Below are positions 1 to 59,778 of a DNA stretch of 59,778 nucleotides, one piece after another. A program made the translations under genes and the position numbers. The stretch comes from a virus (taxonomy: Duplodnaviria > Caudoviricetes), in IMG/VR virus record IMGVR_UViG_3300044624_002493, positions 1-59,778 of that record; one strand, 5' to 3'. How positions within the stretch are numbered: position 1 is the first letter of the stretch; every line of letters starts with the position of its first letter. The notes beneath the pieces were generated by a model, which saw nothing but the letters and a program-made list of their open reading frames with translations, made no database searches and had not been told where the DNA came from.

Positions 1-413
1 ATACTGTCGGCAAAGGCCAGATAGTTATTGCGTCCAGTCAACTGAATTAGGCCACGTCCACAGTAACGGAATCCATCACCGCTTTCTTCGGAGCCATTGC
101 CCATCCTGTTGGCATAGATTCTGTTGGCTATGGCTTCGGCCTTGTTGGGTAGGCTGGCATACTGGTTGGCCAACTCATCTGTGGGGAAATACTTGGGAAA
201 TACCTTTCTTAGACTGGCTGCACGATAGTTCAAGTTCTCGTGCAAGGCTGTAAAGTTGCCGGATTCGTGAGCGCACTGTGCTAAGAAAGCGGCCACACGC
301 TGTGGAGTGTCAATACCGTAGTCGGGTAGAATTTTGTTTAAGGCGTCGCACCAATGTTCCACATAAGGATTATTGGGAATAATTTGTTGTAGCTGTTGTT
401 GCGTAATTTCCAT
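1..413 (-). CDS. Glycoside hydrolase family 19 (chitinase-like) endolysin, 3' end runs off window
   Basis: Manual translation from ATG at 413 (GGAG SD): MEITQQQLQQIIP...RVAAFLAQCAHESGNF..L.ENLNY...ANRIYANRMGNG.EESGDGFRYCGRGLIQLTGRNNY; GH19 motifs. Not in the ORF track because it is truncated. Confidence 0.9.
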   Translation of the reverse strand, partial: MEITQQQLQQIIPNNPYVEHWCDALNKILPDYGIDTPQRVAAFLAQCAHESGNFTALHENLNYRAASLRKVFPKYFPTDELANQYASLPNKAEAIANRIYANRMGNGSEESGDGFRYCGRGLIQLTGRNNYLAFADS

Positions 414-449
414 ATTGGCTCCTAAGATACCAATATTTACCGTTTTTAG

Positions 450-677
450 TTAGTCTTTTTCGTTGGTTATAATAGCAACTGTACCATCCCACACAATACG
501 GCCATTACAAGCTACATTCCATTTAGTTTCGCCGTATTCTGTGGTTGTTTCTGTATACAGCGGGCTGTGGATCCTGACGTCCGATGCCAGGTGTTCCACA
601 CCATCTTCAAATATGCGCCACACCAAATTGGTGTTGCCACCGTGTTTGGTATTGAATCTGATGTGGAATTTTGACAT
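450..677 (-). CDS. Hypothetical protein
   Basis: 75 aa ORF; its start overlaps the upstream stop (TAATG). Confidence 0.7.
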   Translation of the reverse strand: MSKFHIRFNTKHGGNTNLVWRIFEDGVEHLASDVRIHSPLYTETTTEYGETKWNVACNGRIVWDGTVAIITNEKD

Positions 678-1516
678 TATTTAAGTCCTAGCTCTTTGCG
701 AATTTTTGTAGCAGAGATGGCATGCGTTGCGTCATCAAAGGTTTCCTGTTCAATCTTGTAGCCCACATCACGTCCATAGGTAATGTTCACAATGTTAGGC
801 ACAACTTGTATTTCGTACTGTCCTTGATAGATAGGATCTAAATCACGTTTAATAAACGATTTAACTTTTTCTATTTCAAAAGGATTTGATCCTTGCCAAC
901 CTTGGCAATCACGTATTTGAATCACTACTTGTCCGGTTTTAGCAATGGCACGTTCGAATAGTGCGCGGTGCCCATCGTGCCATGGTTGCCAACGACCCAA
1001 CATTTGCACTGTTTCTTTTTTCCAATCAAATGTGGGACGGCGACGGTTACTAACAATGTGTTCGCCAATGAATTCTGCCCACTTTTCTGCGTTTTGTTCA
1101 GTGATGCGGAAGTCGTATTGTTCGGGTGGCACAAATGCCTTGTTAGTATCTTCAAAACGACCTTGCTCAATGGTGTCTACCCAAATAGTCCAATCGGCTT
1201 TGAAGTTGTTACGCATTTCCACTAGTGGGGCAACAAAGTCGCAGATTACATAGTCGCCGCCGGCTTCCATACTGAACTGGAACATGCGAATACTTTGACG
1301 AATACGTCCATCATTACTGAAATCCCAGTCGTTGTACTTGCGACGAATATCGTCTGCATTGAACCAATTTACCGTGGCATTTAAACTGCCGATGTGTTGG
1401 TTCAAGGCACGGGCATAACTGATTTCGCCGTGCGCTTCTAAATACTTTTTAAGTTCACCAGCCAAGGTTGTTTTGCCTGAACCAGGCAGGCCCATAATTA
1501 AAATTCGTTGTGTCAT
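677..1516 (-). CDS. Adenylylsulfate kinase-like P-loop kinase fused to a C-terminal cytidylyltransferase-like (HxGH) domain
   Basis: GLPGSGKTT Walker A, NADDIR, CDFVAP (CysC-like); C-terminal GRWQPWHDGH and ISATKIR. Start placed at MTQRIL (ATGA overlap with upstream stop). Confidence 0.8.
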   Translation of the reverse strand: MTQRILIMGLPGSGKTTLAGELKKYLEAHGEISYARALNQHIGSLNATVNWFNADDIRRKYNDWDFSNDGRIRQSIRMFQFSMEAGGDYVICDFVAPLVEMRNNFKADWTIWVDTIEQGRFEDTNKAFVPPEQYDFRITEQNAEKWAEFIGEHIVSNRRRPTFDWKKETVQMLGRWQPWHDGHRALFERAIAKTGQVVIQIRDCQGWQGSNPFEIEKVKSFIKRDLDPIYQGQYEIQVVPNIVNITYGRDVGYKIEQETFDDATHAISATKIRKELGLK

Positions 1517-2301
1517 ATTGTCTCCCAAAGTGTTTTCCAATTCGTGTACGGCGTTACAATTTGCCGTGGTTCTGCATAACTCAAATGATAAGCCAAACTA
1601 GGTATAGGATTAAACACTGTGATTGGCGCTGTTTGATTTTGTAAACTGCTGTATAACTGATTTATTGTATCGTCCTCTGTGACCTTAGGATATTCCGTTG
1701 CCAGGCGCTGAAACACTTGTTCGTGTGCTTTGACTGTACTTCCACGAGTTAAAAAACTGTAGGTTGTGTGCGTTACATGACGCCAATATCTTATGCCACT
1801 ATGAAATAGTATTGTAAACTGTTCTCTTCCTGATTCATACCTAAATGGACAATCAAAAGGAAAAATCATTACCTGACTGTTGTTAAGTTTGGACGAAAAT
1901 ACCTCAAATGCATTGAGCATTTCACTAATGGCAGTTGGTTCGTGCAAGTAGTCGTCTTCGATGGTATAAACCAAATCGGGTGCTTCGGCTGCTAATCTAA
2001 ATTGTTCCATGCTAGACCAAGTAAATCCCGGCACTCCTTTGGGCGGCTTTAATTTTATAATTTTGGTTTTTTTTATTGGTTTAATTAACTCTTTGAGTTC
2101 TTTGACAAAGTCTGCATCACTGCGATCATCCAACACAGTTAATTGCACATCGTCTTGACTGTTTAGGATGCTGTTGACCAAGCTGGTCACACATTTGATT
2201 ACCATGCCTCTGCGATCCGGCCCACATATTCTGGTAAAGTCTTTTTGTACGTTTTTATCTAGCTCGGATCTTTGACAAGTTCTTAATATAATGTTGAGCA
2301 T
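1513..2301 (-). CDS. Glycosyltransferase family 2-like protein
   Basis: VLDDRS and YTIEDDYLH (DXD-like) motifs typical of GT-A fold phage proteins. Confidence 0.6.
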   Translation of the reverse strand: MLNIILRTCQRSELDKNVQKDFTRICGPDRRGMVIKCVTSLVNSILNSQDDVQLTVLDDRSDADFVKELKELIKPIKKTKIIKLKPPKGVPGFTWSSMEQFRLAAEAPDLVYTIEDDYLHEPTAISEMLNAFEVFSSKLNNSQVMIFPFDCPFRYESGREQFTILFHSGIRYWRHVTHTTYSFLTRGSTVKAHEQVFQRLATEYPKVTEDDTINQLYSSLQNQTAPITVFNPIPSLAYHLSYAEPRQIVTPYTNWKTLWETI

Positions 2302-2309
2302 GCAGTTAG

Positions 2310-2945
2310 TTATGACTTACTTGCTGGCGCTAAAATTTTTACTTTAATATCAGCTGAAGCATAATCATGAATTGGAACACCGGAGTCCAATCTAATACCC
2401 AGCGTGTTGGCCAGAGTGTAGTTATTATCTGCTTCGTGTCCGGTATATTGATGCCAGGCTCGTAGTATGTCTGCATTTTGCCGATCAATTTGCACGGCCA
2501 TGTTGGGTAGGTCGCGATAATAGGAATGATAGGTTGGATAACTTATATTAAAACCGCCACAACGTACCCACCAACCAAAACATGCATCGTCAGCTCGATA
2601 TACCAGTACAACGGGCGAGTCTGGCCAAGTCTTGTGTATAAAATCTATGTGGTGCGCCAGAGTATGGCTTTTAACTATACGCACACCAGGACCCGAGAAT
2701 GGTTGATCAAATATAGTTTCAATTTGATCTCGATGCATAGATTCTATGTTTTCTGGAAAATCAAATTCCATGCCGGGATCCCAGTACGCACCAATGTGCA
2801 TGGGTTGTCCATTATATTGGTCCTTGTGAGCATAGCTTCTTTCACTGACAAGATCGGTTTGGTCAAGATCTGCGCTCGAGTTGACATGCTTGACCACACT
2901 GCTCCATTTACTGCCGGGTGCGCCAGTTACAAAGATATATTTCAT
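2310..2945 (-). CDS. Sulfotransferase-like P-loop protein
   Basis: N-terminal VTGAPGSKWS, IVKSH and VLVYR resemble PAPS-binding motifs of the sulfotransferase fold. Confidence 0.45.
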   Translation of the reverse strand: MKYIFVTGAPGSKWSSVVKHVNSSADLDQTDLVSERSYAHKDQYNGQPMHIGAYWDPGMEFDFPENIESMHRDQIETIFDQPFSGPGVRIVKSHTLAHHIDFIHKTWPDSPVVLVYRADDACFGWWVRCGGFNISYPTYHSYYRDLPNMAVQIDRQNADILRAWHQYTGHEADNNYTLANTLGIRLDSGVPIHDYASADIKVKILAPASKS

Positions 2946-3913
2946 TAGTTTTCAATTTTAATATTTTTAACCACGGGTGCAAACAAGGTTCTAATTTCTT
3001 CGGCGTATTTCATAACACCTTTGGGACTAAGCTCATCTTGATCTATAATGATATAATTTTGATCAGCCCAGACACGGTATTCAGTGCTTAAAATTGCCCG
3101 GATGAATTTATCTTGATACCATTCAACAATGGTATTTGGAGTGCTAGGCGGTAATACCAATATCCAACCTGCATATACTTTTAACCCAGGAACTACATCA
3201 CTCAATAATGGAACATTGGGCAACTGTTTTAATCGTGGCCCACCGGTCAATCCAATGGGCTTGACTTTGCCAGAATCGATCAATGTTTTAGCAATAGCCA
3301 CAGGCATGATACCAAATTCCGTGCCCGATTTACCGTCATAGCTGGCCACACTGGTTACTGCGGGCAACGGTCCGTTGAATTTAATATTTTGAACCAGTGC
3401 TGGATCAGCTTTGGTTTTAAGCATAATATATTCATAGGCCATTCTGTGTGCGCCGCCACCTACTGCAATGTTTATCTGACGTCCACTGTTTAGATATTGT
3501 ACAAATTCTTGTGGAGTGTTGACTGAACTTTTAACACTGGCTACCAACACCAATGGACTTTTGCCCAAGGTTATCACTGGTTTAAAACTGTTGTATTCAA
3601 ACTTTTTTAAATCACGTTGCCAGATGTCGTTGGTAACAAACAAACTCATATGACTGGGCACCATTAAATGCAGGCCGTCGCTGGGTGCTGTCATAAAGGC
3701 ATTGCTGGCCACAGCAGCATCAGCGCCAGGTTTTGTTTCAATTATAAATGTGGTGCCTGGATTTTGTTTCATAACAATTTCAGATGCTTTTCTAAATGAA
3801 ATTTCGTTTCCACTTCCGGGAGCAAATCCAATAAGAGTTTGTACTGGTTTGGATGGTTCCCAAGCAAATGCCAAAACAGGAGCCAACAGTAATACTGCTA
3901 ATAATTTTTTCAT
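2945..3913 (-). CDS. Tripartite tricarboxylate transporter substrate-binding protein (Bug/TctC family)
   Basis: Signal peptide MKKLLAVLLLAPVLAFA then WEPSKPV..LIGFAPG, ETKPGA, APSDG, PNVP; AAGGA SD. Start placed at 3913. Confidence 0.85.
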   Translation of the reverse strand: MKKLLAVLLLAPVLAFAWEPSKPVQTLIGFAPGSGNEISFRKASEIVMKQNPGTTFIIETKPGADAAVASNAFMTAPSDGLHLMVPSHMSLFVTNDIWQRDLKKFEYNSFKPVITLGKSPLVLVASVKSSVNTPQEFVQYLNSGRQINIAVGGGAHRMAYEYIMLKTKADPALVQNIKFNGPLPAVTSVASYDGKSGTEFGIMPVAIAKTLIDSGKVKPIGLTGGPRLKQLPNVPLLSDVVPGLKVYAGWILVLPPSTPNTIVEWYQDKFIRAILSTEYRVWADQNYIIIDQDELSPKGVMKYAEEIRTLFAPVVKNIKIEN

Positions 3914-3928
3914 AAAAGTTCCTTTGTG

Positions 3929-3990
3929 TAAATAGTTATAGAAAATTACAGAGAGAGGCAAAATTTTTAACCTCTTTGTAAAATTATTTA
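3929..3990. promoter_or_regulatory. Face-to-face TAAATA late-type promoters flanking a hairpin
   Basis: TAAATA (+) at 3929-3934 and TAAATA (-) at 3985-3990; inverted repeat 3946-3958/3971-3981 between them. Confidence 0.55.
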
Positions 3991-4010
3991 CCCCAAAAGG
4001 AAAAATCTTA

Positions 4011-4751
4011 ATGAATACTAAAATTTTTAAGTTGATTACAGAAAATTTAACAGAAGCCTTTAAACTACCCAAGTATCTGGACATCAAGATCACCGACGAC
4101 ACTGTGATCAAAGACTTGCCATGGACCCCAGCTCGTTATCGTAAATTTGCCGACTCCATGAACAAAGAACTACAGTTGGATTTTGATTACACAGGCACGG
4201 TCAAGGCCGTAGTGGATGAATTAGATCGCCAGTATCTGCGTAGATTTTTTGGAGAAATTTGGAAACCCAGAACTGGAGATTATCAATGGACCGGCTGGCA
4301 ACTAGTGGACGAAATTAAAAAACACAATCCTACCAGTGTGTTAGATGTTGGTTGCGGGTACAATCAATTTAAAGAACGTTTGCCTAACTTAATCGGTATT
4401 GATCCCTACAATGACTGCGCAGATTACATGGTTGATATTTTAGACTATCGTGTACCAGGTGAACAGCACAATGCCATTATGGCCCTGGGTAGCATCAACT
4501 TCAACAGCCGTGAAGACATTGAAGAACGATTTGCACACTGTGTCAGCATGCTTGCACCAGGCGGCAGATTTTACATTCGTGCAAATCCTGGAATACAATG
4601 GTCCAATGGACCGTGGGTGGATATTTTTGCTTGGGACTTTGCTTTTGTAAAAGAGCTAGAAAAAAAGTACAATCTCAAATTAGAAACATTCAAACAAGAC
4701 GGCCCAAATAGTCCATCTGGTCGTTTGTATTTTGTCTACAGTAAACCCTGA
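4011..4751 (+). CDS. Class I SAM-dependent methyltransferase with an extra N-terminal domain
   Basis: VLDVGCG motif I, IGIDP, LAPGG; about 75 aa N-terminal extension. Confidence 0.8.
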   Translation: MNTKIFKLITENLTEAFKLPKYLDIKITDDTVIKDLPWTPARYRKFADSMNKELQLDFDYTGTVKAVVDELDRQYLRRFFGEIWKPRTGDYQWTGWQLVDEIKKHNPTSVLDVGCGYNQFKERLPNLIGIDPYNDCADYMVDILDYRVPGEQHNAIMALGSINFNSREDIEERFAHCVSMLAPGGRFYIRANPGIQWSNGPWVDIFAWDFAFVKELEKKYNLKLETFKQDGPNSPSGRLYFVYSKP

Positions 4752-5386
4752 GCAATAACATAGTCTGCTGCTGCTGCATGTGCAGATTCTAAAGGATGCC
4801 AATTTTGACTAACTGGCATTTTTTTATCCTGTGCCCATTCTAAAAAAGTCCGGCCTTCAAATGTAAACATGTACGGCTGTATAGCCTGCTGTAAGTATTC
4901 TATAGCAGGACCAGAATGCCATTCAGTTTCAAATATCAATCTGTCCATATAAGTCATTATTACTGTGTGTCCTTGTTGGGTCAATGAGTCTTGAGCAGTT
5001 TTAATTGCTGTCAAGGTCTGAAATTTATCACGGTATTGACTGTGCAAATGTTTGTAATAGTATTCATTTTCAGGCGCACAATCCACGGGACGCAAAGTTG
5101 CCCAAGAATCATCCTTGGCATGCACATAATCAAAACGATCAATCCAAGTCCAATTTATAACAAATATAGCAGGTTCTGATTGAGCGTGGGCCAGCACACG
5201 CTCTAAGATCTGTAGGTTTCCTATACCGGCACTGGCATAGCACTCGTAGTCAAAATTATGCCGTTGCGCTACCAGGGCAGGCCATGTTGACGGACTGGCT
5301 GTGATCTCCAGTTGTGTGCCACCATCATTGGAATCGGCTAGGTCAGTGCCAAAGATAAAACTACACCCAAAACTTTTCAGTTTCAT
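4736..5386 (-). CDS. SGNH/GDSL-like hydrolase-fold protein
   Basis: FGCSF block I, AGIGN block II, C-terminal WHP...AH. Confidence 0.55.
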   Translation of the reverse strand: MKLKSFGCSFIFGTDLADSNDGGTQLEITASPSTWPALVAQRHNFDYECYASAGIGNLQILERVLAHAQSEPAIFVINWTWIDRFDYVHAKDDSWATLRPVDCAPENEYYYKHLHSQYRDKFQTLTAIKTAQDSLTQQGHTVIMTYMDRLIFETEWHSGPAIEYLQQAIQPYMFTFEGRTFLEWAQDKKMPVSQNWHPLESAHAAAADYVIAQGLL

Positions 5387-5417
5387 AGGTAGTATATATT
5401 GAGTTTCGTTGCAGGGA

Positions 5418-5972
5418 TTAAATTAAACCAGCAGCTGCTTGCATGGCTTGTATGGCCGGATCATTCTTTTCATAGATGGCTTTAACAGGAAGTCCTGCGG
5501 CTGTTCTAACTTCGTTGAGATCCTTGTCATAGCGTTCACGATAAGCACGTGGGCTCATAGGAACCATGCTTTCAAATGTTTCGCGAGTGAATGGAACTTC
5601 TTTACCTTTGTAATGCATGAGCCAATCATCTAGACCAAATTCAGTAAGAGTACCTAAGTCATCAATTATGGTTTCTAAATGGCCGCCGGCAGTGCTGCGA
5701 CGACGCAATTCAATATAAACTAGATAACGGTTGGGTTTGATTTCGCCTGGGCTACGGTCTGCATCAATCACAAAGTCGTAGCCTTTTTCAAACCACATCA
5801 TTAAGTCTTTTGCAACCTGAGCATCACGCACAAAGAAACTGACAACAATGATGTCGTCATCATCGCCCATTTTACTACTAAACTCATCTACGTGGACGGT
5901 AGGCTTCATCAAGCCTTCTAGGTCTTTATACTGTAGGCTTTCAAGCAAGCGACTGGACTTGAGATTGGACAT
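5418..5972 (-). CDS. Hypothetical phage protein
   Basis: 184 aa ORF with normal composition, co-oriented with its neighbours. Confidence 0.7.
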   Translation of the reverse strand: MSNLKSSRLLESLQYKDLEGLMKPTVHVDEFSSKMGDDDDIIVVSFFVRDAQVAKDLMMWFEKGYDFVIDADRSPGEIKPNRYLVYIELRRRSTAGGHLETIIDDLGTLTEFGLDDWLMHYKGKEVPFTRETFESMVPMSPRAYRERYDKDLNEVRTAAGLPVKAIYEKNDPAIQAMQAAAGLI

Positions 5973-6522
5973 TTTGTGTTTGCTCTTGGTTAGTTTGTAA
6001 TTCTTGTTTGTCTAGATCCTGCTCGTAGGCACTATCTAAATCTGCCAGGTCAATTTCTTGATCTTCTAATTCAATGCTGCCGGTTTTGATATCGCTCATC
6101 AAGGATTTGGGTATGGTAATTTCTACCAACCAAACCTTTGCGTCACCGATGCGGGCTTTGTGTGTACCAGGTCGATAATCGCTGGGATCTGTGATTTTGA
6201 CCGGCACCTTCATTGTGGTTTTTTTGTATTTTACATCACAATCAAACGGCAACAATCTGCGGGCACCGCGTGGATCTGGCATGAGTTTTTCTGGCCACAT
6301 GAATATACAAGTTACTGTATATTTGCCAATGTCTGGCCCACTTACTAATTCGCCAATGATCCAATTTTTAAACGCATATAAATCTAGTTCATCTAGCACA
6401 CGTTCAAAATCCAGCAAACTCAGTAGACTACCTTCGCTCATGTAAATGTCGCGAATGTTTTCTGCTACCTGCCAGTAATCTTCGTTGTTTTTAAAGATCT
6501 GTTGATCGATGGTTTTGTTCAT
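5941..6522 (-). CDS. Hypothetical phage protein
   Basis: 193 aa ORF; TAAATA lies 5 nt upstream of the ATG. Confidence 0.75.
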   Translation of the reverse strand: MNKTIDQQIFKNNEDYWQVAENIRDIYMSEGSLLSLLDFERVLDELDLYAFKNWIIGELVSGPDIGKYTVTCIFMWPEKLMPDPRGARRLLPFDCDVKYKKTTMKVPVKITDPSDYRPGTHKARIGDAKVWLVEITIPKSLMSDIKTGSIELEDQEIDLADLDSAYEQDLDKQELQTNQEQTQNVQSQVQSLA

Positions 6523-6646
6523 ACAATTATTTATGGTAGTTTACCCAGCGACAGCAGTTTGAACTCTGCGTTTTTTACTGCCAAGTCTAATACTTATACG
6601 AAATTTTTTAATTATCAACACCTATAGAACTTGTAAAAATACCACC

Positions 6647-6674
6647 TAAATACTTTGGACAGCACGGTGCTGTC
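6647..6674 (+). promoter_or_regulatory. TAAATA promoter followed by the palindrome GACAGCAC-G-GTGCTGTC in the phoH leader
   Basis: TAAATA at 6647-6652; 8-bp perfect inverted repeat 6658-6665/6667-6674. Confidence 0.5.
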
Positions 6675-6704
6675 AGCAGTGAGACAACTACAACGGAGTT
6701 TACT

Positions 6705-7439
6705 TTGAGTAGAAACAAAGCGGTAAAATCACAAAAACGTCAAATGACAAACCAAGAAAACACAATACGCTTTGATCAAGCAAAACCAGTAAAACAACGT
6801 CCTATTGATATTGTGCCACGCACAAGGAATCAAGAGCGTTTGGTCCTGGCGTTGCAAGATGACAGTCAGCATATTGTAGTTACAGCGGGCCCAGCTGGTA
6901 CAGGTAAAACCTATCTGGCCATGTTAGCCGCTGTAAAAGCATTTCGTGAAGGAGCTGTAGATCGTATAGTTTTAACACGCCCGGCAGTGGGTGTGGATGA
7001 TGAAAAGCACGGGTTCTTGCCCGGAGACTTGAATCAAAAGATGGATCCGTGGGTTCGTCCGCTTACTGATATCTTGCGCGAGTATTATCGTCAGCCCGAT
7101 ATTCAAGCCATGATTGAGGAGCAAAAAATAGAGATTGCTCCACTGGCCTTTATGCGTGGTCGTACTTTTAAGAACGCTTATATCATTGCTGATGAAATGC
7201 AAAATGCAACACCAGCACAATGTAAGATGCTAATGACCCGTATTGGGGAAAATAGTAAAATTGTTATCACAGGAGATGTGGAACAAACTGACCGTACTAA
7301 GGCTAACAATGGCCTGGCAGATTTATGCCAAAGATTGAAGGAAGGGGGTGTAAAGGGTATAGCTGTATGCGATTTAGATAATCGCGACATACAGCGGCAC
7401 AAGATCATTGATAGTGTGCTTGACCTTTATGCTGACTGA
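6705..7439 (+). CDS. phoH: PhoH-family ATPase
   Basis: GPAGTGKT, LTRPAV, GFLPG, AFMRGRT, DEMQN, GDVEQTD, QRH; TTG start with GGAG SD. Confidence 0.95.
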   Translation: MSRNKAVKSQKRQMTNQENTIRFDQAKPVKQRPIDIVPRTRNQERLVLALQDDSQHIVVTAGPAGTGKTYLAMLAAVKAFREGAVDRIVLTRPAVGVDDEKHGFLPGDLNQKMDPWVRPLTDILREYYRQPDIQAMIEEQKIEIAPLAFMRGRTFKNAYIIADEMQNATPAQCKMLMTRIGENSKIVITGDVEQTDRTKANNGLADLCQRLKEGGVKGIAVCDLDNRDIQRHKIIDSVLDLYAD

Positions 7440-8038
7440 CCAGAAATCACTTCAAAGATTTCTCGCCAGTTTTTAACAATCTGAATGCCTTCGTGGTAGT
7501 AGTGCATATTATGTCCGTGCTCTACCAGAAGGCATTTCAGTCCTGCCTTATAGCCAGCCTCGGCATTTTCGGGCTTGTCTTCGACCCACCAACAACCAGT
7601 GCCTTCATATTCTTCCAAGGCTTCGTCCTTGTGTGCGCCAGTGTCCAAACACACAATTCTTTCGAATGCAGTAGGACCAAATAACTTGTGAATATTCATT
7701 TCACGTAATTTGATAGCATTAGGATCAAGGCTCACTGATGTGATAGCATGGAATCTGTATCCGTGTTCTTCGTGTAGACGTTTGATGTAGTACATGGCAT
7801 CACGTTGTGCTGGCAAGAATCCGATGGCAGCACTTTCGTTGAATACCTTGATTAGTTTTTTAACTTGTTCGCGACTGATACCGTACCTTATGCTCATGTC
7901 GTAGCTGAATTTGCTGCCTGGAATTTCTTCAAACCCATGCTCCTGCATCCAAACATTAAAGGCCCACTCCCAGTCAAGGCATACGCCATCACAGTCAGTC
8001 AGGATGAGTTTTTTTAGGTTCTTAAATTTCGATTTCAT
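7427..8038 (-). CDS. HAD-superfamily hydrolase (T4 gp30.2-like / 5'-nucleotidase-like)
   Basis: LTDCDGVC (DxDG) and WVEDKPEN motifs. Confidence 0.8.
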   Translation of the reverse strand: MKSKFKNLKKLILTDCDGVCLDWEWAFNVWMQEHGFEEIPGSKFSYDMSIRYGISREQVKKLIKVFNESAAIGFLPAQRDAMYYIKRLHEEHGYRFHAITSVSLDPNAIKLREMNIHKLFGPTAFERIVCLDTGAHKDEALEEYEGTGCWWVEDKPENAEAGYKAGLKCLLVEHGHNMHYYHEGIQIVKNWREIFEVISGQSA

Positions 8039-8044
8039 AGTATA

Positions 8045-8073
8045 ATTATACTTGAAATTTAATTTAATGTCAA
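8045..8073 (-). promoter_or_regulatory. Consensus sigma70-like promoter, likely leaderless transcript
   Basis: TTGACA-N17-TATAAT with the ATG 6 nt downstream of the -10 box. Confidence 0.75.
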
Positions 8074-8074
8074 G

Positions 8075-8371
8075 TTAGTGTGGACTAACTTCCTCTACAG
8101 GTGGTGCTTCTTTGGATAATTCGTGCCCGTTTTCCGTAAACATACGTTCGATGGTAGCAGCATAATGTTTGTAATAGTAACTGACAATGGTGTCCCAATC
8201 TCGTGTGGCACTGAGTCCCTGAACGCTGGCCAACAATACTTTTTGGTCTTTGAAATCTAAAATAACGTTAGCAGTTTGCCAATCGCGTTTTTTAATTTTG
8301 GTAGCCACAGTCATGACTTCGTCAATTTGACCTGACGGTTTGGTATAGTAAGTTAATAATAGATATCTCAT
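8075..8371 (-). CDS. Hypothetical protein
   Basis: 98 aa ORF, ATGA-coupled to the upstream gene. Confidence 0.7.
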   Translation of the reverse strand: MRYLLLTYYTKPSGQIDEVMTVATKIKKRDWQTANVILDFKDQKVLLASVQGLSATRDWDTIVSYYYKHYAATIERMFTENGHELSKEAPPVEEVSPH

Positions 8372-9126
8372 TTGTTTCCTTGTGATAAAAAATTTGCTAT
8401 TTTTTTAGACATAGTTAAATGACTTTCTGGCCCAGGGTGATGCCCCAATGGACCTAAATCTGTCATGTTAGATTGAAAACTATCAAATATGTTTGCCCAG
8501 CAGGTTCGATCCAGAGTGGCAAATTTGGCCTTGAGTTGTGAATATAATTCTTCAATTTCGTCGTCGTTGCGATGATCAAAGTCCAATAGGCTTCGAGTGT
8601 AATCACTGATCATATTGAAATCTTTGTCGTCAACCATGAGATCTGCTTGCCAAGGAACCATGCCATTGACATGTATTATTTGCACACCATGTAAACGAGC
8701 CAGATCATTTAGTATTTGCACATAATCGATCAAATAAAAAATATTTTGATAATCATGATTTAATAATAACAAACGTTGTTCAAGCTGAGTTTTTTCTTTG
8801 GCACTGAGATGCACATCTCTATAATCAAATTGATCCTTGCCGTCACCGGTGGCATAATACCATATGTTGGGACCCGGGCTTAGCCATAAACGATTCAATG
8901 CTGTCCATTGTACAAACACAATATCATATTGACCGGATCGTATGGCTTCGCTGGTCAACATGAATATCATGTGATTACTAGCACCACTCACTGCTAGGTT
9001 GTCTGAATCAAACATAAAAGTTTGTGTGATGATTTGGGGCCAAGTTTGCTTGAGATCCTTGTTTTCAAATCCGTCACCTCGGGTCATGCTACACCCCACA
9101 AATGCAACTTTTAATTTATTTGACAC
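8368..9126 (-). CDS. SGNH/GDSL-like hydrolase-fold protein
   Basis: VGCSMT, NLAVSGASN, QWT, C-terminal HHPGPESH. Confidence 0.55.
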   Translation of the reverse strand: MSNKLKVAFVGCSMTRGDGFENKDLKQTWPQIITQTFMFDSDNLAVSGASNHMIFMLTSEAIRSGQYDIVFVQWTALNRLWLSPGPNIWYYATGDGKDQFDYRDVHLSAKEKTQLEQRLLLLNHDYQNIFYLIDYVQILNDLARLHGVQIIHVNGMVPWQADLMVDDKDFNMISDYTRSLLDFDHRNDDEIEELYSQLKAKFATLDRTCWANIFDSFQSNMTDLGPLGHHPGPESHLTMSKKIANFLSQGNK

Positions 9127-10031
9127 AATTCTACCAACGTGGCACTGAGATTGATTTCTTGATCTGCTACAAAACTAACGTTGACCAAGCCTTGTCGTAT
9201 TACCAAGATAGCTCGATCCTGTTGTTCATCACTGGATCCCCAAAGATCTAAATTGTCATACATCCAACGGAATACATCTTCCATTTCCTCTGGTCTAACA
9301 CTGGTACACATGAGTTTACGAGCTTCGTTAATTCGACCAGCTTTAAACAAATCCACAGCACTCAACTTCCAATCATGTGCGCTAGCAGAATCTGAACTGG
9401 GTGCTGTCAACTTGCCATCAATAGAATGCATCTGTAAGGTATTCAAACACTTGCGTAAATCTGGATAAGTGGCTCTAACATAGCTGTCCAGGTTGTCAAG
9501 ATCAAACTCTACTTCTTCAGTGACCAACACTGTGGCAACTCTGGCAGTAAACTCTGTAAGATCCACACGTTCGATATGAAACCCTTGACAACGACTATGC
9601 AGTGCCGGAATAACCTTGTTAGGATAATTACAGGTGAGAATGAATCGAGCACTTGCATGATATGTTTCCATAACTCCACGCAATGCTGCCTGTCCGTTGG
9701 GTGTGATATAATCAGCTTCGTCTAACAATACCACTTTAAAGATACCAAACGGCATGGTGGATACAAAATTTGTAATCTTGTCACGAATTGTATCTACACT
9801 ATTTTCACGACTGGCGTTGATTTCCAGTACATCATACTCATTGATACCGAGTGAATTGATTAGGATTTTTGCCAAGGTAGTTTTGCCTACACCCGGTGCA
9901 CCACTGAACAACAGGTGCGGAATAGTTTTACTTTTAATCCATGCCTCAATTTGATCGCGCTGTGTTAGATCTTTAAACACATAGCCATCTAATGTATCAG
10001 GGCGATACTTTTCTGTCCATAACTCTTTCAT
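9111..10031 (-). CDS. Sliding-clamp loader ATPase subunit (T4 gp44 / RFC small subunit-like)
   Basis: WTEKYRP, GAPGVGKTT, EINAS, LLDEAD, SRC motifs. Confidence 0.92.
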   Translation of the reverse strand: MKELWTEKYRPDTLDGYVFKDLTQRDQIEAWIKSKTIPHLLFSGAPGVGKTTLAKILINSLGINEYDVLEINASRENSVDTIRDKITNFVSTMPFGIFKVVLLDEADYITPNGQAALRGVMETYHASARFILTCNYPNKVIPALHSRCQGFHIERVDLTEFTARVATVLVTEEVEFDLDNLDSYVRATYPDLRKCLNTLQMHSIDGKLTAPSSDSASAHDWKLSAVDLFKAGRINEARKLMCTSVRPEEMEDVFRWMYDNLDLWGSSDEQQDRAILVIRQGLVNVSFVADQEINLSATLVELCQIN

Positions 10032-10396
10032 TCTTGTTCCTTGTAGATAAATGGTACTAGATCGGGTGGTGTCCAGCCGTCGGGTTTTAATACCTTGCCA
10101 TCTTCACGTTTGCAAACCTTGCCTGTGACTGGATCAATCTTGGCAAAGTTAGTGCGCATGACTTCTTGCCAGGCCGATTCTCCATTGGCACCTAGACTGT
10201 TAATGGCGCCAATAGTCACAACTAAAATATCAATAAGTGCATCAAGATCATCAACCTTGGTTGAACTTTCTACTAGTTCGTTAAATTCTTCTTTGATTAA
10301 ATTGCAGTACAGTTGATATTGGTCACGATTAAACTCGCCTACTGTTTGATCGCAAGCTCTCATAAATTTTTCTTGGTCAAGAAATGGATTGGTCAT
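10028..10396 (-). CDS. MazG-like / PRA-PH nucleoside triphosphate pyrophosphohydrolase
   Basis: LIKEEFNEL, DALIDILVV, EVMRTNFAK, REDGKVLKP. Confidence 0.85.
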   Translation of the reverse strand: MTNPFLDQEKFMRACDQTVGEFNRDQYQLYCNLIKEEFNELVESSTKVDDLDALIDILVVTIGAINSLGANGESAWQEVMRTNFAKIDPVTGKVCKREDGKVLKPDGWTPPDLVPFIYKEQE

Positions 10397-10575
10397 TTTG
10401 TTCCTGTTGTTATATTTGAAGCAAATTTCATTGCCGGTCTACGGCGAGGTCGGTTCTCGGGGCATTTTAACGCCTCAATTAACTTTTCTTGTTCTTGTAT
10501 TTTACGCTGATCAGCTTGCTGTTGTCTACTCTTTTGGAGTATTGTCAACGGGTTTGTGATCTTTGGGATCTTCAT
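10393..10575 (-). CDS. Small hypothetical protein
   Basis: ORF ends in an ATGA overlap with the MazG start; start uncertain; overlaps the next small gene. Confidence 0.35.
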   Translation of the reverse strand: MKIPKITNPLTILQKSRQQQADQRKIQEQEKLIEALKCPENRPRRRPAMKFASNITTGTK

Positions 10576-10699
10576 CTGTTTTGTTATGTTTGGGATGTTT
10601 TGAACCAAATATAGTTTCCCAATTTGATTCTACTTGATTGTTAGGAGCAAGTTGTGGTCTGCGCCCGTAACCTTTACCACCATCACCGCTTAATGCCAT
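10526..10699 (-). CDS. Small hypothetical protein (57 aa)
   Basis: Manual translation MALSGDGGKGYGRRPQ...NWETIFGSK; TAATG-coupled; below the ORF track cutoff. Confidence 0.55.
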   Translation of the reverse strand: MALSGDGGKGYGRRPQLAPNNQVESNWETIFGSKHPKHNKTDEDPKDHKPVDNTPKE

Positions 10700-10878
10700 T
10701 ATACCAACTCTTCCCAGATACCTAATAATTCAGCAAACACTAGTAGGTATCCTGCTGATTGAATGTAGGGATTCATTTCTAACCAACCTCCACCAGCAAG
10801 TGCTAGTCCTGCCAAGATTCTAAGTCCGCTTTTTACTAGACTTATGTTTCTGTGTTTGACTGGATCTGGGTGTTTCAT
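10699..10878 (-). CDS. Small membrane protein (59 aa)
   Basis: Manual translation MKHPDPVKHRNISLVKSGLRILAG...AELLGIWEELV; TAATG coupling at both ends. Confidence 0.65.
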   Translation of the reverse strand: MKHPDPVKHRNISLVKSGLRILAGLALAGGGWLEMNPYIQSAGYLLVFAELLGIWEELV

Positions 10879-11060
10879 TATTTTCCTTTAAAAAATTTAA
10901 GTAAGTTTGATAATCTAATTTTATACGCTTTAGGAACCAGTTGATCGATCAGGCTAGGATTATGCGGGCAACGTCCTTGTTTCCAATCACAATTGGGTTT
11001 GGGAATTTGCCGACAAATACTACATTTAGGCGGACGCTTTGTTTTTACAATATTAGTCAT
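10878..11060 (-). CDS. Small Cys-rich protein
   Basis: CSIC...CDWKQGRCPH, a possible Zn-binding motif. Confidence 0.55.
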   Translation of the reverse strand: MTNIVKTKRPPKCSICRQIPKPNCDWKQGRCPHNPSLIDQLVPKAYKIRLSNLLKFFKGK

Positions 11061-11454
11061 GTAACATATCACTGGGTTTTTTATCAATGTGAATTGCTGT
11101 GCTAAATGTATCGTCCTGAGGTTCCGAGTCTGAAATCAATAAAATATCGTTTGGATCAATTTTTCTTACTGTGCGTTTACCAGTTTCGTCCTCGATGTCC
11201 AAACCTCTGGTCCAACGTCCGTGAGCGACCATAACCCATTGCCCTACTTGTACATCTGTTTGATCCTTGCCAATGGCATACACACGACCCCACCGTGGAC
11301 GAATGCCCAAGCTAGTTCCATTGTCATTGGGCAGAATAATTCCTCCACGACTGATGCGTTGATCAAACACCATGTCTGTTACTATGATATCTTTTTTTAG
11401 TGCTTTGAATTGACAATGATCAACTCGATGAGGAGCATATGCTGCCTTACTCAT
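11053..11454 (-). CDS. GroES-like co-chaperonin
   Basis: GGIILP mobile loop, GRVYAIG, VQVGQWV, DIL; start placed at MSKAAY. Confidence 0.8.
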   Translation of the reverse strand: MSKAAYAPHRVDHCQFKALKKDIIVTDMVFDQRISRGGIILPNDNGTSLGIRPRWGRVYAIGKDQTDVQVGQWVMVAHGRWTRGLDIEDETGKRTVRKIDPNDILLISDSEPQDDTFSTAIHIDKKPSDMLHD

Positions 11455-11848
11455 TGTTGTCCTTTTGCTTATTGGCTCGTGCCAAGGCACCTGCCAGTCC
11501 ACTAGTGGTTGGATCTACTGCTGTTGGAGCTGCCACTATTTGGTTGGGAACTTGATCTAATTCATTGAGAAATACTTGTTCATCAACTACCTTGGTGGTA
11601 GGTTTGGCTTGTTGTGCTGCACGTGAACTACGATGTACCGGAAGATCTTGTACATTAGTTTTGCTTTGAGTATTTTGTCGCTGAATCTGTTTATTTTTTC
11701 CTTCGATTACACGATCTGCACTGTCCAAAATATCTCCACGAGCATTCACACCCATGTTGCCTACAGCACGAACGTTTTCGTTTTGTAAGATCAATGCACC
11801 CATGTCGATGGTCTTGCCCATTGCTGTTTTCATAATTTTCTTAGTCAT
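11447..11848 (-). CDS. Hypothetical protein
   Basis: 133 aa ORF with AAGGA SD and upstream TAAATA. Confidence 0.7.
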   Translation of the reverse strand: MTKKIMKTAMGKTIDMGALILQNENVRAVGNMGVNARGDILDSADRVIEGKNKQIQRQNTQSKTNVQDLPVHRSSRAAQQAKPTTKVVDEQVFLNELDQVPNQIVAAPTAVDPTTSGLAGALARANKQKDNNE

Positions 11849-11875
11849 AATATGCTTCCTTCTTTATATAGGTAT

Positions 11876-12388
11876 TTAACGCAAAAACTCCGAGGGGTCT
11901 AAATCATAGTACATGCTGTCAATACGATGCACTCCTAATTTATATAATACGTAACTGGCCACACTACTCCCGCGGCCTACTCCCCAGATGATCTGATTTT
12001 GTTGCATGACATCGACTAGATATCGAAGATATTGTAACAAATCAAACAAATCTCGTTCTTGATACATTAACAATTCTGCGCCGCATCTTTGCAATTCGTC
12101 TTGACTGGTACACAAATTTAAAATATGCTCGGCTATGTCAACATTTTTATATTCTTTGGGCATGTGCCAATTTGATTGTTGCTTTGCATGAAATTCAGAC
12201 ACAGTTGCGCTATGTTCTTGTTCACACACAAATTCTGGCACAGGATCCAATATGTCTAACAATCGGGCTAAATCCACGGTGTTGTCAACAATTAAATTTT
12301 TTAAATCAACTGTGCTTTGTCCTTGCATGAGCAAATCGCACACATCTGATTCAGAATATACTAATTCACCAAATTTATTTTGTATCAT
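11876..12388 (-). CDS. Stand-alone fragment of DNA polymerase III alpha (DnaE) palm N-terminal part
   Basis: WGVGRGSSVASYVLYKLGVHRID...LDPSEFLR matches the DnaE GRGS motif, but the ORF ends before PDIDxD. Confidence 0.75.
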   Translation of the reverse strand: MIQNKFGELVYSESDVCDLLMQGQSTVDLKNLIVDNTVDLARLLDILDPVPEFVCEQEHSATVSEFHAKQQSNWHMPKEYKNVDIAEHILNLCTSQDELQRCGAELLMYQERDLFDLLQYLRYLVDVMQQNQIIWGVGRGSSVASYVLYKLGVHRIDSMYYDLDPSEFLR

Positions 12389-12977
12389 CTTTTCCAAATT
12401 CTGCAAACACCACAGTATTATCTTCGGCCGATGCGGTGAGCTCTGGCCAATCTAATTCGAGCTCTCGCCAAGCGTTGATATTATTCATAGCAACCACTTT
12501 ATCATTGTTGGATTCTAAAGTAGATCTTGATGGCAAATCAACATTGTGCCACCACCCGGCGTCTTCAAACGGGCCCAAATTTTCATCTGCGGCATGTAGA
12601 TAAATCATACGTTCACCGAGGTCACTGCTGATTTCAATTTCGTTTATGATCATGCGCCCTTCCATGATGGCATTGAGCTTACAGTATAACATAATACCCA
12701 ACAGTTGATCAACTGGTTCGGCTGGCAACATCAACGTTTTGATGCCAGCTTGTTGATATTTTTCCAAAGCCAATTCATTGTTTTGGTTAATAAAAACACT
12801 GTGATTGAGCTGACTATAAATGTAATACTTTAATCGTTCAAAGGCAATGTTTTGGCTGACACTGTCAGAACAATTGGTCATCATGTACAACCTAATTGTA
12901 TAATTGTTCATGAGCATGGAGTTGTCCCAATGAACACCGCTGATAAATTCACTGCTATATTCTAATCTTACGTTCAT
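12375..12977 (-). CDS. Hypothetical protein
   Basis: 200 aa ORF coupled to its neighbours. Confidence 0.7.
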   Translation of the reverse strand: MNVRLEYSSEFISGVHWDNSMLMNNYTIRLYMMTNCSDSVSQNIAFERLKYYIYSQLNHSVFINQNNELALEKYQQAGIKTLMLPAEPVDQLLGIMLYCKLNAIMEGRMIINEIEISSDLGERMIYLHAADENLGPFEDAGWWHNVDLPSRSTLESNNDKVVAMNNINAWRELELDWPELTASAEDNTVVFAEFGKDDTK

Positions 12978-13192
12978 GAGATGTCTATTACGTCGTCAAA
13001 CGGAGTAGGCCCTTTGCGTGTTTTTTGATCGTACATGGCTTGATAGCTTTCCAGAGCCATGCGTATTTGATCACACACATACCCATTACCGCTACGATAA
13101 GCTATGGTTAATTTTTTATGGAGTTCAGAAATCTTGGTGTTGAGTTCATCAACCGAAAGATGTTCTAAATTTGTTATCAATGGATGTTCCAT
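12974..13192 (-). CDS. Hypothetical protein
   Basis: 72 aa ORF; TTGACA-N17-TAAACT promoter (13199-13227) ends 6 nt before the ATG. Confidence 0.65.
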   Translation of the reverse strand: MEHPLITNLEHLSVDELNTKISELHKKLTIAYRSGNGYVCDQIRMALESYQAMYDQKTRKGPTPFDDVIDIS

Positions 13193-13234
13193 TGCTACAG
13201 TTTACAACAAAGTTCAGCTAATGTCAACTACCTG

Positions 13235-14140
13235 TTAGCCCAAAACTGGGTAGGTATTGTTGGCGTCAGGACCTGTGGCAATGACATACCATTTGGAAGC
13301 AACATACATGACGATAGTACTTTGTCCTCGACTGTTGCCATTAAAAGTAATTGTTCCTGTGCCTGATGCTTTCCATCCTGCATTGGTTACAGTTACAGTC
13401 ATGTTACCAGCAACGACATTTTGTGCAACCAATACTTTGACTTGACCTTCAACACCAGCAGCCAAGGTAGCTGTTTCAGATCCACCAGTGGTAAAGTAGC
13501 TGGTTGTAGTGGCTAGACTAACAGCAGCGGTACTGGCCAGATCTTCTGAGCTGTTGTTGAACGGTTGCATTTTTTCATTGGTCTGATTGACAGCAATGGT
13601 TGTTCCGCCGTCACTGGTAGTAAACACAAAACTATAAACACCAGTGGATGCAAATGTAATTACGTTGTTGGTCAATCCTGGAATACCTACAGCATTAACA
13701 CTTACTGCTACAGGCAAAGTTAATGTGTGTGCTACGTTGCTGACAGTAACTACCACAGATACTACACCGGCAGAACCCGATGGGGGGAAATTTGTAAATG
13801 CCAAGCTGATGGCACCATTGGTAGTTACAGTTTGAACACTGCCTGCGGCATAGTTAATTGTTACAGAACCGCTGAGTGTTCCTAGTGCAACTCTGGTTTC
13901 GCTAACATCTTGAAGTTGTACATTGCTTAACACACTGCCTAGCATGTTGTTGTTAAGAGTGCCGCCAGTTAGTGCGGCTTTGAGAACAGCTTTGTTTTGC
14001 AGATCTGTAATTTCTTCTGCGGCGTATTCAAAGTTGGTTTTCGTGTTGGTAAAATTATCACGAAATCCTTGTGAATTGTTATCTTGTCCGGCTACTGGGT
14101 AAGCACCGTCGATGTTGTTTGGGTTAATTGCACTGGTCAT
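13235..14140 (-). CDS. Putative virion structural protein
   Basis: T/S/N/G-rich beta composition; N-terminal AGQDNNSQGFRDNF; upstream TAAATA. Confidence 0.65.
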   Translation of the reverse strand: MTSAINPNNIDGAYPVAGQDNNSQGFRDNFTNTKTNFEYAAEEITDLQNKAVLKAALTGGTLNNNMLGSVLSNVQLQDVSETRVALGTLSGSVTINYAAGSVQTVTTNGAISLAFTNFPPSGSAGVVSVVVTVSNVAHTLTLPVAVSVNAVGIPGLTNNVITFASTGVYSFVFTTSDGGTTIAVNQTNEKMQPFNNSSEDLASTAAVSLATTTSYFTTGGSETATLAAGVEGQVKVLVAQNVVAGNMTVTVTNAGWKASGTGTITFNGNSRGQSTIVMYVASKWYVIATGPDANNTYPVLG

Positions 14141-14222
14141 AAGTTGTCCTAATTTTTACCAAGATATTTATGGTGTTTAACCATAGATATTAAGATTTTT
14201 TACTTCTTTATATTTACCGAAA

Positions 14223-15443
14223 TTATGGAGTTCCGGTTACTTGAGTAAGTTGCACTGGATATACGTATACTCCTGTGATTTTTGTTATGGCAAAACTTTC
14301 GCCCCATCCTGCTGCCAATGAGCCTCGATCAGCAGACTGCCACTCAGTAAGTACTCCTACTTGTACAGGGCTGTTAGTGGTAACCAACGAGTTAGTGCCC
14401 AATTGTCCATTGCTATTGCTGCCCCAGGCCCATAATGTTCCATCAGTTTTAACAGCCAACATATGATAACGCCCGCAACAGATCTGAGCCCAGTTGTTTT
14501 GGGCACCAACTTGTACAGGACTAGTAAGTACACCAACACCGGCTCCTTGTCCCAGCATATTGCTGCCGGGTCCCCAGGTCCACAAAGTGCCGTCGGTTTT
14601 GATAGCAGCTGTGACCATAGTATCTTGAGTGGATACCGCTACTTTGTCCCAGTTGGTTTGTAAACCAATTTGTACTGGACTAGATCGATTTATAAGATCG
14701 CCTTGTGCTAATTGTCCTTGAGTGTTTCGACCCCAGCCCCACAAGGTACCGTCGGTTTTAACAGCCATGGCTCCTTGGCCATCGCAAGCGGCAACCTGAG
14801 ACCAATTGTTTAACGACCCAACCTGTACTGGGCTACTGCGTTGAGCAAGGGAACCTGCGGTGTTTTGACCCAGTTGTCCGTTAAAATTATTACCCCAAGA
14901 CCATAGTGTGCCATCGGCCTTGACCGCAAAAGTCGATCGTCCGGCAGTGCCTTCAATCTGTGCCCAGTTGGTTTGTGTGCCAACTTGTTTTGGTGAGGCA
15001 TAGTCAGATTGATTATTAAGACCCAGTTGTCCATTGGCACCCCCGCCCCAGGCCCAAAGTGTGCCATTGGTTTTGATTGCAAAACCACAGTTATTTCCCA
15101 TGGATATTTTACTCCAGGTGGCCAATGTACCAACCTGTACAGGGGACGAGCAGTTGTTACCAGAATAACTACCTTGTCCGAGTGCTCCACTGGCATTGTT
15201 ACCCCAAGTCCATAAGGTGCCGTCGTTGGCAACAGCGCCAGAGAATAAACTTTGCCCATTTTTGCCACTGGCTACTTGTGTCCATGCTCCGCTACCTACT
15301 TGTGTTGGCTCGGAGCGACTTACTAGATCACCTAGTCCTAATTGACCATAAATTCCGTTATAACCCCAGGCATATAATTTTCCAACTGTTGTACTGGTAG
15401 AAACCGTTACGCCGCCGTTGAATGTAACTCCTATTATGTCCAT
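14223..15443 (-). CDS. RCC1/BLIP-II repeat beta-propeller protein
   Basis: Seven repeats of KxDGTLWxWGxNxxGQLG...SSPVQVG..xW. Confidence 0.9.
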   Translation of the reverse strand: MDIIGVTFNGGVTVSTSTTVGKLYAWGYNGIYGQLGLGDLVSRSEPTQVGSGAWTQVASGKNGQSLFSGAVANDGTLWTWGNNASGALGQGSYSGNNCSSPVQVGTLATWSKISMGNNCGFAIKTNGTLWAWGGGANGQLGLNNQSDYASPKQVGTQTNWAQIEGTAGRSTFAVKADGTLWSWGNNFNGQLGQNTAGSLAQRSSPVQVGSLNNWSQVAACDGQGAMAVKTDGTLWGWGRNTQGQLAQGDLINRSSPVQIGLQTNWDKVAVSTQDTMVTAAIKTDGTLWTWGPGSNMLGQGAGVGVLTSPVQVGAQNNWAQICCGRYHMLAVKTDGTLWAWGSNSNGQLGTNSLVTTNSPVQVGVLTEWQSADRGSLAAGWGESFAITKITGVYVYPVQLTQVTGTP

Positions 15444-15458
15444 TGTTATTTTTTAATG

Positions 15459-18077
15459 TTAAACTGCAGAATTGTCACTTACATAACTCCAGCGGCTGTT
15501 TGTGGTGTCCCAAAATGCTAATCTTCCGCCCGATGTTGGGCTGTTAGAAACTGATGCAATTGCACCTGTGGAACCAGTGATAGCGGTCAATGCACTGGCC
15601 GTGAACACAGATACTGTAAAAATAGCTGGATTAACAATTATAACATTGCCATATGCATTATAATTGCTCGAAGTGGACAAAGTGGTAAATCCTCCAGTGC
15701 CTGGAAAACTAAAACCAATGTTAAAACGTTCAATGTTAGAGGTACCGACACCACTACCTTCAATGTTGCCTGTGGTTGATATGTATCCTGTTCGAACATT
15801 ACCACTAACAACATTGCCAGTGGTGCTTATTAGTCCAGTGCTTGTAAATCCGCCACCTGTAATTGTGCCAGATGCAGAGAATACATTTGCCGTAACAACA
15901 TTGGCGCCGGTGATGTCGCCACCTACTCCGCCAGCGATGACCAAACTGTTTGCAGTCAACACATTGCCAGCAGCACTGATAAATCCAATAGAAGTAATAT
16001 TGCCGGTCATTGACAAATTACCAGCTTGGAATGTGCCAATGTTTGAAACACTGTAACCCATGCCATCCATGTTGGCAGTCAGCACCCCGGTGAATGCACC
16101 AGTGGCACCTGTTGATCCTGTTAATCCAGAGGCACCGGTTGCACCTATGGTTCCTTGTATACCACTTGCTCCAGTAGCACCTATGGTTCCTTGTGGTCCA
16201 GTACTACCAGTTAAACCAGTAGCTCCATCAAATCCAGTGGCTCCAATGCCAGTTGCGCCAGTCAATCCAGTTGCACCGGACCCAGTGGCTCCGGTCAGTC
16301 CGCTAGCTCCTTGCAAGCCCGCAATGGAAAAGTTCCAACTGTTGCCGGTATATCCATTGCCCGCAGTGCTTACAATATCTGCGTCAATCCAAAAATCAGT
16401 GCCCGATGCCAATACCAATTGACCTTCTGCCCAATAGACGTAGGTGCCGCTGTCAATTACTCTTACGCGATCACCTACAATATATGCAGTGTTAGCAGTA
16501 TTGACATTGGTAACAAATGCAAGTGTCGCTGGTGCTGATAGTGTTTTTGTTGTTGAACTTGTTAATCCGGCATATCCTGGTCCAGTAATGGCTTGTCCTG
16601 TAGCTCCAGTCAATCCAGTGGCACCCTGCAATCCAACTACACTGAACTTCCAATCATCATAATAACCAGAGCCACTGATTAGTTGCGGATCTATCACTAG
16701 GGTGGTTCCGCTGATTGATTGAATAATACCATCTATGAAAGCATCTTCGTCGAGTGTGGCACTGGCACGAATTCGCATGTTGGTGAAGTACGCACTTAAA
16801 TTGGTATTAAATGTTGTGGTAAATGTTCTATTAGAAGCCAGGGTTATTTCTACATTTGATAAACTGTTGAGCGCATATCCTAGGCCTGTGGCACCAGACA
16901 GTCCACTGGCACCTGTGGCGCCTTGGTTACCCTGTAGTGTAAAATTCCATGGACCTGGTTGCGACCCTGATCCTGACAAGGTATCAACTATCAATGTCAA
17001 ACTGGTGCCGCTGAAACTGGAGATTATACCTTCTAAAAATATGGTTGGTCCAACACCTTGCAGAGCTCGAACTCGTACACCACCGGTATAAGCAGACTGG
17101 GTGGATGCAGTCAAATTGGTAGTAAAGGTCACTAGGCCTAGGTTCATAGCCACAGTGGTGGATGATTGTAAAGTGTATCCGGGTCCAGTGGCCCCAGTTA
17201 ACCCTGTGGCTCCTGTTAAACCACTTGCTCCTGTGGCACCAATCAGTCCAGGATCACCTTGTGGTCCTTGAATACCGTCTGGTCCGGTGGCGCCCCGTAG
17301 GCCAATAATACCACTTGCACCTGTAGCACCAATTCCGGTGGCGCCTTGTAAACCAGTGGCACCAACAAAGCCTGTTAGACCAGGAGTACCGGTTGCACCC
17401 TGAAATCCAGTGGTGCCTTGTAAGCCAGTAGCTCCAGTTAGTCCACTTGCTCCGGTGGCGCCTGGACTCACTCCGGTGAGTAAACTACCGTTACCAATAA
17501 AATATGGAGCAGTTACATTGCCAGCAACACTGAGATTTGCTAGCGTACCAACGGTGGTCAAACTACTAAACAACACATTACTGCTTAAGGTGTTTCCGGT
17601 TATGTTTGAAGCATTACTGCTGGTCACAATACCAGTTAACAAACTACCGTTACCAAGAACATAGTTGCCGGTCACATTGCCAGTCACGTTGACATTGCCT
17701 GTGACACTGAGATTTGCCAAGTTTCCAACGGTGGTCAAACTACTGAATAGCACATTGCTGCTCAATGTGTTACCAATCAACAAACTAGCAGCCGATTGAC
17801 TTTGTAGGCCGGTTAATAAACTACCATTGCCCAAGAAAAATTCGCTGGTGCTTACGTTGCCAGAAACTGATACTGATGTCAGCGTACCTACCGAAGTTAT
17901 TGATGGTTGAGCATTGTTTGTAACTGTTGCAGCAGTCTGCGCTGTGATTGCAGTTGTAGCAGTACCAGCAGCATTAGCATAAGGTGGTACAGCACTGGAT
18001 AAAGTTGAAAAGTTAGCATCCAGCTCACTTAGCGGAATGTTACCTGATTGATTGGCAAACGTATATGGTACTGACAT
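15459..18077 (-). CDS. Collagen-like tail fiber protein
   Basis: Interrupted G-X-Y (GATG) tracts and GNGSLLTG repeats. Confidence 0.8.
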
Positions 18078-18080
18078 TGG

Positions 18081-20483
18081 TTATCCTAATATTGTGCGTT
18101 TTGGGAATACGAGATATTTATCGTATTCTGTGGTGTTGGTGTACATGTCAACAGGATCAATAAACATCATGCTGTTGCCATCAAATGTGGTTGGGGTACT
18201 AAATTCACTGCTGTACCAGGCAACTACACTGGTAGAACTGTTAATCCATTGAACTGTTTGATTCGATGCATTGGTCCAACTGGACGGAATGATAAGATTA
18301 ACGTCAAAAGTGGTGTAACTAGGTGGTGATGGCACCCATTCGTCGGTTGCTGGATTCCAATTTTTACTTAACAATCGATCTAATTCATAACGGTCTACTT
18401 CAAAATCTATTAGATTTAGGGTGTTGCCAATTGCTGACGTGATATTATATGCCAGCTGTGCGCCCTTTCCAGGCTTGGCATAGGCTATGACCCAGCTGGG
18501 AGTAAATCCCAGCACACGTCCATTGGCTTGTTTGCTCAGCATCCATGTTGGTAAAATATTTCCAATTTGCCCCACTGTGTCAATGACTTGGTCACGCATG
18601 TTAATTAAACTATTTGGGTAAACCACACTAACTTCAGTGCTGTCAGCTTCGTTGATTGGATATGGCAGGGTAACTTGTTTACTCACGCTTTGCCCGGCAT
18701 CATTTAGTAAATTATCAATAACTCGACTGTAAACTACCTCATAAATTACTTCGCCGGCAGCATTGGTAGCCTGAGCCACTTCTATTTCGCCCAATGTTAA
18801 ATTTTTCCAGTAATGATTTTCATACAAACTGCTGTAGTATTCTTCCAAGGTACTGCTAGTAAGTCCAAAGGCATGATTATAAATCACACGTGTTGACACG
18901 CCAAAATTTGGATCAGTGGGTCGATACAAAAGACTTTGTGGAAATATACTGGCATTTTGCAACAAGCCGTTGATTAGTGCTCGATCATCAGCTGGTGGCA
19001 TGGCCTGAATATAAAGATTTTCGTATGGCTCGTTGTACAAACGCACCACAGTAATGTAAAATTGTTTGGTAACATTGACAATATTGTTGATACTGGTAAC
19101 TTGCACAGTGAAATAAAATCTTAAATCAAAGGTAGTAGGTGTATCAATACCGTTCTGTGGTGACACATCAAACGTGGTAGTTCCTGTGTCCAAGGTAAAT
19201 GTGTCAAAACTACAACGCCCGGCAATGTCTCCAGATGGTAACAATTGCAACCCTTGTGGCAAGCTACTGGCACTGCCTGATAACAATTGATATTGCAATT
19301 CTAATCCGCTTACACTAATTGCTTTGACATACAGTGTGCTAGTTGAGCCATTGACAATGGTTCCAAGATTAGTTGGAGTCACCCACTGAATTTCACTGTT
19401 GATAGGACCGGTCACTGTTAGGCTGTAATCATACGGATTACTGATATACGTTGGATTGTCTAGTTTATAAACTTGTATGCTGAAATTGTAAATAGTTTCA
19501 GTGAGTCCTAGATTGGGAATGTATCCATAGTACCAACCAGTAACTGGATCTAATGTTAATCCCGGCACACCCGAACTGTCATCACCGTTTAAAACAAAAC
19601 GATATTGATCACCATCCAAGTCCATGCCAATAAACTGGAAGGCAAAGAAGTTGTCGCTTCTAGTAACTCCAATACTGCCTTCGGGGGTAGTGATAATAGG
19701 AATTCTAACCGGTGTGCCATCTGCAGTGATAAATGTGTTGTCGGCAGTTATTGTGGTATTGTCTGCTGTGAGACTGTTGCGACTGTAAACTGCAATGTTA
19801 AAAGTTCGTACGTTGGCCGTTTTGCCGTCAGTAACTTCTAACATAAATTCGTAAGTGGCATTGCCAGCCAAGGTAGTAAAGTCAAACGGAAATTGATCGT
19901 AACCTTGATCGGTACGACTAAAGCCTGCTGGCTCGCCAATGGCAGTGTAGGGATCAGTAAATCCAGAAATTAACCCAGTACGACTGATGGTCAATCCCGG
20001 TGGTAAACTGCCTGAAATCAAACGCACAAATACAATGTCGTCCGGATCAGTGTCAGTGTAACCAATTTGTAATCCTGCGACAACACTACCGTCGTAGTAT
20101 GATGCTATGTTACCAGCTGGGGTTGTGAACACTGGAGCATCTTGACCGGTGACTGTTAATGTAAATGTTCTGTCAGCCAAACGATTGACCACAGTTTTGC
20201 CAGCAATGGTGATCGTGGTATAAGCTCTGACAGCAAACTTGCTGGTAACATCTCGGCTGACTTCTTTGGGCACTCCTTGCACATTGGCAATTGCCCTGGG
20301 TATTCCGGCTAGTAATCCATTGGTTGAAATTTGTACGCCAGCTGGTAATTGCCCGGCAATTATTTCAAAATATACTGTTTCCTCGGTATCGGGCTCATAG
20401 GCCTGCAACGGTACCTGATAAAATACACCTTCGGCAATGGTGCCTAAGCTACCTGCAGCAGTTATCCAGATGGGTTGCGCCAT
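18081..20483 (-). CDS. Virion protein with putative Ig-like (He_PIG-type) repeats
   Basis: Repeated WxTxxGxLG, GxLPxGL...GxISG motifs; upstream TAAATA. Confidence 0.7.
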   Translation of the reverse strand: MAQPIWITAAGSLGTIAEGVFYQVPLQAYEPDTEETVYFEIIAGQLPAGVQISTNGLLAGIPRAIANVQGVPKEVSRDVTSKFAVRAYTTITIAGKTVVNRLADRTFTLTVTGQDAPVFTTPAGNIASYYDGSVVAGLQIGYTDTDPDDIVFVRLISGSLPPGLTISRTGLISGFTDPYTAIGEPAGFSRTDQGYDQFPFDFTTLAGNATYEFMLEVTDGKTANVRTFNIAVYSRNSLTADNTTITADNTFITADGTPVRIPIITTPEGSIGVTRSDNFFAFQFIGMDLDGDQYRFVLNGDDSSGVPGLTLDPVTGWYYGYIPNLGLTETIYNFSIQVYKLDNPTYISNPYDYSLTVTGPINSEIQWVTPTNLGTIVNGSTSTLYVKAISVSGLELQYQLLSGSASSLPQGLQLLPSGDIAGRCSFDTFTLDTGTTTFDVSPQNGIDTPTTFDLRFYFTVQVTSINNIVNVTKQFYITVVRLYNEPYENLYIQAMPPADDRALINGLLQNASIFPQSLLYRPTDPNFGVSTRVIYNHAFGLTSSTLEEYYSSLYENHYWKNLTLGEIEVAQATNAAGEVIYEVVYSRVIDNLLNDAGQSVSKQVTLPYPINEADSTEVSVVYPNSLINMRDQVIDTVGQIGNILPTWMLSKQANGRVLGFTPSWVIAYAKPGKGAQLAYNITSAIGNTLNLIDFEVDRYELDRLLSKNWNPATDEWVPSPPSYTTFDVNLIIPSSWTNASNQTVQWINSSTSVVAWYSSEFSTPTTFDGNSMMFIDPVDMYTNTTEYDKYLVFPKRTILG

Positions 20484-20541
20484 AAAATTCTGTCCTTATA
20501 CCATATTTAGTAGAAATTAAGCAAGTAACTTATTGCCAATT

Positions 20542-22215
20542 TTATCTACGTATTTGTGGTCTAGGCCAAACAGCGCCGCTAGTGGGCCTTATAAAGAAGT
20601 TACTAACCGGAAATGTGTTGCCATCGTCTGGGCGCAGTTTTTTAGCAAAAAGATACTGATTTGGAGCACCACGCAGGGCAGTAGGATCACGTTGCTCACC
20701 GCCGGTATCGGTTATCTGGCTTTTGGTTGAATAATAATCAATCCATTGTTTGGCCTGTGTTGCGGTTAGATTTAGATTGCTCTGCATCAGGCAGGCCAAC
20801 ATGCCACAAACCTGCGGACTGGACATGCTGGTTCCACTGAGTTTGGTAATCCAGTAGCTGGGATTCACAGGGTCCGGTATACCGCCAAAACTGCCGGGGC
20901 TGTTGACACTGCTCATGATATCAGAACCGGGAGCAAAAACATCTATGCCAGGTCCATTGTTGCTGAAACTAGACTTGTATTCCTGACTGGCTGTGCCAAC
21001 GGAACCAACACAGATAACTCCGGGCACCGATCCAGGAGTGGTACCTTTGCTGATGTCCCAGTAGTAATTTGTACCACCGTATGTGGCGTTGATGCGATTG
21101 CCAACGAGTCCATCATAGTTGGGATCCGTGGGCAACAAGATCACAGTATTGAGATTTCCTGCTGCACCCACTACCACTATGCCATCATCGAGAGCATCCT
21201 GTACATCAGCTTCAATGGCTGGATTGTAGTAATTGGTTGTGGCCACACCTCCTACAGCATAGATGCTTCGATCCAACAAGGTATCGTTGCTCAAGCCTGA
21301 GGAATTGATACTGGTTACTCCTCCCCAACGAGCCAAGGTCACTGGACCAAACGCTGGCACTGTGGCGGTATTTGGCCATCTGACAAACTGCCCATAGCTA
21401 CAATTACAAATAGTAGGGTTGCGCTGATTGATGGCAGGATTTATGGGCTTGGTGGCATGAAAAGCTCTGACGTAGTCCCATAACAAGAAAAAATCCATGC
21501 TGTTGGGATCCGTGCCATAGGGATTGATATTGTAGATATTGGAACTGCGAGCCCAACCATAATTTGAACCGCAGGCAATACCGGCCACGTTACAACCATG
21601 ATTGTTGTCAGTAGTTCTTTGAGCATTTCCGGGGTCTACAACGGGGGTATACACATATGGACTTTGAGCCGGTCGCCCCAGATAACTGTTGAGACTGAAC
21701 CAATTGAATTGATTGACACGAGTACCCCCTGTGCCGTCAGAATTTACCGCAAATTCTGGGTGCGTAGGGTCCATGAATCCATCGATGATGACCACATCAA
21801 CGTTAAGTCCTGCGGCATTGTATTGCGCTGTTCCAGTTTGATCTGGCGTACCGTCGGTGCCCCAGCCAGGAATTTGCACGCCGTCTACGCAACGCAACAC
21901 TCCCCAATTTAGATCGTTGGTGTTATCTGTGGATGTTTTGCTAAAGGTTCCGGTCTGTTCCCAAACAGGTTCTACCCCATATCGTCCTATATCGCCCATG
22001 GTAACAGCGGCCACTCTAGGATCATTTTGCAAAGCCTCGGCTTCGGCAGCAGTCAACCAATAGTGAGTGTTACGGCTTATGGGTCTGCGATTTGCACATT
22101 CTACAGCACGATCGGGAATGCAGTCTGTGCCACCAGGAGTTTCCATGTCGTCATAAAAACAGTCACAGTCCTGACCTTTTTTCAGTGTGACTACGTATTC
22201 GTTGATATCACTCAT
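20542..22215 (-). CDS. Subtilisin-like S8 serine peptidase with N-terminal prodomain
   Basis: Triad motifs VVIIDG, HGCNVAGIA, SGTSMSSPQV; oxyanion AAGN; DVFAPG. Confidence 0.9.
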   Translation of the reverse strand: MSDINEYVVTLKKGQDCDCFYDDMETPGGTDCIPDRAVECANRRPISRNTHYWLTAAEAEALQNDPRVAAVTMGDIGRYGVEPVWEQTGTFSKTSTDNTNDLNWGVLRCVDGVQIPGWGTDGTPDQTGTAQYNAAGLNVDVVIIDGFMDPTHPEFAVNSDGTGGTRVNQFNWFSLNSYLGRPAQSPYVYTPVVDPGNAQRTTDNNHGCNVAGIACGSNYGWARSSNIYNINPYGTDPNSMDFFLLWDYVRAFHATKPINPAINQRNPTICNCSYGQFVRWPNTATVPAFGPVTLARWGGVTSINSSGLSNDTLLDRSIYAVGGVATTNYYNPAIEADVQDALDDGIVVVGAAGNLNTVILLPTDPNYDGLVGNRINATYGGTNYYWDISKGTTPGSVPGVICVGSVGTASQEYKSSFSNNGPGIDVFAPGSDIMSSVNSPGSFGGIPDPVNPSYWITKLSGTSMSSPQVCGMLACLMQSNLNLTATQAKQWIDYYSTKSQITDTGGEQRDPTALRGAPNQYLFAKKLRPDDGNTFPVSNFFIRPTSGAVWPRPQIRR

Positions 22216-22216
22216 G

Positions 22217-24751
22217 TTATAGTTCAGTTTGCAGTATGGTCAATTCAACCGTGATAGCCACAGTGTTTCCACTGTTGTTGGTAATGGCCACTGGAATATT
22301 AGTGTTGGGCGGTGTTTCATCGTTGTAACAAACCACGCCTGGGCTCATCAATATGGTTTGATTACCTGTGGTAATTACTTCAGCTAGTACACCAGCACCC
22401 GGGTTTGGATCATTGCCTTGAGTACGACTTGCGTCGGCAGTTCTTGCTGCATCACTGGTATAAATTCTAACCCAAGCAGAATCTGTGGTGGATATTTTGT
22501 ATAAATTATATCCTTTGTATCCAATAATTGTTGCGTTAGCGGTAGCTGCATTGCCTAAACTACCAGTACTTACATTAGCTGTAGTTCTGCTAGTTGCGCC
22601 AACACCAGTGGCTCCAGTTGGGCCAGTGGCTCCAGTTGGTCCGCCACTAGGACCAGTCGCACCAGTGAATCCAGTTGAGCCAACACCACCTGCTCCTGTT
22701 GCGCCGGTTGGGCCGGTAGGGCCAGTTGCGCCAACACCGCCAGGACCGGTTGCTCCGGTTGCTCCTATAGGACCGCCACTTGGACCAGTTGCTCCCTGTG
22801 GGCCAGTTGCTCCAGTTGTGCCTGCGCCAGTTGCGCCTGTGGTACCTGTTCCAGTTGCTCCTGTGATACCAGTTGCTCCCTGTGGGCCAGTTGCTCCAGT
22901 TGTGCCTGCGCCAGTTGCGCCTGTGGTACCTGTTCCAGTTGCTCCTGTGATACCAGTTGCTCCCTGTGGGCCAGTTGCTCCCTGTGGGCCAGTTGCTCCA
23001 ATACCACCACTACCACCGGATATACCGGTTAAGAAAGCACCGTTACCTACAAAGTAATTTCCAGTAACATTACCAATGGCAGAAACATTTTGAGCAAAAG
23101 AAATATTGCTGGTAAAGTTAATGTTTCCAGCTACGTTTGGACTATTGTAAAAAGTAACATTGTTTGAATAAAGATTAAAACTAAATCCAGGACCACTACC
23201 TATGGTCACATAGCTACTGGTTATGTCAATATCAGATGATCCACCACCGGCTAGATATATTCCATTTGACTGATTTAGTATGTTTAATTTTTGACCACTT
23301 TGACCAGAGATGTAACTGCCAACTTGAACTCCGGGTACTGTGGTACTGCTAGAATTTAAATTAACTGCACCAGTGACTGATAAATTTGCAGTGGATATAT
23401 TAGCAGTATTACTGATGCTGTAACCTTGACCATTGATGTTACCAGTCATGTCTCCGTTTAGTACACCAGTGCCAGTTGCACCTTGCAGGCCAGTTGCTCC
23501 TACAGGACCGCCACTTGGTCCAGTTGCACCGGTAGGGCCAGTTGCGCCTACGCCAGTTGCGCCTGCGGTGCCAGTAGCACCAGTGAGACCAGTTGCTCCT
23601 GTAATACCAGTTGCACCGGCAGGGCCAGTTGCGCCTACGCCAGTTGCTCCAGTTGTACCTGCGCCAGTTGCGCCTGCGGTGCCAGTAGCACCAGTGAGAC
23701 CAGTAGTACCAGTAAGTCCAGTTGCACCATTAGCACCATTGGCGCCATTGACCCCGGATACTCCGTCAAGTCCAGCTGGCCCAGTTGCACCAGTTAATCC
23801 TGTAGATCCATTAGTACCTGCTGTGCCAGTTGCACCAGTTAACCCTGTTGTGCCTGTTGCACCTTGAAGGCCGGTTGTGCCAGTGGCGCCAGTAAGACCT
23901 GTTGCTCCAGTGGCACCTGCGCCTCCTGCAACAACCACGCCAGTTAAAAATGCACCATTGCCTAAGAAGTAATCGCCAGATACATTTCCAGTGGTAGTAA
24001 TATCACCAGCAATAGCAGTATTGGCTGTGACCACTTCTTGTCCATCAACCTGAAGTCCGCCAGTAGAACCTTCATTGATAACCACGTTGCCAAGATAAAT
24101 TGAACTGTTGCTGAGGTACAGATCTTTCCAGAAATTATCCACGTTACCTAGACTGTAGATAGCGTTTCCGTAAGGAATAAGATTGGCCACAATGCCACCT
24201 TCGGCATAGGCAACAACATTGGCATTGCTATAAGCAGCCGGAATTCCAGCCATGGTAGATGCATTACCAAAGAAATAAGCACCTGTGATGTTGCCACTGG
24301 AATTAACTATTCCGGTAGTTATTAAATTTCCTGCGTTTACATTCCCGGTGGCAGAAACCGATCCGCTTACACGTATACCTTGATCTGTGAAAGTGGCTAC
24401 GTTGGCAGTGCCAGCCACAGTGACCAGCACATTACCGCCCGACGATGGGATAGTTACATTTGTTGTGCCAAAGTTGATACTAGGAGTAGTGATGTTGGCA
24501 ATTTGAGTAACCTGGGCCCAGATCACACTGCTTCCGTCATAGTTAGCAAAACAATAGTAAAAATAGGTACTGTCAAAGGCATACATGCCGGCCACGTCAC
24601 CAATGCTGCCTACCAAAGTCGGTGGCGGTGATGATTGTGCTCGTGCGTATAATTCGCTAAAATTGCTGTTAGTTTTTTGAAAACTAGTGCGTATAGGATC
24701 GCCTTGCCCGTCGTTGGGTGAAGTGCCTACGTTGATTATTTGTTGTGCCAT
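22217..24751 (-). CDS. Collagen-like tail fiber protein
   Basis: N-terminal [22 protein letters not shown] anchor motif; two long G-X-Y tracts. Confidence 0.82.
22785..22970. repeat. 84-bp tandem duplication inside the collagen tract
   Basis: Identical units start at 22785 and 22869, with a partial unit at 22953. Confidence 0.75.
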
Positions 24752-24801
24752 AGATTAGAGTCCTCTGATGTGTATTTACCAGAAGATGTACTATGGCAGT
24801 T

Positions 24802-25557
24802 TTAGGTTCGTAACTCTGTTAATTCGTTTTTAATTTTGTGTGCCAAACGCAAGTGCATACCAGCACCATAATGCGTTAAATCTCTAGCTTTGCCGCCACT
24901 AATTTCTCCACGTCCACAAAATTCGGTTTCTGGATAGTAAAATAGTATAGGGATTTGATGTTGTGCGCAGATCTGTTGCATGGCCAATACGTTTTTTCTA
25001 CGATTTATATGAGAATTATCACAGTGATCTATCCAACAACTATAGAAGTCTTTCATAAAATCGCTCGTGGTCCAAGGTCCACAACTTTCGACTCTGGCAT
25101 CATTTAACACAACTTCGACACGATCAACGTGAGGGACCAGGACCACAACTGCTTCAACGTTAAGATGCTCAATCCAGTATTCTAACAGCCTAAAACAAGT
25201 GTCTAAACTGCCGCCGCCGACACCCAAATTCCACGCTTGTTTGCCTAGTTGTGCGGCCAACACTTCGGTCCAGATTTGATGCCGATGCAGTCCTACACCT
25301 TGTGTGTAGCTGCAACCCAAGGTCAATATTCTAGGACTTGAATCAAACTCATCGGTTCTAAATCCGTGATAGTTGAATTGATAGTCTATGTCTGAATATG
25401 GATACCAGCCAGCCCGTTCAAGACGAGCTCGTTGTTCTGGATCGTGGCAGTTGTTATCGTAGAGTAATTGTGTGTCAGTGCCAAGCCATTTGAGTGTTTT
25501 TCCACCGTGGCTTTGCCATCTATGATAGGGCGGTCTAGAGTCGTTCGCTACAGACAT
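24802..25557 (-). CDS. SGNH/GDSL-like hydrolase-fold protein
   Basis: YQFNYHGFR, LGCSYTQG, NLGVGGGS, ARDLTHYG. Confidence 0.6.
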   Translation of the reverse strand: MSVANDSRPPYHRWQSHGGKTLKWLGTDTQLLYDNNCHDPEQRARLERAGWYPYSDIDYQFNYHGFRTDEFDSSPRILTLGCSYTQGVGLHRHQIWTEVLAAQLGKQAWNLGVGGGSLDTCFRLLEYWIEHLNVEAVVVLVPHVDRVEVVLNDARVESCGPWTTSDFMKDFYSCWIDHCDNSHINRRKNVLAMQQICAQHQIPILFYYPETEFCGRGEISGGKARDLTHYGAGMHLRLAHKIKNELTELRT

Positions 25558-26089
25558 TCCAGTTGATAATTTTCCATATATTATCTAGGTACCGTTCTTT
25601 GTCCCATTGATAATCTAGAGCCCAGACATGTTCCCACCAGTCAACAAGCACACAGATATCTGTTCTAACTTGATGATTTGGGATGGTTTTAATCGTGCCC
25701 GATGTGCTAAGATATACCCAGCCCGATCCCTGGACGGCCATGGCCACCTTTTTAAATTCTGCTTTAAAGTCTTCATAGGTTTTGAAGTTGGTTTCGATTA
25801 GTTCTAGCACAGCACCTTTGGGACGATTGGCGCCTTTAGGTGCTTGTAATTGTGGGAAAAATTTGTTATGCAAAAACGATCCGGCACGGTTAAAATCTGC
25901 ATTGCCTTCGCCGGCGTTGTAGCGTCGGGCATAACCTTTGGCCAAATGCTCATAATGATAATCGATACTGGCCTTGCTCAGAACAGGATCCAGTGCTTTT
26001 TCGCTGTAGGGCAGGGGAGTAGTTTCCAGCTTGGCTGGACGAGTAGTTGCTTCAAGCAAGTCTAGATCTTGTCGTATATTAAAGTGCAT
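25535..26089 (-). CDS. sod: Fe/Mn superoxide dismutase
   Basis: LPYSEKALDP, HYEH, LHNKFF, QGSGW, DWWEHVW. Confidence 0.88.
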   Translation of the reverse strand: MHFNIRQDLDLLEATTRPAKLETTPLPYSEKALDPVLSKASIDYHYEHLAKGYARRYNAGEGNADFNRAGSFLHNKFFPQLQAPKGANRPKGAVLELIETNFKTYEDFKAEFKKVAMAVQGSGWVYLSTSGTIKTIPNHQVRTDICVLVDWWEHVWALDYQWDKERYLDNIWKIINWNVCSERL

Positions 26090-26097
26090 AAGAATAT

Positions 26098-26316
26098 TTA
26101 TCGGCGACGTGTAATACGACCACGACCAAGATCGTAAGGGCTAAATTCCATTTCCACAGTATCACCCATTAGCACTTTGATGTTATTTTGGCGCATACGA
26201 CCGCTGAGATTAGCAAGCACAGGTTTTTCAAAGTTTTCAATTTGAACTCTATACATGGTGTTGGGAAGCACTTCTGCTATAACACCTTCCATTTTGATCA
26301 CATCTTCTTTACCCAA
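26098..26316 (-). CDS. infA: Translation initiation factor IF-1
   Basis: KEDVIKMEG...LPNTMYRV...SGRMR...IKVLMGD.V..E.SPYDLGRGRIT.R; TTG start. Confidence 0.95.
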   Translation of the reverse strand: MGKEDVIKMEGVIAEVLPNTMYRVQIENFEKPVLANLSGRMRQNNIKVLMGDTVEMEFSPYDLGRGRITRRR

Positions 26317-26324
26317 TTGGCTAA

Positions 26325-26720
26325 TTATCTCCTCATCGTACTTATGTCTTTTGCTTCCTGATCGCTAAAAACGGGCACAGCATTTGACTTGTGCATAGTG
26401 CCAATACCTTTAATCTTGGTGCCGGTATATTCCTTATCTTGAACTTTAACACAGGTAATCCAACCGGTATCTACACTAGTAACCGGAGCAGTTTCACGTC
26501 CTGGTGGAGTTTTGGGCATGTAGTCAGAAATGGTTTTCTTGGGACTGTTGTAAGGTCCTGTGCTAAACTTAGGAGCCATAGCATCAAATTCAATCAGCTT
26601 GCGATCCCATTCGGCCTGGCGAGTCTGTGCTGTTCGCTTGGCTTCGGCACTGGCCCACTTTTTAGGGCCACGTGGTTTGCCAGTGGTTGAAAGCCAAGGT
26701 CCTTCAAGATGAAATGCCAT
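26325..26720 (-). CDS. Hypothetical phage protein
   Basis: C-terminal YTG...GIGTMHKSNAVPV motif; GAGG SD; promoter TTGACT-N17-TATAAT at 26753-26781. Confidence 0.75.
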   Translation of the reverse strand: MAFHLEGPWLSTTGKPRGPKKWASAEAKRTAQTRQAEWDRKLIEFDAMAPKFSTGPYNSPKKTISDYMPKTPPGRETAPVTSVDTGWITCVKVQDKEYTGTKIKGIGTMHKSNAVPVFSDQEAKDISTMRR

Positions 26721-26785
26721 TACGTAACCTCGCAGGTGTTATTCATACTACAATTATAACACCTTGCAAGTTTAGAGTCAACCTG

Positions 26786-27100
26786 TTACTTGAACAGGAT
26801 CATGGCCATGATCACAGCTTGTGCAATAAAGCCTAGGCCAATTGTGATAATGTTCAGCAGGTTGCGTAACACTACAGCTCTAAAAAACAGGAGCACTAGT
26901 CCAGCCCACATGAACATGACTATGTCCAGATTGGGTACATTATCACTGAGTCCGGTCATGAGTGCCAACAAGGTGGGAATGGTTGCTGAATGGATTAAGA
27001 TTACTGCCAACCACTCCAGGGTTTCAGCACTTACTTTGGGCAAGTGTTGTTCTAACCAGATTCTTGAACCACTCACTAATTTTTCTAAATTTTTGATCAT
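26786..27100 (-). CDS. Membrane protein (about 3 TM)
   Basis: Hydrophobic segments; ATGA-coupled to the cell wall hydrolase. Confidence 0.7.
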   Translation of the reverse strand: MIKNLEKLVSGSRIWLEQHLPKVSAETLEWLAVILIHSATIPTLLALMTGLSDNVPNLDIVMFMWAGLVLLFFRAVVLRNLLNIITIGLGFIAQAVIMAMILFK

Positions 27101-27648
27101 ATTTTTTCCGCATAAAAGATGTGCCTTCCAAATTTTGCTACCTGAGGTTTACCCCACCGCGGATTCACATAGTCCGCATGAAAGTAAAGTGCGTTTTTTA
27201 CGCTGGGCAGTCTGAAGCCTTCCAGCAGAACCTTTTTGGCCACTTCTTCACTCTCTTTCCAGTGTGCAGGATAAATGGGTCGGATCTTGCTACTGCCGTC
27301 GCAGAACCAGGAAAACTGACAGACCACCCGATCGTAAACCACATTCTTTTGATATACCACACCGCAGATGTCGGGAGCAAAACGTCCTGATTCTACGCGG
27401 TTGATGGTGACCTGTGCCACAGCCACCTTGCCTTCGAACGGCTCGGTTGCACTTTCCCAATAGATGTTACGGGTAAGACAATCCAACTGTCGGGCACGAT
27501 CTGCGGCACTGACAAATCCTTGTCGAGCTACTTCGTTAGTGGTTTTGAGTGTGTCCAATTTGACATTGGTCACATGCACCACGGCTGCTGTTACTGCTAC
27601 AAAACAAAATACTTTTACTGCTAAGTTGGATATTGAGATAAGTTTCAA
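27097..27648 (-). CDS. Cell wall hydrolase (SleB/CwlJ, Hydrolase_2)
   Basis: CLTRNIYWES..EP..GKVAVAQVT.NRV, ICGVVYQ, CQFSW, ALYFHADYV.P.W, GRHIFY; TTG start, AAGGAG SD. Confidence 0.9.
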   Translation of the reverse strand: MKLISISNLAVKVFCFVAVTAAVVHVTNVKLDTLKTTNEVARQGFVSAADRARQLDCLTRNIYWESATEPFEGKVAVAQVTINRVESGRFAPDICGVVYQKNVVYDRVVCQFSWFCDGSSKIRPIYPAHWKESEEVAKKVLLEGFRLPSVKNALYFHADYVNPRWGKPQVAKFGRHIFYAEKI

Positions 27649-27654
27649 TGTCTT

Positions 27655-27935
27655 CTCCTTTCGGTTATAGTGAACCGTTCACCGGAGTGCCCAGGATGGA
27701 CGCATAGACAAAGTCGCAGGACAGATAAAGACCTCGGGCCTCAGTGCCATACTCTCTAAGCGCGGTTTTGTTTCTCCCCGGGCTCATACCATTTGTCAAT
27801 GAAGAGGATTTCCGAAGTCCTCTTTTACTACTGCTTGCTTTACGGCACAAGCCAATCCGTTTTGAAGTAGATCTAGATTGTAATCCTCCGCTGTTCGAAC
27901 AAACGACAGCCCGGTTGTGTTTTCTACTCTCTAAA
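27655..27935 (-). ncRNA. Candidate structured leader RNA upstream of the cell wall hydrolase
   Basis: Long region with no credible gene; several hairpins including a cUUCGg-capped stem; promoters upstream. Confidence 0.5.
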
Positions 27936-28008
27936 ATACTTAGTTCCTGACGCAAATCAGGCCCAAATAACACCAAATTTTCATGCATTTTTACCATAAT
28001 ATACAGCT

Positions 28009-28037
28009 ATTATAACATGCAAATCGGTTCTTGTCAA
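28009..28037 (-). promoter_or_regulatory. Consensus sigma70-like promoter
   Basis: TTGACA-N17-TATAAT. Confidence 0.7.
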
Positions 28038-28726
28038 TCTAATACATTGTTCAAAATAAAATTGCTGAATTTTTTATGACCATTTTCAGACAGATGTCCG
28101 GTCACAGGATGACATTCTGGATCATTTTCTTTGGCCCACTGCATTACACAAAAATCGTGTAGTTTAAAAATATTTGGATTATTTGCCACCCACTTCACTT
28201 GTAGCAGAGATTCGATATAAGGAAAACAATGTATAGGGCAATCGGTATTTCTTGCTGCTGAGAAAAAAACATAATTTAAATTTTGAGATTCTAAAATGCG
28301 TGCAAACATATACAAGTTTGTATAGAAATCCATCAATTGTTTATGAACAAACAAATCCTCATTGATCAATGCCTTTTGTTCTAATGTTGCTTCACCGGCA
28401 TTGATTATTCGGTCAAGTGTTATAAATCTTGATATTGGAGAATCGGGTATTTGTTTTATTATTTTTTGTTCGTTTCCATAATACCAAACTTCCAATCTAC
28501 GGACAAAGCTCCATCCAATTATTATCAAGGGATTTTGAAATTCTGCTTTAATTGTATGTAAATGCTCAATGGAACTTCTCAGTATGCGTTGATTGCTACT
28601 GCCAGGAATAGCATAGTTTCTTACCGGAATATTAAAATGTTCTGATAAAAAATCCCCATATACTTTTTGGTTAGGCATGGGTGCAGAATAACTATCACCG
28701 TTGATCAAAATGCAATCATATTCCAT
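28034..28726 (-). CDS. SGNH/GDSL-like hydrolase-fold protein
   Basis: INGDSYS, NYAIPGSSN, IGWS, GHLSENGH. Confidence 0.6.
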   Translation of the reverse strand: MEYDCILINGDSYSAPMPNQKVYGDFLSEHFNIPVRNYAIPGSSNQRILRSSIEHLHTIKAEFQNPLIIIGWSFVRRLEVWYYGNEQKIIKQIPDSPISRFITLDRIINAGEATLEQKALINEDLFVHKQLMDFYTNLYMFARILESQNLNYVFFSAARNTDCPIHCFPYIESLLQVKWVANNPNIFKLHDFCVMQWAKENDPECHPVTGHLSENGHKKFSNFILNNVLD

Positions 28727-29184
28727 TATTCAATCTCAGGTGGCGGCATGGCCTTTAATTTAGTCCACATTTCGCCTTGTTCCGTTAACTTAGCTTCTAA
28801 AGCACGATATTGTTCACCCAACTTGCGAAGTTCTTCCCATTCTGTTTCCAGCTCAGGATTTGGAACTAACATGTTTAATCGTTGTTCCAGAGCTTGAATT
28901 GTTTTTGAAAGACTTTTACCATTGATTTCAACATCAGCACCTTCACCGGTGAGTTTTAACCGTCCGGTTCCTGCAGGATCACTGGTAATGCCATTGCCCA
29001 ACCATGGACTGGCAGTGTTGGCCCAAGGACTGGAAAAGGTGGTTCCTGTGGTAAACGTCACGCCAGGTGCTGATATAGATCCACTATTAAGAACCGGGCT
29101 AATATTGGAAAAAGTGTAAGTAGGTGTACTAGCCGACTTATCATCGGCTAGTTCTTCCTTGGGTGGAAAAATTATATGACCCAT
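28726..29184 (-). CDS. Hypothetical protein with C-terminal coiled coil
   Basis: 152 aa ORF. Confidence 0.65.
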   Translation of the reverse strand: MGHIIFPPKEELADDKSASTPTYTFSNISPVLNSGSISAPGVTFTTGTTFSSPWANTASPWLGNGITSDPAGTGRLKLTGEGADVEINGKSLSKTIQALEQRLNMLVPNPELETEWEELRKLGEQYRALEAKLTEQGEMWTKLKAMPPPEIE

Positions 29185-29186
29185 TG

Positions 29187-29372
29187 TTACTTGGCGGCCA
29201 ATGCTTCTTTCTCTGCTGTGATTTCTTTGCGGCGCTCTTTAATGGCCTTGCTCATCTCTTGCAGGGCCTTGCGAGCACGTGCGGCCGAAGCTTTTACACC
29301 TTTGCTTGTAAATTTTTCATTTTCCGCGATGTATGTGTCGAATGCTGCTTTTAGTGTTTCATGATTGCTCAT
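29187..29372 (-). CDS. Small basic histone H1-like (Hc1-type) protein
   Basis: KGVKASAARARKALQE..K..KERRKEI; AAGGA SD; promoter TTGACA-N16-TATAAT at 29412-29439. Confidence 0.7.
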   Translation of the reverse strand: MSNHETLKAAFDTYIAENEKFTSKGVKASAARARKALQEMSKAIKERRKEITAEKEALAAK

Positions 29373-29444
29373 TTAATTTCCTTTATTATAAAGTGCCGTA
29401 GCACACTGTTAATTATATACTATTTGCCTAGTATGTCAAGAAAA

Positions 29445-29723
29445 TTAAAGGTTTATATGCCGTTTTGCCCAAGGATCCCATATGACCAAATTGTTCCAAC
29501 CATTTTCCCAGGTTACCATGAATAAACTCAAGGTATTGTGATCAAAAATATGCATACGGTTGTCTTCCACTCGGGCTTGTATGCTTCGGCTTGTGGTAAT
29601 CCATTTAGATAACTTGGTACGAGCATCTAGGTCACGCACAATTACAATGTATAAAGGATCACCGCTTTTAAATATTGGTAAGGTCATTCTAATGTAGAGT
29701 TTGATCGGTGGGCCTAGGCTCAT
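29445..29723 (-). CDS. Hypothetical protein
   Basis: 92 aa ORF; the true start may be the internal MTLPIF. Confidence 0.55.
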   Translation of the reverse strand: MSLGPPIKLYIRMTLPIFKSGDPLYIVIVRDLDARTKLSKWITTSRSIQARVEDNRMHIFDHNTLSLFMVTWENGWNNLVIWDPWAKRHINL

Positions 29724-29925
29724 TGATAGCTTCTACATACTTAGCAAAATCCTCATCAACTTCGACCAGCTGGTCGTCGTAGGTAGCAGACACTTCATTG
29801 CTTACTCCAAGAATACGCATGAGTCCGCCAAGGTGTATTTCCTTGATCCCGCAATCATACAACACCAACATAAGATTTAATATGTTCAGGCGAAGAGTTT
29901 CTTCTAATTTTAGATCGTCGAGCAT
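29689..29925 (-). CDS. Hypothetical protein
   Basis: 78 aa ORF; TAAATT lies 5 nt before the ATG. Confidence 0.6.
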   Translation of the reverse strand: MLDDLKLEETLRLNILNLMLVLYDCGIKEIHLGGLMRILGVSNEVSATYDDQLVEVDEDFAKYVEAINEPRPTDQTLH

Positions 29926-29943
29926 ATAATAATTTATCGTGAG

Positions 29944-29965
29944 AAAGCGGCCAAAGCCGCTTTTA
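29944..29965. terminator. Rho-independent terminator-like hairpin
   Basis: AAAGCGGC-CAAA-GCCGCTTT(T). Confidence 0.65.
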
Positions 29966-29985
29966 TTGCTTGGTCAAATCAACTG

Positions 29986-30354
29986 TTAGATACAGCTGGC
30001 GCCGTAACGGTTTTCGCCTTCGCTACTGGGTACAAACATGATGGCCAAACTGACAATCCATCCAACATATGGGATCAATGTCAGCAAAATCCATACTCCT
30101 GAATGACCAAAGTCACGAATTCGTTGACTACCGCTGGCCCAGCCGCTGACAAACACCGCAACAAATCCAGCCACTACTGCAATCAACAATAGATATGCCA
30201 AGGGTGCCACCGAAGCAATCATGGCTGTTGCAATCACGGCTACAATACTGAGGCCAATCAATGCGCCAATTTGTGACAGCAACAAATAAATGTAACTTTG
30301 ACGATTACGACGCCCTGAAAATTTAAACAGGTCTTGAAATACTGGCTTGCTCAT
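29986..30354 (-). CDS. DUF805 family membrane protein
   Basis: FSGRRNR, QRIRDFGHSG.W, IPYVG, GENRYG; AAGGAG SD. Confidence 0.85.
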   Translation of the reverse strand: MSKPVFQDLFKFSGRRNRQSYIYLLLSQIGALIGLSIVAVIATAMIASVAPLAYLLLIAVVAGFVAVFVSGWASGSQRIRDFGHSGVWILLTLIPYVGWIVSLAIMFVPSSEGENRYGASCI

Positions 30355-30374
30355 TTACTTCTCCTTGGTTAAAA

Positions 30375-30494
30375 ATATTTGTTTTGCTATCGGACTATTT
30401 GCTATAGATCATATGCATTACTCGAGTTTACATCTTATCTCTATAGTTACTCAGGCCTGATCAAGCCCATGGCTTCCAATAGCAAAACAAATAT
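30375..30494 (-). ncRNA. Candidate 120-nt rod-like structured RNA upstream of the DUF805 gene
   Basis: Perfect 16-bp terminal inverted repeat 30375-30390/30479-30494, extendable to 20 bp with a G-U pair on the minus strand, plus inner stems. Confidence 0.55.
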
Positions 30495-30521
30495 CAGGGG
30501 ACTTATGGTTGCCCCTGGGTA

Positions 30522-30851
30522 TTAGGCTGTTACTTTTTCTGCTTTGGCAGATGCCTTGACCTTTGCACCACTGACTTTTACTTCGCCTTTCTTAGCGAGC
30601 TTGGTCTTCTCAGCCAACTTGTTTGCTACTGCGTAACCAGCATCACCTTCAGTGATACCAACGCTTTGCAAATGTTGGAGAGCTTGCAATTTGGTCATTG
30701 GGCTTGGGAGCTCAATTAAATTGATTGCAGTGCAACCTGCCTTGTTCAAAATCTTAATACGAGCTACCAAATCGTTAGCGAAACGAGCCTTAACTGTGCC
30801 GTTGGGATTTGTTGCTGTACCTGCTACTGTAAATAATTTTTCTGTTGCCAT
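30522..30851 (-). CDS. Hypothetical basic protein
   Basis: 109 aa ORF; promoter TTGACA-N17-TATAAT at 30917-30945; hairpin at 30495-30516 just downstream. Confidence 0.75.
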   Translation of the reverse strand: MATEKLFTVAGTATNPNGTVKARFANDLVARIKILNKAGCTAINLIELPSPMTKLQALQHLQSVGITEGDAGYAVANKLAEKTKLAKKGEVKVSGAKVKASAKAEKVTA

Positions 30852-30979
30852 TTTGTGTTGCCTTTCTAAGTTGCCTTACTAGTTTAAATTAAAATTTACT
30901 ACCTACTACAATAACCATTATACTTGAAATCTGTTCGAATGTCAACCATAATTGCTATATTGGGTTTGCCAAAACGACA

Positions 30980-31105
30980 TTATTTGGCAGATTCTTTGCT
31001 CACGGCCTGCACATGATTCAGACCATTGTTGACCAAATTGATGGTTCCGGTGAGACCAATTGAGCCCACTATGAAACCAAAGATAAACACTGCAATAGTT
31101 TTCAT
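30980..31105 (-). CDS. Small membrane peptide (41 aa)
   Basis: Manual translation MKTIAVFIFGFIVGSIGLTG...; GGAGG SD; ATGA overlap. Confidence 0.55.
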   Translation of the reverse strand: MKTIAVFIFGFIVGSIGLTGTINLVNNGLNHVQAVSKESAK

Positions 31106-31758
31106 GCTGATACCTCCACAAGTTTGACACGGTTGAGTTGAGTGGCAGAATCAGTGTGTCGTTTGATGGTGCCACGTATATTTAGAGTACTTTCTGGGCG
31201 AATCTCTTCTCGATAAGCAAAGAACACCGCATGGTCGTCTGTGGTAACGGCTGACACAAACCATGTATTGTACTTGGCACTGTAATTGTTACGCACAACC
31301 TCTATGGCCAATTCGACCTTGTCACCCGGCTTGCCAACTAGTCCGTCGCAACGAGCTAGCCTAGCATCCACGGATTCTTTTTTCAATTGCTTGACATAAC
31401 TGTGTGGCATGGCTGTGATAACCGAAAAGTCATACATGCTGGTGATCCGGCTCAGATCACACACCCGGGCTGTAATTCGTGACCACTCACCCAGTTCGGA
31501 TCGAAGAGCTTGCAAGGTTACGGCTGCGGCCATATGTCTACGACAGTTCCGGGCCAGCTCGCGGTCGGCATCGGTAATCAACCCATCTTGATCCAATGCT
31601 CTACGCACAAGGTCACGGTTGGTAGGGCGAATCACTTGATCGCCAATCATTTCTGGCTCTTTGAGATAACCACCATTGATACGATATGCTGTACAGGCCG
31701 CTGACCAAACAAGATCTGCGTCTATAGCATCAATTGAGTCGCGGGTTTTCTTGCTCAC
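31102..31758 (-). CDS. Hypothetical protein, possible C-terminal OB fold
   Basis: 218 aa; C-terminal VGKPGDKVEL...IRGTIKRH....TQLNRVK. Confidence 0.7.
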   Translation of the reverse strand: MSKKTRDSIDAIDADLVWSAACTAYRINGGYLKEPEMIGDQVIRPTNRDLVRRALDQDGLITDADRELARNCRRHMAAAVTLQALRSELGEWSRITARVCDLSRITSMYDFSVITAMPHSYVKQLKKESVDARLARCDGLVGKPGDKVELAIEVVRNNYSAKYNTWFVSAVTTDDHAVFFAYREEIRPESTLNIRGTIKRHTDSATQLNRVKLVEVSA

Positions 31759-31919
31759 GCAGGTTCCTTTGTGGCGGCCATAAACACGTTGACTGCCAGG
31801 CGTTGCTCAACCGGCAAGGTACGATAGTTCCTGACCATCAACTCAATGGCACCAAGACTATCCGTACCATGGGCCACACTGTAGGTCATGATTTCTGCCA
31901 GAGCTTGATCTAGGGTCAT
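31755..31919 (-). CDS. Small hypothetical protein (54 aa)
   Basis: Manual translation MTLDQALAEIM...; coupled at both ends (TAATG, GTGA). Confidence 0.55.
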   Translation of the reverse strand: MTLDQALAEIMTYSVAHGTDSLGAIELMVRNYRTLPVEQRLAVNVFMAATKEPA

Positions 31920-32266
31920 TAGTCTAACCTTGATCCAGCATAGGCTGTAAAGCCGTATTTCTTGAACACTTGAGCGGCTGCTTCGGCGCCTGCTTCAAGG
32001 GTATCCACATTCTGCACCGGCATATCTGCTGGATTCCAGATTTGGTATGAACCGGTGTAGGATTTACGAATGCCTGCGGCCTTGAAAGCCTTGCCAAGAC
32101 GGGTGTTGCCTTTGACACCAAAAATGTCGACCCAGGCAAAACCACACGCAAATTGATCTACACCGCCCAACTTCTCCTGGAAGTATTTTTCGGCAGCTTC
32201 GCGGGCGGCCTGTTTGGCTTCGTTCACGATTGTATTAACTTGGATGATGTTGTTGATGTCAGTCAT
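31919..32266 (-). CDS. Hypothetical phage protein
   Basis: CGFAWV, EAGAEAAA, SRLD; GGAG SD before MTDINN. Confidence 0.7.
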   Translation of the reverse strand: MTDINNIIQVNTIVNEAKQAAREAAEKYFQEKLGGVDQFACGFAWVDIFGVKGNTRLGKAFKAAGIRKSYTGSYQIWNPADMPVQNVDTLEAGAEAAAQVFKKYGFTAYAGSRLD

Positions 32267-32267
32267 A

Positions 32268-32423
32268 TTAAACTCCACATGCGGTTAAAAAACGAGCCTG
32301 GTCAAATCTTGGGTTTACCATGGCAGCCACTTTGCAAAATGCAATTGCCACGGTTAATGCGTCTGCCTTGTTAGGCATTTGGCTGATTTCTTTTGCCATT
32401 GCTACAAAATGTTTTTTGGTCAT
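32268..32423 (-). CDS. Small hypothetical protein (51 aa)
   Basis: Manual translation MTKKHFVAMA...NPRFDQARFLTACGV; GGAG SD; promoter TTGACC-N17-TATAAT at 32455-32483. Confidence 0.7.
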   Translation of the reverse strand: MTKKHFVAMAKEISQMPNKADALTVAIAFCKVAAMVNPRFDQARFLTACGV

Positions 32424-32508
32424 TTTCTGCTCCGTTTTTCGACTGTATGTAACTATTATACCCTAAATGCCTTATTTGGTCAACCGGGCAGGTTAGTGCC
32501 CGCTAACC

Positions 32509-32781
32509 TCACATGGACCAATATGCTTCACTACTTGGGCTACAAAAACGTGGTGTATCGTAGCGTTCCTGATACTCTTTACCGCCCATGAGATTGGTAC
32601 GGGTCACAAAGGTTTCAAACAGTTTGACAACGAAACCCTGTGCAATCTTGTCCGATACCACCGTTTGGATATAATCCTGGGTAACTGGGCAGAAGTCCTT
32701 CTTCTCAACCAATCGTTGACCTTCTTTGATTCTGCGGTCTTTTTTGTAAATTTCTAAAGTGTATGCTGTAAGTTTGCTCAT
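32509..32781 (-). CDS. Hypothetical phage protein
   Basis: Ends NLMGG...DTPRFCSPSSEAYWSM; AGGAG SD; promoter TTGACC-N17-TATACT at 32812-32840. Confidence 0.7.
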   Translation of the reverse strand: MSKLTAYTLEIYKKDRRIKEGQRLVEKKDFCPVTQDYIQTVVSDKIAQGFVVKLFETFVTRTNLMGGKEYQERYDTPRFCSPSSEAYWSM

Positions 32782-32857
32782 TTTCTGCTCCTTGTTATTC
32801 ACTATAATGCTAGTATAACAAATCGGGCATTTTGGGTCAACCTTTTGGTAAACCCGT

Positions 32858-32882
32858 AAAAAAGCCCGTTTTACCGGGCTTT
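32858..32882. terminator. Rho-independent terminator
   Basis: AAAAAAGCCCG-TTTTAC-CGGGCTTT downstream of the GT4 gene. Confidence 0.7.
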
Positions 32883-32895
32883 AAATGTGTTGTTT

Positions 32896-33903
32896 TTATG
32901 CCACAGAACAGTCTACTAAGTTTTCCTCAAATATACGCCAACATTCGGCCCAGGTCCATTTTAAACTGGCCGTTTCCACATCCGCACGATCCAAGGTCAA
33001 GCACTGCTCCACTGCTAACCGTAAATGGTCATTTAGAAATCCAGTAAGTCCAGGTTCAACAATATCCTTGGGTCCAGGCACTGGATAAGCCGCAACCGGA
33101 GTTCCGCAGGCTAGTGCTTCGATATTGACCACACCAAAGGTATCTGCTCGACTGGCAAAAACAAACACATCGGCCTGGGCATAGTAACGAACCAAGTCGA
33201 TTCCTCGTTTGGCACCTGCAAAAACAATGTCAGGATACCGGCGTTCTAGTTCTCGTCGGTATGGACCATCACCTACTACAATTTTAGTAGCATTGGGCAT
33301 GTCTAACCGGCAAAAATCATCTAGGCCTTTTTCCACACTGACCCGACCAACACTTAATAATATGGGACGGCCTGCCACAGTTTCTCCACGATGAGTGCTG
33401 TTGAATATGGTTCGGTCTACTCCACGAGTCCACACACGCAAATTGTCAAACCCACGTACCAATAGGTCTTGCCGTATGCTTTCTGTAGTGACCAGTACCC
33501 GATGACTGTTTTTGTGGAACCAACGCAGATACCACCAGGTCCAGGACTCAGGCACATGATACATTCGTTTCAAAAACTTGGCAAAGTCTGTGTGGTAGCT
33601 GGTGTTGTAAGGAACATGATTGCGTTCGCACCACCAGCGGGCAAATAGGCCTACTGGTCCTTCGGTCGCAATGTGAATATACGACGGCTGTAGCGCCTTA
33701 ATTTTTTTGCTGATACCGTGCGGCCAGCACAGACGAACTTCAGCATAACCAGGGCAAGCAATATTAGGGAACTGCCCGGGATCAATATATACAATACGAT
33801 GCCCGTTGCTATCAGCGTGATCTTCCAGGTTTTTGAAAGTTGTGACCACGCCGTTGATTTGATCTGGGACATTGTCAGTTATTATTAAGATCGTTTTTGA
33901 CAT
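32896..33903 (-). CDS. Glycosyltransferase family 4 (GT-B)
   Basis: QINGVV, HIATEGPVG, SYHT, RGVD, VGRVSVEKG, DTFGVVNIEALACGTPV. Confidence 0.92.
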   Translation of the reverse strand: MSKTILIITDNVPDQINGVVTTFKNLEDHADSNGHRIVYIDPGQFPNIACPGYAEVRLCWPHGISKKIKALQPSYIHIATEGPVGLFARWWCERNHVPYNTSYHTDFAKFLKRMYHVPESWTWWYLRWFHKNSHRVLVTTESIRQDLLVRGFDNLRVWTRGVDRTIFNSTHRGETVAGRPILLSVGRVSVEKGLDDFCRLDMPNATKIVVGDGPYRRELERRYPDIVFAGAKRGIDLVRYYAQADVFVFASRADTFGVVNIEALACGTPVAAYPVPGPKDIVEPGLTGFLNDHLRLAVEQCLTLDRADVETASLKWTWAECWRIFEENLVDCSVA

Positions 33904-34058
33904 TTGGTGGTCACTCGGAAAGAATCAAATTTCAACCAGGACTGCACGGTAGACTGAGCCCGCACACATTCAGATTCGGTAGCAAACTCAATGCTTACTC
34001 TTCCTGGTATGTCGTTTGGATTGTTTATGTTCACTGCCAACAGTATCAGTATCCACAT
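33885..34058 (-). CDS. Small hypothetical protein (57 aa) overlapping both neighbours
   Basis: Manual translation MWILILLAVNINNPNDIPGRV.IEF.....C.......C; AAGGA SD. Confidence 0.5.
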   Translation of the reverse strand: MWILILLAVNINNPNDIPGRVSIEFATESECVRAQSTVQSWLKFDSFRVTTKCQKRS

Positions 34059-34812
34059 TGTCGTGTTCCTTGGTCCAGGTTACTATTTCCCATGTGCCTG
34101 AATGATGTTCAACCAAAGCAGTCATGCTTTCAACCCAGTCGCCATCATTCATATACATTATGCCATCTATCTCTTTGATCTCTGCGTGATGTATGTGTCC
34201 GCAGATAACCCCATCATAGCCACGCTTCTTGCAGTAGGTAGCAAGATTACGTTCAAACTGAAACAAAAAATCAGCGGCTTTTTTAACTTTGTATTTGAGA
34301 TATCGGCTCAGACTCCAATAACCAAAACCCATACGGTGGCGTAACCAATTAAATTTGCTGTTAAGGCCAAGCACAAAATCGTAGGCTTTGTCTCCAAGAA
34401 ACGCCAGCCACGGTGCCAGTCTAGTGATACCATCAAACAGGTCACCGTGCGTGACCAAGTAGTGTCGGCCGTCCACACCAATATGTTCTGCTTGATTTAC
34501 CACTTCAATTAGGCCAAAGCCAATGCCCAGGGGTATAAGTGGTCTTAAGAATTCGTCATGATTGCCGGCCACATAGATTACTCTGGTGCCGCGTTTGGCA
34601 TGTCCCATTACTCTGCGTATCACGTTGGTGTGGCTTTGTTTCCAACGCCATTTGTTTTGTTGTATTTTCCAGGCATCTATCACATCGCCAACCAAATACA
34701 AAGTTTCACAGGTGTTGTGTTTGAGAAAGTTGTTGAGTGCTTCGGCCTTGCAGTCACGTGTACCAAGATGCACATCACTAATTGCTATTGTCCGGTAGGT
34801 TTTCTCTGACAT
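33988..34812 (-). CDS. UDP-2,3-diacylglucosamine hydrolase-like (LpxH-type) metallophosphoesterase
   Basis: ISDVHLG, LVGDVID, GNHDE, HGDLFD, CGHIH, NDGDWVE. Confidence 0.88.
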   Translation of the reverse strand: MSEKTYRTIAISDVHLGTRDCKAEALNNFLKHNTCETLYLVGDVIDAWKIQQNKWRWKQSHTNVIRRVMGHAKRGTRVIYVAGNHDEFLRPLIPLGIGFGLIEVVNQAEHIGVDGRHYLVTHGDLFDGITRLAPWLAFLGDKAYDFVLGLNSKFNWLRHRMGFGYWSLSRYLKYKVKKAADFLFQFERNLATYCKKRGYDGVICGHIHHAEIKEIDGIMYMNDGDWVESMTALVEHHSGTWEIVTWTKEHDNVDTDTVGSEHKQSKRHTRKSKH

Positions 34813-34857
34813 ACAGTTATTTACTGCAATGCCAGAGAAAAAGATATTACACTTGTG

Positions 34858-35016
34858 TTACACCGTTATCAGTGTCCATTTGGTGTCAAATGATTTGCCT
34901 GCGGCCTTGTGCTTAACGATCTTGGCGAATTCCTTCCGGCGAAGTTTCTGCTGTTTCTCGGCGTCATGGTCGATACAGGCCCGGTAAACTTTGCGAACCA
35001 ATTTACTTTGTTTCAT
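34858..35016 (-). CDS. Small basic hypothetical protein
   Basis: MKQSKLVRKVY... with AGGAGG SD; shorter than the track ORF. Confidence 0.55.
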   Translation of the reverse strand: MKQSKLVRKVYRACIDHDAEKQQKLRRKEFAKIVKHKAAGKSFDTKWTLITV

Positions 35017-35090
35017 AACCCAATCCTCCTTCAGTAATAAAACTGTAACACAAGTATATATCACAAGTCAAACAGAAAATTGTGACAAAG

Positions 35091-35113
35091 AAAAAGAGCC
35101 CTTAGGGCTCTTT
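35091..35113. terminator. Rho-independent terminator
   Basis: AAAAAGAGCCC-TTA-GGGCTCTTT. Confidence 0.75.
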
Positions 35114-35158
35114 AGTACTGGTTACGGATCCAGTGATCACCTTATCTTGTGTCCGGTT
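35091..35158 (-). ncRNA. Candidate ~70-nt small RNA
   Basis: TAAATA (35163-35168), then a short stretch with no ATG, a hairpin ACUGG/CCAGU and the terminator. Confidence 0.4.
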
Positions 35159-35177
35159 GAGTTATTTACTGGTTATA

Positions 35178-35483
35178 TTATGACAATCGTATTACAGCCA
35201 TGAGAGCTTCGTCTCGATTCCAAAATGCCCAATACCAGCGTTGGTGTGTGTCTGTGTCCAAGAACACAGGTTCGGCACGATAATGTAAATCTCTAATGCT
35301 GTTGTCCATGGCTTCCCAGGTTGACCAGGCAAAACCACGATGTCCTACCCGTCGATTGCGATCTGTAGGATCTACAACCAAGACCGCGGCTGGTGGATTG
35401 TCGTAGTAACGATCCGTTTGCCGTTGTTTCTCGTAATAGGGGATGTGGCGTTCAAGCCACGTGGGCCAGTCTACAACTTGCAT
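35178..35483 (-). CDS. Hypothetical protein
   Basis: 101 aa ORF abutting the upstream gene. Confidence 0.6.
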   Translation of the reverse strand: MQVVDWPTWLERHIPYYEKQRQTDRYYDNPPAAVLVVDPTDRNRRVGHRGFAWSTWEAMDNSIRDLHYRAEPVFLDTDTHQRWYWAFWNRDEALMAVIRLS

Positions 35484-35684
35484 TCACTTGCGGCCCCAGG
35501 CAATGTGTGTCCAGAGTCGGTCGTACAGGTAGTAGGACGTCATCCAGACACAGTTTATTACAATAGTTGGAACAAGAGCTTCGTCAAGAGTTTTGCCGGT
35601 AAGCAACAACATCGTATAGGTGGTAAGGATCACCCAACACCGATAGATCACAGTCTTGACAAGAGTTCTTGTTCTAGTTTCCAA
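35484..35684 (-). CDS. DUF2061-like small membrane protein
   Basis: [14 protein letters not shown]...[14 protein letters not shown]. Confidence 0.7.
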
Positions 35685-36125
35685 TTACTTGATGTCTTCC
35701 AAATGCGCTGTCAAGGTCTTGGTGAACTTGTTTGCGTGGCTACGCTCAGCCTTGGCCAAAGTCTCAAACCAGTCAGCGATTTCGTCAAAGCCTTCGTCGC
35801 GTGCAGTCTTGGCCATGCCTGGGTACATGTCGGTGTACTCGTGTGTCTCGCCTGCGATAGCACTTTCCAAGGCTTCTTTGACTGAACCAGCTGGAAGACC
35901 TGTTTCAGGATCGCCTGCACCACCTGTGATCAAATATTCCATGTGACCATGTGCATGGCCTGTTTCGCCTTCGGCTGTGCTACGGAATACTGCTGCTACG
36001 TCGCCTGCACCTGCCACGTCGGCCATGTTTGCGAAATACAAGTAGCGACGATTTGCTTTGCTTTCACCTGCGAATGCATCCTTCAAACAGATTTCTGTTT
36101 TGGTACCTTTTACTGATTTTGCCAT
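35685..36125 (-). CDS. Rubrerythrin (ferritin-like, no rubredoxin domain)
   Basis: [44 protein letters not shown]. Confidence 0.92.
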
Positions 36126-36237
36126 TTACTTCTCCTTTATAAAAAATTGGGGCTACTAGATAATAGTATACTATTATTTACTCTATAAGTCTACAATTCT
36201 TAATTGATTTTATCTATGGACCTACAAATATATTTTT

Positions 36238-37965
36238 ATGGAACCACCAACACCGGTAAGTACATGGCAAGGCAACTCAAGTAAGGCAACCATGAACAGC
36301 AGATACGACGAACTAGAAATCTTAATCTCTAAATTTACCAGAACACTACCACAACAGACCGAATACGCACAACGGCTAGAAGAAGAATTAGAAATTATAG
36401 CAAATCTCAACTTTGCACGACATTTCTTGCGTGTGCGTGAAATTCTTGATCTCACTCGCGACATACCACACATAACCCGCGGCTCAGCAGGATCATCATT
36501 GATTTGTTGGCTTATGGGCATAAGTGATGTTGATCCCATAGCAGAACGTATACCACTCAGCAGATTTATGAATCCCAAACGTGATGACTTGCCCGACATA
36601 GATCTAGACTTTCCACACTGGCAACAGATCACAGTGATGAACAGGATATTTAGACGTTGGCCTGGACAAAGTGCTAGAGTTTCAAACTATGTGATGTACA
36701 AGGAAAAATCAGCCCGACGTGAAGCGGCTAAACGCATGGGTGCCAAGGGCACACTGAAACGCAACTTTACTTTTGAAGATGTGGTGCCCGACTATGTGGA
36801 TGAAGCTGAACGCATCACACAAAAGCTCATGGGCAAGAAACGCTGTATATCAAAACACTGCGGTGGCATACTAATCTTTGACCGAGCTGTGCCCAAGAGC
36901 TTGATTAACGGCAATAATCAGATACTCCTGGACAAGCACGAAGTGGAAGATCTGGAACATTTCAAAATTGATATCCTGGCCAATCGTGGACTCAGCCAGT
37001 TGTGGGACATAGAACAGCGTGATTTGCTAGATTATCCTGAATATGACGAAGCCACAGCTGATCTCCTGTGCCGTGGAGATGTGTTGGGTGTTACCCAGGC
37101 CGAAAGCCCGGCCATGAAACGCCTGGTACGGGCTATACGTCCACGTACCCGTAGTGACTGTGTGTTGGCAACTGCCTTGATACGGCCGGTGGCTACCATG
37201 GGCCGACGCCGTGCATCAGCGTTTCAGGATTGGAGCACAGATCAATTACAAGACACCATAGTGTTCGAAGATGATGCCATACATTTGATATCGGAAATCC
37301 TGGGTTGTGATCAATACACCGCAGACATGTGGCGCAGAGCTTTTGCCAAAAAAAACGAAGAAAAAATATTTGAATTCATGGTGCTGGTTGGTGATCATCC
37401 CAAGAAAGATGAAATATTCCTGGCTCTGCGAGAACTCAGTCACTTTGGCTTGTGCCGTGCTCATGCTATCAATCTGGGCAGGCTGATCTGGGCCTTGGCC
37501 TATCAGAAAGCACACAATCCACAGCGATTCTGGGAAGCAGCCTTGCGCCACTGTCAAGGATCCTATTCACAGTGGGTCTACTGGCAAGAAGCCAAGTTGG
37601 CCGGCGCTGTTCCAGCCATCTCCGAAGGTGGTGAAGTGGCCGAACTGCGTGCCATGGGTCGATGGAGCAGCCATAGATTCATTCCGGCTTGCCAGGAACG
37701 TCGTGGTCCTGGCACTGTGGAGTTTTGTGGGCTAGTGGCCAACTATAGGGTGTTCAAGGCCGACCGCAAAAAATACATAACTTTTGTGACCTTAGGCACC
37801 GGTAACGGTCGTTACCTGGATGTAATCGTGCCGCACGCCATATCTTTCCATGATCAACCAATTCTTTGGGGTCAGGGCAAATTGGGGTACAAAAACAATT
37901 CAGAATATGTTACAGTATATAAACATAAAAAATTAGATCTCAAGGACATAGAACACTACCAATGA
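36238..37965 (+). CDS. Compact DNA polymerase III alpha-like (DnaE, C family) lacking the PHP domain
   Basis: RGSAGSS, RFMNPKR..PDIDLDF, HCGG, KIDIL, RAHA, C-terminal OB-like region; 575 aa. Confidence 0.85.
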   Translation: MEPPTPVSTWQGNSSKATMNSRYDELEILISKFTRTLPQQTEYAQRLEEELEIIANLNFARHFLRVREILDLTRDIPHITRGSAGSSLICWLMGISDVDPIAERIPLSRFMNPKRDDLPDIDLDFPHWQQITVMNRIFRRWPGQSARVSNYVMYKEKSARREAAKRMGAKGTLKRNFTFEDVVPDYVDEAERITQKLMGKKRCISKHCGGILIFDRAVPKSLINGNNQILLDKHEVEDLEHFKIDILANRGLSQLWDIEQRDLLDYPEYDEATADLLCRGDVLGVTQAESPAMKRLVRAIRPRTRSDCVLATALIRPVATMGRRRASAFQDWSTDQLQDTIVFEDDAIHLISEILGCDQYTADMWRRAFAKKNEEKIFEFMVLVGDHPKKDEIFLALRELSHFGLCRAHAINLGRLIWALAYQKAHNPQRFWEAALRHCQGSYSQWVYWQEAKLAGAVPAISEGGEVAELRAMGRWSSHRFIPACQERRGPGTVEFCGLVANYRVFKADRKKYITFVTLGTGNGRYLDVIVPHAISFHDQPILWGQGKLGYKNNSEYVTVYKHKKLDLKDIEHYQ

Positions 37966-38276
37966 AACCCACCGGAAGATTACACATTTATCCGCCCACT
38001 GGCCCCCGCGGCACTGGCTACGTTGTGGCAGATCGACAGGCCCTGCGAGGCCTAGCACAGGCAGCACAGACGGCAAGTGCTGGCAATTTTGGATTTGAAA
38101 CTATAAAATTATACAGTGCCGACGGTCATGAATATGAACTAGTGCTTACTAGTGCGGTGGGCGAAGAAGAATGGCAGACCATAGAAAGCCACTACGCCAA
38201 AGAAATAGTACCTACTGTCTGTACCATACAAGATTATCAAGATCTAAAACAAATAGCCAAAGAAAAAGGGCATTAG
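37962..38276 (+). CDS. Hypothetical protein
   Basis: 104 aa ORF, ATGA-coupled to the DnaE-like gene. Confidence 0.65.
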   Translation: MKPTGRLHIYPPTGPRGTGYVVADRQALRGLAQAAQTASAGNFGFETIKLYSADGHEYELVLTSAVGEEEWQTIESHYAKEIVPTVCTIQDYQDLKQIAKEKGH

Positions 38277-38527
38277 CCCCATTTCTCTTGATACCGTTCT
38301 AAAGCCCGTTTACGGGCCAAAACAAGTCTAAGTTTTATTTCATCTGAAACATCGTCGATTACTTCACCAGTTTGATTAACCAGTTCTGGACGACGATACC
38401 CGACCTGGAACTCTGGAGGTTCGTCATAGTAGTCAGGTTCGTCGTCCTCGAGGCGAAGATTACTTAGCGGCTTTTGCGTCCTTGGCAGGTGCTGTCTTGG
38501 CTTCGCTTTTTGCAGGCGCTTTGGCAT
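38273..38527 (-). CDS. Hypothetical protein, start uncertain
   Basis: The C-terminal 60 aa look protein-like; the only ATG lies inside the upstream gene. Confidence 0.4.
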   Translation of the reverse strand: MPKRLQKAKPRQHLPRTQKPLSNLRLEDDEPDYYDEPPEFQVGYRRPELVNQTGEVIDDVSDEIKLRLVLARKRALERYQEKWG

Positions 38528-38639
38528 CCTTGGCAGGTGCTACAGCGGCTGGCTTAGCTTCTTCTTTCTTGGCAGGTGCTGTCTGAGCGAACGCTGATAC
38601 AGCAAATACACTTGCTACAATTAAAAATATTGATTTCAT
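38460..38639 (-). CDS. Secreted Ala/Lys/Pro-rich peptide (acid-shock Asr-like)
   Basis: Manual translation MKSIFLIVASVFAVSAFA-QTAPAKKEEAKPAAVAPAKDAKAPAKSEAKTAPAKDAKAAK; signal peptide; AAGGA SD. Confidence 0.7.
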   Translation of the reverse strand: MKSIFLIVASVFAVSAFAQTAPAKKEEAKPAAVAPAKDAKAPAKSEAKTAPAKDAKAAK

Positions 38640-38791
38640 TTTGAATTTCCTTTTGAGTTAGATATGCCAGGATGACTACAAGGACCGCTACGACGTTTAT
38701 CACAGTCAGGACATTTCATTCGCAGATATGAATCTTGAGGATAATATCCTGTTTTGGGATCTTTGTGTATCGGTTTTGTATTTGTTAACAT
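38636..38791 (-). CDS. Small hypothetical protein (51 aa, CPDC motif)
   Basis: Manual translation with AGGAGG SD; ATGA overlap with the next gene. Confidence 0.45.
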   Translation of the reverse strand: MLTNTKPIHKDPKTGYYPQDSYLRMKCPDCDKRRSGPCSHPGISNSKGNSK

Positions 38792-38847
38792 AATGCCTCC
38801 TAGCATACTATATTAACGCTTTGAGTTGATATCAAGTTGACAACTGT

Positions 38848-39909
38848 TTACTCTTTTTTGCCAATATATTCGTGACTATAGCAAACACGGTTTGCATCTC
38901 TTAGAGCAATTTGAGCATTTCCACCGTAGCCGGGCATGGCCCTGATCGTGCCGTCTTTGAGTAGATAACTACCTTTTCGACTTTTCTTGTTAGTACTAGT
39001 GGCTCGCCACAATGGTGATTTTTCTCTGTGTTCACCAAAACTAGGATGGGCAGTTTTGCTAAAGTATCGCATGCCCTTGCTGACATACATTTCAGCAATG
39101 GCGTCACTGAACCGTGTACCTATACCCATGCCTTGAAACTCTGGGAGTATAACAGTTCTATGCCCGCGCCAGTACGAATGAATATCTCTATTGGTAGAAT
39201 GTATTGCGGCATGAAATGCAATAGGTTTGTCACCAAGCAAGCCCACATAGCAATGAACACTACGACTCATGCGGGTATCTAGATAGTGATACTTAGAAAA
39301 GTATCGCCACATTTCTGGACTTGTGCCGCGGATGGTGAGTGTAAGTTCTGGTCTGGTCCCCAGTCGAAAGGGTGACCTCCGATTATCTAATACCTGTAGG
39401 TCGGTATCGTACACCCATTCTGGATCTAACCAGTCAATGATATCTCTGTGGCAACTGGCAATGTATAACGGCTCAGTGGTGCCACGTTGATCATAATACT
39501 TACGCACACTATATGCAAGACTTTTGGCAGTGTCTCGGTCTACTACACTGGTAAATTCATCTATCTTGTTGATTCCTTGATCCAAACACATGGCCATTTC
39601 AAAGCGGTGATGCTCACCATTGCTTAAGGTATGTGGTGGCCGGAACCAAGTTGGGATACTACGCAAACCACAGGCCAATAGTAACTCTTCCCCACGCTCA
39701 GGAGTAGAGAAGTTTTCAATAACTGAGTTATAAAATTCAATTTTGGGTTGACCGTGCTCGCCTAGACCACGCAAGATAGTGCTTTTACCACTGCCGCTTG
39801 TACCAACAATCAATACAATACCATCTTGGGGAAGCTCGGGTATTACTACCTTGGCCTCCTTGTAGTCAGCAATGTCGTATTTTCGTTTAATTTCTTCTAG
39901 GTAACTCAT
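38848..39909 (-). CDS. ABC-type ATPase fused to a GNAT acetyltransferase-like domain
   Basis: GTSGSGKST, LSNGE signature, IDEFTSVVDR, ASCH; C-terminal FSKYHYL and RTVILPEFQGMGIG (acyl-CoA binding motif). Confidence 0.85.
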   Translation of the reverse strand: MSYLEEIKRKYDIADYKEAKVVIPELPQDGIVLIVGTSGSGKSTILRGLGEHGQPKIEFYNSVIENFSTPERGEELLLACGLRSIPTWFRPPHTLSNGEHHRFEMAMCLDQGINKIDEFTSVVDRDTAKSLAYSVRKYYDQRGTTEPLYIASCHRDIIDWLDPEWVYDTDLQVLDNRRSPFRLGTRPELTLTIRGTSPEMWRYFSKYHYLDTRMSRSVHCYVGLLGDKPIAFHAAIHSTNRDIHSYWRGHRTVILPEFQGMGIGTRFSDAIAEMYVSKGMRYFSKTAHPSFGEHREKSPLWRATSTNKKSRKGSYLLKDGTIRAMPGYGGNAQIALRDANRVCYSHEYIGKKE

Positions 39910-40463
39910 ACAACTCCAAAAAAGTCAAAGTGCTTGTCTAACGTCCATTCATGTGGATTTTTAATTTCTTGTCCATTGTATGTAGTAAACTTAGCATCGT
40001 CAAACATTTCGTATCTATCAAAGAAATGCCAATAATCAGGGCTACTGCTTACATGCCCTTCTTCACGTAATATATCATCATTGCGGTTACTAATCAAACA
40101 GGTAGGAGTATTTAGAGCTTGTGGCACTGTAAGAACCCCCTGCAATAACATGTCACGTACTTTGGCTGCCGGAATTACATGTTCAAATATGCAATTACTT
40201 TTATCTACGCCAACCTGAATATAATGACTGCCTATGCTACCTTCAATTGCATAGCCATGATATCGTCGTACCCAATGATCCATGCTGTCGCGCAATAATC
40301 TAGCAGTCTGACCGGCTGTAGTTAACTGCTTGTACATACCCACCAACCGGTCTAACTCACTCACAGTTAGTTCATAGGTTTCATTGTAAGACGTTTCACC
40401 ACGTTGTACACGACTATAACTTACAGGTTGAAAGCTCTCAACTAGTTCTTTGGTAATAGGCAT
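39906..40463 (-). CDS. Hypothetical protein with EHxxP (HNH-like) motif
   Basis: CIFEHVIPA followed by a TCLISNRND segment. Confidence 0.6.
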   Translation of the reverse strand: MPITKELVESFQPVSYSRVQRGETSYNETYELTVSELDRLVGMYKQLTTAGQTARLLRDSMDHWVRRYHGYAIEGSIGSHYIQVGVDKSNCIFEHVIPAAKVRDMLLQGVLTVPQALNTPTCLISNRNDDILREEGHVSSSPDYWHFFDRYEMFDDAKFTTYNGQEIKNPHEWTLDKHFDFFGVV

Positions 40464-41537
40464 TATACTAGTCCTTTCAAGGCAGGTTTAACGCTATCAC
40501 ACACATTATTACGCCCGTCACCATCGGGCAAAATACCCAGTCCGTGTCCTTTGGTGGGTAGGGTTAATTTGCCGCCGTGTAACTTATACATCTCACGCAT
40601 AAACTTGCTCATACCATCTGGAGCAGACCAGTTACCTACTGCAAAAGCCCATTGATCTTTGGCCATTTTATGCACCACATGACTATCGTTAAATGTTCGA
40701 GCCACTCCATCACGCAGGACTTCAATCATCCAATCCTTGGGCTGATTTACTGTGAGTTCGGTATTAAGACTTGCCATCTGCATAAGCCCAATGAACACGC
40801 CTTGGTCGATTTCATCTTGATTAGGAAACACTGTGCGAATTGCTTTGAGAATGTTGTTAAGCGTTTTGCCCGACGGGGTCTTGTTTCATACATTTGATAG
40901 AACTGTCAAAGTGGCTATACCAATAAAAATTTGGCCCACACTTGCCTGGGCTTTCTCGATGACTTTTTTCTTGCAAATCAACTTCATTGGCATCAAATTG
41001 ATCTTGCAGTTTGCGAGCTGTTAATACTTCCCTGTCTTCACTGCCTTTGGTAAACAAGTGCAAACGAATACGATGTAGGTCTGGTTTGCCAATTTTTTTA
41101 ATACCAGAGTCATTAAGAATTTCAAATGCTTCGCTGGCAAAACGATCGTTGTCGGTTTCAACATAACAAGCAGGCACCTCAGTATAACCCAGGATCCACA
41201 TGGCCAGCATGCGATGTTGACCATCATAGGCATAGTAACGACTTGGGAATTTGCTCTTGGGCAGTCTTACGCAACTTGCAGCACCAACAATTCTTGGATC
41301 AAATTTACGAATAATATTAAGAACGTGTTTAACAATTACGTCACGTTGAACTTCGTAATCAATCCAAATTGAATCAAAATTTAATAGTGCAAGTCCGATT
41401 GGAAATCCGTATCCGGTAGATTTAATACGAGTTTGAATACGAGCAAGTTCTTTGTCTGTGAAACCGTGATTCTCTCTGAGATCTGCAAGAGTTTCTTTGG
41501 CAACATCTGACAAGAGGCGCGATAATCGCTTAGTCAT
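40463..41537 (-). pseudogene. DGQHR/ParB-like protein split by a +1 frameshift (pseudogene, programmed shift or sequence error)
   Basis: IDYEVQRD...FDPR...YDGQHR in 40857-41537. Removing one base of the 4-G run at 40875-40878 joins it in frame (QDPSGKTLNNILKAIRTVFPNQDE) to ORF 40463-40831. Confidence 0.7.
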
Positions 41538-41581
41538 AATAGTCCTTAGGTAAAATGGTTAAATTTTATACTGCAAACTAT

Positions 41582-41610
41582 ATTATAAAAGAAAACAACT
41601 TTTTGGTCAA
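41582..41610 (-). promoter_or_regulatory. sigma70-like promoter
   Basis: TTGACC-N17-TATAAT upstream of the DGQHR gene. Confidence 0.65.
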
Positions 41611-41611
41611 C

Positions 41612-42148
41612 CTACTTTAACAAGTCTAAAAGTTCTTGATACGTAAGGGTTTTTATTAGAAATCTGTCCAAATGTGTTTGCAGAGTTTGGTGAGTAATGT
41701 GGAATTGTCCTTCTCCAACATTGCCTTTGTGTTGTTTATCACCGTAACCAATGGACGAATCAATCTCTGCGGGCAGTATGGTAAAGATCTTGACCACGTC
41801 ATCAAAGAACATACCGTAATACAATTGATCAAATTCTGCACGTTTGACCTGCTGTATGTTGCAAGCAAATTGATTGGTTGCCCATTGACCGAATGCCACT
41901 CGACGATCTGATGCAATTTCACGTGATAGGATTTCTAAAATTTTATCTTCGTTTAGCTTTTCCAATGATCGTTGCACTGTGCTAAACTTGACTTCAATTC
42001 GTTGACCGGTGGGTGTGTTCCAAAGATCATGGTGACGACTGCGAGGCTTATCAAACTGATAAAGTCGTTTGATCATAATCTCGGCTAGTCTTCCTAACCG
42101 GCGAGTGTTGATTGTAAAAATTATATCACGTAATTGTTCTGGAGTCAT
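41612..42148 (-). CDS. Putative PD-(D/E)xK restriction-like endonuclease
   Basis: GRLAE helix, HDL, IEVKFS pattern. Confidence 0.55.
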   Translation of the reverse strand: MTPEQLRDIIFTINTRRLGRLAEIMIKRLYQFDKPRSRHHDLWNTPTGQRIEVKFSTVQRSLEKLNEDKILEILSREIASDRRVAFGQWATNQFACNIQQVKRAEFDQLYYGMFFDDVVKIFTILPAEIDSSIGYGDKQHKGNVGEGQFHITHQTLQTHLDRFLIKTLTYQELLDLLK

Positions 42149-42164
42149 AAAAGTTAATAAAAAT

Positions 42165-42368
42165 GCTCTACCCCTCCCGGCGGTCCTGTTGTTCTATACT
42201 CATCAGGTTGGGCGATAGCCCTCAGCTGAGACTAGTACGAAAGAACTCATCCGCTACACGACGGAGGGTGCTATCGTGTTGCCAACGCCAGTTAGGTTAG
42301 ACTGGGACCACCCGTGGCAGTCACGCCACTATCATGCGGGTCGCACTATCCGCTGACTAGGCGGTCAA
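42165..42368 (-). ncRNA. Candidate GC-rich multi-stem ncRNA with possible pseudoknot
   Basis: About 200 nt intergenic, GC-rich versus its flanks, at least six stems; G-U pairs favour the minus strand. Confidence 0.6.
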
Positions 42369-42371
42369 AAA

Positions 42372-42707
42372 CTACACAATAACCGACTGACCAACTTCAA
42401 GTCGGTTACTATAAAAACATTCACCACGACTACGAATTAAGTCTGCAAATCCTTGCGGATCACGCCTGAACATATCTTGAATGTTCTCTTCGGTTATGCC
42501 TTCCTCTACTGCAAAATAATAGATCTCATAGTGCCGTTGAGTATTAAATTGTGCTCGTAGCCTTAAATGGAACGGATTAGCGTAAGCGTGTCTAGGACTA
42601 TCTCGTCCTTGCAACTTTTCCCACATAACCCGTTGATCATCAGCAGTAATGTCGGCCACATATTCTAAACCTTCGTTGCACCACATGACAATAAACGTAT
42701 GATCCAT
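42372..42707 (-). CDS. Hypothetical phage protein
   Basis: MWCNEGLE, LRAQFN.QRHYEIY motifs; coupled to the upstream gene. Confidence 0.7.
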   Translation of the reverse strand: MDHTFIVMWCNEGLEYVADITADDQRVMWEKLQGRDSPRHAYANPFHLRLRAQFNTQRHYEIYYFAVEEGITEENIQDMFRRDPQGFADLIRSRGECFYSNRLEVGQSVIV

Positions 42708-42898
42708 TACTGTAATACATTGCCTTCGATGCCGTCGAACACACTACATCCACGAGCTTCTGCTTCCTCCATCAATTTGGCTGTACTAGCATCGCAAGCA
42801 ATTTCAAACAACTCATCAATCTCATCTTGGGTCAAGTAGTATTCTGGAATCTGTCCTGCTAATACTGCTTCAGCTACCATTAAACGATCCTCGGTCAT
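42707..42898 (-). CDS. Small acidic hypothetical protein
   Basis: 63 aa ORF with AGGAG SD. Confidence 0.6.
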   Translation of the reverse strand: MTEDRLMVAEAVLAGQIPEYYLTQDEIDELFEIACDASTAKLMEEAEARGCSVFDGIEGNVLQ

Positions 42899-43433
42899 TG
42901 AGTTTCTCCTGTAGTTCGTTAAAAAATTCTATGGCCAAATCAAATGCCACTAATGCTTCATCTACAATGTCTGTGGACAGTTTGGCGTCCAGGGCTTTGA
43001 TCAACGCCGGACGATCTTCAAATCCGTAGCACTTGCCACTACCCGGTACTTTCTTGGCAATAATTTTGCCACCGTACATATCGCCCATGTGCCTGACATA
43101 TACATGTGCAAGAATTTGACTTTTGTCAGTGTAGTACAGATGTACAATGCGTTCACACCACTTTTTAATACTGGGTAGGGGTTCTTCGGTGACATTATAC
43201 CCCAATTCTTTAAGATCTTCACGCATGTAATCAGCACGTTTGATATCCGGTAAATCGTGTAACAGGTGACTGATTTCGGCAAAATATTCAATGTTGCGAT
43301 ATACCAATTCCATCTGTTGTAAAAACACAGCATAGTCATCTGCGGTTATATTACCATGTAACATGTACTGAACAAAGGGCGTGGCTTCGGCGGCTCTGTG
43401 TTTTTCGTTGGTGTAGTTGCGTAAGATGCTCAT
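42870..43433 (-). CDS. Heme oxygenase (biliverdin-producing type)
   Basis: LR..T...H..AE, AHVYVRHMGDMYGGKII, EALVAF. Confidence 0.88.
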   Translation of the reverse strand: MSILRNYTNEKHRAAEATPFVQYMLHGNITADDYAVFLQQMELVYRNIEYFAEISHLLHDLPDIKRADYMREDLKELGYNVTEEPLPSIKKWCERIVHLYYTDKSQILAHVYVRHMGDMYGGKIIAKKVPGSGKCYGFEDRPALIKALDAKLSTDIVDEALVAFDLAIEFFNELQEKLNDRGSFNGS

Positions 43434-43594
43434 TCCTGTTCTACCGCCCAAAATCTAAAATCAAAGCTGTCTTGCAAACAGGTAAATTCATCACCTGTGG
43501 TATTTTTGTATCGCACCCAGGCCTTGTGATCCACAATATAGCGTTCTATCACATAGAAAAAACGTGAGTGCCCGTCGGTATAAACTATAGCCAT
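43430..43594 (-). CDS. Small hypothetical protein
   Basis: MAIVYTDGH..., TAATG-coupled start. Confidence 0.5.
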   Translation of the reverse strand: MAIVYTDGHSRFFYVIERYIVDHKAWVRYKNTTGDEFTCLQDSFDFRFWAVEQE

Positions 43595-43944
43595 TAAAAT
43601 TGTGCCCGGGCCAGTCTTTGTGCTCGATGATTTTCCCAACTGTTATCTAGGTCGACGCTGTCGCGGAAAAACTTATTGTAAGCTCGGTCTGAGATTCCGT
43701 GCCCGGTGTATTCGGCTCGTTCGTAGTAATTGTAATCCACAGTCCAGCGTGGAATAATAGTAACCATAGCATCTGCATCATGCAAGATGGGCAACTGGCG
43801 CCATTGAAACAATAACCGTTCTACAGCACTGGCCCAATATTGTTTTGCCCAGGTACTTTTAGCACCGGCTAGACTTTTGCGAGCAGCATCTAATCTACGT
43901 CCCAATACTTCGGCTTCTTCACCTAAAAATCGATATGATTTCAT
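43594..43944 (-). CDS. Hypothetical protein
   Basis: AGGAG SD; promoter TTGACA-N18-TATAAT at 43974-44003. Confidence 0.7.
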   Translation of the reverse strand: MKSYRFLGEEAEVLGRRLDAARKSLAGAKSTWAKQYWASAVERLLFQWRQLPILHDADAMVTIIPRWTVDYNYYERAEYTGHGISDRAYNKFFRDSVDLDNSWENHRAQRLARAQF

Positions 43945-44004
43945 GTTTACTCCTGTAGTTGGTATATGCTATTATTATAACTAAAACGGTAGTTTAGTGT
44001 CAAC

Positions 44005-44241
44005 CTAAGACCATTTCATAACAAACGCCAGATAATCTCGTTCGTCATCAAAATAAAATATATAACGCCCAGGTTTTTGGTCACTGCTGACTTCTACCAA
44101 TTGCCAGCGCCATTCATCAACCAATTCACTTTTACACCAGTCAAGCACATGTTCTACTTCGCCAAATCGTTTGGTAATTTCCTGTGCGTGATTAAAACTA
44201 GCACGATCACGATGCCATTCTACAGGACTTTTTAGGAGCAT
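44005..44241 (-). CDS. Hypothetical protein
   Basis: Ends YIFYFDDERDYLAFVMKWS; start placed at MLLKSP. Confidence 0.6.
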   Translation of the reverse strand: MLLKSPVEWHRDRASFNHAQEITKRFGEVEHVLDWCKSELVDEWRWQLVEVSSDQKPGRYIFYFDDERDYLAFVMKWS

Positions 44242-44624
44242 AGTTCCATGGGTTGGTTGATACCCCAAAATTGGTAACTTTCTTGTATGTCTTGGACATA
44301 GCCCAAACTCGGTCGGCCGCTTTTGGGATCAGTCATTTCATAAAAGAAAAACTGTACGCCATCTTGAATCCATGTGCGTTTTGTGTAGTAACTGGGATAA
44401 CCCTCAAACGCATCCAATGCCATCTCACAATCGGGAGTAATTTCCCACAACACTCCACCCACGCTTGTGCCAGTCTGGGGTTCGATGGTAGCATGACTGT
44501 ATAACTTTAGTTGCCAGTCTCTGAGAACAAATGTACCTTTGGCCAAGGCTTGAGGACAACGCCAGCTCATGTTTTCTGGATGCATGTTTGCGCCATAAGC
44601 AAAATAAAGTTGTCGTTCTAACAT
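44232..44624 (-). CDS. Gamma-glutamylcyclotransferase (GGCT/AIG2-like)
   Basis: YFAYGANM, RCPQA, GVLWEI, LDAFEGYP..Y, PS..Y. Confidence 0.85.
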   Translation of the reverse strand: MLERQLYFAYGANMHPENMSWRCPQALAKGTFVLRDWQLKLYSHATIEPQTGTSVGGVLWEITPDCEMALDAFEGYPSYYTKRTWIQDGVQFFFYEMTDPKSGRPSLGYVQDIQESYQFWGINQPMELCS

Positions 44625-44839
44625 ACTGCCTCAGAAAATTTGAGTTTAAAAAGTAATGCGTCTTTTTCATTGCAAAAACTCCATGTCATAGAATGTTCGC
44701 TGATATCTGTTATATATCTGTTGCCCGGAAGACCAAATAATTCTACAGCATTAGCGCACAAGGTATCCCAATAATACATGGGATTTTGTCGATCCGTCCA
44801 GGGCACTGTGCAATGATAGATATACTTAGGCTCTCTCAA
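44618..44839 (-). CDS. Hypothetical protein
   Basis: ELFGLPGNRY...F.NEKDALLFKLKF. Confidence 0.6.
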   Translation of the reverse strand: MREPKYIYHCTVPWTDRQNPMYYWDTLCANAVELFGLPGNRYITDISEHSMTWSFCNEKDALLFKLKFSEAVC

Positions 44840-45077
44840 GATATGTTTTCTTTATATACGCATCGGCCCACTCTACGCCGCCAGTGTTATAGTACAAGTG
44901 ATTGTCTTGAATGTTAAACCTATTGCAAAAACTTTGCCCATAGCGTTGACCATGTAGGGCTTCCCAAGTATAATCTTGTCGCCAAATGTCATAGTCTTCT
45001 TTATTGATTAACGGCACTGGTTCTCCTGGAGAATTAGCAAAAGCTACAATTTGTTCAAATGCGTTATGTCCTATCAT
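44826..45077 (-). CDS. Hypothetical protein
   Basis: 83 aa ORF, RYGQSFCN motif. Confidence 0.6.
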   Translation of the reverse strand: MIGHNAFEQIVAFANSPGEPVPLINKEDYDIWRQDYTWEALHGQRYGQSFCNRFNIQDNHLYYNTGGVEWADAYIKKTYLERA

Positions 45078-45080
45078 ATA

Positions 45081-45578
45081 CTATTTTAACACGCTTTCTC
45101 CATTGTTGTCAACTTCCGTCCAGGTGTAATCCCCTAACCATTTTACACGGCAAACATATTCATAATAGTCTGGTTTAGCAGTGGTCCATTCATCCGGTCC
45201 GGTTTGAACTAAGATGGTGCCACCATGCCTATGATCACGGGCCAACCAATAGCATTGACCATGATAAATCTGGAATGAGTATTTGGCCGCATGTACAAGG
45301 TCGGTTATATCCAGACGTTTGCGAACTTCATCTGCTTGGCGTTGTAGTACCTCAACCAATTCCATAATACGACGGTATTCTTGGTGGCCGTGCATTCGGG
45401 CCACATTGACCATAATATCTTTTTGCTTTTCGACCGGAATAAGATCAAAACTAGGACCACTTACTTCGGTCGGATAAGGTGTTACATTTCGGTTGAAGAA
45501 CTGTATTAGCTCGCCAGAACTGGTTGAATCGTAACTGTCTCGACCATCAGCTGAGTTAGGTTTATCTTTGTCCGACAT
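45081..45578 (-). CDS. DUF2452-like hypothetical protein
   Basis: PYPTEVSGP.F, coiled coil, A.YSF....GQ.Y.L, P.EW, DYTW. Confidence 0.6.
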   Translation of the reverse strand: MSDKDKPNSADGRDSYDSTSSGELIQFFNRNVTPYPTEVSGPSFDLIPVEKQKDIMVNVARMHGHQEYRRIMELVEVLQRQADEVRKRLDITDLVHAAKYSFQIYHGQCYWLARDHRHGGTILVQTGPDEWTTAKPDYYEYVCRVKWLGDYTWTEVDNNGESVLK

Positions 45579-46228
45579 CAATCCCAAAGTGCTTCGTAGT
45601 ATTTTCCAAACAAGCGGAAGCCATTGCGTTTACGCTCTAACCAAACTTGATGCCCGTCTTTGTCATACTTAACTTTACTTACTCCTTCGTTTAAATCATC
45701 TAACCACTTGTCATGCTTGGTATCAGCTTCATAAGCACTGTGATCAAAGAATTGACTGTCTGCATCATCCTTGACCTTTTGTTCAAATGCCCAGATCATT
45801 TCATCTAAGATCCAATCCCAACGCATGAAGTGTAGGCTGTCAGTGTCCCACTCGTTCTCTTTGGGTTGTGCCATATAGCTACGCAAGTATTCAGGAACAT
45901 CTTCGTCATCGGTGCACGGTGCACCGTGCTTGGTAGCCCGTAATTGTTTGAGTCCAGGAAGAATGATGTCGGCTAGGGTGTGATCAAATGACCAGGTATC
46001 CCAGGGATCAAGTCGTACATAGTTCCATCGTGGATGCACAAAATCTAAAACGGCCATCCATGCTGTACAAATAGGATTTAAAAAGTTAACCCATTTAACA
46101 TAGGGATTGTTAGGCTCGTCTTTGAGATTGTAGATACGGTCTTCATCCTTCTCCCAAAAACACACAGCCTTGAGAATTGTGTAAGGTGAGATCCAGTGAT
46201 TTCGATATTTTGAGCTCCAAACTTTCAT
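45578..46228 (-). CDS. Hypothetical phage protein
   Basis: DPWDTWSFDHTLA.II.P.L, WDWILDEMIWAF, GFRLFGKYYEALWD; start placed at MKVWSS. Confidence 0.75.
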   Translation of the reverse strand: MKVWSSKYRNHWISPYTILKAVCFWEKDEDRIYNLKDEPNNPYVKWVNFLNPICTAWMAVLDFVHPRWNYVRLDPWDTWSFDHTLADIILPGLKQLRATKHGAPCTDDEDVPEYLRSYMAQPKENEWDTDSLHFMRWDWILDEMIWAFEQKVKDDADSQFFDHSAYEADTKHDKWLDDLNEGVSKVKYDKDGHQVWLERKRNGFRLFGKYYEALWD

Positions 46229-46605
46229 TCCAATCCCTTTTCTTTTATACCAGCTACCAACCACTCAGTTAATGGCTCACCCTGTGTGCAACGTATCTTC
46301 AACATACGGCCATCCATAAACAAGGCCCGGTATTCTTCTTGATCCTCGTCAGATCTGTAATAATAAAAACGTATTTCACCATCAAAATCATCGCAACGTA
46401 CCCAACGCTCGTTGCTTTGTACTAAGGTTCCTCCAAGGAACCCATCCTCACTGTCGATCCATTCTGCATCGTATTCTTCGTGCCACAAATACCAATGACC
46501 ACTGTCTTGATCCTGTTCTATCTTGTAATTATCCAGAGTTTGTAGCGGAGTATCTTTAGTTTGATACTGACGGCCCCGATACTCGAGATTGTCGAACATG
46601 CCCAT
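46225..46605 (-). CDS. Hypothetical phage protein
   Basis: MGMFD...YQTKD...F.GEIRFY pattern. Confidence 0.7.
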   Translation of the reverse strand: MGMFDNLEYRGRQYQTKDTPLQTLDNYKIEQDQDSGHWYLWHEEYDAEWIDSEDGFLGGTLVQSNERWVRCDDFDGEIRFYYYRSDEDQEEYRALFMDGRMLKIRCTQGEPLTEWLVAGIKEKGLE

Positions 46606-46825
46606 TAGGGTTTGATTCCTAATGTCTCTGGGGCATGATCAACACAGTCACCTTTTTCATCACTATAAAAGAACGCATCAGAATCTATAATTTTAATCCG
46701 CATGTCACTATGACGAAGATCGTAGTCTACAAAGTTATGATATAGGTCATAGATTCTAAACACATAACGATCACCGCCACACCAAATCAAGTAGCCTTCA
46801 CGACCGTCGGCCGATTCTATCTTCA
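46605..46825 (-). CDS. Hypothetical protein
   Basis: About 73 aa ORF in a coupled array; start approximate. Confidence 0.55.
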
Positions 46826-47047
46826 TCACCAACTCCCATCATCTAAATATAACAATACAGTTACAAATAACCAACCTGTTCTCCACTGCCGCCATGGACT
46901 TCCCCATTCATTATTATGCTCTTTTCGAGCAAATGGTAACCCGTACCAATGGCAAGGATTTAAATTTAAGTTGACGGTAATGCCTGAATATCTTAACCAT
47001 TTATACACGGTCAACTCCATTGGCAATAAACTGCTGTAGTGCATCAT
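46826..47047 (-). CDS. Hypothetical protein
   Basis: 73 aa ORF, LNPCHW...DDGSW; start uncertain. Confidence 0.5.
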   Translation of the reverse strand: MMHYSSLLPMELTVYKWLRYSGITVNLNLNPCHWYGLPFARKEHNNEWGSPWRQWRTGWLFVTVLLYLDDGSW

Positions 47048-47372
47048 AGTCTAACCCTGACCAATCAGTGTCCTCGGGCATGATTTCCATTGTGGCACCT
47101 TGACCGGGCATCTTGTCAATAAAGCCTTGTAGTACTGAGCCGCCGTAGCCATTGGTTCCGTATGCGTCCTTATGGCAACTGTAAACCGATCCTGAGTAAC
47201 CATCAAACTCCCATAAATCATCAACTAGGGTAGCTCGAGTAATACCTGAGTTCATCTTCCATGACTCAGAGCCGTTGTAGCCTCCATACCAACAAGCAAA
47301 CACCTTGTACAAGCGTTCCTTAGGTGTGACTATTTTTACAACAACCCAACGGTCGGGTGAGTAATCACTCAT
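47001..47372 (-). CDS. Hypothetical phage protein
   Basis: PDRWVVV, W.GGY...ESWKMNSGI, G.SGS.Y.C motifs. Confidence 0.75.
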   Translation of the reverse strand: MSDYSPDRWVVVKIVTPKERLYKVFACWYGGYNGSESWKMNSGITRATLVDDLWEFDGYSGSVYSCHKDAYGTNGYGGSVLQGFIDKMPGQGATMEIMPEDTDWSGLDYDALQQFIANGVDRV

Positions 47373-47462
47373 TTTTCATTGCCTCTCTAATAATTGGTCT
47401 AATCATAAACACCCATACAGCGTGACTGAGCCAGCCCACAATAACACCCCAAATAAATGCAG

Positions 47463-47669
47463 TCATTCTGGTATTGCATGCAATTCAATAATACGATACA
47501 ATCTATCACATTCAATTTGTAATTCGTCAGCTCTGATCATTTCGTGCGAGTGTGCTTTAAACAATAAATCTCTTTCTGTTTGTAATTTAATTAGATAATC
47601 ATAAATTTCCAACATGGCAGATTCATCGGCATTCCATAGTTTTTGATTTGTTCTAATCCGTTCGTTCAT
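47463..47669 (-). CDS. Hypothetical protein
   Basis: 68 aa coupled ORF. Confidence 0.5.
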   Translation of the reverse strand: MNERIRTNQKLWNADESAMLEIYDYLIKLQTERDLLFKAHSHEMIRADELQIECDRLYRIIELHAIPE

Positions 47670-47899
47670 AACTTAGCCTCGTCTAGTGGGTGCATAGCGC
47701 CAGGGAATCTACTAGTATAAAACTTTTCATCCGGAATCGCAATGACCATTACTTGATCAATGGTATTACAATATGCATCCGCAGGATTGGCATACTTGAT
47801 TATGGCACAGGCTGTGTCATCTCCGGTCTCCAGACGATCCAACTTGCTCAATAACGCCAGTAAATTGCGTCTTGACAGGTAAAGTGTGTGTTGTTTCAT
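47666..47899 (-). CDS. Hypothetical protein
   Basis: LSRRNLLALLSKLD motif; GAGG SD. Confidence 0.6.
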   Translation of the reverse strand: MKQHTLYLSRRNLLALLSKLDRLETGDDTACAIIKYANPADAYCNTIDQVMVIAIPDEKFYTSRFPGAMHPLDEAKL

Positions 47900-47900
47900 A

Positions 47901-48821
47901 TTATACCTCTATGTATTGTAGTTTAAACCAGTCTGCACTGGCCTCGTGCCCAATGTATCCACGTGGGTTACAGACCACCCTAGTTTCACCAATCCAGTAA
48001 TTAAAGTTAAAATGTGTGTGCCCATGAAGCCAATAACGAATCTGCGGGCGAGCTTCAATAAAATCATCTAGACTGCTACGGAATGCACCATTCAGTAGAT
48101 TGCCCTTGTAGCATTCGGCCACACTCTGTTCGCTTGGACAATGATGCCCAACCACAATATAACTGCCGGGTTCACGGGTTGCATGGTCAATATAGGCCAA
48201 CATTTTTTCATGATCCACAACACTGTCTTCCGGCGACCAACGACTTGGCTCTTCTTTGAATTTGACACCATTAGGAATTAAGTTGCCCTTTTCATCCTTG
48301 ACATACCGGCCGCCGTTTTTACCATCATCGGTGTAGAGCGAATTTTCCATGTACAAAGGAACTCGTCGCACTACCACTCTGTTGCTGTTGAGCACTTCGC
48401 GGAAGTCATTCATGGCATCTTTACAGTAGCTCAAGGTTAGTGAATCGCTATTGTCCATGTTGGTCCACAAGGTGCCACACACAAAGGTATGGCCCTGGTG
48501 TGTCCATGTTTCTTTTTCGAGAATATGTAGATTGCCGTAATCCAAGTGTTCTCTTAGAATATTATAAGTCTTAGCAACATCGCCAGAATAATGTTCGTGA
48601 TTGCCCATGATATAAACCACCTGTGGAAATTCTTGACACACATGGTCAAAGAAAGCACGATACTCTTGAGCCAGGTGTTGCATATAGGTAGGACGGCCAT
48701 CCGCAAAGTGTTTGGCCACACAGATATCGCCAGCAAGAACTAAGACATCAGCACTTTCGGTGTTATCTAAAGTAATGGGTCCAAATTCTAAATGTATGTC
48801 AGACGCTAGGGCTAGTTTCAT
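47901..48821 (-). CDS. Calcineurin-like metallophosphoesterase
   Basis: SDIHLE, LAGDI, GNHEHY, TLWT, HHCPS, HGHTH, NPRGY. Confidence 0.9.
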   Translation of the reverse strand: MKLALASDIHLEFGPITLDNTESADVLVLAGDICVAKHFADGRPTYMQHLAQEYRAFFDHVCQEFPQVVYIMGNHEHYSGDVAKTYNILREHLDYGNLHILEKETWTHQGHTFVCGTLWTNMDNSDSLTLSYCKDAMNDFREVLNSNRVVVRRVPLYMENSLYTDDGKNGGRYVKDEKGNLIPNGVKFKEEPSRWSPEDSVVDHEKMLAYIDHATREPGSYIVVGHHCPSEQSVAECYKGNLLNGAFRSSLDDFIEARPQIRYWLHGHTHFNFNYWIGETRVVCNPRGYIGHEASADWFKLQYIEV

Positions 48822-49173
48822 TTTTCCTTAATTCGTCTATTTGTTTTCGTAGTTCTGCAATGACCTCTGGATCACCTTTGTCCAAGTAAGCTGTTTTGTC
48901 TGGAAAGCGCAGAGCAAATGCTGTTTTGATTTCTGTTAAATCAATTCCTTGTGCCACAAATGTGCCATCTTCTAAATAGCAATAAATTCGGCCATTTTCA
49001 CGCTCGACTGTGAGTCCAACAATGTGTTGTTCGGCTTCACGCACGACTTCTTTGACCACACGATCAATTTCATTCTTGATCCGGCGGTACAATGACCAAA
49101 TGTATAATCCTACCATGCTAACCCCAAGCATGGCTCCAATTACAACAGCAGTGACAATATCTGTAAGTTCCAT
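48799..49173 (-). CDS. Membrane-anchored hypothetical protein
   Basis: N-terminal TM segment from MELTDIV; TAATG-coupled. Confidence 0.65.
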   Translation of the reverse strand: MELTDIVTAVVIGAMLGVSMVGLYIWSLYRRIKNEIDRVVKEVVREAEQHIVGLTVERENGRIYCYLEDGTFVAQGIDLTEIKTAFALRFPDKTAYLDKGDPEVIAELRKQIDELRKNETSPSV

Positions 49174-49685
49174 TACGTTAGTCCTTTGGCTTCTACACCC
49201 GTTTTGTACCACTCAGTTAAAGGTTCGGGTTCGTTGTACTCTTCGTAGCCCCAAACGTCTGACGCAATTTCTTTATAGCGTTCTGGGTCTGAACTACAGT
49301 CCACATAATTCTGATCAATAAACTCGCCATCATAATTTAATGATCCTACAAATCCAACACCTGGTTCCCAATATTCTAAATTAAACTGCACACGCCCATC
49401 GTTAATAGCCCAAGTTTCAAATGCTGCCTCGGGCGGGCCCCATGGACTACAAAACGAAAATTCTATACTGTCTTCTTCGGCTTGATTTTCAAAATAAACA
49501 TCGCAGATGTCCCATTTACAGCCCCAATTATTTACTCGCCAATCATACCAACCTTCGTTGTCCTTGGGTTCGGGTACCATCCAGTTCAACAGCGGAGTGT
49601 TATCTTGATTTAGTATATCCGTGATTTCTTTAATCACAGGTGCTGGGCCTGTAATAGTTGCACGATTTGAACACCAGTTTGGAAT
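49173..49685 (-). CDS. Api92/YubB ferredoxin-like domain protein, apparent ATT start
   Basis: (I)PNWCSN..., WYDWRVNNWGCKWD, F.SPWGPP, Y.EPG..FVG; GAGGA SD 7 nt before ATT; promoter TTGACT-N17-TATAAT at 49722-49750. Confidence 0.75.
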   Translation of the reverse strand: MPNWCSNRATITGPAPVIKEITDILNQDNTPLLNWMVPEPKDNEGWYDWRVNNWGCKWDICDVYFENQAEEDSIEFSFCSPWGPPEAAFETWAINDGRVQFNLEYWEPGVGFVGSLNYDGEFIDQNYVDCSSDPERYKEIASDVWGYEEYNEPEPLTEWYKTGVEAKGLT

Positions 49686-49786
49686 TTTGGGTTCCTCTTT
49701 CTAAAAGTTTACAATATTACTATTATACGCAATTTGTATTTATTAGTCAATATCTTTCTAAACACCAATTTGGCATAAATAACTGC

Positions 49787-50374
49787 ATGAATCCATTGCC
49801 TAACAAATACACCAAATATTACAATCAGTTAGTAGAATCTCGAAAACTACTAAATCGAACATTCCAAACCGGGTTTGAAAAACATCATATTGTTCCTAAA
49901 AGTTTAGGTGGTAACGATACCAAATCCAATTTGGTTGTTTTTACGCCTCGAGAACATTGTTTGGCTCATATGCTTTTAGCTAAAATGTATAGTGGCACAC
50001 CTAAAGCTAGAATGATTATGGCACTTAATGCGTTAATGAAATTAAGGAATAATAACCGAAATACATTAACTACAAAAGAATATGAAAGACTTAGACAAGC
50101 TCACTATAAAGCTATCATGGATCCAGATTTTCGAGCATACCGATCAGAACTTACCAAAAAACAATGGACTCCAGAACGCAGGGCTCAAGTAGCAGAAAAG
50201 ACCCGGCAACAATGGGCAACAGGTCCAAAAAGAGAAATATACGCAAGTGATGAATATCGATTAAAAAAATCTAAACAAATGAAAGAGCGTTGGAAGGACC
50301 CTGCTTATATTGAAGAACAATCTAATAAAGCTAAAATTCAGTGGGCAGAGGGCGGATCTTTACGCAACAAATAA
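49787..50374 (+). CDS. Free-standing HNH (homing) endonuclease
   Basis: EKHHIVPKSLGGND..SNLV..TPREH..AH.LL; basic repetitive C-terminus; opposite strand to its neighbours; TAAATA 5 nt before the ATG. Confidence 0.85.
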   Translation: MNPLPNKYTKYYNQLVESRKLLNRTFQTGFEKHHIVPKSLGGNDTKSNLVVFTPREHCLAHMLLAKMYSGTPKARMIMALNALMKLRNNNRNTLTTKEYERLRQAHYKAIMDPDFRAYRSELTKKQWTPERRAQVAEKTRQQWATGPKREIYASDEYRLKKSKQMKERWKDPAYIEEQSNKAKIQWAEGGSLRNK

Positions 50375-50380
50375 CCAAAG

Positions 50381-50406
50381 AAAAAGCCCGCATTGCACGG
50401 GCTTTT
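50381..50406. terminator. Bidirectional terminator between convergent genes
   Basis: AAAAAGCCCG-CATTGCA-CGGGCTTTT. Confidence 0.75.
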
Positions 50407-50447
50407 ATTACTAAGTGCTCAGTCTGAATTGAGCAGCGAAGAAGCTA

Positions 50448-50717
50448 TTAGAGGGTGATACCCATAGCCTGAGCTTTATAACCTAATGCTACCAACTTGC
50501 GTGATGGTTTTCCAAGTACGTATTCTGTAACTTGAACACCATTGCCTGCTTTGCGACTGTTAGTATAGATGGCAAAACCGTTGGCACGAATACGGCTTAC
50601 TTCAGCTGACAAATTCTTAACACCCATCTTGGATGCTTGGCTAGCTGTCAATGCTTTGCCTGACTGTAGTGCTTGGAATACACGGAAAGTCTTAGTTTCT
50701 GGATTGAAATATTTCAT
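50448..50717 (-). CDS. Small winged-HTH-like DNA-binding protein
   Basis: L.SG..LTASQA...GV.NLSA.VS.IR..G..IY.N pattern. Confidence 0.65.
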   Translation of the reverse strand: MKYFNPETKTFRVFQALQSGKALTASQASKMGVKNLSAEVSRIRANGFAIYTNSRKAGNGVQVTEYVLGKPSRKLVALGYKAQAMGITL

Positions 50718-50850
50718 TTGTGTTACCTTTCGTAAAATAGCTATTTTTCAACAGCATAGGTGTATTGTAGCACGATTCTTGCGCAAATTGCAACAAGGTT
50801 TGGATATCAACTTAACCATAAATAACTAAAAAGGCTAACAAGGATCCTGC

Positions 50851-53800
50851 ATGACTGTTTATACAACTACTGCCACTGGTACTGATAGTACCGGTAACAT
50901 ACTCATAGTAAGTTCAACTGCCAACATGGCAATCGGTTTGCCAATATCGTTTTCAGGCACTGTTTTTGGCGGAATTGTTGCGGGGGATACCTATTACATT
51001 CTTAGCATTGTAAGTGGAACTCAAATTACTCTGAGCGGAACTGCCGGAGGAGCCGTGGTAGGATTAACCACTGCCACTGGATCAATGACTGCCACTTTCC
51101 AGAGTGGCGGACAACAAGTCATTGATGTTGGCGCTAGTGCCAATGATGGATCTGGTGAGCCGCTAAGAAACGCATTCACATCAATAAACACCAATTTTGA
51201 CCAGATTTGGGCATCAGGCCCAGTGGGGTCAAACGTGTTTATCGAAGACAATTCGATCAAAACTTTAAACACCAATGGTAATTTGGTGCTGGCACCAAAT
51301 GGTATAGCCAAAGTCGTCAGTAATGTAGATGTAGTGCCAAACAGTGCAAACATCAGAAATCTTGGTAGTAGTAACCTGCGTTGGAACACAGTATATGCAC
51401 AAAATTTAGATGTCACCGGCAGTGTAACCTACGAAAATTTAGCAGTCACAGGCAATGTTTCTGTAGGCGGATTTGTCAGTGTTGCAGGCAATGTCACAGG
51501 CAATTACATTTACGGTAATGGTGCATTTTTAACTGGCATTTCTGGTGGTGGAGGTGGTGGAATTGGAGCAACTGGATTAACAGGTGCAACTGGACAAGCA
51601 GGAGCTACTGGACCTGAAGGTACTCATGGAGCCACAGGTGGCGTTGGAGCTACCGGTACAGCAGGTAGTCAAGGCGTACAAGGCTATGTTGGAGCAACCG
51701 GCGCTACTGGTCTAACTGGAGCAACTGGTCTCAACGGTTTAAATGGATCCACGGGCCCACAGGGTGCCACTGGTGTTGGTGCAACTGGAGCCACAGGTCC
51801 TGCAGGTAGTGCTGGAACAGCAGGAGCTACAGGAGCAAGTGGTATTGAAGGACACCAAGGTGCTACTGGACCCACCGGTGCCACAGGTGCAAGTGGTCCA
51901 CAAGGCTATACAGGCGCAACTGGTACCGTAGGACAAACAGGATCTACAGGACTTACCGGAGCAACAGGTGAAATTGGAGCCACGGGTGTTGCAGGAACAA
52001 ACGGAGCCACCGGAGCAAGTGGTATTGCTGGCACAAATGGCGCAACTGGTGCGAGTGGCGTACAAGGTGACATAGGTGCTACTGGTGCGTCAGGCATACA
52101 AGGAACTGTTGGAGCCACAGGAGCAAGCGGAACAAACGGAGCCACTGGCGCAAGTGGTCCTCAAGGATTAACCGGCGGTACAGGACCAGTTGGACAGACC
52201 GGAGCTACCGGACTTACTGGAGCCACAGGTCAAACAGGTAACACAGGTGACATTGGTGCCACAGGTGCAAGTGGCGTACAGGGATTAACAGGATCCACTG
52301 GCTTTCAAGGAGCTACTGGAGAATTTGGAGCAACTGGTGCAAGTGGCATACAGGGATTAACTGGATCCACAGGTGGAGTTGGTGCCACAGGTGCAAGTGG
52401 GCTACAAGGAGCCACAGGCGTACAAGGCCTTAGTGGAGCAACAGGCGCTACTGGGTTGGCTGGCGCTACTGGTAGTGTTGGAGCCACAGGTGGAGTTGGA
52501 GCAACTGGAACACAAGGAACAATTGGTGCAACAGGTGCAAGTGGTATTCAAGGAACTGCTGGAGATCAAGGTGCCACTGGTGTAACTGGTGATATTGGCG
52601 CAACTGGTGCTACAGGAGTGACTGGTAGTACAGGACCACAAGGTGAAATTGGAGCTACTGGTGCAAGTGGCGTACAGGGATTAACAGGATCCACTGGACA
52701 AACAGGCGCTACAGGTGCCAGTGGCACACAAGGAGCCACAGGTGTACAAGGACTTACTGGCGCAACAGGAGCCACTGGTGTCCAGGGCGAAATAGGCGCC
52801 ACAGGTGCCTCAGGATTAGATGGTGCCACAGGTGCCACTGGTTTAATAGGTGCCACTGGTGTACCCGGTACTTCGGTAGCAATCACCGGATCTGTTGCCA
52901 ACGTAAATGACACCTATCCAGGCGGCGGCCCAAACGATCCAGATGGACTTCTTGATTATTATTTCCCTACTGCCGTTGCCGGTGACGGAGTAGTTGATCA
53001 AAACACTGGAAACTTATGGGTTTATGATGGCGCACAATGGGATGATGTTGGACAAATTGTTGGACCAGACGGTGCAACAGGTCTCACAGGTGCCACAGGC
53101 GTTGGAGCCACAGGCCCACAAGGAGCCACAGGCACAATTGGAGCCACTGGTGCCACGGGTGTACAGGGCGAAATCGGAGCCACTGGTCTTACAGGTGATG
53201 TGGGTGCCACAGGTGCGTCAGGCATACAGGGAACCATAGGTGCCACAGGTGCGTCAGGCATACAGGGAACCATAGGTGCCACTGGTGCTACTGGTGTGCA
53301 GGGACTCGAGGGTGCCACAGGTGTACAGGGCGAAATAGGTGCCACAGGCTTACAAGGCAACATAGGTGCCACTGGTGCGTCAGGCATACAGGGCGAAATT
53401 GGAGCAACTGGTGCGTCAGGTGTACAAGGTGATATTGGAGCCACTGGAGCAAGTGGCCTAACAGGAAGCACAGGACCACAAGGTGAAATTGGTGCCACTG
53501 GCCTACAGGGTGAAATTGGAGCAACTGGTGCAAGTGGCGTACAGGGATTCGATGGCGCAACAGGAGCAAGTGGATTAAATGGTGCTACTGGCCTAACTGG
53601 TAGTACAGGACCACAAGGAACAATTGGTGCCACTGGAGCAAGTGGTGTACAGGGATTAACTGGAGCCACTGGCGTACAAGGATTTGAGGGTGCTACTGGT
53701 GTACAAGGCGATATTGGTTCTACAGGCGTACAGGGATTTGATGGAGCCACTGGACCACAAGGTGAAATTGGAGCCACTGGAGTACAGGGCAATGTAGGTG

Positions 53801-55053
53801 CCACTGGTGCCACTGGATACAATGGTGCAACTGGTGCAACTGGCTTGCCAGGCATTGTTGAATCACCGACTGCACCATCAAACACCGACGTATTATGGTT
53901 GGATACCGGTGCTTCTGGCATAGTAGGTCAAGGAGCAACCGGACTTACTGGAGCAACTGGCGCATTTGGCGGCACACTGACCGGCAATATCAACGGCGCT
54001 GGATACAGCATTAGCAATGTTAATTCTTATACTGGAAATACCGTGTCGGTATCTGGTAACATTACTTCGGGCGACTTCCTAACAAGCGGCCAAATAACAT
54101 CTACCGGAGCAGGTAATACAGCTACCAATGGTGGACAGATTTTCCTAAACGGTGCAACCCTCAATAGAATTGATTGGAATACCAACGGTACTGGAGCTCC
54201 AGAATACACTACAAGAAGTGTAGGAGCCAAAGTTGTGCTTTATCCATCCATAGGTGGCAGTGCCGCCGATTATGCATTGGGCGTTGAAGCAGGTGCATTA
54301 TGGTCAGGTATTCCGGGCAACGACGGAGGACAGTTCTTTAAATGGTACGGAGGAAATATTCCAGTAGCAAGTTTATCAGGCACAGGTGTTTTCTCAGCCA
54401 CAGGCAATGTAACAGGTGGAAATATCTTAACTGGTGGTTTGATCTCAGCCACAGGCAACATCTCAGCTAACAACCTGTCACTCGCTGGCAATGTTACCAG
54501 CAACATTAGCTTTACTGGTGTCGACATTACTATAAACAATGCTCCAGGTGGCAACGAAGGTGCTGAAATTAAGTGGGCTTTACCAGCGGTGGCTAATACA
54601 TCTTTAAGCGGTACTTTAGTACAAGATGTCTACACAAACGGCATGCGGTTCTTTGAATCAGGTGGCAACACTCGTGGCCTATACATGGATCTGGGCAATG
54701 CACCTAATGTATCTACTACAGCAGTGGGCTACAGAGATATTCCGCAGGTCTCATTCACTGCCAACACAACCATTGCCACCACAGACGCTGGTAGACATTA
54801 TTACTCAACCCTGAGCACAGGAAATGTGCTGACCATTGCCAACAACGCAAGCCAAGGTTTCCAAGTTGGTGCCGCTATCTCAATCATCAATCAAGGCTCA
54901 GGCAATATTACTGTGGCACAGGGTTCTGGCGTTACCTTGTATCTTGCTGGCAATGCCACATCGGGCAACAGAAGCGTGGCCACATTTGGTATGGCCACCT
55001 TGATCAAAGTAGCAACAGACACTTGGTTCATCAACGGCACCGGAGTTAGTTAA
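50851..55053 (+). CDS. Long collagen-like tail fiber protein
   Basis: 1400 aa with several hundred residues of G-X-Y; internal [12 protein letters not shown] anchor motif; C-terminal [15 protein letters not shown]; TAAATA at 50819-50824. Confidence 0.85.
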
Positions 55054-55808
55054 TGACCGGCATTATGATGGCCATGGCCAACAACAATGTGACTAGTTCT
55101 GTAAATTACACTGCCCTGGACGGCAGCCTGCAGTTCAACGGCAGTAGTCAATTTCTTTCATTGTCGCCGGGCTTTGCATTAGGTACCAGTGCTTACACCA
55201 TAGAAGGTTGGTTCTACAACAATGCCAACTATACCGCTCAAAGGGCATTGGTTGCCCCACAGCACCCTAGCGGTGCCTCGGGTGCCCTAAGTCTATACAC
55301 CAATGATGCACAATCATTTACCCTGGACGCATATGGTGGTCTTGGTGTTAGGACTTATACTTTTCCCACTAGCACTCTTCAGATCAACAAGTGGCAGTAC
55401 ATCATACTGAACCGCAATTCCAGCACCTCGGTAGAAACCATGTGGGTGGGTACCTTTGTCAATACCAGTTCATTGGTAACTTGCAGTCGTGCTACCAGTT
55501 GCACGGGCGGAACCAGTATCAGCGGTGGCACACAGGTTAACACACTAAATTACTCGGGTGTATGCAACAACATAGGCAAATTTTATGGGGGCTATTGGCC
55601 TGGCTTTATTACCAATTTTCGTGCCACAGTGGGCACAGCAGTTTACAACAGCACCAGTAGTACTGTGACTGCACCTACGGCACCATTGACCAGTTTGGCC
55701 AATACCAAGTATTTGATGCTGGGTGCGGCAGTGACCACCGACACCTCGGGTGTTCAAACTGTCACAAACAACGGCACAGTAACGCAGAGTGCTACCAAGC
55801 CATTCTAA
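55053..55808 (+). CDS. LamG/concanavalin A-like fiber-associated protein
   Basis: GSLQFNG, YTIEGWFY, G.ITNFR...GTAVY, PTAPLT...NT..L; TAATG-coupled. Confidence 0.75.
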   Translation: MTGIMMAMANNNVTSSVNYTALDGSLQFNGSSQFLSLSPGFALGTSAYTIEGWFYNNANYTAQRALVAPQHPSGASGALSLYTNDAQSFTLDAYGGLGVRTYTFPTSTLQINKWQYIILNRNSSTSVETMWVGTFVNTSSLVTCSRATSCTGGTSISGGTQVNTLNYSGVCNNIGKFYGGYWPGFITNFRATVGTAVYNSTSSTVTAPTAPLTSLANTKYLMLGAAVTTDTSGVQTVTNNGTVTQSATKPF

Positions 55809-55832
55809 GATAAATATACAGAGATATTCACA

Positions 55833-58115
55833 ATGAGCCAGTTAAAATACTATAATTCACTTACCTCCGCCTGGGAACCAGCCATAGTTGGGGCCCAAGG
55901 CGCTACTGGAGCGACTGGCCCGCAGGGCAATATAGGCGCTACAGGTGCTAGTGGCATACAGGGATTCGATGGAGCAACCGGACCGCAGGGATTTGATGGC
56001 GCTACGGGTCCAATCGGCGATGCTGGCGCAACAGGCCCGCAGGGATTTGATGGCGCAACAGGACCACAAGGCGATGCTGGCGCAACAGGCCCACAAGGCC
56101 AAATTGGTTCTACGGGTGCAAGTGGTGTACAAGGACTTACAGGCGCTACTGGACAATTTGGTGCCACAGGATCACAAGGATTTGAAGGCAGTACTGGTCC
56201 ACAGGGATTCACAGGATCAACTGGACCCATTGGTATCACAGGAGCCACAGGACTTACTGGAGCCACAGGCGGACAAGGCGTACAAGGATACGATGGTTCC
56301 ACAGGAGCCACAGGCCCACAGGGCTCCACTGGTGTTGGTTTACAAGGCTCCACCGGTGCTCAAGGTGCCACTGGACTTGCCGGGCAAGATGGTGGCAGTA
56401 GTACCTACTATAATTATGCAGCGTTAACTACTGCTACGTCAGGTGACCCCGGTAATGGTAATATTCTGTGGAACACTGCTATACAGACCAATGCTTCCCA
56501 ACTTAACATTGACCATTTAACCACAACCAATGTGGACATTGATGTATTTTTAGCCTTGTTAAAAATCAATGATTCGTTGATCGTACAAGATTCTACAAGC
56601 AGTACCAACTATCAGCGTTGGACTATCAATGGCACACCAACTTCGCCTGGAGACAACCTTTATTGGACAGTGCCGGTGTCCTTACAGAGCAGTGCTGGAA
56701 CAGGAACAACTGGTTTTTCCAATGGTCAAAGCCTATTACTGATTGTTATCAGTACTGGTCAACAAGGTGCCACTGGTTTAGCTGGCGCAACAGGCCTAAC
56801 TGGCGCTACAGGACAATTTGGAGCTACAGGTGCTAGTGGACTAACTGGTGCCACTGGATTTGATGGTGCCACTGGAGCAAGTGGTATTACTGGATTGACT
56901 GGTAGTACTGGTGTGCAAGGATTTGTAGGAGCCACTGGAGCTCAAGGCGATAAAGGTGCCACAGGTGTTGCTGGTGCTACAGGAGCATTTGATGGCAATT
57001 TAACTGCTAATATTGATGGCAACGGCTATAACATTAGCAATGTCAATGTTGTTACTACTAATATTATTGCTAACCCAAAAACTATCACAGCCAATGTACT
57101 GGTGCCAAATGATGTAAATGCACTAGTGATTGGTCCAGTGGTGTTTAGTAATGGTGCTATGGCTATAGTGCCCAGCAGTTCAACGTTTGATGTGTTTGAT
57201 CCAGCTGCGCTGGGTGGCACTATGACTGCCAATATCAACGGTGCTGGTTACAATATTAGTAATGTTTCATTTATATCAGCGACTGGTAATATATCCGGTG
57301 ATTATTTTGTTGGTAATGGTAGTTTATTAACTGGAATAGCGTCGGGCAATGCCAACGCCATTGTCAATGGCAACAGCAATGTGACCATAAACACAGCCAA
57401 CGGCAATGTAACAGTGGCCATAGATGGACAGGGCAATGTGGTAGAAATCGGTCAAGGCAGTTTGAATGTAGCTGGTACTATTAGCAATCCCAAAACCATC
57501 ACAGCCAACGTTTATGTGCCAGACAATGTTAATGCACTCATGATCGGACCTGTGAGTTTTGCCAATGGTGCTATGGCAGTGGTGCCTGCCTCATCCACAT
57601 TTGATGTGTTTGATCCAGCTGCGCTGGGTGGCACTATGACCAGTAATATTGATGGTGCTGGTTACGGTATCAGCAACATAGGAAGTTTGAGCTCAACTGG
57701 CAATATTTCTGGCGTGGGTGCTTTGAACATCGAAGGTGTTTTGAGCAATCCCAAAACCATCACAGCCAATGTTTATGTGCCGGACAGCGTAAATGCACTC
57801 ATGATCGGACCAGTGACATTTGCCAACGGTAGCCAGGCCATAGTGCCAGGAAACAGCACTTTTGACATATTTGATCCAGCTGCCCTGGGCGGCACAATGA
57901 CCAGTAATATTGATGGCGCTGGTTACAACATCAGCAATGTAAGCAATGTCAGCAGCAATTTAAACTTTGTTACCAACGGCATCAGTTTGTTGGCAAACCA
58001 AGTTACAGCAAATGTTACATTCCCTGCAAATTACAATGGAATGAGTGTGGGTCCGCTGACTGTGGCCACAGGAATAGCAGTTAATGTGGGCACAAACAAC
58101 TGGGTAATTTTATAA
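55833..58115 (+). CDS. Collagen-like fiber protein with repeated C-terminal modules
   Basis: G-X-Y tracts; three NPKTITANV...FDPAALGGTMT repeats; upstream TAAATA. Confidence 0.8.
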   Translation: MSQLKYYNSLTSAWEPAIVGAQGATGATGPQGNIGATGASGIQGFDGATGPQGFDGATGPIGDAGATGPQGFDGATGPQGDAGATGPQGQIGSTGASGVQGLTGATGQFGATGSQGFEGSTGPQGFTGSTGPIGITGATGLTGATGGQGVQGYDGSTGATGPQGSTGVGLQGSTGAQGATGLAGQDGGSSTYYNYAALTTATSGDPGNGNILWNTAIQTNASQLNIDHLTTTNVDIDVFLALLKINDSLIVQDSTSSTNYQRWTINGTPTSPGDNLYWTVPVSLQSSAGTGTTGFSNGQSLLLIVISTGQQGATGLAGATGLTGATGQFGATGASGLTGATGFDGATGASGITGLTGSTGVQGFVGATGAQGDKGATGVAGATGAFDGNLTANIDGNGYNISNVNVVTTNIIANPKTITANVLVPNDVNALVIGPVVFSNGAMAIVPSSSTFDVFDPAALGGTMTANINGAGYNISNVSFISATGNISGDYFVGNGSLLTGIASGNANAIVNGNSNVTINTANGNVTVAIDGQGNVVEIGQGSLNVAGTISNPKTITANVYVPDNVNALMIGPVSFANGAMAVVPASSTFDVFDPAALGGTMTSNIDGAGYGISNIGSLSSTGNISGVGALNIEGVLSNPKTITANVYVPDSVNALMIGPVTFANGSQAIVPGNSTFDIFDPAALGGTMTSNIDGAGYNISNVSNVSSNLNFVTNGISLLANQVTANVTFPANYNGMSVGPLTVATGIAVNVGTNNWVIL

Positions 58116-58183
58116 TGCAACGTGACCAAATTGATAATCCGGTGCTAAATAAGTATAAGAAATAATTAACAAGGAATAAAACT

Positions 58184-59778
58184 ATGGCAATTTCACTAGA
58201 CGGTACTTCGGGTATATCAGCAAGCGGTAATATTACCGGTGCTTATCTTAATGGAAATGGTGCTGGAATCACCGGCATTGCTGGAACTGGTGGCGCTACT
58301 GGTCCACAAGGCGCAACAGGTACTGCTGGCCCAACTGGCGCAACAGGTGCAAGTGGAGTCGCTGGCACAAATGGCGCAACTGGCCTAACTGGTGCCACTG
58401 GCGTTGCGGGCCCAACTGGCGCAACAGGGGCAAGTGGAGTCGCTGGTGTAGATGGAGCAACTGGTCTTACAGGTGCCACTGGCGTTGCTGGCCCAACTGG
58501 CGCAACTGGTGCAAGTGGAGTCGCTGGTGTAGATGGAGCAACTGGCCTAACTGGTGCCACTGGCGTTGCTGGCCCAACTGGCGCAACTGGTGCAAGTGGA
58601 GTCGCTGGTGTAGATGGAGCAACTGGCCTAACTGGTGCCACTGGCGTTGCTGGCACAAATGGTGCAACTGGCCTAACAGGTGCTACCGGCACATTTAGTG
58701 GAAATCTTTCCGGCAACGTTGACGGATTTGGTTTTGGAATTGCCAATGTATCCTATCTATCATCCACAGGTAACGTCACTGGTGCCAATTTAAATGTTAC
58801 CAACAATGCTGTGATCACTGGTAATCTAACAGTTAACGGAACTACGGTCACAGTTAACAGTAACACGGTCACAATCAACGACAAATTCTTTAACACAGCC
58901 AACAACGCTGCCACGGCTGCTGAAGCCAATGGTGGTGGTATTGGTGTTGGTCCTATTGGTGGCGAATACGCTAGTTTGACTTTCAATAGTACATCAACAG
59001 CATGGAATACTAATATTCCAATCAGTGCCAATGGCAACGTCACTGGCACTAACTTGTTAACTGCTGGATTGATCAGTGCCGCAGGTAACGTAACTGCTAG
59101 TAACTTTACCGCAACAGCAGGTATTACCACTGGTACTTTTACTGGTGAAGATTTCTTGGCATCAAGTACAGTAAGTGCCGCTGGCAACGTCACTGGTAGT
59201 AATGTCCTAACAGGTGGATTGATCAGTGCCACAGGCAACGTATCTGGTGGCAACTTGAATGTCACAGGTAATATTGTTGATACAGGTGCGTTAACTATCA
59301 TCACAGGTAACTCGGGCGCAATCGCGTTGGCGCCTAATGGTGGCGCCAATGTATTAGTGACTTCGACTACAGGAGTGGCAATTATTGGAACAGTCAGCGC
59401 CTCTGGCAACGTAACAGGTTCTAATTTCACAACCGTTGGCGTAATGTCAGCCACTGGTAACGTACAAGCTGGCAACGTTTTAACCGCAGGTCTAGTAAGT
59501 GCCACAGGCAACGTCGCAGGTGCAAACTTTACAACTACTGGACTAATCACAGCCACTGGTAACGTACAAGCTGGCAACGTTTTAACCGCAGGTCTAGTAA
59601 GTGCCACAGGCAACGTCGCAGGTGCAAACTTTACAACTACTGGACTAATCACAGCCACTGGTAACGTACAAGCTGGCAACGTTTTAACCGCAGGTCTAGT
59701 AAGTGCCACAGGCAACGTCGCAGGTGCAAACTTTACAACTACTGGACTAATCACAGCCACTGGTAACGTACAAGCTGG
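58184..59778 (+). CDS. Collagen-like / beta-repeat tail fiber protein, 3' end runs off window
   Basis: ATG at 58184 with AAGGA SD and TAAATA; [19 protein letters not shown]..., G-X-Y tract, then SATGNV repeats; open to the window end. Confidence 0.85.
58328..58651. repeat. 81-bp tandem repeat, four near-identical copies
   Basis: Units start at 58328, 58409, 58490 and 58571. Confidence 0.8.
59448..59778. repeat. 102-bp perfect tandem repeat, more than three copies, to the window end
   Basis: GCCACTGGTAACGTACAAGCTGG recurs at 59450, 59552, 59654 and 59756. Confidence 0.9.

Follow-up and report, generated by a model that had tools for sequence, protein, structure and literature searches.

The window, by which we mean the whole stretch of DNA analysed here, comprises the 59,778 bases of an IMG/VR virus record, to which CheckV assigns a completeness of 17%, so that the whole genome is probably several times larger. 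It also encodes collagen-like tail-fibre genes and a DNA polymerase. The stretch under study, read on the minus strand, is the gap of 223 nt that separates two open reading frames (ORFs) located on that same strand, ORF 42372-42707 and ORF 41612-42148. The upstream ORF encodes a protein of 111 amino acids (aa) to which no family was assigned, and the downstream ORF encodes a protein of 178 aa whose sole Pfam match, to DUF6998 (E 0.0017, 18.7 bits), falls below the curated cut-off of 27. A GC-rich RNA had been proposed in this gap in a first-pass annotation made from the sequence by itself, and the GC content of the gap is indeed 0.55-0.56, compared with roughly 0.32-0.48 in its surroundings. 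No promoter-like site is predicted between the 111-aa ORF and the RNA, and a strong one is located past the 178-aa ORF, at 41610-41582 (TTGACC, a 17-nt spacer and TATAAT; 11 of 12 matches). At the 3′ end of the RNA no canonical intrinsic terminator is predicted, and no tandem repeats were found in the region 41500-42800.

The minimum free energy (MFE) of the minus strand, folded as a single sequence, is -77 kcal/mol, compared with -68.1 +/- 5.1 kcal/mol for dinucleotide shuffles (z -1.75; 12 of 200 shuffles folded as well), and the plus strand gives a z of -1.09. The MFE structure, which pairs the 5′ ACCGCC with GGUGGU, receives no support from relatives and was discarded. The reality of the RNA is settled by comparison across relatives, as opposed to single-sequence folding. 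Patterns derived from the core of the RNA matched 55-65 viral contigs per scan, which gave 46 distinct versions including that of the window. Matches to the 14-mer TAGTGCGACCCGCA (84 stretches) were mostly due to chance, as were many of the matches listed for the AACTGGCGYTGGCAA pattern. A structure was drafted from 24 aligned members (alignment A1), using compensatory changes recognised by eye and mutual information, and a covariance model, R1, was built from this alignment and the drafted structure.

Within the window, R1 has a single match, at 42162-42377 on the minus strand (131.6 bits, E 3.6e-51), which spans model positions 1-200 of 200 and begins with six bases that still fall within the upstream ORF. 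This match arises partly by construction, since the window is among the 24 seed sequences; outside the seed, the 23 remaining family members of the viral set reach 48-153 bits. R1 found 47 matches in the window and 46 viral loci, exactly one per locus, and 71 matches in the first 100 of at least 119 loci from a metagenome scan. In the viral and metagenome alignments, 93.6% and 93.5% of the cells form standard pairs, compared with 73.4% and 73.6% in shuffles, none of 500 of which was as high, and when the partners are slid by 1-3 columns only 31-45% of the cells pair. Pairs that change on both sides number 29 of 41 in the viral and 30 of 41 in the metagenome alignment. Both alignments are model-fitted and so favour the structure; the margin is large. 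The first-pass annotation had suggested that homologues with covariation and a comparison with dinucleotide-shuffled sequences would be informative: relatives were found and their pairs covary, and the single sequence folds no better than shuffles. Taken together, the comparative evidence indicates that the flagged stretch is a genuine structured-RNA gene, whose features are given in Table 1.

Table 1. Features of the RNA gene in the window, listed from 5′ to 3′ on the minus strand.
Feature	Position	Strand	Basis
Whole RNA gene, ~210 nt	42162..42371	-	R1 match; helix coordinates
H1 hairpin, ACCGC / GCGGA, 7-nt loop CUAGUCA	42349..42365	-	covariation
H2 hairpin, GUGCG-ACC-CGCAU	42334..42346	-	covariation
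H3 hairpin, GUGGC-GUGACU-GCCA(C)	42315..42329	-	covariation
GGGUGGUC, near-invariant single-stranded segment	42306..42313	-	alignments
H4 hairpin, CCAGU-CUAACCUA-ACUGG	42288..42305	-	invariant stem
H5 mini-hairpin, CGU-UGGCAAC-ACG, 3-bp stem, 7-nt loop	42275..42287	-	covariation
Long-range stem B, 5′ strand	42263..42270	-	CCCUCC 42263-42268 pairs GGAGGG 42172-42177
Helix P, 5′ strand GCGG	42251..42254	-	pairs CCGC 42180-42183
Variable insert, 67 nt	42184..42250	-	fold of the window's own insert
3′ strands: CCGC (helix P), CG, GGAGGGGUAG (stem B)	42168..42183	-	alignments, fold
3′ tail AGCAUU (family consensus RAGCA), then U-rich stretch	42162..42167	-	alignment

The RNA begins just past the TAG stop codon (42372-42374) of the 111-aa ORF and ends with the conserved tail AGAGCAUU, 13 nt ahead of the ATG of ORF 41612-42148. 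Its fold consists of the consecutive hairpins H1-H5, followed by stem B, which encloses helix P, which in turn encloses the variable insert. All five pairs of H1 change on both sides, with 94-96% of the cells paired in both alignments, and H2 is 98.6-100% paired, with two pairs changed on both sides. The stem of H3, which had been noted from the single sequence as GUGGC/GCCAC, covaries at five of five pairs and is the loosest helix (72-80% of the cells paired), partly because of register shifts in the alignments.

From the GGU-containing segment through H5 extends a stretch of ~45 nt, GGGUGGUY-H4-H5, that is almost invariant across the family. Part of the constancy of H4 and H5 follows from the method, as all search patterns used that stretch. 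The stem of H4 is identical in all 47 sequences of the viral and all 64 of the metagenome alignment, and every search pattern demanded it; the ACC of its loop is present in each member found by a pattern that did not demand that loop. The pairing CCAGU/ACUGG of the first-pass annotation is H4 and had been placed correctly; being invariant, it is neither supported nor contradicted by covariation. The third pair of H5 is C-G in 42 and U-A in 5 sequences of the viral alignment, the window having U-A, and the family loop is UGGCAAY. A pattern free of H5 yielded ten new loci, three of which are family members; two of these have the loop UGGCGAU, thus keeping UGGC, and the H5 stem of the third contains a mismatch.

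Stem B is supported by changes on both sides at every pair, with ~95% of the cells paired over most of the stem; the first-pass annotation had listed its strands, CCCUCC/GGAGGG, as an alternative pairing. Helix P follows the form GYGG/CCRC. At its second pair, 28 sequences of the viral alignment have C-G and 13 have U-A, the corresponding numbers in the metagenome alignment being 40 and 16; the third and fourth pairs show the further types U-A and A-U in the metagenome alignment, and both the C-G and the U-A forms occur within close relatives, as read from the printed alignment. The insert of the window contains GUUCU/AGAAC, GUACU/AGUAU and CUCAG-CUGA-(GGGC UAUC GCCC)-AAC-CUGAUGAG, and the previously proposed helix GUUCU-GUACU/AGUAU-AGAAC forms in its predicted fold. 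In relatives the CUGA-hairpin-AAC module persists, with other stems, likewise complementary, at the place of GGGC-UAUC-GCCC, which speaks for that hairpin as well; this was read from the alignment by eye, and RNAalifold gave no consensus structure for a MAFFT alignment of the variable inserts. The 67-nt insert of the window compares with inserts of roughly 10-130 nt among relatives, the shortest member, L217, having a 9-nt loop in place of the whole insert, and the RNAs of the family are about 150-250 nt long.

Beyond these helices, the hairpin loops appear to be engaged in contacts of the pseudoknot type, consistent with the multi-stem RNA with pseudoknot potential first proposed. In the window, AGUCA of the H1 loop is complementary to UGACU of the H3 loop over five Watson-Crick pairs. 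At least four contiguous complementary bases are present in 21 of 25 distinct combinations of H1 and H3 loops, compared with 34% when the H3 loops are taken from other combinations and 36% when their letters are shuffled. Which words are complementary varies from clade to clade, and the two loops have even exchanged them; in one clade both loops read GUAGCA, leaving only two complementary bases. A second contact, PK1, joins ACC of the H2 loop with the first GGU of GGGUGGUC (family GGGUGGUY), and 100% of the cells pair. Here the loop AUC goes together with the partner GGAU in 2 of 45 viral and 7 of 62 metagenome sequences. The switched sequences are one clade and L308, a close relative of which, L265, keeps ACC/GGGU, as judged by eye without a tree. 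A third contact, PK2, is a candidate: the second GGU of the same segment could pair with ACC of the H4 loop, where the invariant sequence gives no covariation signal, or with the ACC at 42182-42184, as the first-pass annotation had it.

That annotation's list of helices turned out to be about half right. Its coordinates and letters are correct and all of its pairings can be written, including the helix meant to close the whole domain, GGUGGUCC/GGACCGCC (42312-42305 with 42186-42179, minus strand). The closing helix itself finds no support among relatives: 89.4% of the cells pair, compared with 89.2% in shuffles, 264 of 500 of which reach that value, and there is no real covariation. Its one informative substitution, G to A, breaks the helix and is compensated in the H2 loop, and the helix competes for the cytosines of the covarying helix P, GCGG/CCGC. 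Two further proposals, UCCG/CGGA and ACACGA/UCGUGU, clash with covarying helices, overlapping B, P and H5. A CGA/UCG pairing around the 5′ strand of B, of which ACACGA/UCGUGU forms a part, was likewise rejected, as it overlaps the covarying H5 and, on inspection, is absent in L009 and L011. Absent from the earlier list were H1, H2, H5, helix P, the complementarity between the loops of H1 and H3, and the pseudoknot of the H2 loop.

We sought to learn about the distribution of the family. A blastn search of 50,697 GenBank phage records, with the window copy and with a majority-type sequence as queries, gave no matches, and the core patterns gave none in 185,579 prokaryote species, each represented by one genome. 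A looser pattern matched ten stretches in the same 185,579 species, none of which matched R1 beyond the pattern; the six prokaryote stretches that were scored with R1 reach at most 15.2 bits, compared with at least 48 bits in family members. In the collections searched, the family thus appears to be confined to uncultured large phages of lakes and soils, and its environmental members number well over a hundred. Each of seven carrier phage records has a single copy of the RNA; five of these records are 89-100% complete and 161-344 kb long, and the complete or nearly complete genomes examined are given as 172-344 kb. In lake DNA runs, other contigs match only the core, ~42274-42318, and then diverge, and several co-occurring phages therefore appear to carry members of the family.

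The genomic neighbourhood of the family is dominated by tRNA genes. Among 41 full-length viral copies, 20 are flush against a tRNA gene on the same strand, with a tRNA at most 30 nt upstream in 17 of the 41 and at most 60 nt downstream in 12. Within 1 kb, tRNA genes are found for 25 of the 41 copies, all of these tRNAs being on the same strand as the RNA, and 16, including the window copy, have no nearby tRNA gene in the available DNA. When the tRNA lies upstream, a spacer of 5-6 nt (RAACGU) separates its encoded CCA from H1; when it lies downstream, it begins a few nucleotides past the RAGCA tail. The downstream neighbours vary from locus to locus, being often tRNA genes and otherwise unrelated ORFs. 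In about half of the loci the position of the RNA is thus interchangeable with that of a tRNA, and elsewhere, the window included, the RNA comes after the stop codon of a protein-coding gene.

Of 117 other loci, 7 have the 111-aa gene ahead of the RNA, and a homologue of the 178-aa protein, a putative PD-(D/E)XK-like nuclease, is encoded in none of the 117. In three viral contigs (L002-L004) a homologue of the 178-aa protein is present (58-66% identity) but the RNA is missing ahead of it; in these, the 111-aa homologue abuts or overlaps the start of the 178-aa homologue, without a gap, which marks the element as an optional insertion here. R1 has no match elsewhere in these three records, which are only 20-32% complete. 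In a 344-kb phage contig, a 111-aa homologue is followed by a clearly related element and then by a different gene.

A hint of expression comes from a lake metatranscriptome, in which two 151-nt contigs cover 42291-42568 at 100% identity and a depth of 2, bridging the 111-aa ORF and the 5′ third of the RNA. These data are contigs from one RNA library, and two contigs of depth 2 could be DNA carry-over; they hint weakly that the RNA is co-transcribed with the upstream ORF.

Comparison with catalogued RNAs did not place the family. Rfam 15 (4227 models) gave no matches in the whole window at the gathering threshold and nothing on the RNA when the region 41900-42700 was searched at E<=10, and searches of the elements of seven other family members at E<=5 returned only flanking tRNAs. 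The models include those for RNase P, tmRNA, 5S, 6S, SRP, T-box, HDV, GOLLD, ROOL and manA. An Rfam search had been proposed in the first-pass annotation, which also judged the RNA not to be a tRNA and to lack hallmarks of tmRNA and RNase P, and these judgements hold: ARAGORN found no tRNA or tmRNA gene in the whole 59,778-base window, there is no match to the tRNA clan of Rfam on the element, and no RNase P model matches even at E<=10. Possible resemblances to 5S rRNA, the HDV ribozyme, the specificity domain of RNase P and the T-box element were considered, none of which is backed by an Rfam match. A riboswitch or attenuator leader of the downstream gene was rejected, as the neighbours differ and neither a terminator nor a hairpin sequestering a start site is predicted at the 3′ end. 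A type III toxin-antitoxin RNA of the ToxI kind was likewise rejected, there being no tandem repeats and the neighbouring protein being missing at 117 of 117 other loci. Full-text searches of the literature found no description of the family; a screen of IMG/VR intergenic regions (PMC10690425), which reports 8,495 candidates of 29-151 nt without names, may have picked up a part of it.

T4 RNAC and RNAD are shorter, at 119-139 nt. They resemble the RNA in being, as described in PMC3014915, small non-tRNA RNAs of unknown role from a phage tRNA cluster, and differ in that the window copy is located outside any tRNA cluster and blastn gives the family no similarity to any of the 50,697 GenBank phage records. 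A similar habit is described in PMC12286853 for GOLLD and ROOL, which are phage-encoded, highly structured and rich in pseudoknots, are often found by tRNA genes or islands, have no known protein partner and form nanocages. They differ from the family in being 3-4 times longer (about 600-800 nt or more) and in being found also in bacterial prophages, whereas the family has no true matches among the 185,579 prokaryote species. The closest known architecture is that of manA (RF01745), by virtue of its kissing loops. According to 10.64898/2026.07.01.735769, manA is a cyanophage RNA of <200 nt with several hairpins whose loops pair with each other, and it forms 8-, 10- and 60-mers through intermolecular kissing loops. 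Unlike the present RNA, which occupies tRNA slots or follows stop codons, manA is presented there as a putative 5′-UTR element, and its kissing loops are intermolecular, whereas here only loop complementarity is read from the sequences. The RNA matches none of the Rfam models of GOLLD, ROOL and manA and belongs to none of the families compared. Full-length matching to R1, with H1-H5, B and P all formed, places it instead in a new family, and a new class of phage non-coding RNA (ncRNA) is the best fitting of the options first put forward.

The RNA is a member of a family of compact, multiply knotted phage ncRNAs that is absent from the catalogues searched, and it probably works as an independent, trans-acting gene product. 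It would thus not regulate the downstream gene. Within tRNA arrays, the enzymes that process the neighbouring tRNAs may also cut it out of long transcripts, and in the window it may form a stable 3′ end, or an internal or cut piece, of the mRNA of the 111-aa gene. The knotted fold would stabilise the RNA and present the invariant face of ~45 nt to a partner. Invariance across phages with different neighbours and different GC contents suggests a partner common to the various hosts, and the frequent location in tRNA arrays suggests that tRNA handling or translation is involved; our best guess is something in these processes.

The oldest competing idea, raised in the first-pass annotation, is that of a nuclease-associated RNA or antitoxin, so that the RNA would act as a partner or guide of, or as an antitoxin to, the PD-(D/E)XK-like protein encoded downstream. 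What speaks for it is an adjacency found in the window only, and it is contradicted by the 117 other loci, none of which encodes a homologue of that protein, by the variable neighbours, by the three contigs that have the nuclease homologue without RNA upstream, by the absence of repeats and by the sub-threshold DUF6998 match; we consider it extremely improbable. A purely cis-acting element, such as a 3′-end stabiliser, an exonuclease roadblock or a processing or termination signal that punctuates long transcripts, agrees with the location of the RNA directly past the stop codon of the 111-aa gene in the subfamily of the window (7 of 117 loci), with promoter-like hexamers read after the RNA in L005, L008 and L237, and with a U-run at the end of many copies. 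The kissing loops, the pseudoknot and the invariant core of 45 nt far exceed the needs of a stabilising hairpin, however, no intrinsic terminator is predicted at the end of the RNA, and tRNA arrays hold no mRNA in need of protection, and this explanation is quite unlikely.

Among explanations in which the RNA is an active product, pairing of the H1 and H3 loops between molecules could join copies into a closed, ring- or cage-like particle of the kind reported for manA, ROOL and GOLLD. The complementarity of these loops covaries and swaps sides, which fits intra- and intermolecular pairing alike, and there is precedent in the intermolecular kissing loops of manA oligomers (10.64898/2026.07.01.735769) and in the nanocages of ROOL and GOLLD, often encoded near tRNA islands (PMC12286853). 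Against such self-assembly, H1 and H3 are adjacent and have stems of 5 bp each, an arrangement that would suit a side-by-side intramolecular kiss, the clade with GUAGCA in both loops has only two complementary bases, and no similarity in sequence or model to manA, ROOL or GOLLD was found; we regard it as unlikely. A putative ribozyme, either self-cleaving and helping to cut tRNA-array transcripts or acting in trans, would account for the complex pseudoknotted fold with many invariant unpaired nucleotides, as in known ribozymes, and for the 5-6 nt that separate the RNA from the encoded CCA end of an upstream tRNA. Part of the invariant core looks similar to part of the HDV ribozyme core, which we take as a lead only. 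Other traits that would be HDV-like are the GC-rich core, a short hairpin with a loop able to pair with the GG behind it, and a putative long-range helix linking the GGUC run with the 3′ part. Yet the strand after H4, which would belong to the first helix of HDV, pairs locally as the covarying H5 (C-G to U-A), so that this helix has no 5′ strand here and the HDV topology does not form; the long-range helix is unsupported, and no ribozyme family of Rfam matches at E<=10 (window element) or E<=5 (other members). We regard a catalytic role as very doubtful.

Large conserved RNAs with tertiary contacts and invariant unpaired cores have mostly proved to be ribozymes, riboswitches or RNA machines, and such RNAs lacking a known function are rare and sought after. 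The present family shares its tRNA-slot habit with GOLLD, ROOL and T4 RNAC/RNAD, whose roles have been open for decades. For the annotation of the window, a false lead is removed, as the RNA is no part of a nuclease system.

Returning to the independent gene product that we favour, two exposed UGGN elements of the invariant core, UGGU and UGGC, are complementary to the ACCA and GCCA 3′ ends of tRNAs; they are 4 nt long and never vary. One may speculate from this complementarity that they capture tRNA 3′ ends. A new functional class, either a tRNA 3′-end-binding RNA whose UGGN elements capture ACCA/GCCA, or a new ribozyme or self-assembling particle co-expressed with sets of tRNAs, is a tentative prospect that we hold to be unlikely. 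In its tRNA-binding version, the RNA might serve the infecting phage to detect tRNAs, protect them or keep them bound, for example when host defences target tRNAs. The family, whose RNAs are short and can be aligned and whose minimal core is defined (162 nt including short flanks in L217), is tractable for structure determination, and such a minimal core helps in asking why phages co-express folded RNAs with tRNAs.

In the three related phage contigs L002, L003 and L004, which lack the RNA, the homologues of the genes flanking it abut or overlap (around positions 2990-3005), their stop and start codons sharing bases, and relative to these contigs the RNA of the window constitutes an insertion of about 220 nt. 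A near-consensus promoter-like site is located directly past the stop codon of the 178-aa ORF that lies downstream of the RNA, and ahead of the ORF at 40857-41537. The position of this site suggests, at the level of sequence, that one transcription unit of the window ends with the RNA followed by the 178-aa gene. In L008, another locus carrying a copy of the RNA, a similar promoter-like site is found directly 3' of the RNA; this locus has no 178-aa gene.

Features of the window, and spacers next to the RNA in other viral loci
Feature	Position or length	Strand	Details
Sigma-70-type promoter-like site	41582-41610	minus	TTGACC, 17-nt spacer, TATAAT; 11/12 matches, near-consensus
Phage-encoded heme oxygenase	42870-43451	minus	Pfam PF01126, E 2e-16
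353-aa protein	38848-39909	minus	N-terminal P-loop NTPase and C-terminal GNAT acetyltransferase matches, weak, all below curated cut-offs
Collagen-repeat tail-fibre-like genes	15459-18077; 22217-24751; 50851-55053; 55833-58115
Conserved non-tRNA spacer after the RNA	84-97 nt		L157, L218, L247, L144
Conserved non-tRNA spacer before the RNA	108-116 nt		L200, L228, L229, L225, L244

In two lake DNA sequencing runs matched to the window, X7 and X19, depth climbs across the conserved core of the RNA (42274-42318), in X19 to 15.5 versus about 3, and additional contigs match only this core and diverge beyond it. Other phages living in these lakes seem to harbour variant forms of the RNA.

The neighbourhood of the RNA varies among the loci retrieved for comparison. 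In nine of them, conserved non-tRNA spacers of approximately 85-115 nt separate the RNA from the nearest tRNA gene, and by eye each of these has the look of another small structured RNA in a tRNA slot. The jumbo-phage loci L009, L011, L033 and L246 share the order tRNA-Gly, RNA, small ORF; the N-terminus of this ORF, directly downstream of the RNA, appears to resemble the omega subunit of RNA polymerase. In L005 (from 3638 onward) and L237, the RNA is followed by a cysteine-rich ORF behind promoter-like hexamers, which, judged by eye, possibly encodes an HNH-type endonuclease and may be relevant to movement of the RNA among genome sites.

Within the window, the heme oxygenase gene, an auxiliary metabolic gene, is located two genes upstream of the RNA, and the 353-aa protein may represent an unusual fusion. 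The 60-kb fragment also encodes at least four large collagen-repeat tail-fibre-like proteins, one of them 1,400 aa long.
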